This document shows, piece after piece, positions 1 to 64,000 of a stretch of 64,000 nt of DNA; the first letter of the stretch is position 1; each line of letters opens with the position of its first letter. Below the pieces are notes generated by a model. It saw only the letters and a program-made list of their open reading frames with translations. It had not been told where the DNA came from and did no database searches. The stretch lies in the NCBI GenBank assembly GCA_965208125.1, contig OZ242320.1:3862482-3926481 (forward strand). The letters are read 5' to 3'. This stretch comes from Candidatus Latescibacterota bacterium (lineage in GTDB: Bacteria; Latescibacterota; UBA2968). Both the position numbers and the translations under genes were made by a program.

Positions 1-579
1 CTGCCCGACTGGGGTCACGAAGGTCTTTCCGATGTCCTCTTTCTCGCCAGTAGAGATGGACTGAATTTCACACAGCCTTATGCCGATGCGTTTATGCGTC
101 CCGGTCTGGATCAAAATAACTGGCACGAGCGTTCCATTTTTATCGGACCGCGTGTCGTTTCTACAGCGCCCGGCGAACTCTCACTTTATTCTGTGCAAAA
201 TTATCGCACACCCAATGTACACATTCGGCGTTTCACTCTGCGCGAAGATGGGTTTGTTTCTGTTCGCGCTGACGCGAGGACCGGTGTTCTTACGACCAGG
301 CCGTTCACTTTTGCCGGCACTCAATTGGAAATCAATTATTCTACGAGTGTTGCCGGATCGATTCGCATTGCATTGCTTGACGAAGCGGGCGATCCCCTTC
401 CCAGATTCGCGCTCGACGACTGTCCCCACATTTTCGGCGATGAAATCGCGCGCACTGTTCGCTGGAAAAATGTCAATGCTATCGATGTCGCCCCGAATCA
501 ACCCATTCGTTTGCAATTTGAGCTGATTGAAGCAGACCTTTTTTCCTTTCGGTTCTTCAGTTCCGGAGAAATATCATGA
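1..579 (+). CDS. partial CDS (5' end outside window): C-terminal beta-sandwich part of a glycoside-hydrolase-like protein, function uncertain
   Basis: Frame 1 is open from nt 1 (LPDWGHEGLSDVLFLASRDGLNF...) and runs into the listed 94..579 ORF. Its stop (577-579) overlaps the next start (ATGA at 576-579). The family call rests only on by-eye resemblance of ...TRPFTFAGTQLEINYSTSVAGSIRIALLDEAGDPLPRF... to the C-terminal jelly-roll of GH32/GH43-like enzymes. Confidence 0.4.
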   Translation: MPDWGHEGLSDVLFLASRDGLNFTQPYADAFMRPGLDQNNWHERSIFIGPRVVSTAPGELSLYSVQNYRTPNVHIRRFTLREDGFVSVRADARTGVLTTRPFTFAGTQLEINYSTSVAGSIRIALLDEAGDPLPRFALDDCPHIFGDEIARTVRWKNVNAIDVAPNQPIRLQFELIEADLFSFRFFSSGEIS

Positions 580-1721
580 AAATCGCTAAAATCGAACAAT
601 TCTTTCCCCGCCGGAGAATGCGTTTGATTAAAATTACGACCGATACGGGTATTGTCGGCTGGGGAGAGACCACCCTTGAAGGCAAACCCAGGAGCACTTG
701 GGCTGCCGTAGAAGAACTTGCCGATTACCTGATAGGGAAAGATCCCCTGCGGATTGAGCACCACTGGCAACACATTTACCGATCTGCTTTTTACCGCGGG
801 GGCAATGTGCTTATGACCGCTCTTTCGGGTATTGATCAGGCGCTTTGGGATATTGCGGGCAAATACTTCAATGTGCCGACCTATCAGCTTCTCGGCGGAC
901 CGGTGCGCGATCGCATTCGCGTTTATGCCCATTGGGGGATTCGCGATAGTTCAGAACGCGCTTTGGATGCTGCGCGTGAGCGTCTTGAAATGTTGCAAGA
1001 AAAGGGCGGATACAAAGCTTTTAAATCGGGACCTGGCGGTAAGTGGCGTGCCCACGAACCTCCTGAGGTGATCGACCGCTTTGTCAAATGTGCCTATACC
1101 ATGCGCGAGTGGGTTGGCGACGATTGCGAACTCTGTTTTGATTTTCACGGCAAGATGACGCCTGCGCTTGCCGTGGAGATTTGCCACGAGATCAAAGGCA
1201 TGCGCCCCATGTTCGTCGAAGAACCCGTGCCACAGGAAAATGTCGATGCGCTCAAACACGTTTCCGACCATGTGCCCTTTCCCATTGCCACGGGTGAACG
1301 CCTGCTTTCGCGCTGGGAATTTCGCACTGTTTTTGAAAAAAATGCCGTTGCCTATATCCAGCCCGATGGCTCGCATGCAGGTGGTATTTCCGAACTCAAA
1401 CGCATTGCGAACATGGCAGAAGTGTATTATATGCACATCATGCCGCATTGCGCTATTGGGCCGGTCGCTTTTTCCGCATGTATGCAGGTTGATGCCGCTG
1501 TGCCCAATTTTCTCATTCAAGAGCAAGTCGATGCGGGTCTGGGGGAGGACCTGCTGCAAGATCCCTGGGTTGTCAGGGATGGGCATATTGATTTGCCCAC
1601 CAGGCCCGGTCTGGGTTTTGACCTCATTCCCACAGAAGCAGAACAAAATATCGGGGTGTATGAAGAAGAACTCGGCGGGGAGTATTTTTACGAAACTGAT
1701 GGCAGTGTTGCGGATTGGTAA
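576..1721 (+). CDS. dgoD: enolase-superfamily dehydratase, D-galactonate dehydratase-like
   Basis: 381 aa. MKIAKI..GIVGWGE, SGIDQALWDIAGK, LLGGPVRDRIRVY, FDFHGK, FVEEP, ATGER, IQPD.SHAGGI and MPHC are collinear with E. coli DgoD (mandelate racemase/muconate-lactonizing subgroup). The exact sugar-acid substrate is not provable from sequence. Confidence 0.75.
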   Translation: MKIAKIEQFFPRRRMRLIKITTDTGIVGWGETTLEGKPRSTWAAVEELADYLIGKDPLRIEHHWQHIYRSAFYRGGNVLMTALSGIDQALWDIAGKYFNVPTYQLLGGPVRDRIRVYAHWGIRDSSERALDAARERLEMLQEKGGYKAFKSGPGGKWRAHEPPEVIDRFVKCAYTMREWVGDDCELCFDFHGKMTPALAVEICHEIKGMRPMFVEEPVPQENVDALKHVSDHVPFPIATGERLLSRWEFRTVFEKNAVAYIQPDGSHAGGISELKRIANMAEVYYMHIMPHCAIGPVAFSACMQVDAAVPNFLIQEQVDAGLGEDLLQDPWVVRDGHIDLPTRPGLGFDLIPTEAEQNIGVYEEELGGEYFYETDGSVADW

Positions 1722-1724
1722 TAT

Positions 1725-2618
1725 ATGAACGAAATAACAGAACAACCCGACAAAATGGGCAAGGCGTTTCTCGATCTTGCCAATCGGGGTGAAGCGCGCT
1801 GGACAAGGTATATTTTAACGCTGTTGATCATTATTGCTACCTGGATTTTGGGCAGTGGTACAGTCCTGCTCGCTGTTTATGGCCCTGAACCCGAAGGTTC
1901 TCCCATGGATGGCACAAGTCCTTTTCTGGATTTTATTGCCCTTAACTTGCTCTTTGTCACGGTGCTGATCGGCCTGTGGATTGGTATTTGCAACGCACAC
2001 AAACGCTCTTTACTCACGCTTATTACGCCACGCGATGATATCCGTTGGGGCCGCATATTGCAGGGCTTTGGTTTGCAAATGGGTCTGGGTATTGTCTTCG
2101 CAGCTATTGATGCTCTGCTTTTTCCAGATAACTACACTTATACTCTGGACCCCGAACGTTTTTACAAATTTGCCATCCTCGTCCTGATCCTCACTCCTTT
2201 TCAGACCACTACCGAAGAGCTTCTCACGCGCAGTTACTTCTTACAAATGCTCGGTCACTTCACGCGACATCCCATTGTTCTCGTTATTCTCAATGCTCTG
2301 CCCTTTGCCTTGTTCCATTTGATGAATCCCGAGATCGCGGCGTATGGTGTAGCGCCCATGTTGATTTCCTACTTTGTCGTCGGTGCATTTCTCGCCCTTG
2401 TCACGCTCAAAGATAACGGAGCAGAACTCGCTATTGGCATTCATGCCGCGAATAACATGTTTGCAGCGGTGCTCGTCAATTACGAAGGCTCCGCGCTATC
2501 TACCAATGCCATCTTTACGATAAAGGAGGTCAATGTTTGGTCCGGCACGATTGCCTACATTGTCTCCGCAGCTATTATGTATTGGATATTGTTCCGCAGT
2601 AAACGACCAGTCCCTTGA
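1725..2618 (+). CDS. CPBP-family (CAAX/Abi-type) intramembrane glutamic metalloprotease
   Basis: 297 aa and multi-spanning. Signature motifs are TTEELLTRSY (EExxxR), FALFHL (FxxxH) and HAANNMF (HxxxN). Confidence 0.75.
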   Translation: MNEITEQPDKMGKAFLDLANRGEARWTRYILTLLIIIATWILGSGTVLLAVYGPEPEGSPMDGTSPFLDFIALNLLFVTVLIGLWIGICNAHKRSLLTLITPRDDIRWGRILQGFGLQMGLGIVFAAIDALLFPDNYTYTLDPERFYKFAILVLILTPFQTTTEELLTRSYFLQMLGHFTRHPIVLVILNALPFALFHLMNPEIAAYGVAPMLISYFVVGAFLALVTLKDNGAELAIGIHAANNMFAAVLVNYEGSALSTNAIFTIKEVNVWSGTIAYIVSAAIMYWILFRSKRPVP

Positions 2619-2740
2619 TCTCTTATGGACTGCGATTTTTTGGCCAATGATTGAGTGTAGCCTGGGGTTGCTCAATACCATAGGAGACAGAGCATTTTTC
2701 CCGGTGTACCGTATATTGATTTTGTTGTCCAGACCGACAG

Positions 2741-3829
2741 ATGAAAGGGCTTGCCGTGCCTAAATTTCAAGCGAAGGCTTTGCGCCGGATTGGTTACGAG
2801 CTTTTCGAAGCTGCCGGGTGTACGCCCGAGGACACGCGGACCGTCGTGGACCACCTTGTCGAGTCGAATCTCTTCGGTCACGACTCTCACGGTGCCATCC
2901 GGTTCTACGAGTATGCCCGGGCGGTCCGGGAAGGGCGGTTCCAGCCCCGGGCGGTTCCGGTGGTCGTCGAGGAGTATCCCTGCCTGGCTGTTGTGGATGC
3001 GAAGGGGGCGATGGGACAGGTGGGCGCGACCTTTGCAGCAAAGCTGGCCAGTGAGAAGGCCCGGATACACGGCGTCGGTTGCGTCGCGCTGCGGAATACC
3101 AGCCATATAGGCCGGGCTGGTGCGTATCCGCTCATGGCCGCCCGGGAAGGATTGATTGGTCTGATCTTTGTGAATGCCGGGCACCTGGGTTATCAGATCT
3201 CCCCTTTTGGGGGAATCGACGGACGCCTGAGCACCAATCCGGTCGCATTTGCTGCCCCCCGACGGGAGGCAGAGCCGATTCTGGTGGACATGACGACTTC
3301 GGTGGTGGCAGAAGGAAAGGTGCGGGTGGCGATCAATAGCGGGCACCAGGTCCCCGAGGGTTGGCTGATCGATTCGGAGGGGAATCCGACCGTGGATCCG
3401 GGAGATTTTTCGGCCGATCCGCCGGGCGCCATTCTCCCTATGGGCGGCGTGGTTGCCCACAAAGGCTTTGCGTTGAGCCTGGTGGTGGAGCTTTTGGGAG
3501 GCACTCTCAGCGGGCAGGGATGCGCTGCCGGCGAGCGCCAGATGATCAGCAACGGCGTGCTTTTGACGGTGTACGACATTGCGCACTTTACCGATCGGGA
3601 GGCCTACTACGACGAGGTGGAAGCATTGATCCGGCACGTGAAGTCGAGCCGCGTGGCCCCTGGATTTGAGGAAATCCTGCTGCCCGGAGAGCCGGAGTTC
3701 CGCAGCGCGATGCAGCGGAAGATGGAGGGGATCGAGGTAGATGATACAACCTGGTCGATGATCTGCGAGGAAGCGCGTGCCGTCGGGCTGGAACCCCAGC
3801 GGTGGGAAGCCGAGCGGTATGTCGGTTGA
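2741..3829 (+). CDS. Ldh_2-family NAD(P)H-dependent oxidoreductase (type-2 malate/L-lactate/ureidoglycolate dehydrogenase family)
   Basis: 362 aa. LVESNLFGHDSHG, LRNTSHIGRAGAY, LSTNPVAFAAP and GGVVAHKGFALSL occur in the order typical of Ldh_2 proteins. The gene is visibly GC-richer than both neighbours. Confidence 0.75.
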   Translation: MKGLAVPKFQAKALRRIGYELFEAAGCTPEDTRTVVDHLVESNLFGHDSHGAIRFYEYARAVREGRFQPRAVPVVVEEYPCLAVVDAKGAMGQVGATFAAKLASEKARIHGVGCVALRNTSHIGRAGAYPLMAAREGLIGLIFVNAGHLGYQISPFGGIDGRLSTNPVAFAAPRREAEPILVDMTTSVVAEGKVRVAINSGHQVPEGWLIDSEGNPTVDPGDFSADPPGAILPMGGVVAHKGFALSLVVELLGGTLSGQGCAAGERQMISNGVLLTVYDIAHFTDREAYYDEVEALIRHVKSSRVAPGFEEILLPGEPEFRSAMQRKMEGIEVDDTTWSMICEEARAVGLEPQRWEAERYVG

Positions 3830-3860
3830 GCGCGCGCTGGCTCCGGGAATGAAAAAGACA

Positions 3861-3900
3861 AATGGGAGATATGGCCTTTAGCCGTGTCTCCCATTTTTTT
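3861..3900 (+). terminator. Rho-independent terminator after the Ldh_2 gene
   Basis: AATGGGAGA (3861-3869) pairs with TCTCCCATT (3887-3895), followed by a run of T to 3900. Confidence 0.7.
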
Positions 3901-4011
3901 AGCGATTAGAAAAGGCCAATAGCGTGTCCAGTTTTCAGATATACATCAGCTATAGCTTTGCGAGGATCGGATTCGACAGGGTGAAGCCTGGGAAATGCCT
4001 CGGATTATAAT

Positions 4012-4040
4012 TTGCACCTTAAAACAAATTAGAGTATCTT
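4012..4040 (+). promoter_or_regulatory. possible sigma-70-type promoter for the activator gene
   Basis: TTGCAC (4012-4017), a 17-nt spacer, then TATCTT (4035-4040), about 25 nt upstream of the ATG at 4065. The promoter consensus of this lineage is unknown. Confidence 0.25.
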
Positions 4041-4064
4041 AAAAAACAAATAAGGAAAAGTGCT

Positions 4065-5828
4065 ATGAATGCGATTTATCCTGAAACCGAATACAACTTC
4101 GTAATAGGCAAAAGTCCGCAAATGCGGGAAGTCTATCGCCAGATGCAAACGGCTGCCAAAGGGGCGGGAAGCGTGCTGATTGCAGGAGAAAGCGGCACAG
4201 GAAAAGACCTGGTCGCTCAGTACATCCACCACAAAAGCGGTCGCGCCCCAAATCCCTTTGTGCCCGTGAATTGCGGCGCTATTCCCAAAGAACTCTTTGA
4301 AAGCGAACTGTTCGGACACAAAAAAGGTTCTTTTACCGGCGCCGTAAACGAAACCGCTGGCCTTTTCAGATCTGCTGATACAGGGACCATATTTCTGGAT
4401 GAGATTACCGAAATTCCACTCGAAACCCAGGTCAAACTTTTGCGCGTTCTTCAAGAGAAGCGCATTCGCCCCCTCGGAAGCACGGAAGAAATTCCCCTGG
4501 ATGTCCAGGTCATTGCAGCCACCAACCGCGACCTGGAGCAGGTGCTCTGGAACAGAAGCTTCCGGGAAGATCTCTATTACCGGCTCGGGGCAGTCACCAT
4601 CTATATCCCGCCCCTGCGGGAACATTTAGAAGACATCCCGGAACTGGTCGCCGCTTTCATCCAAAAGCTCAACCGGCGCCTTAAACGCAACATCCTGGGC
4701 GTTCACCCAGATATAATGCAAAACCTCACCAAATATTCCTGGCCCGGCAATGTACGTCAGCTTGAAAACGTCATTGAGAATGCATATTTGTTTACCAAAG
4801 GGAAGTGGATTACCAGGTTGGGGGTGAAACTCGAAGAGGATACCCAATCTCTTGTGAGATCCACAGGAGAAATTAGCACATCCCTGGATCCGAGCGAATT
4901 CTACTTGCCGTCCAAAGCGATGTCAACCTCCTTGAGACGGAAAATTCAAAGTGCAGCAAAAAGTCCGGCAGGCGTGTTGATCCTGGGAGAAGAAGGGACC
5001 GGTTGCCATATGATTGGACGGGAAATTCACCGTCAGAGCACCTATGCCAAGGGTCCCTTTGTCATCGTCAACTGCGATACGATTCCACCCGAACTTTTTG
5101 AAAAAGAGCTGTTCGGGAATTCCATTTTTGAAGATACGCAAGAACATTTTGAAGGATATATGCACCAGGCCGAAAGCGGCACGCTCTTTCTCTACGAAGT
5201 CACGACCATACCGTACCGGATTCAGGTGCTGCTGTGTCGCTTGTTCGAAGCAGACAGGATGCGTCCGACCGGGTTTTCCAGGGACCTTCCGAAAAATCTT
5301 CGCGTTATTGCCTATACGTCGCAAGATCTGCATCAGGCTTTGAAAGAGAAAAGTCTATCCGTTGGGTTATATACCCGATTGAGTGGGTTTGTCATTCACA
5401 TTCCGACTTTGCGGGAACAAAAAGAGAAAATTCCAGAATTCGCAGATTATTTTGTCAAATTATTCGCCACTCAGCAACAACGTCCGGCTCCCCAAATTCA
5501 CGACAAAGCACTGGCATCTCTGATGGCCTATTCCTGGCCGGGCAATCTACTGGAACTGCGCTTTGTTATCCAGGGTGCTCTTACTGCGGCGAACTTTGGC
5601 ACAATTCAAAAACACCACCTGCCAGACCAACTGGGCATACACTGGCAGACGGATGGACACACAGACACACGGGGCAAACTCTACGATGTAGAGCAGGATT
5701 TACTTCAAGAAGCACTTCAAAAAGCCGATGGAAACAAAACCCAGGCCGCTCGACTTCTCGGTATCTCCCGGAAAAAGGTTTACAAAATGTTGGAAAGTTC
5801 ACCCCTTCATCATGAATCCGGATTTTAA
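4065..5828 (+). CDS. sigma-54-dependent transcriptional activator (bEBP) with tandem AAA+ modules (first intact, second degenerate), C-terminal Fis-type HTH and no N-terminal input domain
   Basis: Module 1 has GESGTGKD (Walker A), GSFTGA (GAFTGA loop), FLDEI (Walker B), REDLYYRL and [10 protein letters not shown]. Module 2 (aa ~283-510) aligns to module 1 but reads GEEGTGCH and FLYEV, has no GAFTGA, and reads [10 protein letters not shown]. The HTH is [20 protein letters not shown]. Confidence 0.9.
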
Positions 5829-5970
5829 TCCTTCAGTGTTTCCTTTCGAAACAACTGTATCCTGAGGGAACGTACCAGATGCTTCTCGCCAAACTGGAAT
5901 TCCCGGGCCCTGCAGGAACTCTCCATTCAATTTCATTCACATAAATATATATAAAATAATAGTCTAATTG

Positions 5971-6010
5971 TGCCAGACAATCTGATTTCCATTTTTTTCG
6001 TTGTCTGGCA
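5971..6010. repeat. perfect 10-nt inverted repeat TGCCAGACAA-N20-TTGTCTGGCA
   Basis: Read directly. 5971-5980 is the exact reverse complement of 6001-6010. Confidence 0.9.
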
Positions 6011-6021
6011 TGTTTTTTGCT
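6006..6021 (+). promoter_or_regulatory. candidate sigma-54 (-24/-12) promoter
   Basis: TGGCAT-GTTTT-TTGCT matches TGGCAC-N5-TTGCW with exact GG/GC spacing. It lies 122 nt upstream of the start at 6143, in an AT-rich 314-nt spacer next to a bEBP gene. Caveat: the same bases can be read as the descending arm plus T-tract of a terminator hairpin. Confidence 0.5.
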
Positions 6022-6142
6022 TATAGGTTAAATAAGATAAAATAATTTTTTGATGAATTGATTCAGCCACCTTAAAATTACACTTAATCCCTGCCAAATC
6101 TACTGCCTCAATTTCTGTCCCGATTATCGCGAGGAATATACG

Positions 6143-6544
6143 TTGAACAGGCGCATTTTGATTGTCTCCGAAGATTCCCGGCTGGCCTGGGACGTGAAAA
6201 ATCTTCTGTCTGGCGAACCTGTGGAACAGACTGAAGTGCGTTCCGGGCAGGCATGTCTGGATATGATTGTGAGTACTCCTGTGGAAATTGTCGTGATAGA
6301 CGACCGTCTCCAGGATATGCAGGCAGTGGATCTAATCAGACATATCAAATCCACAGTGCCAGATATAATCGTCATCCTGGGTGCCTATAAACATTCTATC
6401 CAGGATGAAATAGAGGCCAGGCGAGCTGGGGCCTCCTACTGTATCATCGGTCCCGGCGAATACGATACCCTCTACCAGTTTTTGCTACAGGCCATTGCGT
6501 TAGAAAACAGACACCTTTTGAGTAAAAATAAAAAAAGGAGGTGA
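6143..6544 (+). CDS. stand-alone CheY-like receiver domain protein (atypical)
   Basis: 133 aa, TTG start with GAGGA 8 nt upstream. ILIVSED, VVIDD (phospho-acceptor Asp position) and AGASYCIIGP are collinear with CheY. By eye, the Thr87 and Lys109 equivalents are Gly. Confidence 0.75.
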   Translation: MNRRILIVSEDSRLAWDVKNLLSGEPVEQTEVRSGQACLDMIVSTPVEIVVIDDRLQDMQAVDLIRHIKSTVPDIIVILGAYKHSIQDEIEARRAGASYCIIGPGEYDTLYQFLLQAIALENRHLLSKNKKRR

Positions 6545-6623
6545 TATCGCGTTTAACACAGCTACAATAGTCACGATAGATGTGGATTCATCCTGATTAC
6601 ACCAAATCCGAGAGGAGGCGTTT

Positions 6624-7334
6624 ATGATTCGATTTCGAAGTATTTTGTTTGGCGGAGTTCTCGTGCTGATCCTGGGAGGAATCTCATTCGCCCAGGAATT
6701 TACTCCCCGAGTGGGCATCGCGGGGAATATTAGCGTGAACCTGCCTGTACTGGGACTCCGAACCTGGTTTACACAGGCCCCGCAATTCGGGGTCAATATT
6801 GTGTATCATCGCCATGCGCGGATAGAAGTGGAGTACGAATATCACTACGCCCGGTTTGACGGTGGGAGTCTGGAGGATGCCGAGTTTATGTGGGCACCAA
6901 CCGGTACCACAGATCTTCAGTCTTACAAAAGCCCCAACGCGCAATCCAGGATGCGTTTTCACAGCTTTCTGGTCAACGGCGTCTTCTTTTTTGGCAAGCA
7001 ACTCAATGACCAAAAGGCTCGGCCTTATTTCACATTCGGGAGCGGTATGTATCACTATCGTACTACTGAAACAGGGCTGATCTTTCCAGGACAAACGGGT
7101 AACTCGTTGAACACCAGCATTGTTCTGGAATCCGACGGGGATGTCCGAACAACTGTCGGTATCAATTTTGGTCTGGGCGTTGCTTTCTATACATCCGATC
7201 GATTCGCCCTTGATTTGCGTGGTCGATACCACATTATCATAGGTCAGTTACGCCCCATGGAGGCGTGGGGATTGAAGCAGGTTTTTCCCTTCCATGCGCT
7301 GGATCTGGGCATTCGCGTGAAGACCTACTTTTAG
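6624..7334 (+). CDS. small outer-membrane beta-barrel protein
   Basis: 236 aa. Signal peptide (…GGISFAQE), alternating amphipathic strands, and a C-terminal aromatic residue (…IRVKTYF). Confidence 0.7.
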   Translation: MIRFRSILFGGVLVLILGGISFAQEFTPRVGIAGNISVNLPVLGLRTWFTQAPQFGVNIVYHRHARIEVEYEYHYARFDGGSLEDAEFMWAPTGTTDLQSYKSPNAQSRMRFHSFLVNGVFFFGKQLNDQKARPYFTFGSGMYHYRTTETGLIFPGQTGNSLNTSIVLESDGDVRTTVGINFGLGVAFYTSDRFALDLRGRYHIIIGQLRPMEAWGLKQVFPFHALDLGIRVKTYF

Positions 7335-7346
7335 GGGGAACACAAT

Positions 7347-10300
7347 ATGCGAGAATCAAAACAAATTCTCCTGTGGTGCATGGCGCTGAGTCTGGTTCTG
7401 TTCGGTGCTGACTTGACATTCGCCGCCACTACGGGAAAGATTTCTGGTACTGTCAGAGACGCCCAGGGGCAACCGCTTCCCGGAGCCAATGTGGTCGTCA
7501 AGGGGATGCGTTTGGGGGCTACCACAGACGCCGATGGAATTTATTTTATTCTTACCGTACCACCTGGGGTGCACACATTGACTGCCTCTCTGGTGGGCTA
7601 TGGAACGATCTCTCAAACCGATGTAAAAGTCGCCGTTGACCTGACTACGACGGTCGATTTCGCGCTGGAGGAAATAGCTCTACAGGCCACAGAATTGGTT
7701 GTGATTGCCGAGCGTCCACCTGTGGAACCGGATAAAACCACCAGCAAATACATCCTGGGATCAGAGGAAATTGAGTCGCTTCCCATCATCAGGAGCGTTT
7801 CTGGACTCCTCGCTTTACAGCCCGGCGTTTTGCCGGAGGGAAACGACATGATTCGCGGAACTGGTGCCGCGGATGTGACCTATTACATAGATGGAATCCC
7901 CATTGTGACCACCGATGGCGTGGGTGCATTTGACCGTTTCCAGTTTCAAAACACATCGGCTGTCCAGGAACTCACCGTATTGACCGGAGGATGGGAGGCA
8001 GAATATGGCAATGCCCAGGCCGGTATCATCAATCTGGTCACGCGGGAGGCAGGGGAAAACTATTCTGGACGATTGGAGTACAAGTTTGATCCTTCGGGCA
8101 AAAAACACTGGGGTAACGACGTTTACGACGCTCCTCAGTTTAGAGATAACTTGAAGTGGGGAGATGCCGCCTGGGAAAATGAGACAGATCCCGAAACGGG
8201 ACAAACTATTCACCAGCGGATCGATTATGCCGATGCAGCAGGCCATTTCATAGAGGCGAATCTATCTGGACCACTTACGCCTGACGCCGGGCTATTCGTC
8301 AGCACGCGCTTTGATCGGTCCGCCCGTTCGTTTCCTTCCTCTTCCTCGCACACTCCGGGAAATACCCGCAATACAGTCAAGCTAAATTACAATATGTCAG
8401 ACAATGTAAAGTTCAAGCTCGGGGGATTCTACCATTGGAGCAAAGGGTGGAACAACGGCACCAGTTTGGGTAGAAGCGCTACGGCCGGTGCTATCCGGGG
8501 TCTGGGAGACGGTGGGAGAAATGTCTTTCTACCGGAAGGAAGTTCTGCGGGACGGTTCACGGATAGTGAGAGTTTGATCTACGCCTCTTTGACCCACACT
8601 TTGAGTCCAAAGACATTCTATGAAGCCAAAATATCGCGCTCTTTTTCCAGGCAAGATACCAGCGATATTCCCGCAGCGACTCAGCCCCTGCGCAGGGATG
8701 CGGCCGGGTACTTCAACCTGTCGCGCGACGTGCGTGCCTACGAAATTTCAGCGCGCGCGCGTTACAACGTCAAGTTCGATATTTCCAGCCAGATCACGAG
8801 GGGACATCTGGTCAAGACCGGGGCTGACTTCACCTATTCCGACGCCTGGGCATTTGGCGAGATTGGAGAAAACGAGTCCCGTCGCGTCGTTGCCTTTTAC
8901 GCAAAAGATGGGGCTCCAGATGGAAACTTTCAGCGGGGAATCAACCCTTTTCAGTGGGGACTCTATTTGCAAGATAAGATGGAATTCAGCGGCATGATCG
9001 TCAATGCAGGCGTTCGCCTGGATGGATTCCACAATGGAGAAAAAGGCTCCGCAGTTCCACCTTTTGAAACATCACCTATGTACAACAAACTCCGACATTT
9101 TCGAAACGCACCACGGGCAGACGCCGATGCCAAAATCGCGTTCAGCCCTCGATTGGGTGTTTCACATCCCATCACCGCTGCAAGCACCATCCGGTTTTTC
9201 TATGGGAGATTTTACAAATTTCCGAATCTCTGGACGATGAACCGGCAGGTCTGGGTGGGGAGCTTTCCCGACATCGACATCAACGGCAACGGACAGATTG
9301 ATCCCGAGGAGCGGTTCAATGATCTCGGAAAGGAAAACCAGATCGGCGTTGGAAACATAGCCACACCGCCGGAGAAAACCACCAGTTTTGAGGTGGGAAC
9401 CGACTGGAACGTGGTTTCGGACTATACTTTATCGCTAACCGCCTACTACAAAACGGTAGATAATCAGTTATCTACTGGTACAACGGGCGGCGAGACGACG
9501 ATCTGGCAGGATCCCGGCACGGGAAGAACCGAGCAGATCCGTGTCAACCTGAGTATCAGATATGAGGATATCAAGGGAATTGAGCTTGGTTTCCAGAAGC
9601 GATTCAGCAATAACTTCGCGTTTCAGACGTCTTTTAACGCGCAGTGGCTATCGGGAGGGCGTGCAGGGGGAGCAGGGGACAGGTTCTTCCCGGATTCAAC
9701 GTGGGTCGCCGCTGGAAATTACTGGTTTGGCTATGAGATTCGAAACGGGCAGGAGGTTCCGATTCCACTGACCCAGGATGAGATCCGAGAAATCGGATCC
9801 AAAGCGAATCAACTTCTTCGCGACATCCAGGCAGGTGGTGGTCCCAGCAAGGGACAGGCAGGACCGAATGAACATTTTCTGGCAGCTATTGAAAAGGAAC
9901 CCGGCATCTGGGCTATCACCCCCATTCTTTCCGAGTTGAATATTGGCGGCATACGGGGCAGGGACAGAACGGCATTTGGGAGCGTGGCGTTTCTCTACCG
10001 AACGCCGAGCGATTGGGGCCCAATGGTTGGCGAAGCGGGTTTGTTCGGGAATATTCAGGCCAACATGATTTATCGCATGCAGACCGGCAGCCGGTTTGAA
10101 TACTCGCTTCCAGAAGGTGGCGTGGAGGAACGAAATGAGCCACTTCGCACCTGGGTTGATTTGAATGCCCAAAAGACGTTCTACGGCCTGAGGGACCGCT
10201 TCGATGCCACGTTGTTCGTCGAAACATACAATCTGTTCAACCAGAAAGATCGGCGGGCAAACAACTTCGATTATATTCAATGGGGTTTGAGAAGACCCAT

Positions 10301-10400
10301 ACCAACAGACCAGCTCTACAGGAATTTCGGAGATCCGAACGACAGGGCCTTTCTGGGCTCCCCAAGGCAGGTGCATTTGGGATTGAGACTCAGTTTCTAA
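7347..10400 (+). CDS. TonB-dependent receptor with N-terminal carboxypeptidase-regulatory-like domain
   Basis: 1017 aa. Signal peptide (…LTFAATTG), CarboxypepD_reg-like sandwich (GKISGTVRDAQGQPLPGANVVVKG..TDADGIYFI), plug-like segment (IRGTGAADVTYYIDGIPI) and barrel ending …HLGLRLSF. Confidence 0.85.
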   Translation: MRESKQILLWCMALSLVLFGADLTFAATTGKISGTVRDAQGQPLPGANVVVKGMRLGATTDADGIYFILTVPPGVHTLTASLVGYGTISQTDVKVAVDLTTTVDFALEEIALQATELVVIAERPPVEPDKTTSKYILGSEEIESLPIIRSVSGLLALQPGVLPEGNDMIRGTGAADVTYYIDGIPIVTTDGVGAFDRFQFQNTSAVQELTVLTGGWEAEYGNAQAGIINLVTREAGENYSGRLEYKFDPSGKKHWGNDVYDAPQFRDNLKWGDAAWENETDPETGQTIHQRIDYADAAGHFIEANLSGPLTPDAGLFVSTRFDRSARSFPSSSSHTPGNTRNTVKLNYNMSDNVKFKLGGFYHWSKGWNNGTSLGRSATAGAIRGLGDGGRNVFLPEGSSAGRFTDSESLIYASLTHTLSPKTFYEAKISRSFSRQDTSDIPAATQPLRRDAAGYFNLSRDVRAYEISARARYNVKFDISSQITRGHLVKTGADFTYSDAWAFGEIGENESRRVVAFYAKDGAPDGNFQRGINPFQWGLYLQDKMEFSGMIVNAGVRLDGFHNGEKGSAVPPFETSPMYNKLRHFRNAPRADADAKIAFSPRLGVSHPITAASTIRFFYGRFYKFPNLWTMNRQVWVGSFPDIDINGNGQIDPEERFNDLGKENQIGVGNIATPPEKTTSFEVGTDWNVVSDYTLSLTAYYKTVDNQLSTGTTGGETTIWQDPGTGRTEQIRVNLSIRYEDIKGIELGFQKRFSNNFAFQTSFNAQWLSGGRAGGAGDRFFPDSTWVAAGNYWFGYEIRNGQEVPIPLTQDEIREIGSKANQLLRDIQAGGGPSKGQAGPNEHFLAAIEKEPGIWAITPILSELNIGGIRGRDRTAFGSVAFLYRTPSDWGPMVGEAGLFGNIQANMIYRMQTGSRFEYSLPEGGVEERNEPLRTWVDLNAQKTFYGLRDRFDATLFVETYNLFNQKDRRANNFDYIQWGLRRPIPTDQLYRNFGDPNDRAFLGSPRQVHLGLRLSF

Positions 10401-10414
10401 GAGGATAAGACAAC

Positions 10415-12673
10415 ATGATTACTATAAAAAGAAGAAGCATCTTGTTTCTGCTTTTTCCATTGCTGGCGACCCTCTTGCTAACTTCGGAATTGTGGGCGCA
10501 GTCGAGTCCCTTCCAGAGGAAATTCCGACACATGACGCGGGGGAAGGTCTGGCATACGTACAGGAACGGACTCACAGGTCGGGTTCACCGACAGGTGATG
10601 AGGGATATAGCCGGTATGCAATATCCGGGTTCCATCATTCCGCTGGAACCCACCGAGTTTGAGCAATACTGGAGCTTTGTCAACTATCACTGGTATCCGA
10701 GGTTTACCCGCCGATACGACACCTCTCGGGGCGAGGGTGTAATGATTCTAACAAGAGATCACGGCACCTCGGCAGTTGGCCCGAGTCAGGAAACCGAGGA
10801 TATTCGGGAAAAGGTCTATGACATTGTCAACAGCCCGGAAAAAGATCTGGGATTTATGACCGCCTCCCACTTTACCGGGTTCAGCCCGATGTCCAACTAC
10901 TGGCCCGGAGCACCTCCAATTGTGGGTGAGCCTGTGGAAATCCACAACCACGACTATGGGCGGTATATCGGGGACGATTCTCAAGGTGAGGAAATTCTCA
11001 TCACGGCATGGTCCTCCAAAACGGGTATCAGTGTGTCGCAAAAAGCCTTTTCCTGGAGCTATCCCGACTTTGACGACTTCATCATTTACGAATATACTTT
11101 CCACAACAATGGAGACGCCAACGGAGACGGCCAGCCGGATCCCGGTATGCCCGTGCAACTCAACGACGTCTATTTTGCGTTCGTAAACATCATGACCATC
11201 TCTCAGGCGGGGTGCTTTATTTCAAGCCCGGGTGCGTGGTGGGTCGATTTCCCCGAATTGAGGGACGATTTCTACAGATACACCGGTGCAGCTAACTACG
11301 ATGGTCCGGCCGAATACGCTGACCTGAAGCTCAGCTACCACTACGACGGGGACGCGCCTTCTACTTTGTGGAATGACGTTGGTGGACCCTACGTTTCGGC
11401 GCGTCACCATTCACTGTTCAAAGGCACGGCGCGAGTCGATGGAGAACTGACAGACTTCCAGTACTTTGGGTTTGCCCCTCTGGATTATACCCCACCCTTT
11501 ACAAACGATTCGGAAAACTACGTTGCGCCAAAAGTCGCGGATCAGCCGGTGTCGGTAAAGTGGTGGGAAATCTTCAGCAGAAATAACTACACATACCCGG
11601 ATCCCAGTAATGATGGTGATGAGCAACTGTGGAACAAACTCGTCGAAGACCAGGGATTCCAATCCAACCCCACCGACATCGGTGATTACGCCCACAGTCA
11701 AACGTATGGACCATACGATATTGGTCCTGGTGAAAAAGTGAAAATCGTGGCGGTTTTTGCCGGGGGAACAGCTGCCGACGCCAAGGGTACGGGCATCATC
11801 GAATGGGCGCAAACGGGCAATCAAGACGAGGTTTCTCTGGGTCGGGAGGCCCTCGTGGATCACGTGCGCCGTGCTCAATTCGCCTACGATAGCGGCTACG
11901 ATCTGCCCGACCCGCCTCCGGATGTGCGATTTTCAGTGGGAAATAGCGAACGTGGGCAGGTTCTCCTCACATGGCCAGATGATGCCGATCGCGCGTTGGA
12001 TCCAGACTATGGCCAGGCCGACTTAAGAGCCTACCGGGTCTATCGTTCGGGGACCAAGGAAGCGGGGCCTTACAAGTTGCTGAAAGAGATTCCCGTGGGA
12101 GATGCCGCGCATTTGAGTGGCGGCACCTATTCCTTCGAGGATGAGACTTCCGCTCCCGGCTTCAACTACTGGTACTCGGTCCGCTCGGTTGATTCCGGGC
12201 ATTCATCCTGGACTAATAACGACGGTACCAAGACGCTTGCAGACCTGCCCGACAAGGTGCGACAGAATGTCCAGAGTGGCATGGAAAGCGGGCATTCCTC
12301 GCCTGAGCAGCGGATGCAGGTCTTCACCAGTCCGAAGATCCCCGCAACTGCTACCAAAGACAATTTCGGCGATGAAATCCTGGTCGTGCCCAATCCCTAT
12401 CGGGATGATGGCACACACAGGTATCCGGGATCCAGAAAGATTCGATTTACAAATATCCCCAGAAAGGCCCAGATCAAGATCTATTCTCCATCTGGAGACC
12501 TGATCTGGACGATCAATCACGATTCGCCCCTGGGAGAGGCAGAATGGAATCAGGCGCCGCGATCCTTCGCGAGGCCGGAAGTACAGTCAGGCATCTACTT
12601 CTACTCTGTGGAATCCCTTGTGGAATCATCTCAGGGGGAGATGCGGTTCGGTTCATTTGTAATCATCAAATAG
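10415..12673 (+). CDS. secreted protein of unknown function with FN3-like module and T9SS-type (FlgD-Ig/Por_Secre_tail-like) C-terminal sorting domain
   Basis: 752 aa with a signal peptide. FN3-like segment (VLLTWPDDADRA…YRVYRSG…YWYSVRSVD). The last ~90 aa (VVPNPY…IKIYSPSGDLIWTI…SGIYFYSVE…GSFVIIK) fit the T9SS CTD pattern. Confidence 0.65.
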   Translation: MITIKRRSILFLLFPLLATLLLTSELWAQSSPFQRKFRHMTRGKVWHTYRNGLTGRVHRQVMRDIAGMQYPGSIIPLEPTEFEQYWSFVNYHWYPRFTRRYDTSRGEGVMILTRDHGTSAVGPSQETEDIREKVYDIVNSPEKDLGFMTASHFTGFSPMSNYWPGAPPIVGEPVEIHNHDYGRYIGDDSQGEEILITAWSSKTGISVSQKAFSWSYPDFDDFIIYEYTFHNNGDANGDGQPDPGMPVQLNDVYFAFVNIMTISQAGCFISSPGAWWVDFPELRDDFYRYTGAANYDGPAEYADLKLSYHYDGDAPSTLWNDVGGPYVSARHHSLFKGTARVDGELTDFQYFGFAPLDYTPPFTNDSENYVAPKVADQPVSVKWWEIFSRNNYTYPDPSNDGDEQLWNKLVEDQGFQSNPTDIGDYAHSQTYGPYDIGPGEKVKIVAVFAGGTAADAKGTGIIEWAQTGNQDEVSLGREALVDHVRRAQFAYDSGYDLPDPPPDVRFSVGNSERGQVLLTWPDDADRALDPDYGQADLRAYRVYRSGTKEAGPYKLLKEIPVGDAAHLSGGTYSFEDETSAPGFNYWYSVRSVDSGHSSWTNNDGTKTLADLPDKVRQNVQSGMESGHSSPEQRMQVFTSPKIPATATKDNFGDEILVVPNPYRDDGTHRYPGSRKIRFTNIPRKAQIKIYSPSGDLIWTINHDSPLGEAEWNQAPRSFARPEVQSGIYFYSVESLVESSQGEMRFGSFVIIK

Positions 12674-12688
12674 TCAAGGAGCTTTGCT

Positions 12689-13678
12689 ATGATGACCAGG
12701 ATATACGCATCAATCTGCGTATTCGCGATTGTGATTTTGCTGCAATCGCCCGCCCAGGGACAGGGATATGTGGAAATCGAGGATGAGGATATTTATTCCT
12801 CAACCGCTGCTTCGCGAATTGGGCTTACAGGATTTGCATTTCTGAAGATTTCCCAGGGGGCGCGGTCTGCGGGAATGGGGGATGCGTACACGGCCATATC
12901 CAATGATATCAATGCGGCATTCAAGAATCCTGCCGGTTTGACCCATATGAAACGGATTGAGTACGTGTTCTCTTACAACCGATGGTTGGTAAACAGCACG
13001 GTTGCTTCCAGCGCTGTTGCGGCGAATACGCCTTATGGCGTGGTGGGCGTTACTTTTATCGGTTTCTACCCTGAGAAGAGCAAGGAAACCACCATACTCC
13101 AGCCGCTCGGAACAGGAGAGATGGTGAATGCTGGGGATGTCGCCATCGGATTTCTTTACGCGAAGAAAATGACCGATAGGCTCTCCTTCGGCGCTCACGG
13201 TCGCTGGATTCAGGAAACGCTGCACGACAAGAAAATTTCCAGTTACGATGTCTCACTCGGCACGCTGTTCTACACGGGATTTGGCTCCAGCAGGTTGGCG
13301 ATGACATTACAAAATTTCGGCAAAGACGTAACGCCGGAAGCGGTCACTTTCGCCATGCCAATGGTTTTCAATATCGCCGCTGCTATGGAGGTTTACGGAA
13401 CAGTAGAAGATCCCACCTACCTCACAGCCGCAGTCGATTTCAGCTATGCCACTGATTTCGGTGAGCGGTTACATTTTGGCGGTGAGCTCTGGGTCGCAAG
13501 GGTGCTCGCGCTTCGAGCTGGATACAAGACCAATTACGACATCGAGAGTTATTCACTTGGTGCCGGTGTTCGCGTGAACTATGTGGGAGGTAGGCAGGTC
13601 TCTGTCGATTTTGCCTATTCGGCGATTGAGGGTGGCTTTGATCCTCCGCTGCGCGTATCTCTGAGTGGGAGTTTTTAG
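12689..13678 (+). CDS. PorV/PorQ-family (FadL-like) outer-membrane barrel
   Basis: 329 aa with a signal peptide. The family-typical N-terminal motif GARSAGMGDAYTAISNDINAAFKNPAGL is present, and the barrel ends …VSLSGSF. Confidence 0.7.
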   Translation: MMTRIYASICVFAIVILLQSPAQGQGYVEIEDEDIYSSTAASRIGLTGFAFLKISQGARSAGMGDAYTAISNDINAAFKNPAGLTHMKRIEYVFSYNRWLVNSTVASSAVAANTPYGVVGVTFIGFYPEKSKETTILQPLGTGEMVNAGDVAIGFLYAKKMTDRLSFGAHGRWIQETLHDKKISSYDVSLGTLFYTGFGSSRLAMTLQNFGKDVTPEAVTFAMPMVFNIAAAMEVYGTVEDPTYLTAAVDFSYATDFGERLHFGGELWVARVLALRAGYKTNYDIESYSLGAGVRVNYVGGRQVSVDFAYSAIEGGFDPPLRVSLSGSF

Positions 13679-13778
13679 ACCCGATCAGTTTGCGAGATCA
13701 CTGGGCGGCAGGCCCCCTGGACCAGGCCAATGATAGGCCTGATACAAGCCTGTCGCTCAAAGGATTGCGAGGAGAGAT

Positions 13779-15767
13779 TTGTCCTCTCTGCAAGATCCCA
13801 TCGTTAGCCATCCAGCGCCTTCCGCCGCAGAGGAGCGGGGGATCACGTTGCGTTCGTTTCTGATTGGGTTGGGTGTGGTCTGTCTGGTCAACCTGTGGGT
13901 CACGTGGTCGGATTTCATAATTCATTCCTCGGCCTGGAATCTGAGCCACTTCCCCATGGTGAATTTCATTCCGTTTGTCATCCTCACAGTCTTCTCATCG
14001 GTTTCAGACAGATTGTTTGGACCGCGCTGGTCTTTTTCATCTGCCGAACTCGCCACCGTTCTGGCCATGGGGCTGGTGGGCAGCGTCGTGCCGACCAACG
14101 GATTTATGGGATATGTGCTCGGCATTTTGGCCATGCCGTATTACCTGGCCACCCCCGAGAATGGTTGGGCGCTCTACTTTCACCCCCACCTTGCCGACTG
14201 GATGGCGCCGCGAGATGAAAACGACGCCGTGCGCTACTTTTTCGAAGGCCTACCCAAAGGTGTGCACATCCCCTGGGAAACCTGGGCAAGCCCGCTTTTC
14301 TGGTGGCTTACATTTGCAGCGTCGATCACGCTGATCTCGGCCTGCACGGTTGTCATTTTGCGCAAGCAATGGACGGAGAACGAACGGCTCGATTATCCCA
14401 TCATCAGCGTAGGCATCGACATGGCGCTGCGCTCGAATCCCTGGAACTGGCTGCCGGAATACATGAAAGGCAAGCTGTTCTGGGGTGGTTTTTCGGTCGC
14501 CTGCGGAATCGTTTGTTGGAATATTCCCAGTTACTTCATACCCGGCCTGCCCGAATTCCCTCTACTTCCCAGATGGTTTACGCTGGCCGCTGGTTTTCCC
14601 ACAATTGACTTCCACATCAGCTTTTTTGCACTGGCTTTTGCATTTTTTGCCAGGCTTGAAGCCCTGTTCAGCGTCTGGTTCTTCTTCCTGATTTTTCTAA
14701 TCCAGAGCGCGGTATTCAACCGATTCGGATTCACCATCGGCACCTCGGGAGATCCCTGGTCTTCCCACAACCCCGCAGTTGGCTGGCAAAGCTGGGGGTC
14801 TCTCTGCTTCATCGTGGCCTGGGGGATCTGGGTTGCTCGCCACCATCTACGCGACGTTTTTTCAAAGGCCATCTGGGGGGTACCGGGTGAAGGCAGAGCT
14901 GAAGAAATGATGTCTTACCGGATGGCTCTTACCGGCCTGATCAGTGGACTGGTTTATGCCATTGGATTTCTGTACTGTGCGGGTATGAGCTATACCATGG
15001 CCATCGCGCTCTTGCTTTCCACACTCATCGGCTACCTGGGGGTATCCCGCATCCTGGTGGAAACCGGGTTGCTCTACGTGGTCGTACCGGTAACGGGTCA
15101 GTCCTCCACCGTATATTTTCTGGGATCGCGTGGCCTGCCGGAATCCTCGATGACAGCCATGGCATTCACCTATATCCTCGTCACGAGGGGTGCCGGTATG
15201 TTCATGCCTTCGCTGACCCATCTGGGCAAGCTTGCAGATCAGATTCCCCAGATACGAAGGCGTCTGATCTACGCGCTTGGTGCCTCAATTGTGGTCGGAG
15301 TTCTGGTTGCCGCCATTGTAACCCTGTATCTGGGCTACACACATGGGGCATACAACTTCAACGTATGGGTGTTGGGCGGGGGCGGCAGCCAGCGTCCTTT
15401 CATCGATACGCTGGTCAAGATGCAGTCGCCATTCACCACAGACTGGTATCGCGTCTCCTTTTTTTCATTCGGGGTGCTGGTGTCGGCCGCGCTGGTGGCT
15501 TTGCGCTATCGCTTTCCCTGGTGGCCCCTTTCACCCATTGGATTTCCCCTGGCCACTTCCTGGCCCATGCGCAGAGTCGGGTTCACTATCTTTCTGGCCT
15601 GGTTCATCAAGGCCGTCATCATGAAACTGGGAGGTGCCGTGCTCTACCGTCGGTGCCAGCCCTTTGCAGTCGGGCTCCTGGTCGGTTGGGCAGCCGGAGT
15701 CGGCATCTCTTTTCTGATTGACATCTTCTACTTCCCCGGCAACGGACACGGGATTCACTCGTATTGA
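13779..15767 (+). CDS. large polytopic inner-membrane protein, unrecognised family (candidate transporter), paralog 1
   Basis: 662 aa, TTG start with GGAGAG just upstream, and about 14 or more hydrophobic segments. I recognise no MFS/ABC/SSS/APC signatures. It may belong to families catalogued only as DUFs (DUF6784/DUF6785-like), but I cannot verify this. Confidence 0.6.
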   Translation: MSSLQDPIVSHPAPSAAEERGITLRSFLIGLGVVCLVNLWVTWSDFIIHSSAWNLSHFPMVNFIPFVILTVFSSVSDRLFGPRWSFSSAELATVLAMGLVGSVVPTNGFMGYVLGILAMPYYLATPENGWALYFHPHLADWMAPRDENDAVRYFFEGLPKGVHIPWETWASPLFWWLTFAASITLISACTVVILRKQWTENERLDYPIISVGIDMALRSNPWNWLPEYMKGKLFWGGFSVACGIVCWNIPSYFIPGLPEFPLLPRWFTLAAGFPTIDFHISFFALAFAFFARLEALFSVWFFFLIFLIQSAVFNRFGFTIGTSGDPWSSHNPAVGWQSWGSLCFIVAWGIWVARHHLRDVFSKAIWGVPGEGRAEEMMSYRMALTGLISGLVYAIGFLYCAGMSYTMAIALLLSTLIGYLGVSRILVETGLLYVVVPVTGQSSTVYFLGSRGLPESSMTAMAFTYILVTRGAGMFMPSLTHLGKLADQIPQIRRRLIYALGASIVVGVLVAAIVTLYLGYTHGAYNFNVWVLGGGGSQRPFIDTLVKMQSPFTTDWYRVSFFSFGVLVSAALVALRYRFPWWPLSPIGFPLATSWPMRRVGFTIFLAWFIKAVIMKLGGAVLYRRCQPFAVGLLVGWAAGVGISFLIDIFYFPGNGHGIHSY

Positions 15768-15779
15768 AAGAGAGGCACT

Positions 15780-17129
15780 ATGGCAAATGCAATAGAAATC
15801 GGCATTGCGCGTGCTGATATTACCCCTGCGGTTGGCATCCCTATGGTCGGATTTGCGGGGCGAGGACCTTCGACGCGCGTAAATGACCCGTTATATGCCA
15901 CGGCTATGGCAGTTTCCTGCGCGGGGGAGCAAGCCGTATTGATCGCCTCGGATCTCCTCCAGTTTAAGGCGGAAACGGTCGCCGAGTTTCGTGCACTTAT
16001 CCAGGCTGCATCGGGAATTGCCGCTGATCGGATTACCCTGGCCTGTAGCCACACGCATTACGGGCCTGATATCGATCGCGCAGGTAGGCGATCTTCTTCG
16101 CCTGGTCCGAGTTCGACCGAAGGTTCCGAACTGGTCGATGCCTATCGGATTCATCTCGGATTCAAACTGGCAGGTCTGGTACAGGAGGCTCAGCAAAATT
16201 TTAAGCCGGCGCGAATGGGTATTGGCTGGGGCAGTTCCGATATTGGTATCAACCGCAGGGAGAAGACCCCTGATGGGCGGATTATACTCGGCAACAACTA
16301 CGATGGGCCTGTTGACCGCGAGGTCGGCATCGCGCGAATTGAAGATACAGAGGGAAACCCTATCGCCTGTCTGGTCAATTTTGCGACGCATCCGGTTGCA
16401 CAGACTTCTCAGCAGCGCGCTATTTCTGCCGGGTTTTCCGGAAAGATGACCCAGGTGGTAGAAGGTCTTACCGGCGCGTATTGTCTCTTTCTACAGGGGG
16501 CGGCGGGCGATATCAATCCGGCTCTGGGATTCCGCGGACCGGATCAGCGACCAGAAGATCTTCACAAGCCATCGGACAGTCTGGGCATTCGACTGGGCTG
16601 CGAAGTGGTGCGCGTGTGGGAAACCATCAGCGTTGGTGAGGCTCAAGGTTTGAATCTCGCTTCAAAAACTATAAACCTGCCCCGCTACATGTACGGCGAC
16701 TTAAAAAGCGCGAAACAGCTCGATGGGGAATTCGATCAGGAGTTGAAAGCGAGAAATCTCTCAGACGGACAGCGATATTGGACAGAACTGAGGCAAAGTC
16801 GGGTGCGAGAAGCGATTAGTAGCCACGAGACGGGCATTCCACTTGATCCCGTTGAGACGGAATTACAGGCATGGCGAATTGGTGATCTCGCCTTTGTGAC
16901 TGCTCCGGCGGAGATTTTTACTGAAAACGGCACGCTTGTGAAAAATCAATCGCCTTTCGATCACACTTTCTTCGTGGGCTATACCAATGGCTCCATTGGG
17001 TATGTCCCTACCGTGGATGCCTACCCCGAGGGGGGATACGAAGTCACCCACGCCTGCCAGGTCGATCCCGAGGCGGGCGATATGATCAATGAGAATTGCC
17101 TGGCACTGCTCCGGCAGGTCGTGGCATAA
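15780..17129 (+). CDS. neutral/alkaline-ceramidase-N-terminal-domain-like Zn amidohydrolase, paralog P1
   Basis: 449 aa. ARADITPAVGIPMVGF, CSHTHYGP, NFATHPV and GAAGDINP follow the Ceramidase_alk N-domain pattern. No signal peptide. Confidence 0.65.
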   Translation: MANAIEIGIARADITPAVGIPMVGFAGRGPSTRVNDPLYATAMAVSCAGEQAVLIASDLLQFKAETVAEFRALIQAASGIAADRITLACSHTHYGPDIDRAGRRSSSPGPSSTEGSELVDAYRIHLGFKLAGLVQEAQQNFKPARMGIGWGSSDIGINRREKTPDGRIILGNNYDGPVDREVGIARIEDTEGNPIACLVNFATHPVAQTSQQRAISAGFSGKMTQVVEGLTGAYCLFLQGAAGDINPALGFRGPDQRPEDLHKPSDSLGIRLGCEVVRVWETISVGEAQGLNLASKTINLPRYMYGDLKSAKQLDGEFDQELKARNLSDGQRYWTELRQSRVREAISSHETGIPLDPVETELQAWRIGDLAFVTAPAEIFTENGTLVKNQSPFDHTFFVGYTNGSIGYVPTVDAYPEGGYEVTHACQVDPEAGDMINENCLALLRQVVA

Positions 17130-17143
17130 CGGAGGGGATTCAT

Positions 17144-18616
17144 ATGGCAGATAGACCCAATATCCTGGTGATCATGTCCGATCAGCACAGTAAATTCCAC
17201 ATCGGATGTTATGGCGATGAAGTGGTTCGAACCCCGCATATGGACCGGCTTGCTGCCGAAGGCATACGGTTCAACAACGCCTATTGCGCAGCACCGCTTT
17301 GCGTGCCCAGCCGGATGGCTTTTATGACATCCAGAACGCCCACCGCGAACCGCGTCTGGACAAATAGCCATATCCTCTCTTCTGCCATCCCCACCTGGGC
17401 ACATGGCATGGGCGCAGCCGGCTATGAAACTGCCCTGATTGGACGCATGCACTTTGTTGGATCGGATCAGCGGCACGGATTTGAGCGACGGCCCATTGGC
17501 GAATGGGGTGCACATCACCCCGGTGTTTCTTTGCAGGGCGCTCCCCTGTTTCGCAAAATGCCTCTGGGTGTATCTGGGCAGAGCCGCGTGAGCGTAGAAT
17601 ATGCCGGTTATGGGATGTGTACCTATCAGGCGTATGATGACATGGTCGTTGCGTCTGCCCTTGATTATTTGGACGAGAAGGCCCATGATGGGAGAGATCG
17701 TCCCTTTGCCGCTGTGGCTGGCTTTGTTCTTCCGCACTGCCCCTATATCGCCGCTACAAAAGAACTTTTCGAATATTATTACGATAGGGTAGATGTTCCT
17801 CAGCCAACGCCGGAAGAGGCACAGAGAGCACCGGCGGCTATCCGCAAGCTGAAACGCCTGAGAGATCTGGACAGACCACTTCCCGAGGAATGCATTCGCG
17901 TGGCCCGGGCAGCCTATTTTGCCATGTGCGAGTACTTTGACAGCATCGTCGGCCAGATGCTCCAGAAGCTGGACGAGACGGGGCTGGCGGAAAACACGCT
18001 GGTCATCTACTGCTCTGACCACGGCGAAATGGCAGGAGAACACGGACTGTGGTCCAAGAGCAATTACTACGAAGCATCAGTTTCCGTACCTCTCATTGTC
18101 CGTTTGCCCGGGGTTATCCCAGCGGGTGGAATCAGCGATAGTATCTGCAACCTCATGGATATTGGACCAACCCTGACCGAGGTGGCTGGCGCTCCTCCGA
18201 TGCCTGCTACCGATGGACGTTCGCTGTGGCCCCAGATGTGCGGAGAAGACGATCCGAACTGGGTCGATGAAACCTTCAGTGAACATCTCTGGGAAGCCAA
18301 CGAAGTGCCTTCTCGCATGATCCGCAAGGGAGCATGGAAGCTCTACAAGTACAATGAGCCTACACCTCCAGCGCTTTTTAATCTGAAAGAAGACCCCGGA
18401 GAACTCAATGATTTGGGTCTGGACACGCGGTACCAGGATGTGCGAGAGAAGCTCTTGAAACGCCTCCACGAAGACTGGGATCCCGCAGATATCATCAGTG
18501 AAACAGCTATTCTGGATCGGGATTATCGCACCATTTCGGCATGGGGCCAGGCTGTCCAGCCCATACACGAAGACACTGTAGCCGTGCCGGATGTGGAAGA
18601 CATCGAACTTCGATAG
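17144..18616 (+). CDS. sulfatase (Cys-type formylglycine enzyme), no signal peptide
   Basis: I place the start at ATG 17144 (GGAGGGG upstream), not the listed 17096, which overlaps the previous gene. ILVIMSDQH and the FGly motif C-V-P-S-R (17300-17314) are followed by MAFMTSR. Confidence 0.85.
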   Translation: MADRPNILVIMSDQHSKFHIGCYGDEVVRTPHMDRLAAEGIRFNNAYCAAPLCVPSRMAFMTSRTPTANRVWTNSHILSSAIPTWAHGMGAAGYETALIGRMHFVGSDQRHGFERRPIGEWGAHHPGVSLQGAPLFRKMPLGVSGQSRVSVEYAGYGMCTYQAYDDMVVASALDYLDEKAHDGRDRPFAAVAGFVLPHCPYIAATKELFEYYYDRVDVPQPTPEEAQRAPAAIRKLKRLRDLDRPLPEECIRVARAAYFAMCEYFDSIVGQMLQKLDETGLAENTLVIYCSDHGEMAGEHGLWSKSNYYEASVSVPLIVRLPGVIPAGGISDSICNLMDIGPTLTEVAGAPPMPATDGRSLWPQMCGEDDPNWVDETFSEHLWEANEVPSRMIRKGAWKLYKYNEPTPPALFNLKEDPGELNDLGLDTRYQDVREKLLKRLHEDWDPADIISETAILDRDYRTISAWGQAVQPIHEDTVAVPDVEDIELR

Positions 18617-18687
18617 ATGGTGAATCCAAAATTAAGTGTGATCACGTGTCCCAAACATTAGAAACTCCACGCGACCGTCAAGATCAG

Positions 18688-20634
18688 ATGCCCGAATCTT
18701 CTCGAGATAGGGGGTTGACCCTTCGCTCGGTACTCATTGGGCTTTGCTTTGCTGGTCTGGCAAATTTCTGGGTGACCTGGTCCGACTACATCATACATTC
18801 CTCGACATGGAACCTGAGCCATTTTCCGATGGTCAACTTTATTCTTTTTCTATTGTTGACCGTCTTTTCCGCTGTGGCCGGACGAGTGCTTGGCCCCCGG
18901 TTTTCGCTTGCACCTTCGGAATTGGCAACAGTAATGAGCATGGGGCTGGTCGGCAGTGTCGTGCCCACCAATGGATTCATCGGATATGTTCTCGGCATTC
19001 TGGCGACGCCGTATTATCTGGCGACGCCGGAAAACGGATGGGGTATCTATTTTCATCCCTACATTCCCGATTGGATGGCGCCATCAAACTCGGGCGATTC
19101 CATGCGGTATCTCTTTGAGGGATTGCCCGGTGGTATGCGGATTCCCTGGCAGGTCTGGATTGGTCCTCTTCTCTGGTGGCTGAGTTTTGCCGGGGGTATT
19201 GCCCTGGTCTCGGCCTGTATTGTCGTATGCTTGAGAAAACAATGGACTGATTACGAACGCCTCGATTATCCCATCATCGGGGTAGGGATCGATATGGCAA
19301 TGAGGTCGCGGGCTGTGGGTTGGTTACCGGAATATATGCACGGCCGCATTTTCTGGGGTGGATTCGCAGTTTCTTGTGGCATCGTTTGCTGGAATATTCC
19401 AGGCTACTTCATGCCCGGTATTCCCGCTTTCCCGCTCTTGCCTCAGTGGTTTACCTTTGCAACCGGTTTTCCAACGATTGATTTCCACATCAGCTTTTTC
19501 GCCTTTGCCTTCGCCTTCTTTGTCAATCTCGAGGCCCTGTTCAGTGCCTGGTTCTTTTTTTTACTTTTCATTTTACAAAGCGGCGTTTTCAACCGGTTTG
19601 GGTACACCATAGGCACCCGTGGTGATCCCTGGTCCTCTCTAAATCCCGCAGTGGGTTGGCAAAGCTGGGGGGCGATGTGTTTTATCGTCTTCTGGGGACT
19701 CTGGGTTGGGCGAAATCACATCAAGCAAGTCTTCTACCAGGCCTTCCGTTCCGCCCAGGCTGGTCGTTCAGAAGAAATGATGTCCTACCGCATAGCTATT
19801 TTCGGGTTGGTCTTCGGACTCGTATATGTGATCGGTTTTCTGCACCATGCGGGGATGAGCTATAAGATGGCCTTCATTCTGATTTTCTGTACTCTCGTCG
19901 GATACCTTGGTGTTGCCCGTATCGTAGCGGAGACGGGCCTTCTTTATGTCGTCGTACCGGTGACGGGCCAGTCGGCTACCATATATCTTCTGGGGTCATA
20001 TGGTATGCCTCCAGAAAGCATGACGGCCATGGTATTCTCCTATATGCTCGTTACCCGGGGGGCAGCTATGTTCATGCCTTCGTTCACGCAAATGGGCAAG
20101 CTCGCGGATCGAATTCCCCAGGTTCGACGAGGACTGATGTCGGCACTGGGTGGTGCGATCATTGCTGGAGTCGTGATTTCCATAGTGGTTACCTTCTATC
20201 TGGGATATAGCCAGGGCGCCTACAACTTCAACGTCTGGGTATTCGGTCTGGGAAGTCAGGTTCCCTTTATCGACACACTCACGAAAATCCGAACGCCCTT
20301 TTCCACGGACTGGAATCGCCTTTTTTTCTTTGGGATCGGAGTGGCTGTCTCTGCCTTGTTGACCTTTCTGCGTTACAGGTTTCCGGGGTGGCCCCTTTCT
20401 CCGATCGGCTTTCCGCTTTCCACCTCATGGCCAATGCGGAGGATCGGGTTCACAATTTTTCTGGCCTGGTTGGTAAAGGCACTGGTTATGAAGATCGGAG
20501 GCGTTGTCCTCTACAGGCGATTTCAGCCCTTTGCGCTGGGTCTGGTTGTCGGTTGGGCTGTCGGTGTGGGAATATCTTTTGCGGTAGATATCATCTGGTT
20601 TCCCGGTCAAGGACACATGATTCACTGGTATTGA
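18688..20634 (+). CDS. large polytopic inner-membrane protein, paralog 2 of 13779..15767
   Basis: Collinear with paralog 1 over the whole length, roughly three quarters identical by eye. The start is uncertain: ATG 18688, GTG 18646 or ATG 18541, where the last overlaps the sulfatase gene by 76 nt. Confidence 0.6.
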   Translation: MPESSRDRGLTLRSVLIGLCFAGLANFWVTWSDYIIHSSTWNLSHFPMVNFILFLLLTVFSAVAGRVLGPRFSLAPSELATVMSMGLVGSVVPTNGFIGYVLGILATPYYLATPENGWGIYFHPYIPDWMAPSNSGDSMRYLFEGLPGGMRIPWQVWIGPLLWWLSFAGGIALVSACIVVCLRKQWTDYERLDYPIIGVGIDMAMRSRAVGWLPEYMHGRIFWGGFAVSCGIVCWNIPGYFMPGIPAFPLLPQWFTFATGFPTIDFHISFFAFAFAFFVNLEALFSAWFFFLLFILQSGVFNRFGYTIGTRGDPWSSLNPAVGWQSWGAMCFIVFWGLWVGRNHIKQVFYQAFRSAQAGRSEEMMSYRIAIFGLVFGLVYVIGFLHHAGMSYKMAFILIFCTLVGYLGVARIVAETGLLYVVVPVTGQSATIYLLGSYGMPPESMTAMVFSYMLVTRGAAMFMPSFTQMGKLADRIPQVRRGLMSALGGAIIAGVVISIVVTFYLGYSQGAYNFNVWVFGLGSQVPFIDTLTKIRTPFSTDWNRLFFFGIGVAVSALLTFLRYRFPGWPLSPIGFPLSTSWPMRRIGFTIFLAWLVKALVMKIGGVVLYRRFQPFALGLVVGWAVGVGISFAVDIIWFPGQGHMIHWY

Positions 20635-20653
20635 GAGAGGAGGAGTCATATCA

Positions 20654-22084
20654 ATGGACTTATCAGGTTTTTTCATCGTGGCCCCATCTGTGGTCGGAAT
20701 CGGCGAGCCGTTTGAGCTGAAGCTCAAGCTTCTCGGAGAGGTCCGGGAGATCCCTCCCGAATGCTTCCCTCTCAACCAGACCGAGCCGCAATTGAGCAGC
20801 CGGTACAACCTGTCTCCAAGGGGATTGGCTTTCAAGGACAACGTCCTGCCCGAATTCGAGGGTTCGATTGACCTTTCTGGCGGTGACGGCTATGAGGGGC
20901 CGGCTACATATACATTTGAAGGGGGCCGTCGGCCTATTGCCGCCATACCGGGAATCCGCTATACTCGGGAAGGCTTCCACTATATTACCGTCACGGCCAA
21001 TGGAAAGCAGGCCCGCAGCAATCCCATTCGCGTCTGTCAGGATCCCCCGGTAGAACGCCTTTTCTGGGGAGACACCCACGCCCACACCATTTTTAGCGAC
21101 GCTATTCGTTCTCCCGAGGAAGTCTATGGTTTTGCCCGCGACGAAGGATTTCTGGACCTGTTTTCAATGACTGATCACGCCGAAGCCCTGACAGATCGAC
21201 AGTGGGACTACTTCGTCAGCGTCGCAAACGATCACTATGAACCGGGTCGATTTGCCACACTCGTGGCGCTTGAATGGACCAATTTCGAAGTCGGTCACAG
21301 AAACGTCTATTACCCGGGCGACTACGGTCCTATTCTTCGCGCTACGGACTCGCCCTATCAGGACCTGGAAGGTCTCTATCGAGCCGCCAGAGAGCACGGT
21401 GCCCTCCTCGTCCCGCACCATTCGGCCAATACCCAGATGGGTGTCAAATGGCACGCGGGGCACGATCCCGAAATGGAACGCCTTGTAGAAATTCACTCTG
21501 TGTGGGCATGCAGCGAAAGGGCCGAACACCAGGGCAACCCCTATCCCATCCGGGTTCAGGGCGGTGAAACAGACGGTCAGCACGTCATTGATGCTCTGAA
21601 TTTGGGCTACCGGTTCGGCATCATTGGTAGCGGAGACATCCACGATGGAAGGCCAGGAGACGACCTTTCCAGCCTGCAAAACATGGCGCAATCCCACCTC
21701 ACCGCACGGCAGGGCATCATGGGTTTCTGGGCGAAGGAACTCACCCGTGAAGCCGCATTCGAAGCTATGTGGAACCGCCGCGTTTTTGGTACCATGAATG
21801 TCCGCGTGTACCTCCGCTTCGAAGTCTGTGGTGCTTTTATGGGATCCACCGTCAGGCACGACGGTCCCCGTCAGATCCGTCTGGAAGCTGCCAGCGAGTC
21901 CCCCTTTACGCTTATTGAGATTGTGCGGAACGGCGAAACCATCCAGAAGATTGAACCCGGCGAATGCGAAATTCTCTGGGATACGCAAGACGGAGGCTCG
22001 GGCGGCATGGACTACTACTATGGTCGTCTCATGCGAGAAGACGGTCAAATGGCCTGGTCCAGCCCGGTGTGGGTCGAGCCCTGA
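20654..22084 (+). CDS. DUF3604/PHP-like metal-dependent hydrolase with N-terminal Ig-like module
   Basis: 476 aa. LFWGDTHAHTIFSD (HxH), MTDHAE, LEWTN, VPHHS and GSGDIHDG follow the PHP/DUF3604 metal-ligand pattern. Confidence 0.6.
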   Translation: MDLSGFFIVAPSVVGIGEPFELKLKLLGEVREIPPECFPLNQTEPQLSSRYNLSPRGLAFKDNVLPEFEGSIDLSGGDGYEGPATYTFEGGRRPIAAIPGIRYTREGFHYITVTANGKQARSNPIRVCQDPPVERLFWGDTHAHTIFSDAIRSPEEVYGFARDEGFLDLFSMTDHAEALTDRQWDYFVSVANDHYEPGRFATLVALEWTNFEVGHRNVYYPGDYGPILRATDSPYQDLEGLYRAAREHGALLVPHHSANTQMGVKWHAGHDPEMERLVEIHSVWACSERAEHQGNPYPIRVQGGETDGQHVIDALNLGYRFGIIGSGDIHDGRPGDDLSSLQNMAQSHLTARQGIMGFWAKELTREAAFEAMWNRRVFGTMNVRVYLRFEVCGAFMGSTVRHDGPRQIRLEAASESPFTLIEIVRNGETIQKIEPGECEILWDTQDGGSGGMDYYYGRLMREDGQMAWSSPVWVEP

Positions 22085-22101
22085 TTCGCTCTGTGCGGCC
22101 T

Positions 22102-23610
22102 ATGGAGAAAATCATGGATAGAGTGATCATTGCAGAGTGCAAGCAAGAAGTCTCGACGTTTAATCCCGTGCCCAGCCAGTACGACGATTTTCGAATCGTA
22201 CGTGGGCCTGATATGCTCGATTTCCATCGCGGCGTCGGTCACGAAGTCGGCGGTGCTCTGAGCGTTTTGGACCGAGAAGAGGCGCTTCTCCTCGTGCCCA
22301 CATACGGAGCGTGTGCGAATACGTCTGGAGGTGTGCTTTCAAAAGGCGGATTTGACCGCCTGAGCGATGAGTTTCTCGAAAGTATCCGGGATGTCGGTGA
22401 GGTGGATGGAGCTTATTTCTCGCTTCACGGTGCCATGCAGGCCGAGAGCGAAAATGATCCCGAAGGCTACTTGCTACAGGAAGCCCGCCGCATTCTCGGT
22501 GACCAGATTCCGATTGTGGTATCCCTGGACCTGCACGGTATCCTCACTGATCGGATGCTCGAGCACTGTGATGCCGTCGTTACGTACCACACCTATCCGC
22601 ATATTGACTTTGTTGAAACAGGAAAGCGCGCGGCCTTTCTGTTGATCAAGATGCTGGATGGAAACATCCGTCCTGTGACTGCAAGAGTCAAGATCCCGGC
22701 GCTGGTGCGTGGCGATGAAATGATTACTGAGACCGGGGCGATTCGAGAATGTATTCAACTGGCGAAGCAGATCGAAGCCAGCGAAGCGGGTCTTTCTGCG
22801 GGCGTGATGTGGGGAAACCCGTTCACCGATGTTCCGGAGCTTCGAACAAATAGTATCGTTGTCATGGATGGCGATGAAGTTGCCGCCATCCAATACGCGG
22901 TAGATCTGGCAAACCGGTTCTGGAAGCATCACGAAAAGATGCAGGTGCCTCTGACGGGTCTCGAAGAAAGCGTCCGGCTCGCTGCAGAAGTCGATTCTGG
23001 AACCGTCGTCATGATGGATGCAGCCGACGCGACCAGTTCTGGCGCATCGGGTGATAGCAATGCCATTGTGCGAGAACTGATGTGTCAGAGATATTCCGGG
23101 ATGGTCCTTGCACCGGTCGTGGATCCCGCTGCCGTCCAGAAAGCTTTCGACGCGGGCATAGGCGCCACCATCCGCACTACCGTAGGCGGCGTGTTCGACA
23201 GGGCCAGGTACGAACCACTAAAGATAGAGGCCAGGGTTCACCTGCTTTCAGATGGCGTTTTTCGCAGCGAGACCTTCGGCTGGCACTGGAATTCGGGAAA
23301 TACCGCCGTTCTCAAGGTGGATAATTATACTCTTGTGGTCGGTACAAGGCCAGTCAGCCTGTTTGACCGATCGTGGTTTTACGCTCATGGGCAGGATCCG
23401 AAGAAATTCGACCTGGTTGTCGTAAAGTCGCCTCATTGCGAGCCCCACATGTTCGCCGACTGGTGCGCGAAGTTGATTAATGTTGACGCTCCCGGGGCGA
23501 CAAGCGCGAACTTGCAGAGCCTTGGACATACGATTTGTAATCGACCGGTCTTTCCGCTGGATGATGTCATGGCATTTTCTCCGAAAGCGGATGTATTCCG
23601 TCGGAATTGA
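22102..23610 (+). CDS. M81-family metallopeptidase (MlrC-like)
   Basis: Start moved to ATG 22102 (MEKIMDRVIIAECKQEVSTFNP…); the listed 21964 start lies inside the previous gene. The N-terminal DUF1485-like and C-terminal MlrC_C-like order was recognised by eye (SLHGAM, VSLDLHG, TYPHID). Confidence 0.65.
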   Translation: MEKIMDRVIIAECKQEVSTFNPVPSQYDDFRIVRGPDMLDFHRGVGHEVGGALSVLDREEALLLVPTYGACANTSGGVLSKGGFDRLSDEFLESIRDVGEVDGAYFSLHGAMQAESENDPEGYLLQEARRILGDQIPIVVSLDLHGILTDRMLEHCDAVVTYHTYPHIDFVETGKRAAFLLIKMLDGNIRPVTARVKIPALVRGDEMITETGAIRECIQLAKQIEASEAGLSAGVMWGNPFTDVPELRTNSIVVMDGDEVAAIQYAVDLANRFWKHHEKMQVPLTGLEESVRLAAEVDSGTVVMMDAADATSSGASGDSNAIVRELMCQRYSGMVLAPVVDPAAVQKAFDAGIGATIRTTVGGVFDRARYEPLKIEARVHLLSDGVFRSETFGWHWNSGNTAVLKVDNYTLVVGTRPVSLFDRSWFYAHGQDPKKFDLVVVKSPHCEPHMFADWCAKLINVDAPGATSANLQSLGHTICNRPVFPLDDVMAFSPKADVFRRN

Positions 23611-23693
23611 ATAGGAATGATCATCACTAAATTATATATATTGGATCACCCTCGCTTCCATCCAGCATTGGGACTGATACAGAAAGAACGCCT

Positions 23694-25424
23694 ATGCCAC
23701 ACGCCAACCAGATTGATCCCATCCGATTTGAGGTCATCCGCAATGCGCTGTCCGAAGCCACGGAAGAAATGGCGATTGCCCTGCGCCGCAGTGCCTACTC
23801 CACCAATATTAAAACCCGAGCCGACTTCTCCTGTGTCCTTTTTGACAGCCGGGTTCGGGTCGTCGCTCAGGCTTTCGCGCAGCCCGTCCATCTCGGCTCC
23901 CTGTCCTTACTTGTACCCAGGATGGTGGAAGCATACGGGGCTGAAAATCTGGGTCCCGGTGACGCTATCCTGGCCAACGATCCCTACCTGGGTGGCGTAC
24001 ACCTGAATGACATCACCCTCATTTCACCAGTATATTACAACAACACTTGCCTGGGGTATGTTGCCAACCTGGCTCACCATGTAGATGTAGGTGGAGGGGC
24101 CCCCGCGAGCATTGGTGCTTTCAGGGAAGTGTTTCAGGAGGGCGTCATCATTCCGCCAGTCAAGCTCGTTGAGCGGGGCGAACTCGTCCCCAATATCTTC
24201 GATCTCATCCTCGCGCAAATTCGTTCGAAACGCGAAATGGCAGGCGATCTGCGTGCCCAAATCGCAGCCAATAACACAGGCGTTCGCCGTTTATGTGCCC
24301 TCGCCGATCGCATAGGTGGCGACACGGTGTCGTTCTACATTCGCGAATTGATTGCCTACACGGAACGGCGCACGCGCGTGGAAATTAGAAATTTGCCGAA
24401 TGGCGATTTTTCGGCCGATGGGCAGGTGGATAACGACGGTTTTACGGACCGGCCAGTACACCTTGCCGCGCGAATCAGCATTCAGGATGATCAGATATGC
24501 TTTGATTTTACCGGCTCTGACGTTCAGCGTAGCGCACCGGTGAATTCAACCGTAGCGATGACTTTTTCCGCCTGTGCCTATGTTCTCAAGTGCCTCATTG
24601 ACCCGGATGTGCCAGTTAATGCGGGTTTCTATAATACGGTTCAAATGGTTGCGCCAGAGGGAACGGTTGTCAACTGTTCTCCCCACGCACCGGTTGTCGG
24701 AGGCTGGGAGACCCAATTACGGCTAACAGATGTCATATTGAGGGCCCTGGCTCCCGCATTTCCCGATCACATTCCAGCAGGTAGTAAAGCCATGGTATGT
24801 CATGCGGGATTCGGCGGAATTATCGCCAGCACAGGCGAGTATTACTGCTTTTTGGAAACCCTGGCCGGTGGCTATGGTGGTCGTGCCGCGAGCGATGGGC
24901 CGGACGCCGTTCAGACTCATGGGCAGAACACCGAAAACGCACCCATTGAGGAGACAGAAATCAACTACCCGGTACGCATCGCGCGCTACGAACTGGTTGA
25001 GAACTCCGAAGGCCCTGGTAAATTTCGGGGCGGATTGGGCCTCCGGCGTGACTACCTCTTCCCCGATCATGAAGCCTCCTTCACCATCCTCGCTGATCGC
25101 GACAGGAAGGGCCCCGGGGGCCTTTTCGGCGGCAAACCTGGCCGCACGGCCAGTTATTTTCTCAATTCGAATGGAAAAACCGTCCGACTTGGTTCGAAAA
25201 CTACCGTCCAGCTTCAACCGGGAGATATTGTCAGCTATCGCACCTGCGGTGGCGGCGGCTACGGTCTGCCCGCGGATCGGGATCCCGAACGCGTGTTGCG
25301 CGACGTGCGAAACGGTATGGTCAGCCGGGAGCGAGCAAGGGAGATCTACCGAACGGAGATCGATACGGAGGCCTGGCGTGTGAACGATGGAGAAACGATG
25401 AGGTTGCGGAGCGAGATTACCTGA
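23694..25424 (+). CDS. hydantoinase B/oxoprolinase-family subunit (HyuB-1)
   Basis: 576 aa. DPIRFEVIRNAL…, NDPYLGGVHLNDI, AHHVDVGG and GGGGYG near the C-terminus are typical of the Hydantoinase_B family. Confidence 0.85.
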   Translation: MPHANQIDPIRFEVIRNALSEATEEMAIALRRSAYSTNIKTRADFSCVLFDSRVRVVAQAFAQPVHLGSLSLLVPRMVEAYGAENLGPGDAILANDPYLGGVHLNDITLISPVYYNNTCLGYVANLAHHVDVGGGAPASIGAFREVFQEGVIIPPVKLVERGELVPNIFDLILAQIRSKREMAGDLRAQIAANNTGVRRLCALADRIGGDTVSFYIRELIAYTERRTRVEIRNLPNGDFSADGQVDNDGFTDRPVHLAARISIQDDQICFDFTGSDVQRSAPVNSTVAMTFSACAYVLKCLIDPDVPVNAGFYNTVQMVAPEGTVVNCSPHAPVVGGWETQLRLTDVILRALAPAFPDHIPAGSKAMVCHAGFGGIIASTGEYYCFLETLAGGYGGRAASDGPDAVQTHGQNTENAPIEETEINYPVRIARYELVENSEGPGKFRGGLGLRRDYLFPDHEASFTILADRDRKGPGGLFGGKPGRTASYFLNSNGKTVRLGSKTTVQLQPGDIVSYRTCGGGGYGLPADRDPERVLRDVRNGMVSRERAREIYRTEIDTEAWRVNDGETMRLRSEIT

Positions 25425-25454
25425 TCATCCACCCGGTTCTGGAGGAACATAAGA

Positions 25455-27542
25455 ATGGCGTACCGGCTGGGCATTGACACTGGTGGAACATTCACAGATG
25501 CAACGCTCATCGATGAAGAAACTGGAGACATCCGCGTCGGCAAGGTGTCGTCCACACCGGGGGACCCTTCTCTCGGATTTATGGAAGCCACCCGTCGAAT
25601 TCTGGGCGAATCAGAAATTGAACCGAATGAAGTGGGCTATATCGTACACGGAACCACAGTGGTCACCAATGCAATTATCGAAGGCAAAACCGCTCGGACG
25701 GGTTTTATCACCACCGGTGGCTTCCGCGATCTGCTTGAAATCGCGCGCCAGATCCGTCCGTCGCTTTACGACCTGCAGTTTGAAAAGCCCCGGCCGCTGG
25801 TACCGCGCTACCTCTGCTTCGGTGTGCCGGAGCGTCTGGATGCAAGGGGAAAAATTCTCGAACCTCTCGATGAAAAGGCCGTTTCCGCCGCGGCGAGCCA
25901 ACTGCGCCGGGAGGCTGTGGAATCGATCGCGGTCTGCCTGCTTCACGCCTACACCAATCCCACCCACGAGCAGCGAGTCGAAGAGATCCTGAGGAGGGAC
26001 TTTCCCGAAGCGATGGTGTCGCTGTCTTCGGAAGTATCACCGGAATTCAGGGAGTATTTTCGGGCCAGCACCACCGTCATCAACGCCTGTATCCGGCCTA
26101 TTGCTGCGCGCTATTTGGAAAATATCCAGACTCGGTTGCGAGAAGAAGGGTTAACGGCGCAACTTTTGGTGATGCAAAGCAGTGGGGGAGTTCTGACCTT
26201 TGGAGCGGCAGCTAAAAAACCAGTTTTTCTCGTCGAATCAGGTCCCGCAGCCGGGGTGATCGCAGCTACCTATCTGGGCGATACACTGGGCCATCCCAAT
26301 GTGATCTCTTTTGACATGGGCGGAACAACGGCCAAAGCGGGCCTCGTACAGGATGGGCGGCCTCAGGTGACCATGGATTACGAGGTCGGGGCTACTGCTC
26401 AGGCGGGTGCTGGTGGGGCAAGAGGCGGGGGATATCCCATCCGCACGCCTGTCATTGATCTGGTGGAAATTGGCGCTGGTGGGGGGTCAATCGCCTGGGT
26501 AGATCCGGGTGGTGTGTTGCGGGTGGGACCACATAGCGCGGGAGCCGATCCCGGCCCGGTGTGCTACGGAAAGGGCGGCGAAGATCCCACGATCACCGAT
26601 GCCAACCTGGTGCTGGGGCGCCTCAACCCGGATTATTTTTTGGGCGGTGAGATCGCACTGGACGCGGAAGCCGCTCGAATGGCGATTCAGCAGAAATGCG
26701 CTGACCCGCTGGGATTGGATTCCGTAGAAGCCGCCTACGGGATTGTGGAAATCGCCAACGCGGCCATGGTCAACGCCCTCCGGCTGGTTTCTGTTCAGCG
26801 GGGATACGATCCGAGAGAATTCGTGTTGGTGGCCTTCGGCGGGGCAGGCCCGGTACATGCCTGCCGCCTGATGGCAGAAATGGAGATTCCGACTATCCTG
26901 ATTCCGATGAGTCCGGGAACCACTTCGGCGATGGGTCTGCTCGTGACAGATCTCAAGCACGACTATTCGACAACATTTATATGTCAGGTAGATAAGCTGG
27001 ATCTCAAAAAGGTGGCGACGGCATTCCGCAATATGGAACAACAGGGGAGAGCGATACTGGAGGAAGAAGGGGTGCAGGACAAGGACAAGGACTTCCTGCG
27101 CCAGGTAGATATGCGCTATGTAGGCCAGAGCTATGAATTGACCGTGCCGCTTTCCGAAACTGAATTCACACCAGCCGGGATTGAAGCCCTGCTGATCTAC
27201 TTTCATCGGGAACACGACCGGGCCTACGGATACAGCGCTCCTGAAGAACCTGCGGAATTTGTCAATCTCCGTCTTTCAGCAATCGGCCGAATCGCAAAAC
27301 CCCGACTCCGTAGCCTTGATTCAAATTCAGACGCTCCGGCTCTCAAAACCAGCCGCCCCGTTTACTTTGCCGAGCGCAATGGATTTGTGGATTGTCCGAT
27401 TTACGACCGCTATACCCTCGCCGCGGGGAATATTTTGGATGGCCCTGCGATCATTGAAGAAATAGATTCCACGAGCGTTATCCACCCCGGGTACCGGGGA
27501 ACCGTAGATACGTACGGGAACCTGATTTTGACCCGGGAATGA
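25455..27542 (+). CDS. hydantoinase A/oxoprolinase-family subunit (HyuA-1)
   Basis: 695 aa. YRLGIDTGGTFTD, GTTVVTNAIIE, SFDMGGTTAK and EIGAGGGSIA are the Hydant_A_N plus Hydantoinase_A (ASKHA-fold) motifs. Confidence 0.85.
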   Translation: MAYRLGIDTGGTFTDATLIDEETGDIRVGKVSSTPGDPSLGFMEATRRILGESEIEPNEVGYIVHGTTVVTNAIIEGKTARTGFITTGGFRDLLEIARQIRPSLYDLQFEKPRPLVPRYLCFGVPERLDARGKILEPLDEKAVSAAASQLRREAVESIAVCLLHAYTNPTHEQRVEEILRRDFPEAMVSLSSEVSPEFREYFRASTTVINACIRPIAARYLENIQTRLREEGLTAQLLVMQSSGGVLTFGAAAKKPVFLVESGPAAGVIAATYLGDTLGHPNVISFDMGGTTAKAGLVQDGRPQVTMDYEVGATAQAGAGGARGGGYPIRTPVIDLVEIGAGGGSIAWVDPGGVLRVGPHSAGADPGPVCYGKGGEDPTITDANLVLGRLNPDYFLGGEIALDAEAARMAIQQKCADPLGLDSVEAAYGIVEIANAAMVNALRLVSVQRGYDPREFVLVAFGGAGPVHACRLMAEMEIPTILIPMSPGTTSAMGLLVTDLKHDYSTTFICQVDKLDLKKVATAFRNMEQQGRAILEEEGVQDKDKDFLRQVDMRYVGQSYELTVPLSETEFTPAGIEALLIYFHREHDRAYGYSAPEEPAEFVNLRLSAIGRIAKPRLRSLDSNSDAPALKTSRPVYFAERNGFVDCPIYDRYTLAAGNILDGPAIIEEIDSTSVIHPGYRGTVDTYGNLILTRE

Positions 27543-27593
27543 CCCGGACGTCTCCGGATACAGAGCAGAGCGAGAATTCTGGAATACACTGAT

Positions 27594-29522
27594 ATGGCAG
27601 AGGAGCAAAGGATGCCTCATAGTGAAGCTGAATACGGAATCGTCCTGTCGAAAAACGTCATGGTCTCCATGCGGGACGGTACTCGTCTGGCCACAGATAT
27701 TTACCGTCCAGCACGCGATGGAGACCCACTGCCGGGGCCCTTTCCCACAATTCTGTGTCGCACCCCGTATGACAAATCCGATGCACGCTATGAGGAAATA
27801 GGAGACTTCTTTACGCCACATGGGTATGTGACCGTGCTCCAGGACCTGCGAGGCCGACACCGTTCCGAAGGTTTGGGTCAGTACTTCCACGTTGCCAACA
27901 TCAATGACGGCCTGGACGGCTATGACACGGTAGAATGGATCGCTGCCCAGCCCTGGTCAAACAAACGCGTGGGGGCTGTTGGCAGTTCTTTCGCGGCTCT
28001 GGTGCAGACACGAATGGCGTTTCACCGTCCGCCGCATCTCACCGCCATCTGGCCAGACGTAACACCCATCAACAGCTATCACCACCAGGCTCGGGAAGGC
28101 GGGGCTATGCAGATGCACATGTTCTGGGCGCTTTACCTCCATGCTCAGGACGCACAGGAAATCCAGAATGACCCTGAAGCGCAGGACGCTGTCTGGAACG
28201 ATCTCCGTGGGATTCGCGAGCTTCTCGTTTCAATGCCGTTTCAGCCCGGTCAAACTGCTCTATCCGCAGTTCCCAATCTCGAAAAAACGCTTTTTGACTA
28301 CTATCATCGGGGAGAATACGATAGTTTCTGGGAGCGGGAATACAACGATTTCGAGCGGAATTTCGAACGCCACGCAGACATTCCTGGCACCTATTCAAGC
28401 GGCTGGTACGACCCGTACGCGGTAGCCGTCACGGGCTATTTTGCCGCAATGGCCAAACAAAACTTTTCGCCGCAGCGACTGGTGATGGGCCCCTGGAATC
28501 ACGTGGGGATGAGAGGGGATTCTTCTTTCACGGGAGATGTAGATTTTGGATCTGACAGTGTTTGGGGTGTAAGCAGCTACTTCGAAGAACAACGCCGGTT
28601 TTTTGCCGCATGGCTAAGAGGCAAGTCTTCGGGAAAGGAAGACGACCCACCTGTGAGTATATTTGTGATGGGCGGAGGAACAGGTCGCAAAACAGACGAG
28701 GGAAAATACCATCACGGAGGAAGATGGCGTCGTGAGTGGGAGTGGCCGTTGGCCCGTACCCATACCCTCCAGTACCACTTTCATTCGCAAGGCCTGCTGA
28801 GTACAGATGAGCCGGATGAAGAAAGCTCTCCCTTGTCCTTCACCTACGACCCCGCCAATCCGATACCCACGATTGGAGGCAGTCTGTGCGGTATCATGGA
28901 ACTTCCGAAGGATGATGGAGACCTGGACCAGATGTGGAGCCGATTTCTCTCGCCGGTCACGCGACTGCGCAACATCGTCATTCCCGGGCCGGCCCATCAA
29001 AAGGAATCTGCCGACGTATTTGGCGCGAATCCCCCTTACCAGCTTTTGGCGGATCGACCGGATGTGCTGGTCTTTCAGACATCTCCTCTGGAGGAGGATC
29101 TGGAAGTAACCGGATCCGCCATCGTCACATTGTGGATTTCTTCCTCGGCTCCCGATACCGATTTCACCGCGAAGCTCATTGACCTTGCGCCAGCCAACGA
29201 TGACTATCCGGACGGATATGCAATGAACCTCGTGGATTCCGTGATTCGCACGCGGTATCGAAATAGCTGGGAACAGGAAGAACTCATGGAACCCGGTGAA
29301 GTCTATCGGGTTCAGATTCCTCTGCCCCCAACCAGTAATTTGTTTCAGGCCGGGCATCGGATTCGGATCGATATATCCAGCAGCAATTTCCCCCGCCTGG
29401 ACCTGAATCCCAATACGGGCGAGCCGATGGGAAGGCATACACACACGGTACCCGCACGCAACAAGGTATATATGGACAAGCAGCGCCCATCGGGCGTGCT
29501 TCTGCCGACGATCCCCGTCTGA
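27594..29522 (+). CDS. CocE/NonD-family (peptidase S15, Xaa-Pro dipeptidyl-peptidase-like) hydrolase
   Basis: 642 aa. MRDGTRLATDIYRP, RTPYDK, QDLRGR..SEG, WSNKRVGAVGSSF (nucleophile elbow) and a C-terminal beta-sandwich (…RIRIDISSSNFPR). Confidence 0.8.
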   Translation: MAEEQRMPHSEAEYGIVLSKNVMVSMRDGTRLATDIYRPARDGDPLPGPFPTILCRTPYDKSDARYEEIGDFFTPHGYVTVLQDLRGRHRSEGLGQYFHVANINDGLDGYDTVEWIAAQPWSNKRVGAVGSSFAALVQTRMAFHRPPHLTAIWPDVTPINSYHHQAREGGAMQMHMFWALYLHAQDAQEIQNDPEAQDAVWNDLRGIRELLVSMPFQPGQTALSAVPNLEKTLFDYYHRGEYDSFWEREYNDFERNFERHADIPGTYSSGWYDPYAVAVTGYFAAMAKQNFSPQRLVMGPWNHVGMRGDSSFTGDVDFGSDSVWGVSSYFEEQRRFFAAWLRGKSSGKEDDPPVSIFVMGGGTGRKTDEGKYHHGGRWRREWEWPLARTHTLQYHFHSQGLLSTDEPDEESSPLSFTYDPANPIPTIGGSLCGIMELPKDDGDLDQMWSRFLSPVTRLRNIVIPGPAHQKESADVFGANPPYQLLADRPDVLVFQTSPLEEDLEVTGSAIVTLWISSSAPDTDFTAKLIDLAPANDDYPDGYAMNLVDSVIRTRYRNSWEQEELMEPGEVYRVQIPLPPTSNLFQAGHRIRIDISSSNFPRLDLNPNTGEPMGRHTHTVPARNKVYMDKQRPSGVLLPTIPV

Positions 29523-29542
29523 GCATTCATTGGAGAGAACAC

Positions 29543-30844
29543 ATGGAAACTCGATTGCAGGCCGGATTTGCACGAACGGATATTACCCCAGATCTGGGAT
29601 GTCTGCTGCTGGGCTACCCGGCCCCAGACCGCAGAGCCGAATCCGTACGCGACCGACTCAACGCGAATGCGCTCTACCTGGAACAAAATAGCGTGAGAGC
29701 CGTCATCTTGAGCCTTGATGTGTGCATTGTAGATGATGTCGAAGTCGAGTCTATTCGCCAGGGAATCTATGATCGAACAGGCATCCCTTCGGATCATATC
29801 ACTGTCTGTGCTATCCAGACTCACAGTGGACCCTGCACCATTGATTGCTGGGGATGGAGCGAAAAGGACAAACCGTATATCGATAGGCTCGTCGAGAGAA
29901 GCATTGAAGCCGCCGTCACCGCTGCTCAATCACCCATACCTATAACTGTAGGCATCGGCACAACGCAGAGTGACGTGGGGGTCAACCGACGAGAGGTCCT
30001 TGAAAACCACGAAGTTGCCCTGGGTGTCAATCCCTGGGGGCCTTATGATCCCGATATGACCCTTTTGCGATTTGAAGGGAAGGATGGGCCACTTGTCTCA
30101 TTGATCCACTACGGCGCGCATCCAACCGTTTTCTCCAGTGCCAACAGGGCAGTGTCCCGCGATTGGCCAGGTGTCATGATCGACCGGGTGGAACACCTCA
30201 CGGGCGTCCCGACTTTCTTTGTCAATGGTGCCGTAGGTGACATCGCTCCCCGCACCAATAGTCTCCGCGCCGTCGGAGATGGCGAAATGGCGCTCATGGA
30301 AGTCGGAGGGCGAGCGGGTATGGATGCGATGCGTGCTTACCGGTCCATCAAGACGTTCCAAGACCTGCCGTTGTCCATCATTACCGGAGACATCATGATG
30401 CCTTACCGGTCGCTGCCGCCACTGGAAGAAGCAGAGCGGGAGTTTGCCTTGACTAAATCCGAAAAAGATGAGCCAGGGAAGGGCATGTGCGAGTACAAAC
30501 ACTGGGAAGCCGTTATCCATGCCCACAAAACCGAACCGTTACCTGGCACAACTTACCGGCAGGTGATCACTGCTCTCGGGCCGATTGCATTTGTCCCTTT
30601 TCCCGGCGAGCCATTCGCAGAAATCGTTCTTCGATTGCGCCAGTACAGTCCCTTTCAATATACGCTTTGCGCCAGTACTTCGTGTGGCAGCTATGGCTAT
30701 TTCGTCACGCGGGATTCGCTGCACCGCGGTGGGTACGAAGTCTGGGTGGCCAAAGCCTTCGGCGCGTACATTCTGGCTGAAAATATCGACGACGTCCTGG
30801 TCGAAGAAAATCTGGCTCTCCTGCACAATCTGCACGACCTGTAG
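29543..30844 (+). CDS. ceramidase-N-domain-like Zn amidohydrolase, paralog P2
   Basis: 433 aa. ARTDITPDLGCLLLGY, IQTHSGP, HYGAHPT and GAVGDIAP. Same subfamily as P1. Confidence 0.65.
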   Translation: METRLQAGFARTDITPDLGCLLLGYPAPDRRAESVRDRLNANALYLEQNSVRAVILSLDVCIVDDVEVESIRQGIYDRTGIPSDHITVCAIQTHSGPCTIDCWGWSEKDKPYIDRLVERSIEAAVTAAQSPIPITVGIGTTQSDVGVNRREVLENHEVALGVNPWGPYDPDMTLLRFEGKDGPLVSLIHYGAHPTVFSSANRAVSRDWPGVMIDRVEHLTGVPTFFVNGAVGDIAPRTNSLRAVGDGEMALMEVGGRAGMDAMRAYRSIKTFQDLPLSIITGDIMMPYRSLPPLEEAEREFALTKSEKDEPGKGMCEYKHWEAVIHAHKTEPLPGTTYRQVITALGPIAFVPFPGEPFAEIVLRLRQYSPFQYTLCASTSCGSYGYFVTRDSLHRGGYEVWVAKAFGAYILAENIDDVLVEENLALLHNLHDL

Positions 30845-30922
30845 GCCATCACGTTCAGGTTTCACCCATGGATATTCTCCAGGAGAATCAACTTCCGGGC
30901 TGTTGACTCTTCGCCTTAGAGG

Positions 30923-32479
30923 TCAACCCCTGCGTTCGGCGGCTGAGCCAAAGCCGCCGCCGCCGGCCTCGCGCATCGAAATCCGATCACCGGGTGACAG
31001 CTCGACACGCGATTTGGGGTCGACCAGTTGACCATTGACTTCGTACCGGCGAAGTGCCCCGTCGTCGCCGCCTTGTAGCCCCTTGGCTGCAAATTCGGTT
31101 CGCTGACCCATTAGGGCTATCTCGAGGAGATGGCCGGTGTCATTGCGAAAGACCACTTCCTGGCCGTCGCCGCCGCGCCACTTCCCGTCGCCGCCTGTGT
31201 CGGGTAGGATCTCACGCTTTTCGATGGTGATGGACGTGCGGTTTTCCCAGACCTCCGTGGGGACCACAGTCATGTTGGACGGCGCCGGTGTGACGGCGCG
31301 GCCATCCTGCCCCAGCATGGCACCGAGGCCGCCGGCGAGAAAGAAGAGTGAGGAGATTTCCTCGCCGTCACGGTGACGTCCCTGGACGCTGAAGACATTC
31401 ATCATGGCGGCGTCGGCCTGGACACGGTCCGGCAGGGCCGGCGCCATGGCACCCATCACGAGCGGGACAACGAAGTGACCCACCGAATGTCGCCCACCGG
31501 TCGCCCACGGCGGTTGTGCATTGAGGATGCAATGATCGGGTGCCGAGATATCGATCGGCCGTGCCGCGCCGGCATTGTTCGGCAGATTGGGGATCGTCAG
31601 ACACTTGATCACGTAGTTGGCCTGGGCGCGGGTGTAACAGAACGGCACGTTAATTGAGGCCCGCACAGGGCCTTCAGTGCCGGTGAAATCTATGGCGACA
31701 TGACTGCCGTTTACTCTGACGTTGGCGGCCAGTTGAATTGGCCGGCCCGGCCCCTCAATTGCAATGGCATTGGCATAAGAGCCGTCAGGGATCTCGGCGA
31801 TGCGTTCGCACATTGCGGCCTCGGCGTGATCGTTGATGGCGTCGGAGAGTGTTTCGATCTCATCGAGACCGTACTCGTCCATGAACTCCAGCAAGGCCCG
31901 CCCGCCGACTTCGTTACAAGCGATGTTCGCCATCAAATCGCCAACCGTCTGTTCCGGAACGCGGACGTTGGTGCGAACGATATCGAGGAGGAGTTCATTT
32001 AGCTGCCCACCGTCGCTTAGCTTGCACACGGGAAGGCGCAGGCCCTCGTGGTACACCTCCGTGCAGTCAGACGCCATGCCTTTGCCGCCGATATCCGGCA
32101 GATGCGTGACACTCATGGTGAACCCTGTCAGGCGATCGCCACGAAATACCGGACGCATGACATTGATGTCGAATAAGTGACCGGTGCCCATCCATGGATC
32201 GTTGGTGGCGATGACATCGCCGGGTTTCAACGTGTTGGCCGGAAACGCACGCAGCATGTGAGCGATGGTCTGTGGTGCCGTTCCGGTGAAGGACGGCACC
32301 GAGTAGCTGCCCTGCGCCACGAGGTGTGCCCTGGCGTCAAAGATCATACATGACAGGTCGTAGCCCTCTCGAACATTCATGGAGAACGATGTGCGGACGA
32401 GCGACAGGACGAGTTCGTCGGCAATCGAGACCAGGCGGTCCCATAAGATCTTGAGACTGACGGGATCGTACTGGGTCAT
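30923..32479 (-). CDS. hydantoinase B-family subunit (HyuB-2)
   Basis: 518 aa. DPVSLKILWDRL…, NDPWMGTGHLFDI, THLPDIGG and GGGGFG. The start overlaps the HyuA-2 stop (ATGA). Confidence 0.85.
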   Translation of the reverse strand: MTQYDPVSLKILWDRLVSIADELVLSLVRTSFSMNVREGYDLSCMIFDARAHLVAQGSYSVPSFTGTAPQTIAHMLRAFPANTLKPGDVIATNDPWMGTGHLFDINVMRPVFRGDRLTGFTMSVTHLPDIGGKGMASDCTEVYHEGLRLPVCKLSDGGQLNELLLDIVRTNVRVPEQTVGDLMANIACNEVGGRALLEFMDEYGLDEIETLSDAINDHAEAAMCERIAEIPDGSYANAIAIEGPGRPIQLAANVRVNGSHVAIDFTGTEGPVRASINVPFCYTRAQANYVIKCLTIPNLPNNAGAARPIDISAPDHCILNAQPPWATGGRHSVGHFVVPLVMGAMAPALPDRVQADAAMMNVFSVQGRHRDGEEISSLFFLAGGLGAMLGQDGRAVTPAPSNMTVVPTEVWENRTSITIEKREILPDTGGDGKWRGGDGQEVVFRNDTGHLLEIALMGQRTEFAAKGLQGGDDGALRRYEVNGQLVDPKSRVELSPGDRISMREAGGGGFGSAAERRG

Positions 32480-34560
32480 GACGTCTCTCCGGCCAATGTC
32501 GCAATCAAGTTGCCCATGTCATCAACTTCGATCGTGTCGCCAACGCTCAGGACGGTTGTTGCCTCATTCTCCTGGACGAGGGCAGGACCCGTTATGTGCT
32601 GCCCCTGGTCCAGGGCGTAACGATCGTAGATAGGACAATTGGCAAGTCCCGTTGCGTCGTCGCAGAAGATGCTGGCCTCACCAACCTGGTCTTGTGAGGT
32701 CAGAGCGCCGCTGAATGGGCGATAGCGATCTGCGAATTCCGGCTCAGGTCCGCTCGCCTCCACTTTCCAATTGACGATCTCAATTCCGGTATCGATTGGC
32801 GTGGCGGCAAAAATCTTGGCATAGGTTTCGCAAAAGAGATCGGCAATGCCATTGCGGTCAATGCCCGGCGGAAGCGGCACTTCAACCTCGTGGCCCTGGC
32901 CGCAATACCGCATGTCAAGCCGCCTGTCAATTTGAATCTGCGCGTCGTCAATGCCGGCCTCTGCAAGGAGGCAACGTGCCTGGCGTTCAACCAGATTGAA
33001 TCCGGCGTCGAGGCCATCTGCATCCAATTCTTCGAGATTGACCCGCCCAGAGCGCAAGGTTGCATAGGAGATCGGAGTCATCAAGAGTCCAATCGCCGAC
33101 ATCACGCCAGCACCGACGGGGAAAACCACCTTTGGGATTCGCAGCTTTCGAGCAATACGAATAGCGTGTGCCGGACCGGATCCGCCAAACGCGATCATTG
33201 TGCAGCGGCGGTAGTCGAAGCCGATTTCCGCAGCATGGGTGCGGAATGCCCGCGCGACGTCCTCGTTGATGACCTCATGAACACCCCAGGCAGCTCGGAT
33301 CGTGTCGACCCGAAGTGGTTCGGCGACATTCCGGTCAATTGCATGATGTGCGGCTTCGCTGTCCAGGATCATATTCCGACCAAGAAATGCCTCTGGAACC
33401 AGATAGCCGAGGGTCAGGTTGGCATCCGTCAACGTTGCGTTGTCGCCGCCCTGGCTATAACAGGCTGGTCCGGGCTCAGCGCCGGCGCTCTTGGGTCCAA
33501 CGGCCAAAAGATTGCGTTCGTCGACATTGGCGATTGACCCACCACCGGCACCGATCTCAATCATGTCGATCACTGGGATACGGAGTGGGAGACCGCTGCC
33601 TTGCTTGAAGTCATGCTCTCGCGCCACTTCGAACTCGTAGCGGCGCAGGGGGCGGCCATTGCGGATTAGGGCGCCCTTTGCCGTCGTCCCGCCCATGTCA
33701 AATGCCAGTAGATTGGGTTCGCCAATTCGCTGTCCCAAATTGGCCGCCATGAGGGCACCGGCGGCCGGCCCCGACTCGATAAGCCGCACCGGATAGCGCC
33801 GCGCGATTTCAGGCGTGACCATGCCGCCAGATGATGTCATCACCAGAAAACGACCATCAAATCCCATGGTGGACAGTCCGGTCTCCAGGCGTTCGAGATA
33901 GCGATCGGTCAGCGGGCGCACATACGCGTTGATCGTGGTTGTCGACCAGCGTTCATATTCCCGCATGAAGGGCAGTACGTCGGACGAGGTGCTAACATGC
34001 AGGTCGGGAAATGCCTTCGCGACAGTATCTCGGGCCTGGTTTTCGTGATCCGGATTGGCATAGGCATGCAAGAAACAGATGGCCAGAGCCTCTATCCCAT
34101 GCGCAGAAACCAGGTGTGCGACGGCCGCCTGGACCTCTTTTTTATTCAAGGGTGTCTCAACCTGCCCATCAAATAGGATGCGTTCCGAAAGCTCGGCTCG
34201 CAGATCCCGTGGGACGACTGGCTCTGCAAAACCCAGTCGCAGGTCGAACAAATCGTAGCGACGCTCCATGGCGATATCCAGGACATCGCGGAAACCCCTG
34301 GTGACCAACATGCCAGTCGTCGCGCCGCGGCGTTCGATGACGGCATTCGTGACGAGCGTCGTGCCGTGTGACAGGACGGTGACGTCGGAGATATCGACGC
34401 CGGTTCGGCTGAGTAGTGCTGCAATTCCGGTCAGAACGCTGAGCGATGGATCGGACGGTGTGGTCAATTGCTTGTGTGTTGAGAGTTCGCCGGAGTCGTT
34501 ATCGACCAGTGCGAAATCGGTAAAGGTGCCGCCGATATCGACGCCAAGCCTATGGGCCAT
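32476..34560 (-). CDS. hydantoinase A-family subunit (HyuA-2)
   Basis: MAHRLGVDIGGTFTD, GTTLVTNAVIE, AFDMGGTTAK and EIGAGGGSIA. I prefer the ATG at 34560 (GGAG upstream) over the listed 34572. Confidence 0.85.
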   Translation of the reverse strand: MAHRLGVDIGGTFTDFALVDNDSGELSTHKQLTTPSDPSLSVLTGIAALLSRTGVDISDVTVLSHGTTLVTNAVIERRGATTGMLVTRGFRDVLDIAMERRYDLFDLRLGFAEPVVPRDLRAELSERILFDGQVETPLNKKEVQAAVAHLVSAHGIEALAICFLHAYANPDHENQARDTVAKAFPDLHVSTSSDVLPFMREYERWSTTTINAYVRPLTDRYLERLETGLSTMGFDGRFLVMTSSGGMVTPEIARRYPVRLIESGPAAGALMAANLGQRIGEPNLLAFDMGGTTAKGALIRNGRPLRRYEFEVAREHDFKQGSGLPLRIPVIDMIEIGAGGGSIANVDERNLLAVGPKSAGAEPGPACYSQGGDNATLTDANLTLGYLVPEAFLGRNMILDSEAAHHAIDRNVAEPLRVDTIRAAWGVHEVINEDVARAFRTHAAEIGFDYRRCTMIAFGGSGPAHAIRIARKLRIPKVVFPVGAGVMSAIGLLMTPISYATLRSGRVNLEELDADGLDAGFNLVERQARCLLAEAGIDDAQIQIDRRLDMRYCGQGHEVEVPLPPGIDRNGIADLFCETYAKIFAATPIDTGIEIVNWKVEASGPEPEFADRYRPFSGALTSQDQVGEASIFCDDATGLANCPIYDRYALDQGQHITGPALVQENEATTVLSVGDTIEVDDMGNLIATLAGETS

Positions 34561-35626
34561 GGGATGCTCCACTGAGAACTGAGTGAAACGCCTTCAGTGT
34601 GATCTCAACGGCGTTCTCAGTGATTTCGTGATGGGTCACAAGACGCACGTCATCGCCGAACGGCAAAACCAGCACGCCCTCACGTTCAAGCGCGGCGGCA
34701 AGGGTTTCGGGGCGCATTGTGTTTGGACGTGCGAGCACGATGTTCGACTCCACCTGGGACTTGTCAATACTAAGCGTTGGCTGGGAAGACAGATCATTTG
34801 CCAGTTGTCGCGCAGTGGTGTGATCTATGTGCAGTCGTTCGATCATCGTCTCGATCGCAACGATACCTGCCGCGGCAACAATGCCGGCCGGTCGCCAACC
34901 GCCGCCGAACATTTGTCTGATGCGCATCGCCTCGGCGATGAACCCATCGGGTCCGGCAAGGATCGCGCCGAGTGGCGCACCAAGTCCTTTGTTGAGATTG
35001 AAGGAAACGGTATCGCATGTCATGGCGATGTCACGCGCCGGGATTCCTGAGGCGACGGCTGCATTGAAGATCCGCGCGCCGTCAAGGTGCACCGGTACCT
35101 CCTGACTGCTGGCGATGTCGTAAATAGCTGTCATGTGTGCCGTGGGCACGACACGACCTCCAGAACGCACGTGCGTGTTTTCCTGGGCGACTGCGGCGGG
35201 GCGCGGGTGCTGTGCATCGCTGTGTCGGAGGGAATCACGCAAAGCGTCGAGGTCAAGCGCACCGGCCTGGGCCGGGATCATCTTCGGCATGGCACCGGAC
35301 AGCGCGGCGGTGGCGGCCGACTCCGACGTCACAACGTGGGCGTCAGCTTCCGTTACGAACAACTCACCGGGCCTGCAATGAATATGTAGCGCAATTTGGT
35401 TGGCCATCGTGCAAGTCGGCACAAAAAGAGCGTCGTCCTTTCCGATGACCTCCGCCGCGCGATTTTCGAGGTCGGCAACGATCGTGTCTTCGCGCAGCCC
35501 GAAGCCGCAGGGTTGCCTCGCAGCACGCAGCATCGCTTCAACCATGGCCGGAGTTGGTCGGGCAACAAAGTCCGATCTGAGATCGACTATCTGAGCTGCA
35601 CCGCCGTCAGTAATGTTCTGGCACAT
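34550..35626 (-). CDS. threonine-aldolase-family PLP enzyme (Beta_elim_lyase fold)
   Basis: 358 aa. DLRSD..ARPT, TCTMANQIAL, ENTHVRSGGRV, HLDGARIFNA, SFNLNKGLGAP (PLP Lys) and GGGWRPAG are collinear with low-specificity L-threonine aldolases. Confidence 0.75.
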   Translation of the reverse strand: MCQNITDGGAAQIVDLRSDFVARPTPAMVEAMLRAARQPCGFGLREDTIVADLENRAAEVIGKDDALFVPTCTMANQIALHIHCRPGELFVTEADAHVVTSESAATAALSGAMPKMIPAQAGALDLDALRDSLRHSDAQHPRPAAVAQENTHVRSGGRVVPTAHMTAIYDIASSQEVPVHLDGARIFNAAVASGIPARDIAMTCDTVSFNLNKGLGAPLGAILAGPDGFIAEAMRIRQMFGGGWRPAGIVAAAGIVAIETMIERLHIDHTTARQLANDLSSQPTLSIDKSQVESNIVLARPNTMRPETLAAALEREGVLVLPFGDDVRLVTHHEITENAVEITLKAFHSVLSGASHGP

Positions 35627-35784
35627 TATGTTCCTATCACCACCTGATGGCCATGGGCGTCAGCAGCTATGGTCTTTCCTCCCTGCAACTTCGCTGCTTT
35701 CTCCGTCTCTCACCAGGTTTCATAGTTCTCTGCAGGGCATCGTGACACCCAGAGAAGGCTCGAATTCTGGAATTTTCCACCTCA

Positions 35785-37404
35785 TTACCCTGCAAGGTCT
35801 TCTTTATCCAGCCACTGTCGCAACTCAGTTTTCAGGATCTTTCCGTAGTTGTTTTTGGGCAAACTATCCACAAAGAAATAGGCCCTGGGGCGCTTGAAGC
35901 GAGCGATATGATCGAGACAGAGCACATCCAGCTCGTCCTCCATCTTTTCACTGGCATCCTCCGCTACAACAAAAGCAACAACCTCCTCCCCCCATTCTGG
36001 ATGTGGCCGGCCGATCACCGATACCTCCTGGACGGCTCCATGCATCAGCAGGACCTCCTCCACCTCCCGGGGATAGATGTTGGAGCCCCCACTGATAATG
36101 AGATCCTTTGAGCGATCCTTCAACGTCAAAAACCCGTCCTCGTCGAACGTACCCATGTCGCCCGTATGCAGCCAGCCGTTTCGCATGGTCGTTTCGGTTG
36201 CTTCCGGATTTTCCCAGTATCCACACATGACAACATCACCCCTGACAATCACTTCGCCTATTTCGCCAGGAGGGAGCACCCGGTCATTCGAATCGACCAC
36301 CCTGACTTCGACCACCGACTGAGGGATCCCCGCCGATTGAAGCCGTTCTTCAAACCGAGCATGATCTTTCTCGGCATGCAGCCCTTTCGACAACGCCGTA
36401 ATCGTCATCGGGCTTTCGCCTAAACCGTAGATCTGAACCAGCTTGTTGCCAAATAGATTTATGGCCTGCTTCAGATCGGCTACATACATCGGCGCACCGC
36501 CGTACACGATCGTTTTTAAGTTTGACGTATTAGCGCTGCGGCTGGTGGGATGATCGACCAGTCGTTTCACCATTGTCGGCGCTGCGAAAATCGTCATCCC
36601 TTCGTGGGAGACAATCAGGTCGAAAACTTCATCAGGATTGAACCGGCCACTCGCCGGGATGACCTGTTTTGCCGCAACAGCGACGTGGGAGAGGTTGTAC
36701 AGACCCGAGCCGTGGGAGAGGGGAGCTGCATGCAGGATGCAATCTTCTGATGAGACCGCATCGACATCGACAAAGTAATTCAGCGTCAACGCCATCAAGT
36801 TGCGATGACTCAACACAGCTCCCTTGGGGCGACCCGTCGTACCACTCGTGTAGAATATCCAGGCGGGATCGTCGGACGAACGTTCTGCCATCCGAACCGA
36901 TTTGCCCTGTCGCAGGGATTTGTAATCGGATGAGGATACACAGCCCACATACTCGAGCGAAGGTATCAGATCGCGAAGCGAATCAATCGTCTCAAGCAAG
37001 TCAGCGGTGACAAAACAGCAGCGGGCGCCTGAGTTCTCGAGGATATACTGAAACTCACGCGCATGCAGCCTGGCGTTGATCGGGACTGTACACAGCCCGG
37101 CATGCCAGGCAGCGTACATCACTTCGAGGAATTCCGCACAGTTCTGCATGGCGAGTGCGACGCGGTCCCCGGGTTTGAGATGGAGTTGATCGAGGAATCG
37201 ACCTGCCATGGTCGATACGCGACTGTAGAGGTCTCCGTAGGAGCAGTACGCATTCTTACCAATTGCGATCGCGGGCTTTTCGCTGAAAGCGGTCCCCGCT
37301 CTAGCCACCAGATGAGCGACATTCAATGGCAAATCCTCCTCGGGACCGTCGTGTAAAGACCCAATCGGGGTCCGGCATGCCCCCGCGCAATCATAAACCC
37401 GCAC
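35785..37404 (-). CDS. AMP-dependent synthetase/ligase (acyl/aryl-CoA ligase family)
   Basis: 539 aa. YTSGTTGRPKG (A3 core), YGLGE, TGDMG and ISGGSNIYPREVE are the ANL adenylate-forming signatures. Confidence 0.85.
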   Translation of the reverse strand: MRVYDCAGACRTPIGSLHDGPEEDLPLNVAHLVARAGTAFSEKPAIAIGKNAYCSYGDLYSRVSTMAGRFLDQLHLKPGDRVALAMQNCAEFLEVMYAAWHAGLCTVPINARLHAREFQYILENSGARCCFVTADLLETIDSLRDLIPSLEYVGCVSSSDYKSLRQGKSVRMAERSSDDPAWIFYTSGTTGRPKGAVLSHRNLMALTLNYFVDVDAVSSEDCILHAAPLSHGSGLYNLSHVAVAAKQVIPASGRFNPDEVFDLIVSHEGMTIFAAPTMVKRLVDHPTSRSANTSNLKTIVYGGAPMYVADLKQAINLFGNKLVQIYGLGESPMTITALSKGLHAEKDHARFEERLQSAGIPQSVVEVRVVDSNDRVLPPGEIGEVIVRGDVVMCGYWENPEATETTMRNGWLHTGDMGTFDEDGFLTLKDRSKDLIISGGSNIYPREVEEVLLMHGAVQEVSVIGRPHPEWGEEVVAFVVAEDASEKMEDELDVLCLDHIARFKRPRAYFFVDSLPKNNYGKILKTELRQWLDKEDLAG

Positions 37405-37410
37405 AATCCT

Positions 37411-38832
37411 TTAGGTCCCAATCTCGTCCAGCAACCTCACCGCCTCCTCCACGATCTTCTCCAGACACCCCGGCTCCACCTTCGCCCACTTCGCCGGCTT
37501 GTTACGAATCTCATGCCCGCCCCGCGGGTAACTGTGACGCGGGGCGATGTAGCCGGCGAAGTCGGTTGTGTTGTGGGCGACGAAAGTATAGGGGAAGGGC
37601 GACCGGACTTTGATCTCCAGTTGGCCTTCGACGAAGGGCTCGCCGGGGAGTCCGACGAGGGCGATGTCGCCGATGCGCAGGACTTGAATCTCATAGGCGA
37701 GCTCTGGGGAGCGCTCGCGCTCGCGCTCCACGCTCATCAGCATGGCCGCATCCATCCAATCGGCGTTCACGCGGCGAGGCGTACTATCTTCATCCCAGCG
37801 CGGCTCGGGGTGCTCGGCGAGGAGCTTCTCGGCGGCTGCGCGGTCGGCGGAATCGGCCTTCTTCAAGGGGAGCGGGACGAGCTTCACTCGTGCGTCCAGC
37901 GTGGCCTCTTCTTCGAAGGTGAGTGCACTGAGGATGTGCCGTGAGGTCTCGGCCAGCGCGCGCCCCATGCGCCGGTGGTCCGGGACGAAATCGGCGTGGA
38001 ATGCGGGCCACGGGTTTATGTTGCCGCAGCAACCGTTGAGCACCAGGGGAACGCACGTTTCACCGCATTCCTCCTGCATCCCGGCGCACCAAACGCCCGG
38101 CCAGTCCGGCGAGACGGTGTAGTGCTGCGTGGCGAACACATTGACCGGATGGCACGTGAAGTGAAGGAGCATAGCGCTCATCTTCATTTTCTCATTGCGC
38201 AGACACACCATCCCCACCTCGGGGTCCGTCGGACCTTCGAGGAAGGCGATGTCCGTGGGGCCCAGCGGCCTGGACGCCCTGGAGAACTGTCCCGGCATCA
38301 CTATGCCCCCGTCGCGAGTTACTCCCCTCCGGTTAAAGGCCAGATCATCACGGACCGCCCGGCCAGCGCCGAGTTGGACCGGATGCAAGGCTTTGTCCGC
38401 GGCTTCAACGCACGAAAGGATTTTGCCGACGGCGTACTCGCAGTACTCAGATTGGGAGCCGCGGAGGTACTCTAGTTCAGGCGGAATGTTGGGCAGCGCC
38501 TCGTCGATGACAAAGTTGCCGAGGGGCGGCGTGGAATGGGATTGCGGAAGATGTACCATGATGTCGTCGGGCGCGATTCCACAGCGGCGCTCAATGCCCT
38601 GGCGAATCTTCTGCGTCCACGGAAGCGTGGCGATTTCCAGGTCTGGTTGGACGATACAGAGTTTCCGTGTGCGGGATTCCAGCACGAGAGCCCGGGTGTA
38701 TAGCGGTTCCGCCACCGTGCGCGCATCGCGTAACACGCCCCACGTGCCGCCCAAGTGTGTGCCTGCGTTCGGCGTTATGTCAATCAGCGCACCGCCGGCC
38801 CGGAGGACATTGGGTCGGTCGGATGTAGTCAT
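37411..38832 (-). CDS. ceramidase-N-domain-like Zn amidohydrolase, paralog P3
   Basis: 473 aa. ALIDITPNAGTHLGG, PQSHSTPP, LLHFTCHPVNVFA and NGCCGNINPWPAF. Close paralog of P4. Confidence 0.6.
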   Translation of the reverse strand: MTTSDRPNVLRAGGALIDITPNAGTHLGGTWGVLRDARTVAEPLYTRALVLESRTRKLCIVQPDLEIATLPWTQKIRQGIERRCGIAPDDIMVHLPQSHSTPPLGNFVIDEALPNIPPELEYLRGSQSEYCEYAVGKILSCVEAADKALHPVQLGAGRAVRDDLAFNRRGVTRDGGIVMPGQFSRASRPLGPTDIAFLEGPTDPEVGMVCLRNEKMKMSAMLLHFTCHPVNVFATQHYTVSPDWPGVWCAGMQEECGETCVPLVLNGCCGNINPWPAFHADFVPDHRRMGRALAETSRHILSALTFEEEATLDARVKLVPLPLKKADSADRAAAEKLLAEHPEPRWDEDSTPRRVNADWMDAAMLMSVERERERSPELAYEIQVLRIGDIALVGLPGEPFVEGQLEIKVRSPFPYTFVAHNTTDFAGYIAPRHSYPRGGHEIRNKPAKWAKVEPGCLEKIVEEAVRLLDEIGT

Positions 38833-38947
38833 AGCGTCTCCTTCTAAAACAAAAGAATCTGTCGGCTGATCAATGAGAAATTCTGCACGAACGATTCTCG
38901 CTGCATACAGTGCTAACGATGGCGCTGGACACTATCTTCGAGAAGCA

Positions 38948-41896
38948 CTACTGACCGGACAACGCAAGGTTGCCCACTATCTTCCGGAATCGGTTTGCTG
39001 CCTCCTGTATGGTCTTTTCGGTACCGCCGAACATGAGCCTCACATGGTCTCCGGACCCGTACGGTCCGCCGGGCTCGACAGCGACGCCGTATTCTGAAAG
39101 CAGCGCTTCGGCAAATTCCGCGCTGGGAAGGCCGAGTCCGCGTATGTTCAGAAATAGAAATGGCGCTCCTGCCGGGACGGCAAAGGAAATCCCCGGTGCC
39201 CGGTCCATGCCCTCTATCATCAGGTCACGGTACTGCTGGTACCGCCTGGCAATCTCGTGCACCCAGTCCTGCGGTCCCTCCAATGCCGCCTGCGCTGCCC
39301 GCTGGGCGATATGGCTGCAGGTGAGCACATTCCACTCAAGCACCTTCCGGCAAGCAGCTATCAGGTCCGGGGGCCCGACAATATACCCCAACCGCCACGG
39401 CTGCATCGCATAGCTCTTGGTAAAACTACACAATGTCAGTAGCCGGTCCCGGATCTCTGGAATGGAGGCCGCCCTCAAGTGCTTTCGCCCGTCATAGACC
39501 ATCTTGTCGTAGCACTCGTCAGAGAGAATCAAGAGATTGTGCCTGAGGGCCAGCTCCGCGGCCGCCTCGAGATCTCTCTTTGACGCCACATATCCTGTCG
39601 GATTTCCGGGCGAATTCAGGATTACCATGCGGGTCCTTGACGAACAGGCCGCTTCCAGGGCCTCGAGGTCCCAGCGCCAGTTCTGTTCCTGGTGAGTCGG
39701 CACGCAGGCCGCGACGGCGCCGGCGAGGTGAAGCGGGCCGCCAAATTGAAATCCCGGACTGAACATCAGAACCTCATCGCCCGGCGCGAGCAGCGCCAGA
39801 AACGCGATGCTCATGGCATGCATGGCGCCGTGCGTGATCAGGATCTCCGTATCCGAGTCCGGTCGGATCCCGTCATCGGTTTCCCATCTTGCCGCGATGG
39901 CTTTCCGAAGTTCGGGGAAGCCGTTGGAAGGAGCCATTGCATTCTCGCCTATGGCCTGTTCGGCGGCGGCCAGGACATGTTCCGGCGGCGGCCAGGCGGG
40001 CGAACCCTTGAGCGACAGGACTTCGCTTCCCACGACATGGAACGAGGCGACGCGGTCCGCCATTTCCTTCGAGCTGACCCTGCCGGCCAGGGCCGCCCGA
40101 CTCGGTATCCTGGAAAGGTCTTCTGCAGAGAGATCCGCCGATGCCCTATTTTCATGTTCGCCTGCTGCCAGCATCCTCTGCCGGGTCGTGGCTGTTGCCT
40201 CTTCATCCATACTCAGTGTTAGGGGGTCGATCACCACACCATAAACTTCCCTGGCCTGCTCGAGGCTGACCTTATCATTCCGTACATCTTCCAGGACCAT
40301 TTGAGGATTCCGTTCCACAGGCGTGCCCCAGCCGCCGCCGCCTGCCTGAAGATGGCGCAGGATCTCTCCTTTCCTTAACACGATCGCTTCGCTTGGAAGC
40401 ACAGGAAGAAGTGATTGGTTCGGACCGGAATAGAGAGTATTGCAGGTTGGAGACCCGGAAAGGCCGCCCTGTAGCCCGTACGGCCGATGCGCCCGTCGGT
40501 CCGATCGCATGCTCAAAACGGCTTCCTCCGCGAGGATCCTGTATTCTCTCATGAGCGCCAACCCGCCCCGGTATTTTCCCGGTCCGCCGGAATCCATGAC
40601 CAGGCCGTACTGCAATATCTCAATGGGGTGACGTGCTTCGATGAGTTCGACGGGCTGGTTAGATTGATTGGCGCCGGGATTGGGAACGCCTTCGGCGCCG
40701 TCGCGATCCGGCCGACCTCCTGAACAGCCGAGAACGGATTCTGTAAAGACAAATGGCTCGCCCTCGTGATAACCGCCAATCGAGGGAAACGTTGCGCCGC
40801 CCTCCCCTGCCGCTGGCACACGGTCCGGAACGGCCCCGGCCAGCGCGCCCAGAAGGGTGTCCAGCATCCGAAAGCCCGTAATCCCGCGGGTTGAGCAGGC
40901 GGCAGGCAGGACGGGGTTCATAATCGTACCCTCCGGTGCGAGAACCCGGATGGGCCGCATATAACCCTCATTGTTGGGGATATCACGCCCTCCCAGACAT
41001 CGGAAAGCAAGGTAGGATGCTGAGAGAGTCATCGGGAAGGGCGCATTAATGCCGCCTTTCACCTGCGGCGCGCTCCCGCTCCAGTCCACGACTGCCTCCT
41101 CGCCGGCAATCGTGATGGTCACCTGAAACCGGATCGGTTCCGGTTCGCTGCCCAGACCGTCGATGAAATCCGTGAACTCATAGCTGCCGTCTGGGATGGC
41201 CTGAATCTCTTCCCGCATCATGCGTTCGGCGAGTTCGAGAAGTTGGTTGAGATAATGCCCCAGCGAATCCGATCCATATTTTTCCAGAAGCTGCATATAG
41301 GCCTGTTCAGCCTGGCGGCAGGCAGCGAGCTGGGCGCGCATATCGCCCGCGACTTCCACAGGTACCCTGACATTTTTTTCAATAAATTTGAATACCGTAT
41401 CATTGGGTGTTCCCCGGTCGTAAAGTTTGACGAGTGGAATGCGGAGACCTTCCTGGTAAATCTCGGTGGAGAACGACGTATTGCTCCCGGGTGCGATCCC
41501 GCCAACGTCTGCATGGTGGACAAGGGCAACCGCAAAGCCCTCCAGTACGCCAGCAAAAAATATGGGCAGGGTGAGATAGATATCCGGCAGATGCATGCCG
41601 CCGGCACCGTAAGGGTCATTGGTAATAAACACGTCGTCCGCATGTATTCTGCCTTCATATGCCCGGGTGAGTTCTGCGATGGCCACGGGAAACGAGCCGA
41701 GATGCAGCGCGGTCGTGAGACCCTGGGCGATCATTCTGCCTTTTGCGTCAAACAGCGCGGTGGAATAGTCCATGGAATCTCGCACCACTGATGAATAGGC
41801 ACTGCGCATCAGCACAAGCGCCATTGTATCAGCGATCATTTCCAGGGCGTTGCGAATGACTTCAAGAGTTACAGGGTCTGTCTTGTTCATGTCCAC
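38948..41896 (-). CDS. fusion protein: hydantoinase B-family domain (HyuB-3, aa ~1-570) + class I/II aminotransferase domain (aa ~612-982)
   Basis: A single uninterrupted 982-aa ORF. N-terminal part: DPVTLEVIRNAL, NDPYGAGGMHLPDI, HHADVGG, GGGGWG. C-terminal part (nt ~38951-40063): ILNSPGNPTG, SFTKSYAMQPWRLGY (PLP Lys) and a GD…RL tail. Confidence 0.85.
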   Translation of the reverse strand: MDMNKTDPVTLEVIRNALEMIADTMALVLMRSAYSSVVRDSMDYSTALFDAKGRMIAQGLTTALHLGSFPVAIAELTRAYEGRIHADDVFITNDPYGAGGMHLPDIYLTLPIFFAGVLEGFAVALVHHADVGGIAPGSNTSFSTEIYQEGLRIPLVKLYDRGTPNDTVFKFIEKNVRVPVEVAGDMRAQLAACRQAEQAYMQLLEKYGSDSLGHYLNQLLELAERMMREEIQAIPDGSYEFTDFIDGLGSEPEPIRFQVTITIAGEEAVVDWSGSAPQVKGGINAPFPMTLSASYLAFRCLGGRDIPNNEGYMRPIRVLAPEGTIMNPVLPAACSTRGITGFRMLDTLLGALAGAVPDRVPAAGEGGATFPSIGGYHEGEPFVFTESVLGCSGGRPDRDGAEGVPNPGANQSNQPVELIEARHPIEILQYGLVMDSGGPGKYRGGLALMREYRILAEEAVLSMRSDRRAHRPYGLQGGLSGSPTCNTLYSGPNQSLLPVLPSEAIVLRKGEILRHLQAGGGGWGTPVERNPQMVLEDVRNDKVSLEQAREVYGVVIDPLTLSMDEEATATTRQRMLAAGEHENRASADLSAEDLSRIPSRAALAGRVSSKEMADRVASFHVVGSEVLSLKGSPAWPPPEHVLAAAEQAIGENAMAPSNGFPELRKAIAARWETDDGIRPDSDTEILITHGAMHAMSIAFLALLAPGDEVLMFSPGFQFGGPLHLAGAVAACVPTHQEQNWRWDLEALEAACSSRTRMVILNSPGNPTGYVASKRDLEAAAELALRHNLLILSDECYDKMVYDGRKHLRAASIPEIRDRLLTLCSFTKSYAMQPWRLGYIVGPPDLIAACRKVLEWNVLTCSHIAQRAAQAALEGPQDWVHEIARRYQQYRDLMIEGMDRAPGISFAVPAGAPFLFLNIRGLGLPSAEFAEALLSEYGVAVEPGGPYGSGDHVRLMFGGTEKTIQEAANRFRKIVGNLALSGQ

Positions 41897-41911
41897 TCTC
41901 TCACACCGTGG

Positions 41912-44020
41912 TCAGGCATGTCGAAGAATGATGTTCTGGAAGCCGTCCAAAGATGCCTGCCAACCTGGCGGCACGACGGTGGTTGAGTCCAATTCTTCGA
42001 TGATCAAAGGTCCTCCAGTGGGCGCAGCGCAGAGGGATTGCCGTGAACAAACCACGGTTTTCAGGTCATCGCCGTCCGGCCCGAAAAAGGTTCTTCTGCA
42101 GCCGTTTTTTACGACGTTCTCTTCCCGGTGATCCGCACGGAACAGGTCCCGGGGCTCATCCGCTCCGAACTCTCGAATGACGCTCGAGACAATCCTGAGG
42201 TTGACCAGTTCGATGGGGTCATGGTTTGCCCGGTGGCCGTAGGTCGTGAGGTGCTCCTGCTCGAATGCCTCCGCCAATGTCGTTAGTTCCCCGGGTCCAA
42301 GCGGAACGCCGGGTGCAGGCACGGTCAGCTCGGTGGTCTGGTTGACATAGCGCAAATCGGCAAGCCGCCGTACTCGAATCTGTTCGGGGCGATATCCTTC
42401 GGCAACGAGCGTCTCCACCGCCTGCGACTCGAGTTCGGTATAGAGCCGGTTCAAGTCTTCGGGCCTGACCTCTTCCAGTCTGCGACACCAGGTTCGGACG
42501 GATTCATGCTCGGGTTCGGACACAAGCAGCCCGAAGGCACTGAACAGGCCGGGATGCGGCGGAATAATCACCTCTCGCATGCCCAGAGCCTGTGCAAGGG
42601 TTGTGGCTACGAGGGGCCCGCACCCTCCGAACGCCAACAGGGCGGCCTCACGCGGATCTCTTCCGCGATACGTAGAAACGGACTTCACGGCCCGAATCAT
42701 GGTCGCACAGGCCAGTGTAAAAGCCCCAAAGGCGGCCTTCATCAGACATTGTTGCATCGGTCTGGCCACTTTCTCCTCGAATATCCTCCTCGCTTGATCT
42801 GTCTCCAGTTTCATCTTCCCGCAAAGCAGAGCATCGGGACTGAGATAGCCGAGAAGGACGGCGGCGTCCGTGAAGGTCGGCTCATCGCCTCCAAGCCCGT
42901 AGCAGACGGGCCCGGGGTCAGCGCCGGCACTTTCCGGCCCGACCCGGAGCCGGCCGTGCCGGTCAACCGAAACGATACTCCCGCCGCCGGCTCCGATCTC
43001 CGCGATATCGATGACAGGCAGCTTGAGCGCATATCCTGCGCCTTTGACCAGGCGGCTGCTCAGGTTGATACCGGCACCGACTTCATATTCGGAAGTCCGG
43101 GCAACGGTTCCGTTCTCAACTATGGCGGTCTTGGCGGTTGTGCCGCCCATGTCCAGGGTAATCACGTTTGTGTAGCCTGCTTTGCCGGCCATCCAGGCTG
43201 CGGCCATCACCCCGGCCGCGGGTCCGGATTCAATCAGGTGGGCGGGCTTCTTCTGCGCCGAGTCGGCTGTCATCACTCCGCCCCCTGAATGCAGAACCTC
43301 CAGCGGCGCACGAATGCCCATTGACTGGAGTTGTTCGCTCAGGGAATTCAGATATCGCTGCACGACCGGCCCGAGGTAGGCATTAATCACTGTCGTGCTC
43401 GTACGCTCATATTCGCGGATTTCAGGAAGGACCTCGCAGGAGGCGGTGACAAATACATCGGGAAGCGACTCCCGGGCCGCGGCGACCGCCCGGAGTTCGT
43501 GCTCCGGGTTGGCATAGGAATGGAGCAGACAGATCGCCAGTGCTTCGATCTCCTGCTGCTGCACGGTGTTCAGGACATTTTCCAGGGACACCTGCTGGAG
43601 AGGTTCCCGCACCCCGCCGCGAGAGTCCATTCGTTCATCCAATTCGAATCGCAGGCGGCGTGGAACAAGAGGACTGGGCGGGCTGTAAAAAAGGTTGTAA
43701 AGCTCGGGGATCCGAATTCGTCGCATCTCGAGAACGTCTCGGAATCCTTTTGTCGTGATCAGGGCAGTCCGGGCTCCCTTGCCTTCCAGGATCGCATTTG
43801 TGGCAACAGTCGTGGCATGTGCGATTCTCTCAATGGAAACCTCTGAAATCCGGCGATCTTCAATCAATTCGCGAAGCCCCTGAATGATACCCCGGGCGTA
43901 GTCCTCCGGCGTGGAAAGGACCTTCCGGACAGCGAGCGAACCGTCACTGCCCAAGACAGCAATGTCGGTAAATGTTCCGCCGATATCGATGCCGATATGA
44001 GATGATGGCGGTGATATCAT
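41912..44020 (-). CDS. hydantoinase A-family subunit (HyuA-3)
   Basis: 702 aa. HIGIDIGGTFTD, ATTVATNAILE, TLDMGGTTAK and EIGAGGGSIV, with CAGGAGG upstream. Confidence 0.85.
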   Translation of the reverse strand: MISPPSSHIGIDIGGTFTDIAVLGSDGSLAVRKVLSTPEDYARGIIQGLRELIEDRRISEVSIERIAHATTVATNAILEGKGARTALITTKGFRDVLEMRRIRIPELYNLFYSPPSPLVPRRLRFELDERMDSRGGVREPLQQVSLENVLNTVQQQEIEALAICLLHSYANPEHELRAVAAARESLPDVFVTASCEVLPEIREYERTSTTVINAYLGPVVQRYLNSLSEQLQSMGIRAPLEVLHSGGGVMTADSAQKKPAHLIESGPAAGVMAAAWMAGKAGYTNVITLDMGGTTAKTAIVENGTVARTSEYEVGAGINLSSRLVKGAGYALKLPVIDIAEIGAGGGSIVSVDRHGRLRVGPESAGADPGPVCYGLGGDEPTFTDAAVLLGYLSPDALLCGKMKLETDQARRIFEEKVARPMQQCLMKAAFGAFTLACATMIRAVKSVSTYRGRDPREAALLAFGGCGPLVATTLAQALGMREVIIPPHPGLFSAFGLLVSEPEHESVRTWCRRLEEVRPEDLNRLYTELESQAVETLVAEGYRPEQIRVRRLADLRYVNQTTELTVPAPGVPLGPGELTTLAEAFEQEHLTTYGHRANHDPIELVNLRIVSSVIREFGADEPRDLFRADHREENVVKNGCRRTFFGPDGDDLKTVVCSRQSLCAAPTGGPLIIEELDSTTVVPPGWQASLDGFQNIILRHA

Positions 44021-44130
44021 TTTCAGCCTCCTGATTCGGGCTCAGCTATCTTGATAGATTTGCATTTCTTCAGGCGTTAGCATAAACTCGGACTGAACGT
44101 TCAGCCGGTCCTTCATCCTCGGGACCGTCT

Positions 44131-47103
44131 TCACCACCTGATGGACACGGGCGTCAGCAGCCCGGCGGCCTGGCGTTCCCGTCGGGCCGTCGCGGCTTTC
44201 CCTTTCAGGAAGAGCTCAGGCTGGTTCAAACCCAATAGGTTCGTCGCGCAACTCGTGACCTCTAACTCGATCTCGTTCGGTCCCGGCAACACGAGATCGG
44301 TAAGGTCGAACGTGTAGGGGCGCCAGAGGCGCGGTGCGAGACGATGCCCGTTGACAATCAGTGCTGCCACTGCGGCGACCTCCTCTGCATGAGCCCAGAC
44401 GCGGCCCCCCAGTGGCGGCAACTCGCATCGCCAGCGGTACCGTGCCGTGCCTGTGTAGTTTGGAAAGCCCGCCTCAGCCCATGACCCGGAGCCGAGACGC
44501 CCTCGTGTCTTGACCAGGCACCCGTCGTCCACGCAGAAATCGCCGCGGATCGCTGTGAGTGGCGGCGTGTGAGGCCCATCCCATCCGGGTGTGCGGCTCC
44601 GGAACGTGACCACATTCTCGCCCGGCACGACCAGAGCACGGATGTCTGCCCGCAGGTTGCGCCAATCCCAGATCCGCGCCCACTCGAAGCCGGTGAGCGG
44701 ACGTTCGTTGAGCTCGAGATGAAACGCTTCGGTCAGATCCTCGGTCACGATCTCGACTGGCTCCGCACCTTCCTCGATTCGGAAGGTCCACTTGAGCTCA
44801 TACTCGTCGCCGGGCTGAACCGCACATGTGGCGGGGAAGTGCAGTCCGTCAAGGTACTGCCACTCCTCGGCATCGGACGTCCGGACCTGCCAGGCGGCGG
44901 CCAGTAAATTCGCCTCGAGGAGTGAGAACTCGGCCTCGCCCAACACCATCTCCTGCGTCCAGCTCTGCTCCGGTCCCCGGCTGGCGCAGCCCGGCCCGTC
45001 GGTCCGGGCTGCAATAAGCGTCTGGAACGGAGCTAGGTCAACGTTCGCGTCGATACTCCCGGCGTCCCCTGTTTCGGGATCAAGGACTGTGTTGACGTCA
45101 GCAGGCAAGGGCACGGACACGCGCTCCGTTCCCTGGTTGTAGAGGAACAGCAGCGGCTCGCCGTCGAACACCCGCCGACTTGCCCGCACGGAGGACGGCA
45201 TCTCGGGCAGGGCCCGGAATTCGCGTGGAATGACGGCATCGAGGGCATTCCTCAGCGGGTCCCGGGCGTCGGGTGGCAGGTCGTTGCTCACGATCCAGGT
45301 CACGCGATCCCGGCCGAAGAGATGTGTGCCCGTCCCCTCCTGGAGTGCGGCGGCCGCTTCACGCCCCTCGTTGTCCGGCAGCGCCGAGAGATGATCGGTC
45401 ACTCGTTTGAGGAGCGCGGGATCGCCTTCCGCCCAGCCGGGCACGCTGTTGACGAAGACCGTGCGTCCCCCGGCTTCCAGGAAACCTGCCAGCTTCTCTG
45501 CGATCTTCCGAGTCAGGCAAGTGACGTTTGGCAAGATCAGCAGTTCATACTCAGCCTCGGCGGTCAGAACGGTCCCACGGTCCACGTTCGCAGAAGCCAG
45601 GACGTCCTCGAAGAGGTAGTCGTAGTCGACTCCGAGTTCCAGGAGCAGGTTTGTCACAGCAAGGAAGGCTTGCTGCATCGCCTCGAAGGCGGGCGGTCCC
45701 GGGACTCCCCGGGCCAGGTCTTCCGCACTACCCGCCCACTCACAGAACGCTGTGGTGATCGGGTGCAGTACGGCGACCTTCCCGGTGGACCGTGACAGAG
45801 CCAGCGTTTGGCAGATACGCGCGACATAGTCGCCGAACGTCCGATAGAACGGCCAGAACGGATTCTGGTGGCCGTGTGAGGGTGGATACCCGCCCGGCAG
45901 CACCTTGCGCATGCCGGCGATTGAGTAGTAGGCGCCCATGTACTGCAGGAGGTTGACACCGCCCAGGGAGAGCTTGTCGAAGATGATTTTCATCTGCTCG
46001 GGCGTGAGTTCCCAGCCGCTGCCCGTGTAGGTTTCGCAGAGCAGTCGGTCGCTTCCGAGCTGGCGGATGGCGGACCCCCCGCTCTTAGCGGCGACCATGA
46101 AGTGGTCGGCCTCGTGGTTCAGTCGAGGGAAGATGGCGTCGATCCCGGGGATGTCGAGCCAGCGGAGGCACCGGTAGAAATCTCCGAAGAAGAGAATGTT
46201 GTGGCGGAAAAGCTCCTCCCCCGAAAGGTGTCCCGTGAGCGTTAGCCCCTGCTCTCGGCACCACTCCGCGCACTGCCGGTAGTAGGCGCTCTCCAGGCGG
46301 TCGGTCAGGTAGTGCCAGTAGTCGCACCTGATTCTCCGGTAATCTCCCACGTTCGCCAGCAAGCTCGGGAGGTGCGCCGCGACGTCATAGCCATGGCGCT
46401 CAAGAAACGTTTCGCGCATGCCATGAGTCCAGGGGAGAGGGCGCTCGGACTCGCCGTAGAAGCCGGCCAGGCAGTACGACACCTCATCCGTAAAGAGGCC
46501 GGCAATCGTCTTGCCCAGCTCTCCAGGGAAACGGCTACGGTAGGCTTCATGAGTGAGCTCGATGAATGCCCGTACCGTCTCCGGGTCGGAAACATCGCCG
46601 TAGCCCTCTTGCCCCCAGCAGAAGGGCGACCACTGCGCAAAAGGGCATACCCCATTCTGTGGCGTCTCGTGGAAGACGGTCGCTTTGCCCGATTCGTCCA
46701 CGCATTGCCAGGCAGCGTGATCGTCCTGGGGTTCATGCTCCGATGCCTGATCGTCGCTCGTCACCACGAGCATGCGACGATCAGGGTTGTCGCGGATCAG
46801 GTACCCGCCTGCGGAGCCGCTGGGCCAGTTGTATTCGTCATAGATCCAGAAGCGCATGCCGTGCTTCTTGGCCTCATCGACAGCCCAGCCGATGGCCTCG
46901 AACATTTCCTCGGACAGGTAATCGACCGGGAAACCGTACATGGGGTGGATGTAGAAATCGAGGATGCCTGCGTCCCTGAAGTCCCGTACCTGTCGGCGCA
47001 CCTCGTCTTCCTCAAGCGGGGCGTTCCAGAACCACATGATGTGCGGACGGTAGTCGTCCCCAGGTGTGGCGAACTGCTTGATGAAGTCGTTGCTCAGGGG
47101 CAT
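44131..47103 (-). CDS. large glycoside-hydrolase-like protein (family uncertain), no signal peptide
   Basis: 990 aa. The N-terminus (DDYRPHIMWFWNAPLEEDEVRRQVRDFRDAGILDFYIHPMYG…WIYDEYNWPSG) resembles the TIM-barrel start of rhamnosidase/GH106-type and related uncharacterised glycosidases. The C-terminus has galactose-binding-like sandwiches. This is pattern recognition only. Confidence 0.45.
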   Translation of the reverse strand: MPLSNDFIKQFATPGDDYRPHIMWFWNAPLEEDEVRRQVRDFRDAGILDFYIHPMYGFPVDYLSEEMFEAIGWAVDEAKKHGMRFWIYDEYNWPSGSAGGYLIRDNPDRRMLVVTSDDQASEHEPQDDHAAWQCVDESGKATVFHETPQNGVCPFAQWSPFCWGQEGYGDVSDPETVRAFIELTHEAYRSRFPGELGKTIAGLFTDEVSYCLAGFYGESERPLPWTHGMRETFLERHGYDVAAHLPSLLANVGDYRRIRCDYWHYLTDRLESAYYRQCAEWCREQGLTLTGHLSGEELFRHNILFFGDFYRCLRWLDIPGIDAIFPRLNHEADHFMVAAKSGGSAIRQLGSDRLLCETYTGSGWELTPEQMKIIFDKLSLGGVNLLQYMGAYYSIAGMRKVLPGGYPPSHGHQNPFWPFYRTFGDYVARICQTLALSRSTGKVAVLHPITTAFCEWAGSAEDLARGVPGPPAFEAMQQAFLAVTNLLLELGVDYDYLFEDVLASANVDRGTVLTAEAEYELLILPNVTCLTRKIAEKLAGFLEAGGRTVFVNSVPGWAEGDPALLKRVTDHLSALPDNEGREAAAALQEGTGTHLFGRDRVTWIVSNDLPPDARDPLRNALDAVIPREFRALPEMPSSVRASRRVFDGEPLLFLYNQGTERVSVPLPADVNTVLDPETGDAGSIDANVDLAPFQTLIAARTDGPGCASRGPEQSWTQEMVLGEAEFSLLEANLLAAAWQVRTSDAEEWQYLDGLHFPATCAVQPGDEYELKWTFRIEEGAEPVEIVTEDLTEAFHLELNERPLTGFEWARIWDWRNLRADIRALVVPGENVVTFRSRTPGWDGPHTPPLTAIRGDFCVDDGCLVKTRGRLGSGSWAEAGFPNYTGTARYRWRCELPPLGGRVWAHAEEVAAVAALIVNGHRLAPRLWRPYTFDLTDLVLPGPNEIELEVTSCATNLLGLNQPELFLKGKAATARRERQAAGLLTPVSIRW

Positions 47104-47113
47104 CTATCACCTC

Positions 47114-48511
47114 TCAGTCATTTTCGAATAATTCCGTCAGTATTGCCACCGTCGCTTCGACGATGCGCTCCAACGAGTCCGGCGCAAACTTGGCCCAGTA
47201 GGTGCAGTTGGCGTTGGTTTCGTGCCCTGGTCTTGCGCAGGCGTCGCTCGTGGGGAGGTAGCCGACGTATTGCGTGGACATGTGAGCGATGAAGGTGAGC
47301 TTCGCAGGCGACCTGGTCTTAATCTCCAATTGACCTTCCACGAACGGCTCGCCGGGCAGAGAAATGATAGCCATGTCGCCGATGCGGAAGACCTGGATTT
47401 CATACATGAATTGCGGCTCACGATTTCGGCAAAGCTCGATGCTTTTCGTCGATGCGGCATGAAACCATGTGGGATCTACTTCGCCGTTGTCTTGTAGTTT
47501 CAGCGTTGGGTGTTCGGCCAGAATGCGGTTGACCTGGTCTTGCCGATCGTTGGGAATATCGCGATACGCCAGAGGGATTTTTTTGAAACGCCAATCGATC
47601 GAATCAACGTCTGCAAAGCTCAGCGATTCGATGACGGCCTGTGTGGTGTCCGCCAATTCATTCCCCATGCGCACGTGGTCGGGCGTGAAGTTGGGGGTAA
47701 AGGCAGGCCATGGATTGACGTTGCCACAACATCCGTTGATGACCATGGGCGGGCAAGTCAGACTGTTCAGGTCTTTGACTTTTGCGCTCCACGCGCCGGG
47801 CCAGTCGGCGCAGACGGTATTTTTTTCCCGAGCAAACACGTTGACCGGATGACAGGTAAAGTGCAGCAGCATCGCGGCCACATCACCCGCGGCCGATTGC
47901 GCGCACCACACACCCACCTGTGGGTCGGCAGGGCCTTCCATGTAAACGATGTCTGTCGGCCCCAGGGGTTTGGCGTCACTGGTGAAGGGCCACGGCATGC
48001 AGATATTGCCGCCGCGCATCACGCCACGCCGATTAAAGGCCAGGTCGTCGCGAACGGCATGCCCCATGGCGACCTGCACTGGCGTTAACGCATCGTTCGC
48101 TTCCCGGATCGCGCGGGTCGCGCCGGCGACGGCCTGCTTCGTATAAGCGGCTTCACTACCGGTGATGTGCTCCTGATTAGCTCTCAGGTCAAGCGGGAAA
48201 TCCGGGTCGAGCATGAGGGCGCCGCAACTCGGTGCCGAGTGATTCTGCAACGAATGCACCATCACGGCGTGGGGTTCAAAGCCCAGCGCGACAGCGCTTT
48301 CTCGAATGGCCCGGGTGTAGGGCAAAGTAACCGCCAACGTGTCTAACGTGATGATACACAATTTCGCGTCTTTGGCCTGGGCGACCATCACTTTGGCGTA
48401 AAGTGGATCGAGGATTTTTCGAGCAGGGCGGTGTTCTCCCATGCCGCTTCCGGCCAGGTGCGTGCCCAAAGGCGGTGTGATGCCGACGGCGGCTTGGCCT
48501 ATTTGAAGCAT
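47114..48511 (-). CDS. ceramidase-N-domain-like Zn amidohydrolase, paralog P4
   Basis: 465 aa. AAVGITPPLGTHLAG, LQNHSAPS, LLHFTCHPVNVFA and NGCCGNVNPWPAF. Confidence 0.6.
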   Translation of the reverse strand: MLQIGQAAVGITPPLGTHLAGSGMGEHRPARKILDPLYAKVMVAQAKDAKLCIITLDTLAVTLPYTRAIRESAVALGFEPHAVMVHSLQNHSAPSCGALMLDPDFPLDLRANQEHITGSEAAYTKQAVAGATRAIREANDALTPVQVAMGHAVRDDLAFNRRGVMRGGNICMPWPFTSDAKPLGPTDIVYMEGPADPQVGVWCAQSAAGDVAAMLLHFTCHPVNVFAREKNTVCADWPGAWSAKVKDLNSLTCPPMVINGCCGNVNPWPAFTPNFTPDHVRMGNELADTTQAVIESLSFADVDSIDWRFKKIPLAYRDIPNDRQDQVNRILAEHPTLKLQDNGEVDPTWFHAASTKSIELCRNREPQFMYEIQVFRIGDMAIISLPGEPFVEGQLEIKTRSPAKLTFIAHMSTQYVGYLPTSDACARPGHETNANCTYWAKFAPDSLERIVEATVAILTELFEND

Positions 48512-48730
48512 AGCACAACATCCTTGACGGGGAATGACCGGGTTTTTGGCTGAATTAATTCAATATACTCTGTATTTATGGTGAGTAATACTGAAATCGA
48601 ACTGGGTAAGGCAAGCGTTATTTGAATTATAACTTGCACCATCACCCCATCAGGGATAAATTGCAGACGAAGGTCGTTTAACCTATCCATATCGTCATAG
48701 GAATAAAAGCCGAGATCACTAATTATCTTT

Positions 48731-49567
48731 ATGCACTGGCTCTTTTTTTCTATTATCCTCGACTTCGGTTTTGTCCAGCTTTTCAAGCTGGGACAAAGAC
48801 GCGGCTGTTACGCGCCAGTGGTTGTTTCTGTAAACTACCTCGTCTTGGCTCTCGCAATTGCCATTTATCTCTTTGTTACCGATGCGTGGACATTTCCCCG
48901 TCTTGCCCTTTATACGGGGTTGGGAACTGGTACGGTTTTTATCAGTTCCATGTTGCTGATGAATCACGCGCTTACCCTCGCGCCTATCGGTTCTGTGGTT
49001 ACGGCTTTTCGAATGTCCATTGTCGTGCCCATTGTGCTGGGTATTTATCTCTGGGGCGAGTCTATGGCCCCAACGCAGTTTGTGGGGCTGCTTCTCGCGC
49101 TCAGTGCTCTGGCACTTATGACTTCTCATCCGGGCAGAACCGCGCAAGTCAGAGGAATAAGAGCGTTTGGGTTGCTTATCGCGGTTTGTCTCTGTCAGGG
49201 TATAAGCCATACGTGCTTGCGATCTGTTCACTACAATGGTCTCGATCCCGTCTATTTACATGTCTTGATGTTCATCGGAGCAACCGCTGGACTGATAGGT
49301 GGTGTTGTCATTGCCCTGAAAAAACACCGACCACAAGGACCTGCGGTCAAACTCGGCGTTTTCATCGGTCTTTACAATGTCCTGGCGCTTTGCGTCATTA
49401 TGACCGCATTAAGCAAGTTGCCAGGCACGCTTTTTTTTCCGACATTGGGATGTAGCGTTGTTGTGCTGGATAACCTCTTTGCCCATTTCTACTGGAAAGA
49501 ACGCCTCGCCCGACCCGCGATAGCCGGTGTGGGGATCGCTGTTCTTGCCGTTCTTCTGGTTTTGTGA
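48731..49567 (+). CDS. DMT-superfamily (EamA-like) membrane transporter
   Basis: 278 aa with about 10 hydrophobic segments in two similar halves. No stronger motif evidence. Confidence 0.5.
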   Translation: MHWLFFSIILDFGFVQLFKLGQRRGCYAPVVVSVNYLVLALAIAIYLFVTDAWTFPRLALYTGLGTGTVFISSMLLMNHALTLAPIGSVVTAFRMSIVVPIVLGIYLWGESMAPTQFVGLLLALSALALMTSHPGRTAQVRGIRAFGLLIAVCLCQGISHTCLRSVHYNGLDPVYLHVLMFIGATAGLIGGVVIALKKHRPQGPAVKLGVFIGLYNVLALCVIMTALSKLPGTLFFPTLGCSVVVLDNLFAHFYWKERLARPAIAGVGIAVLAVLLVL

Positions 49568-49580
49568 ACAGGAGCTTTTT

Positions 49581-50918
49581 ATGAGCCGACCCAATATTGT
49601 TTTTGTATTCGCCGATGACTGGGGATGGGGCGATTTGAGTTGTTATGGACATCCCCATGCCAGGACGCCAAATCTGGACCGCCTCGCCGCACAGGGTACT
49701 CTTTTTTCTCAATTCTACGTTTGCTCTGGGGTTTGTTCCCCAAGCCGTGCCGCTGTTATGACCGGGCGTTTTCCAGCGCACTGGGGCATACACGGGCATT
49801 TTGCGCAGCACGAACAAAACGCGTCACGGGGCATGCCCAATTTTCTCGATCCCGATGCGGTTACAGTTACTGGTCTGTTACAACAAAGCGGTTACGCAGT
49901 GGGACACTTTGGCAAGTGGCATCTCGGTAGCGGCAAGGGCGCGCCCGCGCCTTATGATTACGGTATTGACGAGAGTAAAATTAATGTGGGAAATGGCCCG
50001 TTGCTCGATTTTACCGATTTGCAGACTGGCGAGGGCCGCAGCCGCTCTACAGAGGTGATTATTGACGAAACGATTGGTTTTATTGAGCGCAACAAAAACG
50101 AGCCTTTTTTTGTTCAGGCATGGCTCAACGATACCCACGCGATTCTCGATCCGACTGAAGAACAGATGGAGCCTTACAAGCAATTCACGGCGAATGGTCT
50201 GGAAGACAAACACAAGGGCGCGTTGCGGATTTACTATTCGGTTGTTACCAATGCAGACCGCCACATTGGCCGCCTGATGGATAAACTCGACGAATTGAAT
50301 TTGAGCGATAATACCATTGTCATTTTTTCTGCGGACAACGGTCCCGAAGATATCCATATTCGCAATGCCACGCATAGCGGCGTCGGTTCTTCCGGTCCTT
50401 TTCGCGGTCGCAAACGCAGTCTCTATGAAGGCGGTGTGCGTACGCCTTTTATTATTCGCTGGCCCAATGGCGTTTCTGCCGGGCGGATTGATAACGATAC
50501 GCCGATTTGCGCGGTCGATTTTTTGCCCACTTTTTGCAATCTGGCTGGCGTTGATATCGGTGGTCTGGTGCTCGACGGGGAAGATATGACCGATGCATTG
50601 CGCGGTCACAGTGTTATAAGAAAAAAACCGCTTATGTGGGAATGGCGGTTCAATATTGCCGGACATTGTTTGCACAAAAGCCCCATGCTTTCCATCCGCG
50701 AAGGCGATTGGAAATTGCTTTTGAATCCCGACCGCAGCCGCGTCGAACTTTTCAATATTCCGCGAGATCCTATGGAACTCAACAATCGCGCAGAATATAT
50801 GCCAGAGCGCGTCGCGGAAATGGCTGATCGGGTGCTGGCATGGCAAGATACCCTGCCCGAAGGTCCGATTGATGCCAATGCGGGGTCCAATGCGTATCCC
50901 TGGCCCGGCACGTTTTAG
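49581..50918 (+). CDS. sulfatase (Cys-type formylglycine enzyme), no signal peptide
   Basis: Start set to ATG 49581 (AGGAG at 49570-49574), since the listed 49527 start overlaps the previous gene. IVFVFADDWGWGD, the FGly motif C-S-P-S-R (49734-49748) followed by AAVMTGR, and GKWHLG. Confidence 0.85.
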   Translation: MSRPNIVFVFADDWGWGDLSCYGHPHARTPNLDRLAAQGTLFSQFYVCSGVCSPSRAAVMTGRFPAHWGIHGHFAQHEQNASRGMPNFLDPDAVTVTGLLQQSGYAVGHFGKWHLGSGKGAPAPYDYGIDESKINVGNGPLLDFTDLQTGEGRSRSTEVIIDETIGFIERNKNEPFFVQAWLNDTHAILDPTEEQMEPYKQFTANGLEDKHKGALRIYYSVVTNADRHIGRLMDKLDELNLSDNTIVIFSADNGPEDIHIRNATHSGVGSSGPFRGRKRSLYEGGVRTPFIIRWPNGVSAGRIDNDTPICAVDFLPTFCNLAGVDIGGLVLDGEDMTDALRGHSVIRKKPLMWEWRFNIAGHCLHKSPMLSIREGDWKLLLNPDRSRVELFNIPRDPMELNNRAEYMPERVAEMADRVLAWQDTLPEGPIDANAGSNAYPWPGTF

Positions 50919-50921
50919 AAT

Positions 50922-51323
50922 ATGGACGCACGTAAAACTGTACACGCCTATTTTGACGCGCTTACTGCGGAAGACGCCCGGCGATTGATCGGTCTTATGT
51001 CTCGTGCGCCCTATTATGTCAAAATAGGTACAGATGAAAACGAATATATCCAGGGTTGTGAAAATATGCCCGAGTACTATCGTCACCATGTGGATAGTAC
51101 AGAGGATTTTGCCATTACATGCGATTATCTCGATGTTCAGGAGCGCGAGGCAGTTGCATGGTTTTACACACGTCAGACCTGGAATCTCAAATGGCAGGGC
51201 CAGCGCGAACAATTGGCTATGCGTTTGACGGGTGTTCTCGAAAAAGAAGATGATCAGTGGAAATTTGTTCAGATCCACGCTTCACTCGGTGTACCTGAAT
51301 CAGGAGATATGCACGATGGATGA
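50922..51323 (+). CDS. NTF2-like (SnoaL/DUF4440-type) small protein
   Basis: 133 aa. VHAYFDALTAEDARRL at the N-terminus and a W-rich beta-sheet half are typical of the NTF2-like fold. The call is weak. Confidence 0.45.
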   Translation: MDARKTVHAYFDALTAEDARRLIGLMSRAPYYVKIGTDENEYIQGCENMPEYYRHHVDSTEDFAITCDYLDVQEREAVAWFYTRQTWNLKWQGQREQLAMRLTGVLEKEDDQWKFVQIHASLGVPESGDMHDG

Positions 51324-52539
51324 ACTCGCCATTAACGGTGGAGAAAAGGCCAAAACCGTTCCGTACAATCAACCGAATAAATACACAGATGAAGAGCGCG
51401 AATTGTTGCTCGAGGTTCTCGATTCGGGTAAACTGATGGGGCCGGATGGAAAAGTCGCGGATTTTGAAGCTGAAATTTGTCGCGCATTCGATGTCAAGCA
51501 CGCGATTATGGTGACATCTGGCACGGCTGCACTGCAAACAGCCCTTGCCGCGCTCGGAGTTTCTGAAGGCGATGAGGTTATTACCACGCCTATGACGGAT
51601 TTTGGCACGACTGCGGCGATACTCGCGCTGCACGCTATCCCGATTTTTTCTGATATCGATTTGTCAACCCGCTTGCTCGATCCGCAAAGGGTGCGCGAGA
51701 AAATTACAGATAAGACCAGGGTTATTATTACCGTCCACATGGCCGGTATGCCGTGTGAGATGGATGCGTTTCTGGAGATTAGCGAGGAAACAGGGGTTAA
51801 AATCCTCGAAGACTGCGCGCAGGCACACGGCGCGACTTATCGGGGGCGGTTTGTCGGTGCGATTGGACACGCCGCGGGATTTTCCATGAATGAGTCCAAG
51901 CAGATTTCCACTGGCGATGGCGGTTTTGTCACGACCAATGACGATGAAACCGCTGAAATCGCCCGTCTTTTCCGAGATAAAACCTATTTGCGTGGTCAGA
52001 AACTCGAACGCGGTGTGCAACCTATTCCTTTTTTGGGCACTAATTTGCGTCCGACCTGCTTGCAAGCCGCTGTCGCTATTGCGCAACTCCACAAGCTCGA
52101 GTATCTCGTTGCCCGCCGCGATCAGATTGTTAGGCGATACTATGCCGAACTCGGGGATCTGCCTCATCTCGATTTTCCGAAAATTGCCGATAAAGCCCAC
52201 CCGTCGTGGTGGCCGCTTGCCATTCGCTATACGGGTAGCACGCCAACGCGGGATGAACTCGTCGCTATTTTTCGCGCCGAGGGCATTTCCATCAATACGA
52301 GCATGTCCGCAGTGAAAAATATTTTACGCACGGAAGTCATTCAGAAACGCAAGTACTATCCTTTAACGGACGATATTCCGATATTCTGGCAATATACCGC
52401 GTACAATCCCGACGACTGCCCCAATGTCGATACCCTGCAAGCCACTTGTCTGCGCCTTCCCGTGAATGAACGCTATACGGACGAGGATATTGATCAGACG
52501 ATTGCGGCGGTGAAGAAGGTTTGGGCGCATTATTTTTAG
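51316..52539 (+). CDS. DegT/DnrJ/EryC1/StrS-family PLP-dependent (amino)sugar aminotransferase/dehydratase
   Basis: Start at ATG 51316 (AGGAG upstream, overlapping the previous stop by 8 nt). TSGTAALQ, DEVITTP, DCAQAHGA and SMNESKQISTGDGG (PLP Lys). Confidence 0.8.
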   Translation: MDELAINGGEKAKTVPYNQPNKYTDEERELLLEVLDSGKLMGPDGKVADFEAEICRAFDVKHAIMVTSGTAALQTALAALGVSEGDEVITTPMTDFGTTAAILALHAIPIFSDIDLSTRLLDPQRVREKITDKTRVIITVHMAGMPCEMDAFLEISEETGVKILEDCAQAHGATYRGRFVGAIGHAAGFSMNESKQISTGDGGFVTTNDDETAEIARLFRDKTYLRGQKLERGVQPIPFLGTNLRPTCLQAAVAIAQLHKLEYLVARRDQIVRRYYAELGDLPHLDFPKIADKAHPSWWPLAIRYTGSTPTRDELVAIFRAEGISINTSMSAVKNILRTEVIQKRKYYPLTDDIPIFWQYTAYNPDDCPNVDTLQATCLRLPVNERYTDEDIDQTIAAVKKVWAHYF

Positions 52540-52623
52540 ATAGCGTTGTTTGTTGTCTTGACCGATCATTCAGAAGTGAGTAAATTGTCCATCGCAAATC
52601 TACAATAACTGGTAAAGCTAACC

Positions 52624-53445
52624 ATGCCTATAGATATTGAATCCGGCATTCGCCGTCCCAAAATTGATATGCACTGCCATGTCTGGCTTATGGATGGGTG
52701 GGAGCAGTCCGCTGATCATCTCGTCGCTTCGGGTGATATGCTCGGTATTACCGAATACTGGTGTTCCTCCGTTATCCAGCAGGGCATTCTGGCACCTGTT
52801 GAGGATGTTCCTCCTCACAACAATACTATTTTGAGCGCGATGGCGCGCCATCCCAAACGCATTCGCGGCTGGTGTTTTGTCATTCCCGGTCATTTTCAAG
52901 GTGCTATAGACGAAGCAGAGCGCTGTCTTGATGCGGGCATGATTGGCATTAAGCTCTACAATCAGTACCGCATCGATGATCCGGTTTTGCACCCTGTTCT
53001 CGAATTGGCGAGCGAACGCCGCGTACCCATTCTTCAGCATGCGGGATATCCCGTTCCCGAACACCGCGCAAGCCAGCCGCTCATTTCACACGGTATTCAT
53101 TTTAGCGAAGCCAGTGAAAAATATCCCGATGCGATTCTCGTTCACGCCCATATCGGGGGTGGGGGCGATTGGGAACACACTGTGCGCGAAATGCGCCAGG
53201 CGTCTCCCAATGTTTATGTCGATGTGTCGGGTAGCAACCTGGACGATGGACAGGTCGAATACGCGGTTTCAGAACTCGGTGTCGAGCGCGTGCTTTTTGG
53301 CACCGATGGCACGATGGCTGGCTCAGTGGGCAAAGTTCTCGATGCAGATCTTACAGAGGACGAACGCGAACACATTTTTTGGACCAATGCCGAGCGCATT
53401 CTCGCGCAACAGGGGGCTACGCCTACAGAACCTCGTAACAATTAA
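52624..53445 (+). CDS. Amidohydro_2-family metal-dependent hydrolase (TIM barrel; lactonase/decarboxylase-type family)
   Basis: 273 aa. IDMHCHVW (HxH), GIKLY, LQHAG, HAHIGGG and LFGTDG. Confidence 0.7.
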   Translation: MPIDIESGIRRPKIDMHCHVWLMDGWEQSADHLVASGDMLGITEYWCSSVIQQGILAPVEDVPPHNNTILSAMARHPKRIRGWCFVIPGHFQGAIDEAERCLDAGMIGIKLYNQYRIDDPVLHPVLELASERRVPILQHAGYPVPEHRASQPLISHGIHFSEASEKYPDAILVHAHIGGGGDWEHTVREMRQASPNVYVDVSGSNLDDGQVEYAVSELGVERVLFGTDGTMAGSVGKVLDADLTEDEREHIFWTNAERILAQQGATPTEPRNN

Positions 53446-53461
53446 AGGAAGAAAACATCAA

Positions 53462-54259
53462 ATGCTTATAGATGTAAATGCCTGGCTCGGCACATGGCCT
53501 TTTCGTTCTCTGCGAGACAATACACCCGATGCGCTTATCAAACGCCTCGACCGCTCGGGCATTGACAAAGCCGTTGTCTCTTATATCGAAGCCGCATTTC
53601 ACAGGCATCCGCAATCGGCGAATGAACGGCTCGTCCGCGATGTTGAATCACATGGCGATCGCCTTATTCCAGTGGGTACTATTAATCCTCTGTCGCCGCA
53701 TTGGGAGGATGATCTGACGTCCTGTATTAATCTCGGTATGAAGGGGATTCGCCTTTTTCCTCAATATCACAATTACCAGACCGATGGTGCTGAAAGCCGA
53801 AGCGTCGTTCAAGCCTGCGCTCAGTGCAATCTTCCGGTTTTTATTCCGCACAGACTCGAAGATGTTCGCCAACATCACTGGATGGACCCGGGCCAGAGTG
53901 TTGACCTGGCACAACTCGCCAATTTGATTGAGGCTGTACCCGATGCCGCGATTATTATACCGAATGCCCGTCCGCTCGCGCGGTCGCCGCTCTGGATGCG
54001 AGAGGATCTGCGCGATTTGAACTGGTACGTCGATCTTTCGCTGGCAGAAATTCACTATGGTCTGCACAAAAGTACCAATGCGATGAAGGATTTGGGATAT
54101 TTGATTGAGGAAGGCGGTGCGAATCATATTCTCTTTGGCACGCATTTGCCCATTTCCTATGCTGGTCCGGCTCTTGTCAAACTCGCTATTCTGCCCGTCG
54201 ATGAAGAGACGCTCGAAGATATCAAATACCGTAAAGCTGCTAAACTTCTGAATCTTTAG
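53462..54259 (+). CDS. second Amidohydro_2-family hydrolase-like protein
   Basis: Start at ATG 53462; the listed 52943 start is an out-of-frame read-through of the previous gene. LIDVNAWLG replaces the HxH motif. GIRLFP, FIPHR and LFGTHLP are present. Confidence 0.6.
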   Translation: MLIDVNAWLGTWPFRSLRDNTPDALIKRLDRSGIDKAVVSYIEAAFHRHPQSANERLVRDVESHGDRLIPVGTINPLSPHWEDDLTSCINLGMKGIRLFPQYHNYQTDGAESRSVVQACAQCNLPVFIPHRLEDVRQHHWMDPGQSVDLAQLANLIEAVPDAAIIIPNARPLARSPLWMREDLRDLNWYVDLSLAEIHYGLHKSTNAMKDLGYLIEEGGANHILFGTHLPISYAGPALVKLAILPVDEETLEDIKYRKAAKLLNL

Positions 54260-54285
54260 ATTGTACCATCAAAATAGTGCAAACA

Positions 54286-54322
54286 AAATGCCCCTGTTTC
54301 TGCGAATGAAACAGGGGCATTT
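54286..54322. terminator. bidirectional hairpin terminator between convergent genes
   Basis: AAATGCCCCTGTTTC (54286-54300) pairs with GAAACAGGGGCATTT (54308-54322), with A/T-rich flanks on both sides. Confidence 0.7.
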
Positions 54323-54345
54323 GAGTAAGTATCAAGGAGATTTAA

Positions 54346-55956
54346 TCACACTTCTCGACACGGCTTTCGCACGATGACGAGGTTGAGGGTGGGATCCTGA
54401 AGGGCGTCTCGGAAGACGCTACGCATATGGTCGTCGGTGTCTTGTTCCTGTACTTCGCGGACTCGCGACGCACCGCAGGCAAGGGCGAGGTCGCGCATGG
54501 TGACTTGCGGTCCGGCTTCGCCGTTTATTTCAACGCCCTGATCGGGAGTGGTTTGTCCGCCAGTGGTAAGCGAGCCTCCATTGTCGAGTACCATAACAAT
54601 GGGTGTCGCACCTGTGGCGCGTGCATGGACGAGGGCATTGATGCCGCCGTGATAAAAGGCGGAGTCGCCACATATCGCAATGGTGCGTTCGGCAATGTCC
54701 GTTTTGCTCAGGCCACAGGCCACGCCAATGGCGGATCCCATCGAAAGTTTGGTGTCGAGCATAGGAGCGGCCATTACCACGCATCCCGGATCGGCAGATA
54801 TAAAGGGGTTTTGACCGAGGGCATTGGCTTCTTCGCGCAGTGCAGTAAGGATTTCCGTGAAGGGGCAGCCAGCGCAGTGGTTTTTGCGAAAGGGTTTTTC
54901 GCTTTCCCAATTTTCTTCGGTGTAGCGCGTGGTTGGCGAGAAATCGGGGAGATAGTCGTCGAGTGCGTTTTGTATGTGCCAGCGGAAGAGTTCGCCCACG
55001 CTGGTGAGATGTCCCGTGCGTTTGCCAAGGATTGGCGGGGTAAAACCGGTGTCGTAACCAATGGCTTTAATGGCGTCTTCAACATAGGGATCGACTTCTT
55101 CAACGACGAGTACTTCGCTACACTTTCCGAGAAAGTCCGCGATGAGTTTTTGCGGGAGGGGATACAGGGCACTGAGTTTGAGGATGGAGAGGTCAGATGT
55201 GTCGGCTCCGTCGAGTGCGTCGAGGAGTTTGGCGTGTACCATGCCACAGGCGATGATGCCTTTTTTTCCATCGCCATCTATGCTATTGAAGGGCAGGTCG
55301 CTAAATTGTGCGGTGGCGCGTGCGACTTTTTCGTGTAATTCTGCGTGGTTGCCTTCGGTTGTGCGAAGTGCCGATATCCAGCTCATTGGCTCGCGGTCGG
55401 GTTCACGGGTGGGGTGTTGCGCTGCGGGGCGAAAGTCGGAAAGAGCCTGCGTGCTGACGCTGTAACTTCTGGTCAGGCGCAATATCACGATGGATTGCAG
55501 GCTTTCTGAGTAGTCGAAAGCCCATTTTATCATGTCGCGGCCTTCCCCAGGCGTGGCGGGTTCGAGCATTGGAAGTTCGGCCAGGGGACCAAGGGTGCGT
55601 GTATCTTGTTCGTTTTGCGATCCCCATGCGCCGGGGTCATCGCCCATGACAATGACGAGTCCGGCGTGTACACCGGTCATGTTGAGCACCATCAGGGTAT
55701 CGAGTGCGACGTTCATGCCCACGCTTTTGAGGCATACGAGCGCGCGCTTGCCGCCCTGTGATACACCGGCAGCCATATCCAGGGCAATGCGTTCATTGAT
55801 ACACCATTCGGCATGGTGTCCGTGGTCTTTGGCCATTTCGGCCATGGCGTTAAATGTGTTTGTGCCGGGTGAGCCGGGATACCCGGTTACAACGCCGACG
55901 CCCGCTTCTACTGCACCCCAGGCCAGGGCGCGTTCTCCATCAATGGTTTGGGTCAT
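54346..55956 (-). CDS. TPP-dependent 2-oxoacid oxidoreductase alpha-like protein (IorA-like) lacking a recognisable Fe-S domain
   Basis: Start set to ATG 55956 (AGGAG upstream). GYPGSPGT, VCLKSVGMNVA and GDDPGAWGSQNEQD form the N-terminal Pyr domain. GDSAFYHGG…LDNGG forms the C-terminal PP-binding domain. No CxxCxxCxxxCP motif. Confidence 0.6.
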   Translation of the reverse strand: MTQTIDGERALAWGAVEAGVGVVTGYPGSPGTNTFNAMAEMAKDHGHHAEWCINERIALDMAAGVSQGGKRALVCLKSVGMNVALDTLMVLNMTGVHAGLVIVMGDDPGAWGSQNEQDTRTLGPLAELPMLEPATPGEGRDMIKWAFDYSESLQSIVILRLTRSYSVSTQALSDFRPAAQHPTREPDREPMSWISALRTTEGNHAELHEKVARATAQFSDLPFNSIDGDGKKGIIACGMVHAKLLDALDGADTSDLSILKLSALYPLPQKLIADFLGKCSEVLVVEEVDPYVEDAIKAIGYDTGFTPPILGKRTGHLTSVGELFRWHIQNALDDYLPDFSPTTRYTEENWESEKPFRKNHCAGCPFTEILTALREEANALGQNPFISADPGCVVMAAPMLDTKLSMGSAIGVACGLSKTDIAERTIAICGDSAFYHGGINALVHARATGATPIVMVLDNGGSLTTGGQTTPDQGVEINGEAGPQVTMRDLALACGASRVREVQEQDTDDHMRSVFRDALQDPTLNLVIVRKPCREV

Positions 55957-56061
55957 TTTTGTACTCCTGAATGAAAAATCGGGTGATAACATTGGAAATA
56001 TTAAAGTATGTGTAGGTGTATTTGTCAAGTAGAGAAGGGGTTGTACGGCGATGGGATAAAA

Positions 56062-57432
56062 TCAAATAAATCCAATTATACGCCAGTATAACAGGGTCAG
56101 CGGTAGCAGTGCGATGAGCGTTACCAGAGAAATTAGCGACATTACGAGTGCGAATTGGCCCATTCGAGCATAGCGAAAGCTGTATGCGACAATAAATGGC
56201 GCGCCCTGATAGGGAATGAAAACCACGCCTGTGCCGATTGCCAGACTGAGGGCGATGGGTAGGGGCGACAGGCCGAGTTGTGGACCGAGGTCGAGTAGAA
56301 AGGGGGCGAGCACGCCGCCAACCGCAGCGGTGTCCATTAAAAAATCAAATGGCACGGCCAAATACGCTATGATGGCGAGTTGGGCAATGGGGGTTTCGAC
56401 TGTTTGGAGATGGTGGATGAATACGGATGCGAGGGCGCGGTTGAGGCCAGATTGTTCGAGGGCGTGACCAATGGCAAAAACCGCGGAGATAAATATGAGA
56501 AGGGGAAAATTGACTTTTTTGATGGTGTCAAAGGGCAGGGGACCCCAGCCGGGCAGGTAGCAGAGGAGGACGAGGCCCAGGCCGATATAGACCGGGTGAA
56601 TGCCGTGTATAATATCGGTCGTCCACAGGAGAACACCTGCGATGAGAATGCCGAGTATTTTTTTTTCGGGACCGGTCATGTGTGTGGGAACATCGGCGAT
56701 AGTGGAATGGCCCGAGAGATCGGGTTCCCGCGAGGGGCGAAATAGCAAGCGGATAAGGCCGTAGAGCAGGCCAACGCGCAGTAGGCCAATGATGGGAAAG
56801 AGATAATAGGCCCATTCGCTCCAGTAGATTGTGATATTGCGCGATTCCAAAACGCCGAGAATGACCAGGTTGGGTACGCCGGCCGTCAGGATGCCCGTGC
56901 CGCTGTAATACGTGGCGCAGGTCAGCGAGAGAACGAGGGCAGCACTGACTTTTGAGTTGGGGGCTTCGCCGAGGGTTTTGAGCAGAGAGACGACCATTGG
57001 CATCAAGATGAGGACGCGCACGACGCCAGAGGGGATCAGCAGTGCCATTGTTAGGCCCAGGATGTGCAGGCCAAAGACGAGTTGCCGATACCCACTCAGG
57101 CGACCGAGTACGCTTTGGGCCATTCGCGCCCCCAGCGGTGTTTCGGTAATGCCCAGGCTCAATGCCATTCCGGCAAAGACGAGCCAGACGGCTTTGCCGG
57201 AGAAGCCCTGAAATGTGGTTTCAAAAGAGAGAATTTTGAGAAGTGGAAAGAGTGTGAGGATGAAGATGGCGGTGTAGGAAATGGGGATGGGTTCAAAGGT
57301 CCAGAAAATAACGGTGAGCGCGGTGAGTGCGAGCGCCATGCGGGCAGATATGCCGAGGTCACTGGGAAAGATGAAAATAAATAGTGCCAGCGCGGGACCG
57401 AGGATAAGGCCAATGATTTGAGATCGGGTCAT
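56062..57432 (-). CDS. SLC13/DASS-family anion:Na+ symporter (sulfate/di-tricarboxylate type)
   Basis: 456 aa and polytopic. The N-terminal region (…LTALTVIFWTFEPIPISYTAIFILTLFPLL…FAGMALSLGI) has the DASS family pattern. Confidence 0.7.
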   Translation of the reverse strand: MTRSQIIGLILGPALALFIFIFPSDLGISARMALALTALTVIFWTFEPIPISYTAIFILTLFPLLKILSFETTFQGFSGKAVWLVFAGMALSLGITETPLGARMAQSVLGRLSGYRQLVFGLHILGLTMALLIPSGVVRVLILMPMVVSLLKTLGEAPNSKVSAALVLSLTCATYYSGTGILTAGVPNLVILGVLESRNITIYWSEWAYYLFPIIGLLRVGLLYGLIRLLFRPSREPDLSGHSTIADVPTHMTGPEKKILGILIAGVLLWTTDIIHGIHPVYIGLGLVLLCYLPGWGPLPFDTIKKVNFPLLIFISAVFAIGHALEQSGLNRALASVFIHHLQTVETPIAQLAIIAYLAVPFDFLMDTAAVGGVLAPFLLDLGPQLGLSPLPIALSLAIGTGVVFIPYQGAPFIVAYSFRYARMGQFALVMSLISLVTLIALLPLTLLYWRIIGFI

Positions 57433-57644
57433 AGGATTAGCGGTCAGCGGTCAGCTTTCAGCCCTCTCCCATCCACCCCAAAGGCGATCAATCTGTTTTA
57501 TTGTTGGGATTGGATTGGGCGATGAAACAACTAACAACATAATAGCGCAGTGAAGGAGAGACAAATGAATTGTGGGCAGATGGATTCGCTATTGATTAAG
57601 TACAAGAAATCGCGTAGTTTAGCGCGGAGAAAGGAGATAAGACT

Positions 57645-58814
57645 ATGAATTTTAGAGGCAAATTGGTTGATACGTCGCAGGTTGTGACCGTGCAAACAGA
57701 TGGCGAGCAGATCGCTGCTATTCATCGCGGGGTGGAGGGTGATGCGATTGGTGGAGATGATGTGTGGATTGCACCGGCGATTTTTGATGTGCAGGTCAAT
57801 GGTGTGGGTGGGATCAACTATAAAGCTAAAGATTTGACGGTGGAGAAAATTGTGGAGACAGCGGGGTGGATGCACAGGACTGGTACGGGTTTGTGGTGTC
57901 CAACGGTGACGACTTCATCTGAGGAAGATGCGGTTCACGGTCTGGAACTGTTGGCAAAGGCGTGTGAAGAATCAGAAGTCGCGCGCGCGTCTTTTGTCGG
58001 GTTTCACGTTGAGGGGCCTTATATCGCGTCTGAAGATGGTCCCCGCGGGGCGCATCCCCTGGCGCATGTGCGCGATCCGGATTGGGATGAATTTCAGCGG
58101 TATCAAGAAGCGGCTGGTGGGCGTATTGCGATTTTTACGCTTGCGCCCGAGCGAGACGGCGCATTGGAATTTATTGAGAAGGTGGCTGCAACAGGTGTTA
58201 TTGTTTCAATTGGTCATTCGGGTGCGAGTCCCGAGCGCATCCAGGCGGCGGTTGCCGCCGGTGCCCAAATGTCAACCCATCTGGGCAATGGCGCGCATGC
58301 CGAGTTGCCGCGCCATCCCAATTATATATGGGAACAACTCGCGGCAGATGCGTTGTGGGCAGGGATTATTCCCGATGGATTTCATCTGCCGCCTGCGGTG
58401 TTGAAGAGTTTTTATCGCGCAAAAGGCAAAGAACGCCTGTGTTTGGTGAGCGATGTGGCATCTATCGCTGGTCTGCCGCCGGGTATTTACGGCAGCGAGA
58501 GCGGGTTGGGACAGAGCGAGTTACACGCCAATGGCAAAATTTCTCTGGCGGGAACGCCTTATCTGGCGGGTGCGGGTTTGTTTTTGGATAGTGGCATTCC
58601 CAATGCCGTGCGGTTTACAGACGCTTCGCTGTCCGATGCCATTGAAATGACATCGATCAATCCGGCGCGTTTGTTGGGGATAGAAGAGCGCGTGGGGTCT
58701 GTGGAAGCCGGCAAAGAGGCGAGTCTGTCTCTGTTCCGCTGGGAAGAGGGACAGGAGAAATTGGACGTGGTGGCAACGGTGGTGCGCGGGCGGATTGTTT
58801 ATCAGGCTGCATAA
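57645..58814 (+). CDS. nagA: N-acetylglucosamine-6-phosphate deacetylase-family amidohydrolase
   Basis: 389 aa. FDVQVNGVGG (E. coli-type DVQLNG in place of HxH), GFHVEGPYI, SIGHSGAS and STHLGNG are collinear with NagA. The substrate could be a related N-acetyl-hexosamine derivative. Confidence 0.7.
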   Translation: MNFRGKLVDTSQVVTVQTDGEQIAAIHRGVEGDAIGGDDVWIAPAIFDVQVNGVGGINYKAKDLTVEKIVETAGWMHRTGTGLWCPTVTTSSEEDAVHGLELLAKACEESEVARASFVGFHVEGPYIASEDGPRGAHPLAHVRDPDWDEFQRYQEAAGGRIAIFTLAPERDGALEFIEKVAATGVIVSIGHSGASPERIQAAVAAGAQMSTHLGNGAHAELPRHPNYIWEQLAADALWAGIIPDGFHLPPAVLKSFYRAKGKERLCLVSDVASIAGLPPGIYGSESGLGQSELHANGKISLAGTPYLAGAGLFLDSGIPNAVRFTDASLSDAIEMTSINPARLLGIEERVGSVEAGKEASLSLFRWEEGQEKLDVVATVVRGRIVYQAA

Positions 58815-58825
58815 AGGAATGCGAT

Positions 58826-59674
58826 ATGGCGAAGAAAAAGGTTGTTCTAACAGGTGCATCGGGCTATGTGGCAGGGCGGATGTTGCCGGCATTGCGCGAG
58901 AGGTACGATCTGACATTGCTGGATGTGAAGACGACCAACCGCGAGAGTGAAGAGGTTGAAGGCGTGCAAGTTGTGGATTTGGAAAATCCGGATCGGGATG
59001 CGTATCGCGCCCATTTTCAAGGTGCCGATGCCGTGGTACACAGTGGGTTTAAGGGGACCGTAGATTGGCAACACACGGATTATTGGAAAGAGTCCGATAA
59101 TATTCGGATGTGCTACAATGTGTACCAAACGTGTGTCGAAGAAGGTGTGAAACGCATTGTGGTGATGAGTTCAAATCACGCATGCGATTTTTACGAGCGG
59201 TTGATCTGGGCTGACCGATTGGATTTTGCCACGACTGATATGCTGCCTTTGTCTGATAATTTTTACGGTTGGGCAAAGTCGTCGTACGAACATCTGGCTT
59301 TTGTGTTTGCAACGGGTAATGCGACCAATGGCAAGCGGTTGGAGAGTGTTCACATCCGCATTGGCGCGCCCCGAGATACCATTATGGAAGGGCAGTCGGC
59401 AGATGATTTGAAGCAGTTGCACCGGGAATTGGGCGCGTATTTGAGTGCGCGGGATTTGTCGCAATTGGTGATTAAGAGTATTGAGGCAGAGAATATTGAG
59501 GATGAAAATGGGGTGCCGTTTCAGGTGTTTTTTGGCATTAGTGGGAATACGCACCGGTTCTGGAATATCGACAATGCAAGACGCGTTGTGGGATACGCGC
59601 CAGAGGATGATAGTCAGATTCGATTTGCGGGGAATATTGCAGATATTATTCGAGAAGCGCAGAAAAAGCAATAA
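58826..59674 (+). CDS. NAD-dependent SDR, uronate-dehydrogenase-like
   Basis: 282 aa. LTGASGYVAG (Rossmann), SSNH, YGWAKSSYE (YxxxK), IRIGAP and a WNIDNARRVVGYAPED tail resemble Agrobacterium/Pseudomonas Udh. Confidence 0.6.
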   Translation: MAKKKVVLTGASGYVAGRMLPALRERYDLTLLDVKTTNRESEEVEGVQVVDLENPDRDAYRAHFQGADAVVHSGFKGTVDWQHTDYWKESDNIRMCYNVYQTCVEEGVKRIVVMSSNHACDFYERLIWADRLDFATTDMLPLSDNFYGWAKSSYEHLAFVFATGNATNGKRLESVHIRIGAPRDTIMEGQSADDLKQLHRELGAYLSARDLSQLVIKSIEAENIEDENGVPFQVFFGISGNTHRFWNIDNARRVVGYAPEDDSQIRFAGNIADIIREAQKKQ

Positions 59675-59686
59675 CGGGTTTTGAAT

Positions 59687-60811
59687 ATGAAAATTACGGG
59701 GTTTGAGACGATTCCCATTCGGGGTCGGGCGATGATTTTGAAGATGTTTACGGATGAGGGATTGGTGGGGTATGGCGAGCCGATGAATTACGAGCATTGG
59801 CGCGTGGTGGCGCAGGCTGTAGAGGATATGGCCGAGTACCTGGTGGGCAAAGATCCGCTGAATATCGAAGATCACTGGCAGGCGATGTATCGCTCGAGTT
59901 ATAGCCGGAGTATGCCGGTGTTGGTCGGTGCGCTGAGTGGGATTGAGATGGCGATGTGGGATGTGTTTGGCAAAATGGTTGGGTTGCCGGTTTGGAAACT
60001 TTTGGGTGGGAAAGTTCGCGATCGCATTCGCGTGTACACAGGTACGGGCGGGACGACGCCAGAAGAATGTGCGGAGAATGCGAGCCAGAAGGTGGCAGAG
60101 GGCTTTCGCGCTGTGAAGATGGGAGCTTCACCGAGTCCTGTGAGATTTGTCGATACGCCAGAGAAAATAGATTTTATGGTTTCTCGCGTTGCTGCTGTGC
60201 GCGAAGCTGTGGGCTATTCGGTCGATATTGCGGTGGATTTGCATCGGCGGTTGAGTCCGACGATGGCTGCGATTCTGGTGAAGGAGTTGGAGCCGCTGCG
60301 TCCTCTGTTCGCAGAGGAGCCGTGTCATCCGGAAAATAACGAGGCGTTATTGGCGCTGTCCCGGGGTACAACTGTGCCCATTGCCACGGGTGAACGGCAT
60401 TTGACGCGCTGGGGATTTCGCGAGCTCATCGAGCGAGAGATGTGCGCGATTTTGCAACCGGATATTCGCCATTGTGGGGGTATGTTGGAATTGAAAAAGA
60501 TTGCGGGGATGGCAGAGATTCACAATATGGCGATTGCACCGCATAACGCGGCAGGGCCTGTGGGGGTGGCAGCGTCGGTGCATGTGATGGCAACGATTCC
60601 AAATCTGTTGATTTGCGAGGGGGGGCATAACCGTGGAGAGGGCTTGTTTAAGACGCCTCTAATTTTTCGAGATGGTTTTATTGAATTGCCAACCGAGCCG
60701 GGTTTGGGTGTGGATATGGACGATGATACGCTCGAGGCATTGCGCGATGAATCTTATCGCCTGCGCGGGATGTTCTGGCATGAAGATGACGGTTCTTTTG
60801 CGGATTATTGA
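59687..60811 (+). CDS. enolase-superfamily sugar-acid dehydratase/cycloisomerase (paralog of 576..1721)
   Basis: GLVGYGE, SGIEMAMWDVFGK, LLGGKVRDRIRVY, VDLHRR, FAEEP, ATGER, LQPD.RHCGG and APHN. Start is ATG 59687, or TTG 59681. Confidence 0.8.
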   Translation: MKITGFETIPIRGRAMILKMFTDEGLVGYGEPMNYEHWRVVAQAVEDMAEYLVGKDPLNIEDHWQAMYRSSYSRSMPVLVGALSGIEMAMWDVFGKMVGLPVWKLLGGKVRDRIRVYTGTGGTTPEECAENASQKVAEGFRAVKMGASPSPVRFVDTPEKIDFMVSRVAAVREAVGYSVDIAVDLHRRLSPTMAAILVKELEPLRPLFAEEPCHPENNEALLALSRGTTVPIATGERHLTRWGFRELIEREMCAILQPDIRHCGGMLELKKIAGMAEIHNMAIAPHNAAGPVGVAASVHVMATIPNLLICEGGHNRGEGLFKTPLIFRDGFIELPTEPGLGVDMDDDTLEALRDESYRLRGMFWHEDDGSFADY

Positions 60812-62015
60812 GAAAAAGCGTTTGATGATCGTTGTGATTCTGTTGCTATTTGCCAGCAGTTATGTGGAGGCGATAGAGAGGGATGTGCTGGCAGTCCGGC
60901 GAGAATACAACGATGTGTCCGCTGCTGTAGATAGTCTCGTGCGGATGATGCAGGTGGCAGATGCCGAGGTGTTGAAGAAGCTGCCCGAAACGCGTCCCGA
61001 GCGCATTTTGCCCGAGGGGATGACGGCTGTGATGATTTTTTGGGCAGATGACGAAGCGCGGGTTTGGCTCAATGATTTTCCCGTGGGTGAGACCCGGTTG
61101 ACACCCGTGGAAGTAACCGTTCCGGATTTGTATTTTCAAGGACAAAATCGCCTGCGTGTGCGGTGCTGGGATACAGATAGGGTAGAGAGTGGTTTTTTGG
61201 GTGGGTTATACCTGAAAGATGGTGCTGGCAAGTTGTACCCCATTGTGGTTTCCAATGGGGCCTGGGAGACCTCAGGAGGACGGGCAACGGAAATTACTTA
61301 TGCCCATCCGATGCCGGATATTCCCGGTGCGCAACCGATTTGGGACGTGCGTATGTTTGGGTTTGTAGATATGGCCATCACATTTGACCGGGGTGCGATT
61401 GATCGCGCTGTAGAAACCGCGTCTGCAAGACCAATGGCTGCGCGGCAACAGGCGATGGATTATCACACCTTTGCCCAACAACTCGCTATTTTGCAGGGTC
61501 GGCGAGAAAAATTAAGAGCAGATTTAGCGCGTCAGGGCGATCTCAGTGTGCCGCTTTACAATTGGGAACGCGCCCGTTCTGCATCGCTGACACTGGGAAA
61601 AGCCGCGCCTTTGACTGAAAAGGTGTCGGCGCCAGTGGCAGAAAATGTGCGGTCTTGGTCGGAGAAGTTACCGGCGGTGCAGCAGCAGTTGATTTATCCA
61701 GACCGCCGCGCGTTAAAAGGAGAAGGTGCTGTAACTGCGGTCGAGGATGATGTGGTTTCCACTGCGAGTGATCGCGGTAGTCGCGAGCAGGCGTATCGCC
61801 CTCCTGAAGAGCGCGGTGGGACGAAAAGTGAAACAAAAACAAAAGATGAGGGAGTCGATGCCCAGGTGCAGCCGCAGAGGATGAGACGCGGTGGTGGGGG
61901 TGGGCAATCGAGTCAGGCTACGCGATTGGGATTGTTGTTGCCAACGCTGATAGTGGGAATTTATGTGTTATATGTGGCCATACGCTGGCAATCATTAATG
62001 GGAGAAAGCGATTGA
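60780..62015 (+). CDS. bitopic envelope protein of unknown function: N-terminal signal/anchor, beta-sandwich, coiled/disordered region, C-terminal TM helix
   Basis: The in-frame ORF starts at 60672 inside the previous gene. Plausible starts are ATG 60780, ATG 60786 or ATG 60825. Hydrophobic N-terminus (LMIVVILLLFASSYVEA), sandwich-like segment (AVMIFWADDEARVWLNDFPVGE…RLRVRCWD) and C-terminal TM (LGLLLPTLIVGIYVLYVAI). The stop overlaps the next start. Confidence 0.55.
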   Translation: MKMTVLLRIIEKKRLMIVVILLLFASSYVEAIERDVLAVRREYNDVSAAVDSLVRMMQVADAEVLKKLPETRPERILPEGMTAVMIFWADDEARVWLNDFPVGETRLTPVEVTVPDLYFQGQNRLRVRCWDTDRVESGFLGGLYLKDGAGKLYPIVVSNGAWETSGGRATEITYAHPMPDIPGAQPIWDVRMFGFVDMAITFDRGAIDRAVETASARPMAARQQAMDYHTFAQQLAILQGRREKLRADLARQGDLSVPLYNWERARSASLTLGKAAPLTEKVSAPVAENVRSWSEKLPAVQQQLIYPDRRALKGEGAVTAVEDDVVSTASDRGSREQAYRPPEERGGTKSETKTKDEGVDAQVQPQRMRRGGGGGQSSQATRLGLLLPTLIVGIYVLYVAIRWQSLMGESD

Positions 62016-62773
62016 TGTACGGATTACACTGGTCTGAATTGTTATCACTGGTTCTTTTTTGGGTGGTGTGTGCGATAGCAGGTGCATTGATTTTAATGCA
62101 ACGCTTAAGTACTATTTGTCGTTACGAAAAGCAATTTGGCCTGCCCGAGTCCAATTGGTCTGGTGCTATAATAGGTGGATTGAGCGGTGCTGGCGTGGCG
62201 AGTATTGGTATTTATTTTTATTTTTTTGCACCAGCAGCCGCGGGTTGGGTCGAGTGGACGGGGCGTTCGGCTTATGTGCTCGTTTTGGGCAGTTCGGCAG
62301 CGCATCTGGTCACGTTTATTCATTTTTGGCGGCGATGGGGTGCAGAAGGCGCGGAAACAGGTAATTTGACGGCATTGCGCCAGGAGCAGGTGGATAAATT
62401 TCGCCAGAGCCGCGAGAATTATGCGGACTTAAAAGCTCGCGATGACGAGGCAGTAGATGAGTTACTCGCTGTGTTTGGCGAGCGTTTGTTGTCCGAGCAG
62501 CGCGCTTTGAGTCGCATTCCGTTTTATGGGTATTTGGGTACTGTGTGCGGTATTTTGCTGATGGCCCAAGAGCTGACCAGACTGGATGAAGCGACCGAGA
62601 CGTTTAAGGTGTTGCGCGATATGGCAGGTGGACTGGTGCTGGCATTTCAGACAACGCTCGTCGCCTTGCTTGCCTATTTGCCGCTTCGAAAGGGCTATGA
62701 TATGTTGCTGAATCGCATGTCTGATCTGGAACGCAAATGGCTGGATATGCGCGAAGAGGAGAAAAGAGGGTGA
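62012..62773 (+). CDS. MotA/TolQ/ExbB-family proton-channel protein (divergent, 5 predicted TM)
   Basis: 253 aa. The C-terminal pair of helices (GYLGTVCGILLMAQ… and GGLVLAFQTTLVALLAYLPL) fits the MotA_ExbB signature, preceded by a cytoplasmic helical loop. The start is coupled to the upstream stop (TGATG). Confidence 0.65.
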   Translation: MMYGLHWSELLSLVLFWVVCAIAGALILMQRLSTICRYEKQFGLPESNWSGAIIGGLSGAGVASIGIYFYFFAPAAAGWVEWTGRSAYVLVLGSSAAHLVTFIHFWRRWGAEGAETGNLTALRQEQVDKFRQSRENYADLKARDDEAVDELLAVFGERLLSEQRALSRIPFYGYLGTVCGILLMAQELTRLDEATETFKVLRDMAGGLVLAFQTTLVALLAYLPLRKGYDMLLNRMSDLERKWLDMREEEKRG

Positions 62774-63192
62774 GACGACGTTTTTTACAGCGCGCGGTGG
62801 CCGAAGCCGAAGCGCACGACGTGAGCAAAGAGTTGTTCCTGGGCATTATGATGTTGATGCTGTGCCTGGGGATTATGATTTTGAATGTGTCACAGCCCGT
62901 GTGGCGCGTCTATCACCACAATCCCGAACCGGGAGATGTGGTGATTTTATATACTTCCAGAGGTCTGGCGTTTTCAGAAGATGGACGATCTGCAACACGC
63001 AGTTTGGGACCGGGCGAGTTTCGCAAAACAGTAAATGATCTGGTTGCAGAACCCGATCGGCATTTGCATCTGTTTCTGAAGGGGGGCAGCCGAGAGCGTA
63101 TGGTGAATGACGCGGCTTATGCAGATTCTCTTTTGTCTGCTGGCACAGCGGGTCAAAAGGTGCGCCCCGCCGTATATGTGCATCTGTGGTAA
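62770..63192 (+). CDS. ExbD/TolR-like single-pass partner protein
   Basis: GTG 62770 overlaps the previous stop (GTGA); ATG 62737 is the alternative. A basic N-terminus, one TM (LFLGIMMLMLCLGIMIL) and a ~100-aa periplasmic domain with an ExbD-like pattern (HLHLFLKGGSRERM…SLLSAG). Confidence 0.5.
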   Translation: MRRRFLQRAVAEAEAHDVSKELFLGIMMLMLCLGIMILNVSQPVWRVYHHNPEPGDVVILYTSRGLAFSEDGRSATRSLGPGEFRKTVNDLVAEPDRHLHLFLKGGSRERMVNDAAYADSLLSAGTAGQKVRPAVYVHLW

Positions 63193-63218
63193 ATCGCAAT
63201 ATTTCAATATTAAACAAC

Positions 63219-63250
63219 AACCCCGGTAGTAGTATCACTGGGGTTTTGTG
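63219..63250. terminator. hairpin between convergent genes (possible bidirectional terminator)
   Basis: AACCCCGGT (63219-63227) pairs with ACTGGGGTT (63237-63245) with one G-U pair, and the flanks are T-rich on both strands. It overlaps the stop of the minus-strand gene. Confidence 0.45.
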
Positions 63251-63795
63251 TTTCGTTTATCGCGTTCATCTTTGTATTTCTGCATAAAGTACTCAAAAGA
63301 GGTATTCTTACTCGACGCCGTTTCTCGATCAAATAACTTCATGATCTCCTGCATAAAATCTATTCTTGAGTCGAATCTCTCTGGTATCATACTATCAAAC
63401 TGTTCTTTTGAAATACGATCTGTTTTGTTGAAGCCTTTCCGCATTCTGATTTGACGGCGAGAATCATCATTTAGCCCAGCGAGATACCAACTTTCTATTT
63501 CCCGACGCACGATTAAAATTCGATCCTCTGATAGCTTCTCAAACTGGGATGTAATCCACTCTTTCTTGGCTGTCACGCAGGGGGAATCGTCCATGTCCGC
63601 TACAAAAATGTAATCGGCGTACGGCATAGAATTGATACTATTCAGGAAACCATTTACCTTTTTTAATTTTTGCTGACTATATTTCCAAAGAGAGACGTGA
63701 TCACAAATTTGTTTATACAGGGGGCTGATTACGCGATCAAAGAATCGTTCATCGTCGTCTCCTTCTATGAGAATAAAGAGCCTCCGATACGCCAA
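63235..63795 (-). CDS. small Toprim-fold protein (DUF4276/RloB-AbiLii/AriB-like)
   Basis: N-terminal RRLFILIEGDDDERFFDRVISPLY fits the EGxx[DE]ExF motif of DUF4276/RloB-type Toprim proteins. A later acidic cluster (FVADMDDSP) is DxD-like. I prefer the TTG at 63795, 1 nt after the upstream stop; the listed start is 63834. Confidence 0.6.
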   Translation of the reverse strand: MAYRRLFILIEGDDDERFFDRVISPLYKQICDHVSLWKYSQQKLKKVNGFLNSINSMPYADYIFVADMDDSPCVTAKKEWITSQFEKLSEDRILIVRREIESWYLAGLNDDSRRQIRMRKGFNKTDRISKEQFDSMIPERFDSRIDFMQEIMKLFDRETASSKNTSFEYFMQKYKDERDKRNTKPQ

Positions 63796-63796
63796 C

Positions 63797-64000
63797 CTAT
63801 ACCTCCAACAAGTTCTGGATAAATAGATCGTCAATACCTATTTCATTTTTCAAGAAAATTTTGATTTCATCACTATCCGCTGGCTTTGTTATCTTGGAAA
63901 ATCCTTCATCGTCTCTCGTTATGAGCAAGATATTCTCCAGATCTGCCTGTTTAACCATTTCTGGATTATGAGTTGTTGCCAGTATCTGTTTACTTCTTGA
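63797..64000 (-). CDS. partial CDS (5' end outside window): C-terminus of an ABC/AAA_21-type ATPase
   Basis: This ORF is not in the supplied track. The minus-strand frame is open from nt 64000 and reads SRSKQILATTHNPEMVKQADLENILLITRDDEGFSKI…NLLEV, with the stop at 63799-63797. ILATTHNPEM is the H-loop region typical of AAA_15/AAA_21 ATPases. Confidence 0.55.
   Translation of the reverse strand, partial: SRSKQILATTHNPEMVKQADLENILLITRDDEGFSKITKPADSDEIKIFLKNEIGIDDLFIQNLLEV

Follow-up and report, generated by a model that had tools for sequence, protein, structure and literature searches.

The 5:2 ion-driven motors (MotAB, ExbBD, TolQR, GldLM and ZorAB) form a small set of machines that move inner-membrane energy to the cell envelope. 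Among their channel subunits, ExbB and TolQ possess three transmembrane (TM) helices and MotA possesses four, a large cytoplasmic domain precedes their last two helices, and the pore threonine and proline residues of the last two TM helices of MotA, TolQ and ExbB are essential. ExbD, TolR and MotB carry an essential aspartate near the cytoplasmic end of their TM helix, whereas a key protonatable residue of GldL-GldM/PorL-PorM is a glutamate. A published survey has indicated that the B-type gene lies consistently directly 3' of the A-type gene, that sequence searches typically fail to detect ExbD/TolR homologues, and that generic ion transporter (GIT) MotA/ExbB homologues bear the periplasmic N-terminal appendages DUF2341 and DUF3450 (PMC12505986). 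In addition, motor-coupled transducer classes with non-TonB domains, namely vWA and TPH-vWA, have recently been described (PMC12204202). How many output couplings the 5:2 motors allow is an active question, and the three-gene locus analyzed here bears on it.

The locus lies near the end of the window, by which we mean the whole 64,000-nucleotide stretch of the Candidatus Latescibacterota contig that was analyzed. All three genes are on the forward strand: gene A (60780..62015) is an open reading frame of 411 codons for amino acids, gene B (62015..62773) encodes 252 amino acids, and gene C (62770..63192) encodes 140 amino acids. The ATG starts of A at 60780 and of B at 62015 and the GTG start of C at 62770 are all backed by the N-termini of orthologues; an alternative in-frame TTG at 62012 would give B 253 amino acids. 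The chaining of the three genes by overlapping stop and start codons was as the preliminary description had reported it. At the A/B junction, TGATG (62013-62017), the TGA stop of A (62013-62015) and the ATG of B (62015-62017) have one base in common, and at the B/C junction, GTGA (62770-62773), the TGA stop of B (62771-62773) runs over the GTG of C (62770-62772) with an overlap of 4 nt. On the same strand, 22 nt past the stop codon of C, we found a GC-rich hairpin (CCCCGGU...ACUGGGG, then UUUUGUGUUU; 63214..63255) with a minimum free energy of -16.1 kcal/mol (z = -3.2 vs shuffles). This hairpin probably ends the A-B-C operon and is perhaps a terminator in both directions; it was overlooked by the consensus scan because its loop is longer than 8 nt.

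The three genes are strictly linked, translationally coupled and restricted in distribution. Database searches returned more than 100 homologues for each of A, B and C, with the gene order invariably the same. The order A-B-C was intact in 80 of 80 orthologous loci, a count that covers only loci with sufficient flank, and the first gene thus stands next to the ExbB-like gene in other genomes as well, a point on which the preliminary description had made its reading depend. The A/B junction overlaps in 56 of these loci and the B/C junction in 69. All 80 loci come from one class of Latescibacterota, to which the triad is limited, while ExbD is present throughout the phylum. Selection on the triad is strong: it is single-copy per genome, it is inherited within one class, and gene C retains an identity of at least 60% throughout that class. 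The gene immediately upstream depends on the clade (an enolase-family gene, an SDR gene or a TPR gene), and no gene in the neighbourhood of the triad points to a substrate or process. The PADLOC models of anti-phage defence systems, which were searched for Zorya (ZorA/ZorB) and others, gave no match for B and C and only a chance-level Csx19 match for A (E 0.028), and the triad is single-copy and class-wide.

B had been described as ExbB/MotA-like with three TM segments preceding the characteristic helix pair, and our results bear this out. It matched the Pfam MotA_ExbB model PF01618 with 28.7 bits (gathering threshold, 22.9), over residues 165-243 only, and a six-frame search of the genome with PF01618 recovered it at 29.9 bits; most B homologues also carry PF01618 in their precomputed annotation. 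The match to the family is confined to the last two helices (~80 residues) and its scores are modest. Five hydrophobic peaks were observed (~10-29, 51-73, 87-105, 169-185 and 205-225), in agreement with the family average; three of them are N-terminal, and the cytoplasmic segment is only ~60 residues long, an arrangement that does not match the canonical topology. Hardly any variation is seen from TM4 through the loop to TM5 (RIPFYGYLGTVCGILLMA...GGLVLAFQTTLVALLAYLPLRK). B is most similar to TolQ and ExbB, and its family profile aligned to residues 138-212 of E. coli TolQ (8odt) with an E value of 0.02. In this profile alignment, from which the TolQ residue numbers are derived, T177 of B pairs with T145, T214/T215 with T178, and P224 with P187, and these residues of B are invariant among 37 family members. 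These results show that B is a divergent channel subunit of the MotA/TolQ/ExbB family.

For C, which had been taken to be ExbD/TolR-like, the single TM segment (residues 22-40), the domain of ~100 amino acids and a weak TolR/ExbD fold match speak for the earlier assignment, whereas no ExbD/TolR sequence model matched. Searches against Pfam and NCBIfam at E values up to 10 gave no match, ExbD included, and none of the 59 C family members matched ExbD. A genome-wide search with PF02472 found three other genes and not C, the C profile returned nothing from the PDB sequences, and an HMM search across 1.84 billion proteins recovered the C family only; hhalign against 48 ExbD proteins from the phylum gave an E value of 0.55. 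A match to ExbD/TolR models, on which the preliminary description had staked its case beforehand, thus formally failed to appear at the sequence level, and C, judged by its sequence, is without statistically supported similarity to ExbD, TolR or MotB. The AF2 model of C (pLDDT 79) predicts a helix at residues 2-41 followed by a β-β-β-α-β-α-β domain. When this model was searched with Foldseek, TolR 5by4 ranked first (prob 0.89, E 0.11, target-normalised TM-score 0.49), followed by ExbD 8vgc, 8vgd, 8p9r and 8pek and TolR 2jwk (TM-score 0.50-0.60); these matches are weak, with every E value above 0.1 and none reaching 0.001. The TM segment is near-invariant and is the most conserved part of the protein (HDVSKE21-LFLGIMMLMLxLGIMILN). 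The hydrophobic span contains no Asp, and the conserved TM Asp that was to be sought in this helix was not found; instead, an invariant Glu21 lies directly ahead of 19 hydrophobic residues, at the same place as the Asp in the ExbD helix of the same genome (SMAD-IVFLLLVFF). D17, one helical turn before Glu21, is also invariant. It is only through predicted fold, topology, gene position and this acidic TM residue, a Glu and not an Asp, that C may be tied to ExbD/TolR, and we consider it a putative axle (B-type) subunit with a cytoplasmic N-terminus and a periplasmic β/α domain. As had been stated for the third gene, no peptidoglycan-binding motif of the OmpA/MotB type was detected, and neither PF00691 nor any other OmpA-family model matched A, B or C at E values up to 10.

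The architecture proposed earlier for A, with an N-terminal signal or anchor, a jelly-roll-like domain, a charged stretch and a C-terminal TM helix, was recovered. A Sec-type signal peptide was predicted at ~residues 1-31, with cleavage between ...YVEA and IERD, followed by a periplasmic helix; the N-terminal hydrophobic segment is variable and has AxA-type cleavage motifs at its end. Next come a galactose-binding-like β-sandwich (82-225), a coiled-coil helix (227-251) and a disordered Gly/charged linker (309-381) that holds the short conserved motifs SLTLGK, LIYPxxRxLKGE and AYRPPEERG. The C-terminal TM helix (383-401, or ~383-406 at its widest) is conserved (RLGLLLPTLI..Y) and has no His; R382, L385 and P388 are invariant, and invariant residues in a membrane helix are unusual for a passive anchor. 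The best Foldseek match was the CBM67 domain of rhamnosidase 3w5m (prob 1.0, E 0.015), with GH2 sugar-binding domains also found, and a sequence profile search of the PDB returned the GH2 sugar-binding domain 7sf2 (E 0.11). No Pfam model, DUF2341 and DUF3450 included, matched any of the 42 A family members. These analyses show the domain architectures of A, B and C; two of the three components (A and C) come from families without a Pfam model.

The preliminary description had left a choice between an energiser for the TonB-dependent receptor encoded at 7347 and a distinct envelope machine driven by the proton-motive force. The first option, in which the triad would serve TonB-dependent (SusC-like) receptors as an alternative energiser and A would be a non-canonical TonB, agrees with the closeness of B to TolQ/ExbB, with a genome rich in TonB-dependent transport (the SusC-like gene at 7347 and 12 TonB_C matches) and with the anchor, long disordered linker and distal globular domain of A, which mirror the layout of TonB. 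However, the gene at 7347 is 53 kb from the triad, and no receptor linkage was observed in 84 triad loci. The suggested check for canonical genes revealed an exbB-exbD-exbD-tonB operon and a tonB-like/tolQ/tolR locus elsewhere in the genome, and, as had been noted for this locus, no TonB/TolA/MotB-type partner adjoins the triad, with no TonB_C-like ORF within ~6 kb in the 84 loci; a role as TonB energiser is unlikely because of these findings. In addition, A possesses neither a TonB_C domain nor the N-terminal SHLS/His motor-binding helix, its distal domain is lectin-like and not a β-strand-pairing binder of the TonB box, and the restriction of the triad to one class does not follow the phylum-wide ExbD. 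We therefore regard this explanation as highly improbable. A TPH-vWA/MotA_ExbB cluster is also present once elsewhere in the same genome.

Two further explanations were weighed. There might be no motor at all, B being a degenerate ExbB-like protein and C an unrelated bitopic protein that form, with A, a static scaffold or a periplasmic glycan sensor. The failure of C against all ExbD/TolR sequence models, its statistically weak fold matches, its Glu in place of Asp, the mere ~80 residues of B that match the family and the short cytoplasmic domain of B would all be accounted for in this way. Nevertheless, the conservation peaks of B and C coincide with the ion-path helices of known motors, with pore Thr/Pro residues and an invariant acidic residue at the expected depth, a pattern that is hard to reconcile with a passive scaffold, and sequence searches commonly miss B-type subunits (PMC12505986); we thus consider the absence of a motor unlikely. 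The triad could also be the energiser of a larger, class-specific trans-envelope apparatus, possibly for surface motility or type IX secretion, that includes the products of D and E, two conserved convergent genes found directly downstream in 66-67 of 84 loci. D has two TM segments and a coiled coil, and E is a lipoprotein or anchored coiled-coil protein with a C-terminal domain. In the genus of the window's genome both have been relocated yet retained, and E occurs in all 107 genomes with C, while both are missing from 15 genomes of the class, several of which are closed (Fisher p = 1.5e-13, a value that overstates the support for genomes that are phylogenetically related). On the other hand, adjacent genes can be lost together by single deletions, ten genomes have E without C, and D and E gave only coiled-coil noise against Pfam and the PDB. 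Among 168 genomes of the phylum, 167 contain SprA, and 16 matches to type IX C-terminal sorting domains were counted in the window's genome, but models of GldM, GldL and GldN found nothing, in searches run without a positive control; because other classes of the phylum have SprA and no triad, the triad is not the general type IX motor. Such an apparatus appears to us a rather improbable explanation.

On balance, we think it probable that A-B-C is a lineage-specific, ion-driven inner-membrane motor of the MotA/ExbB/TolQ class with its own periplasmic partner, which is the second of the two readings offered originally. In this motor, B probably forms a pentameric channel ring, and two copies of C would probably occupy the pore as the axle, giving a 5:2 stoichiometry. 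At the cytoplasmic end of the helix, Glu21 of C would replace the protonatable Asp and face the conserved Thr residues of B. A would be exported and tethered solely by its C-terminal TM helix, which may dock on the motor, possibly on the extra N-terminal helices of B, while a disordered linker of ~75 residues and the coiled coil would extend its lectin-like β-sandwich into the periplasm. The target there may be a glycan-containing structure, for example peptidoglycan or an outer-membrane component. The module would be Ton/Tol-like in using ion flow to do mechanical work in the envelope, although through a partner of inverted membrane polarity, and it would not depend on the canonical Ton and Tol systems of the same genome. 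More speculatively, and with considerable doubt on our part, A may be an inverted-polarity transducer docked on a five-TM ring that a Glu-based, ExbD-like axle drives, so that ion flow could pull or rotate the glycan-engaging lectin-like domain. The inverted-polarity triad may also work with the co-distributed coiled-coil proteins D and E as a new trans-envelope machine. If this reading of A-B-C is correct, the triad would add to the 5:2 motors a channel subunit that has two additional helices, an axle subunit with Glu for Asp that has drifted past sequence recognition, and a partner with a membrane helix opposite in direction to that of TonB/TolA and a lectin-like domain at its distal end. 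Small size, strong conservation and a shared operon make the three proteins promising targets for heterologous expression and cryo-EM, despite the uncultured state of the phylum.

The triad shares with ExbB-ExbD-TonB and TolQ-TolR-TolA a channel subunit in PF01618 that is closest to TolQ/ExbB and keeps the pore Thr/Pro residues, a small bitopic protein encoded directly downstream with a predicted fold that weakly resembles TolR/ExbD and no OmpA domain, and a third protein in which a long disordered linker separates a membrane helix from a distal globular domain. It differs in that B has five hydrophobic segments, compared with three in ExbB/TolQ, and a much shorter cytoplasmic domain, and in that C escapes the ExbD models and carries Glu at the place of the Asp. 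Unlike TonB/TolA, A has its gene ahead of those for the motor, is anchored C-terminally after signal-peptide export, which reverses the direction of its helix, and has a galactose-binding-like β-sandwich without SHLS/His, TonB_C or TolA-III. Like the GIT homologues (PMC12505986), the triad is non-flagellar, with a condensed cytoplasmic domain, a divergent axle subunit encoded downstream, and a channel subunit accompanied by a periplasmic module of β-sandwich or coiled-coil type; however, the module of the triad is not fused to the channel but forms a polypeptide of its own, with a C-terminal TM helix, and the A family matches neither DUF2341 nor DUF3450. The vWA and TPH-vWA transducers (PMC12204202), which were likewise found via synteny and structure prediction, are a precedent for TolQ-like motors paired with non-TonB periplasmic domains. 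They have an N-terminal anchor (an SHLS helix or an Asp-containing pore helix) and vWA domains, whereas the triad has a separate ExbD-like subunit and a C-terminally anchored lectin-like protein. GldL-GldM/PorL-PorM, to which no sequence relation was found, come from the same superphylum and are envelope motors of the 5:2 type that we propose for the triad. Their periplasm-spanning partner is made of β-sandwich domains, as A has a β-sandwich, but their Glu is on the ring subunit and that of the triad on the axle; GldL, unlike B, is outside PF01618 and has two TM helices, and GldM, unlike A, is anchored N-terminally and is itself the axle. If true, the inverted polarity of A would represent a third way of coupling a 5:2 motor to the outer envelope, besides TonB/TolA and the axle-borne vWA and GldM types.

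Re-reading of the ORFs and junctions confirmed that the three genes of the triad form a plus-strand chain with overlapping stop and start codons, exactly as the preliminary description had reported: A (60780-62015, 411 aa), B (62015-62773, 252 aa counted from its ATG) and C (62770-63192, 140 aa, with a GTG start). At the TGATG junction, one base is common to the TGA stop of A and the ATG of B, and an in-frame TTG at 62012 provides an alternative start that would lengthen B by one residue. At the GTGA junction, which has a GAGG a few bases before it, the GTG start of C is overlapped by the TGA stop of B. The called starts of A, B and C are backed by the orthologues, whose N-termini read MKMT..., MGGLHW... 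and MR.RFLQR.... The start of A overlaps the 3' end of an enolase-family gene (59681-60811), and a GC-rich hairpin followed by a U-tract is located 22 nt 3' of C. No internal terminator was found within the triad in a terminator scan, and a promoter scan revealed no sigma-70-type site upstream of A, a result that is uninformative for the host phylum. The GC skew of the plus strand is very strong and sustained over positions 56000-63000 of the window (0.22-0.34 per 1-kb window), and it falls to about zero in an AT-rich insert beyond 63200.

For each of the three proteins, over 100 homologues were found, almost all of them from Latescibacterota MAGs; some records carry the label Gemmatimonadota and one the label Planctomycetota. 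We examined 84 loci retrieved via C or B, 80 with enough flank and the remaining 4 on truncated contigs. The order A-B-C was kept in 80/80 of the former, with an A-to-B overlap in 56 and a B-to-C overlap in 69 of them. Among the 168 species genomes of Latescibacterota, 107 encode C, never in more than one copy; each of the 107 falls in the class of the window's genome, and C was found in none of the other classes. Of the three proteins, C is the best conserved (60-97% identity), and its family has no detectable relatives, since an exhaustive HMM search over 1.84 billion representative proteins returned only its own full-length cluster and fragments. The linkage and coupling of A, B and C are obligate, and the distribution of the triad is restricted, vertical and single-copy, under strong constraint. 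The gene directly upstream differs by clade: 36 loci have an enolase-family gene there, 21 an SDR gene and 15 a gene for a secreted TPR protein.

The search with PF01618 (MotA_ExbB) matched residues 165-243 of B with 28.7 bits, above the gathering threshold of 22.9, and the top NCBIfam matches were TolQ and ExbB. When the B family profile was aligned to residues 138-212 of E. coli TolQ, the pore Thr/Pro positions of TolQ mapped onto the invariant B residues T177, T214/T215 and P224, and the whole TM4-loop-TM5 region is almost invariant throughout the class. Five peaks were seen in the hydropathy profiles of the window protein and of the family average alike; three of them precede a cytoplasmic segment of only ~60 residues, and the extra TM1-TM3 carry the invariant glycines G24, G55 and G59. 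Judged by the PF01618 score, the invariant residues aligned with TolQ and the five-peak topology, B is a true but atypical member of the MotA_ExbB family, a membership that we regard as established. It is similar to the 'generic ion transporters', whose cytoplasmic domains are condensed (PMC12505986).

The third protein had been described as ExbD/TolR-like, but no sequence method tied C to ExbD, TolR or MotB. Searches of C against Pfam and NCBIfam were empty up to an E value of 10, no ExbD match was found in the C family (0/59 members), and a genome-wide PF02472 search picked up three other genes, C not among them. The C profile found no match in the PDB, the search of 1.84 billion proteins was likewise negative for ExbD, and hhalign against 48 ExbD proteins of the same phylum gave an E value of 0.55, with a short alignment in the expected β1-β2-α1-β4 register. 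The AlphaFold2 model of C (pLDDT 79) consists of a helix (residues 2-41) followed by β-β-β-α-β-α-β, an order that we take to be the periplasmic topology of ExbD and TolR. In a Foldseek search of this model against the PDB, E. coli TolR (5by4) ranked first (probability 0.89, E value 0.11, statistically non-significant), followed by the periplasmic domains of ExbD (8vgc, 8vgd, 8p9r, 8pek) and H. influenzae TolR (2jwk); the target-normalised TM-scores of these TolR/ExbD matches were 0.49-0.60, none of the matches being statistically significant. Although weak, the Foldseek matches of the predicted fold agree with independent sequence or topology evidence. The TM region of C (HDVSKELFLGIMMLMLxLGIMILN) is essentially invariant, and the conserved transmembrane Asp that the preliminary description had proposed to look for proved to be a glutamate: Glu21 lies immediately N-terminal to a 19-residue hydrophobic span, at the position of the essential Asp in the canonical ExbD of the host genome (...SMAD-IVFLLLVFFLV). 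In our reading, C would be an axle-type partner of B with an ExbD/TolR-like architecture, unusual in using Glu and not demonstrably a PF02472 protein. In a survey of such motors, known B-subunit homologues (ExbD, TolR; the lettering is that of the survey) fall below detection and have to be identified from the location of their genes downstream of that for the A subunit (PMC12505986).

None of 42 members of the A family matched Pfam. Their alignment begins with a variable hydrophobic segment ending in AxA-type motifs (VEA|I, VDA|A, AEA|A), which fits a cleaved Sec signal peptide. The AlphaFold2 model (pLDDT 73 overall, >90 within the β-sandwich) comprises a β-sandwich (residues 82-225) and a helix (227-251), then helices within 280-305, disorder over 309-381 and, at the C-terminus, a last helix (386-406). 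The best Foldseek match was the CBM67 region of the rhamnosidase 3w5m (probability 1.0, E value 0.015), and the other best matches were sugar-binding domains of GH2 β-glucuronidases. This structural support for the predicted fold is weak and agrees with independent sequence evidence: the sequence profile of A itself selected the GH2 sugar-binding domain 7sf2 (E value 0.11), including the typical motif vWvNd..vG...tP....P.l..g.Nrl.v..WD.tD. Two invariant acidic clusters, FWADDEA and CWDTDxVES, may mark a site that binds metal or sugar. Short conserved motifs (SLTLGK, LIYPxxRxLKGE, AYRPPEERG) are found within the disordered linker, and the invariant R382, L385 and P388 argue that the C-terminal helix makes specific contacts rather than serving as a passive anchor. 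Mature A would be periplasmic and held by its C-terminus, the mirror image of the membrane tethering of TonB and TolA.

In 66-67 of the 84 loci (e.g., L021:9555-11347, L022:9345-11034 and 64 more), the triad is directly followed by two convergent genes, D and E. Both encode coiled-coil envelope proteins. D (~260 aa) has two TM segments and a long coiled coil. In E (~280 aa), either a lipobox Cys or a TM anchor, depending on the clade, precedes a coiled coil and a C-terminal domain that is conserved. With both proteins, profile searches of Pfam and the PDB returned only coiled-coil noise. Only the window's genus and its nearest relatives lack D and E beside the triad; there the site is taken by the AT-rich insert (minus strand, window 63235-64000 and on to about position 3927544 of the contig; L105:717-2544), with a GC content of 0.42 vs. 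~0.53 in its surroundings. The insert encodes an AAA_21/AAA_15 ATPase of 421 aa and, overlapping it, a 199-aa protein that matches nothing in Pfam; together the two look like a defence-type pair. The pair is dispersed in the window's genus, yet the window's genome retains both genes away from the triad: D (C1:40280-41092) lies after a sigma-70 gene, as in L021, and E is found at C1:3164115-3164969. Across the phylum, 117 genomes encode E, all of the same class; it is present in 107/107 C-bearing genomes and occurs without C in 10, while 15 genomes of the class, closed ones included, have neither. Fisher's test gives p = 1.5e-13 for this co-occurrence. The genes are usually adjacent and the genomes related, however, so that co-loss by single deletions can explain much of the pattern. 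The co-distribution of C and E is a lead toward a five-gene system rather than proof of one.

The preliminary description had offered two readings of the triad: a non-canonical energiser of the TonB-dependent receptor at 7347, or a distinct PMF-driven envelope machine. The receptor was confirmed as SusC-like, with CarboxypepD_reg and Plug domains. Its gene opens the segment 7347-12673, where the 1017-aa receptor is followed by a 752-aa protein without a Pfam match in the place expected for a SusD-like partner. The window's genome, a single contig of 5.75 Mb, contains a canonical operon for ExbB (206 aa), two ExbD (134 and 135 aa) and TonB (215 aa), and a second locus with a TonB_C-containing protein and TolQ-like and TolR-like genes, the TonB_C matches numbering 12 in all. 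An ordinary tonB does not adjoin the triad, as no TonB_C-like ORF was present within ~6 kb in the 84 loci. Given these canonical Ton/Tol loci, the 53 kb between the triad and the receptor gene, the lack of TonB_C near the triad and its variable upstream gene, the energiser reading is unlikely, whereas that of a distinct PMF-driven envelope machine stands. A Zorya-like defence system was rejected, since there were no PADLOC matches and the triad is core and single-copy.

As a minor part of one alternative explanation, the triad could act as a type IX motor. The type IX translocon SprA was found in 167/168 Latescibacterota genomes (C1:5120439-5126711 in the window's genome, which also has 16 Por_Secre_tail matches), yet the GldM (PF12081, TIGR03517), GldL (TIGR03513) and GldN (TIGR03523) models matched nothing in the phylum in searches run without a positive control. 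However, the triad is missing from the other classes, which also carry SprA. Two more motor loci were noted in the window's genome. The cluster at C1:3681947-3687316 encodes a 261-aa MotA_ExbB protein, recognised by profile search, and, as read from the translations, FHA-like proteins, a Ser/Thr kinase and a protein of 306 aa. In the latter, an N-terminal helix with an Asp (LDLFASAMGAF) is accompanied by a coiled coil, and the C-terminal part is probably of vWA type. The cluster seems to belong to a class that has been proposed as 'TPH-vWA plus TolQ-like, no TolR' (PMC12204202). The other, at C1:4861044-4865644 (minus strand), is atypical. Its MotA_ExbB protein (437 aa, 43.8 bits) has a periplasmic insert of ~180 aa, and its weakly ExbD-like protein (176 aa), with an Asp in FIDVLFLLL, stays below the PF02472 cut-off at 19.8 bits. 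The locus further encodes a Pro-rich membrane protein of 453 aa and a TPR protein.

For the distinct envelope machine, a working scheme can be drawn from the demonstrated family membership of B and the demonstrated architectures of A and C. By analogy with the established structures of MotAB, ExbBD and TolQR, a B pentamer would surround two C helices, Glu21 of C may be the protonatable group facing the Thr ring, and ion flow would drive relative rotation. The architecture of A suggests a conserved C-terminal helix docked on the motor, possibly at TM1-TM3, the extra segments of B, and a distal lectin-like domain that engages a glycan. The 'motor box' of TonB and TolA binds ExbD and TolR, and the linker motifs of A may bind the periplasmic domain of C in a similar manner.

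No mention of the triad was found in the literature, where Latescibacteria and ExbB together gave only generic genome surveys; the idea of further systems coupled to 5:2 motors, the ion-driven class of MotAB, ExbBD and TolQR, is already accepted in the field. Among the closest known systems are ExbBD-TonB and TolQR-TolA, which have the motor family and the three-part logic in common with the triad; the non-flagellar MotA/ExbB homologues, a heterogeneous set with appendages in the periplasm (PMC12505986), and the vWA-type transducers that were proposed recently (PMC12204202) are also close. The triad differs from them in its channel subunit with five hydrophobic segments, in a Glu-bearing axle beyond recognition by sequence methods, in a separately encoded, C-terminally anchored β-sandwich partner, in the lack of a Pfam family for A and C, and in its restriction to one class.
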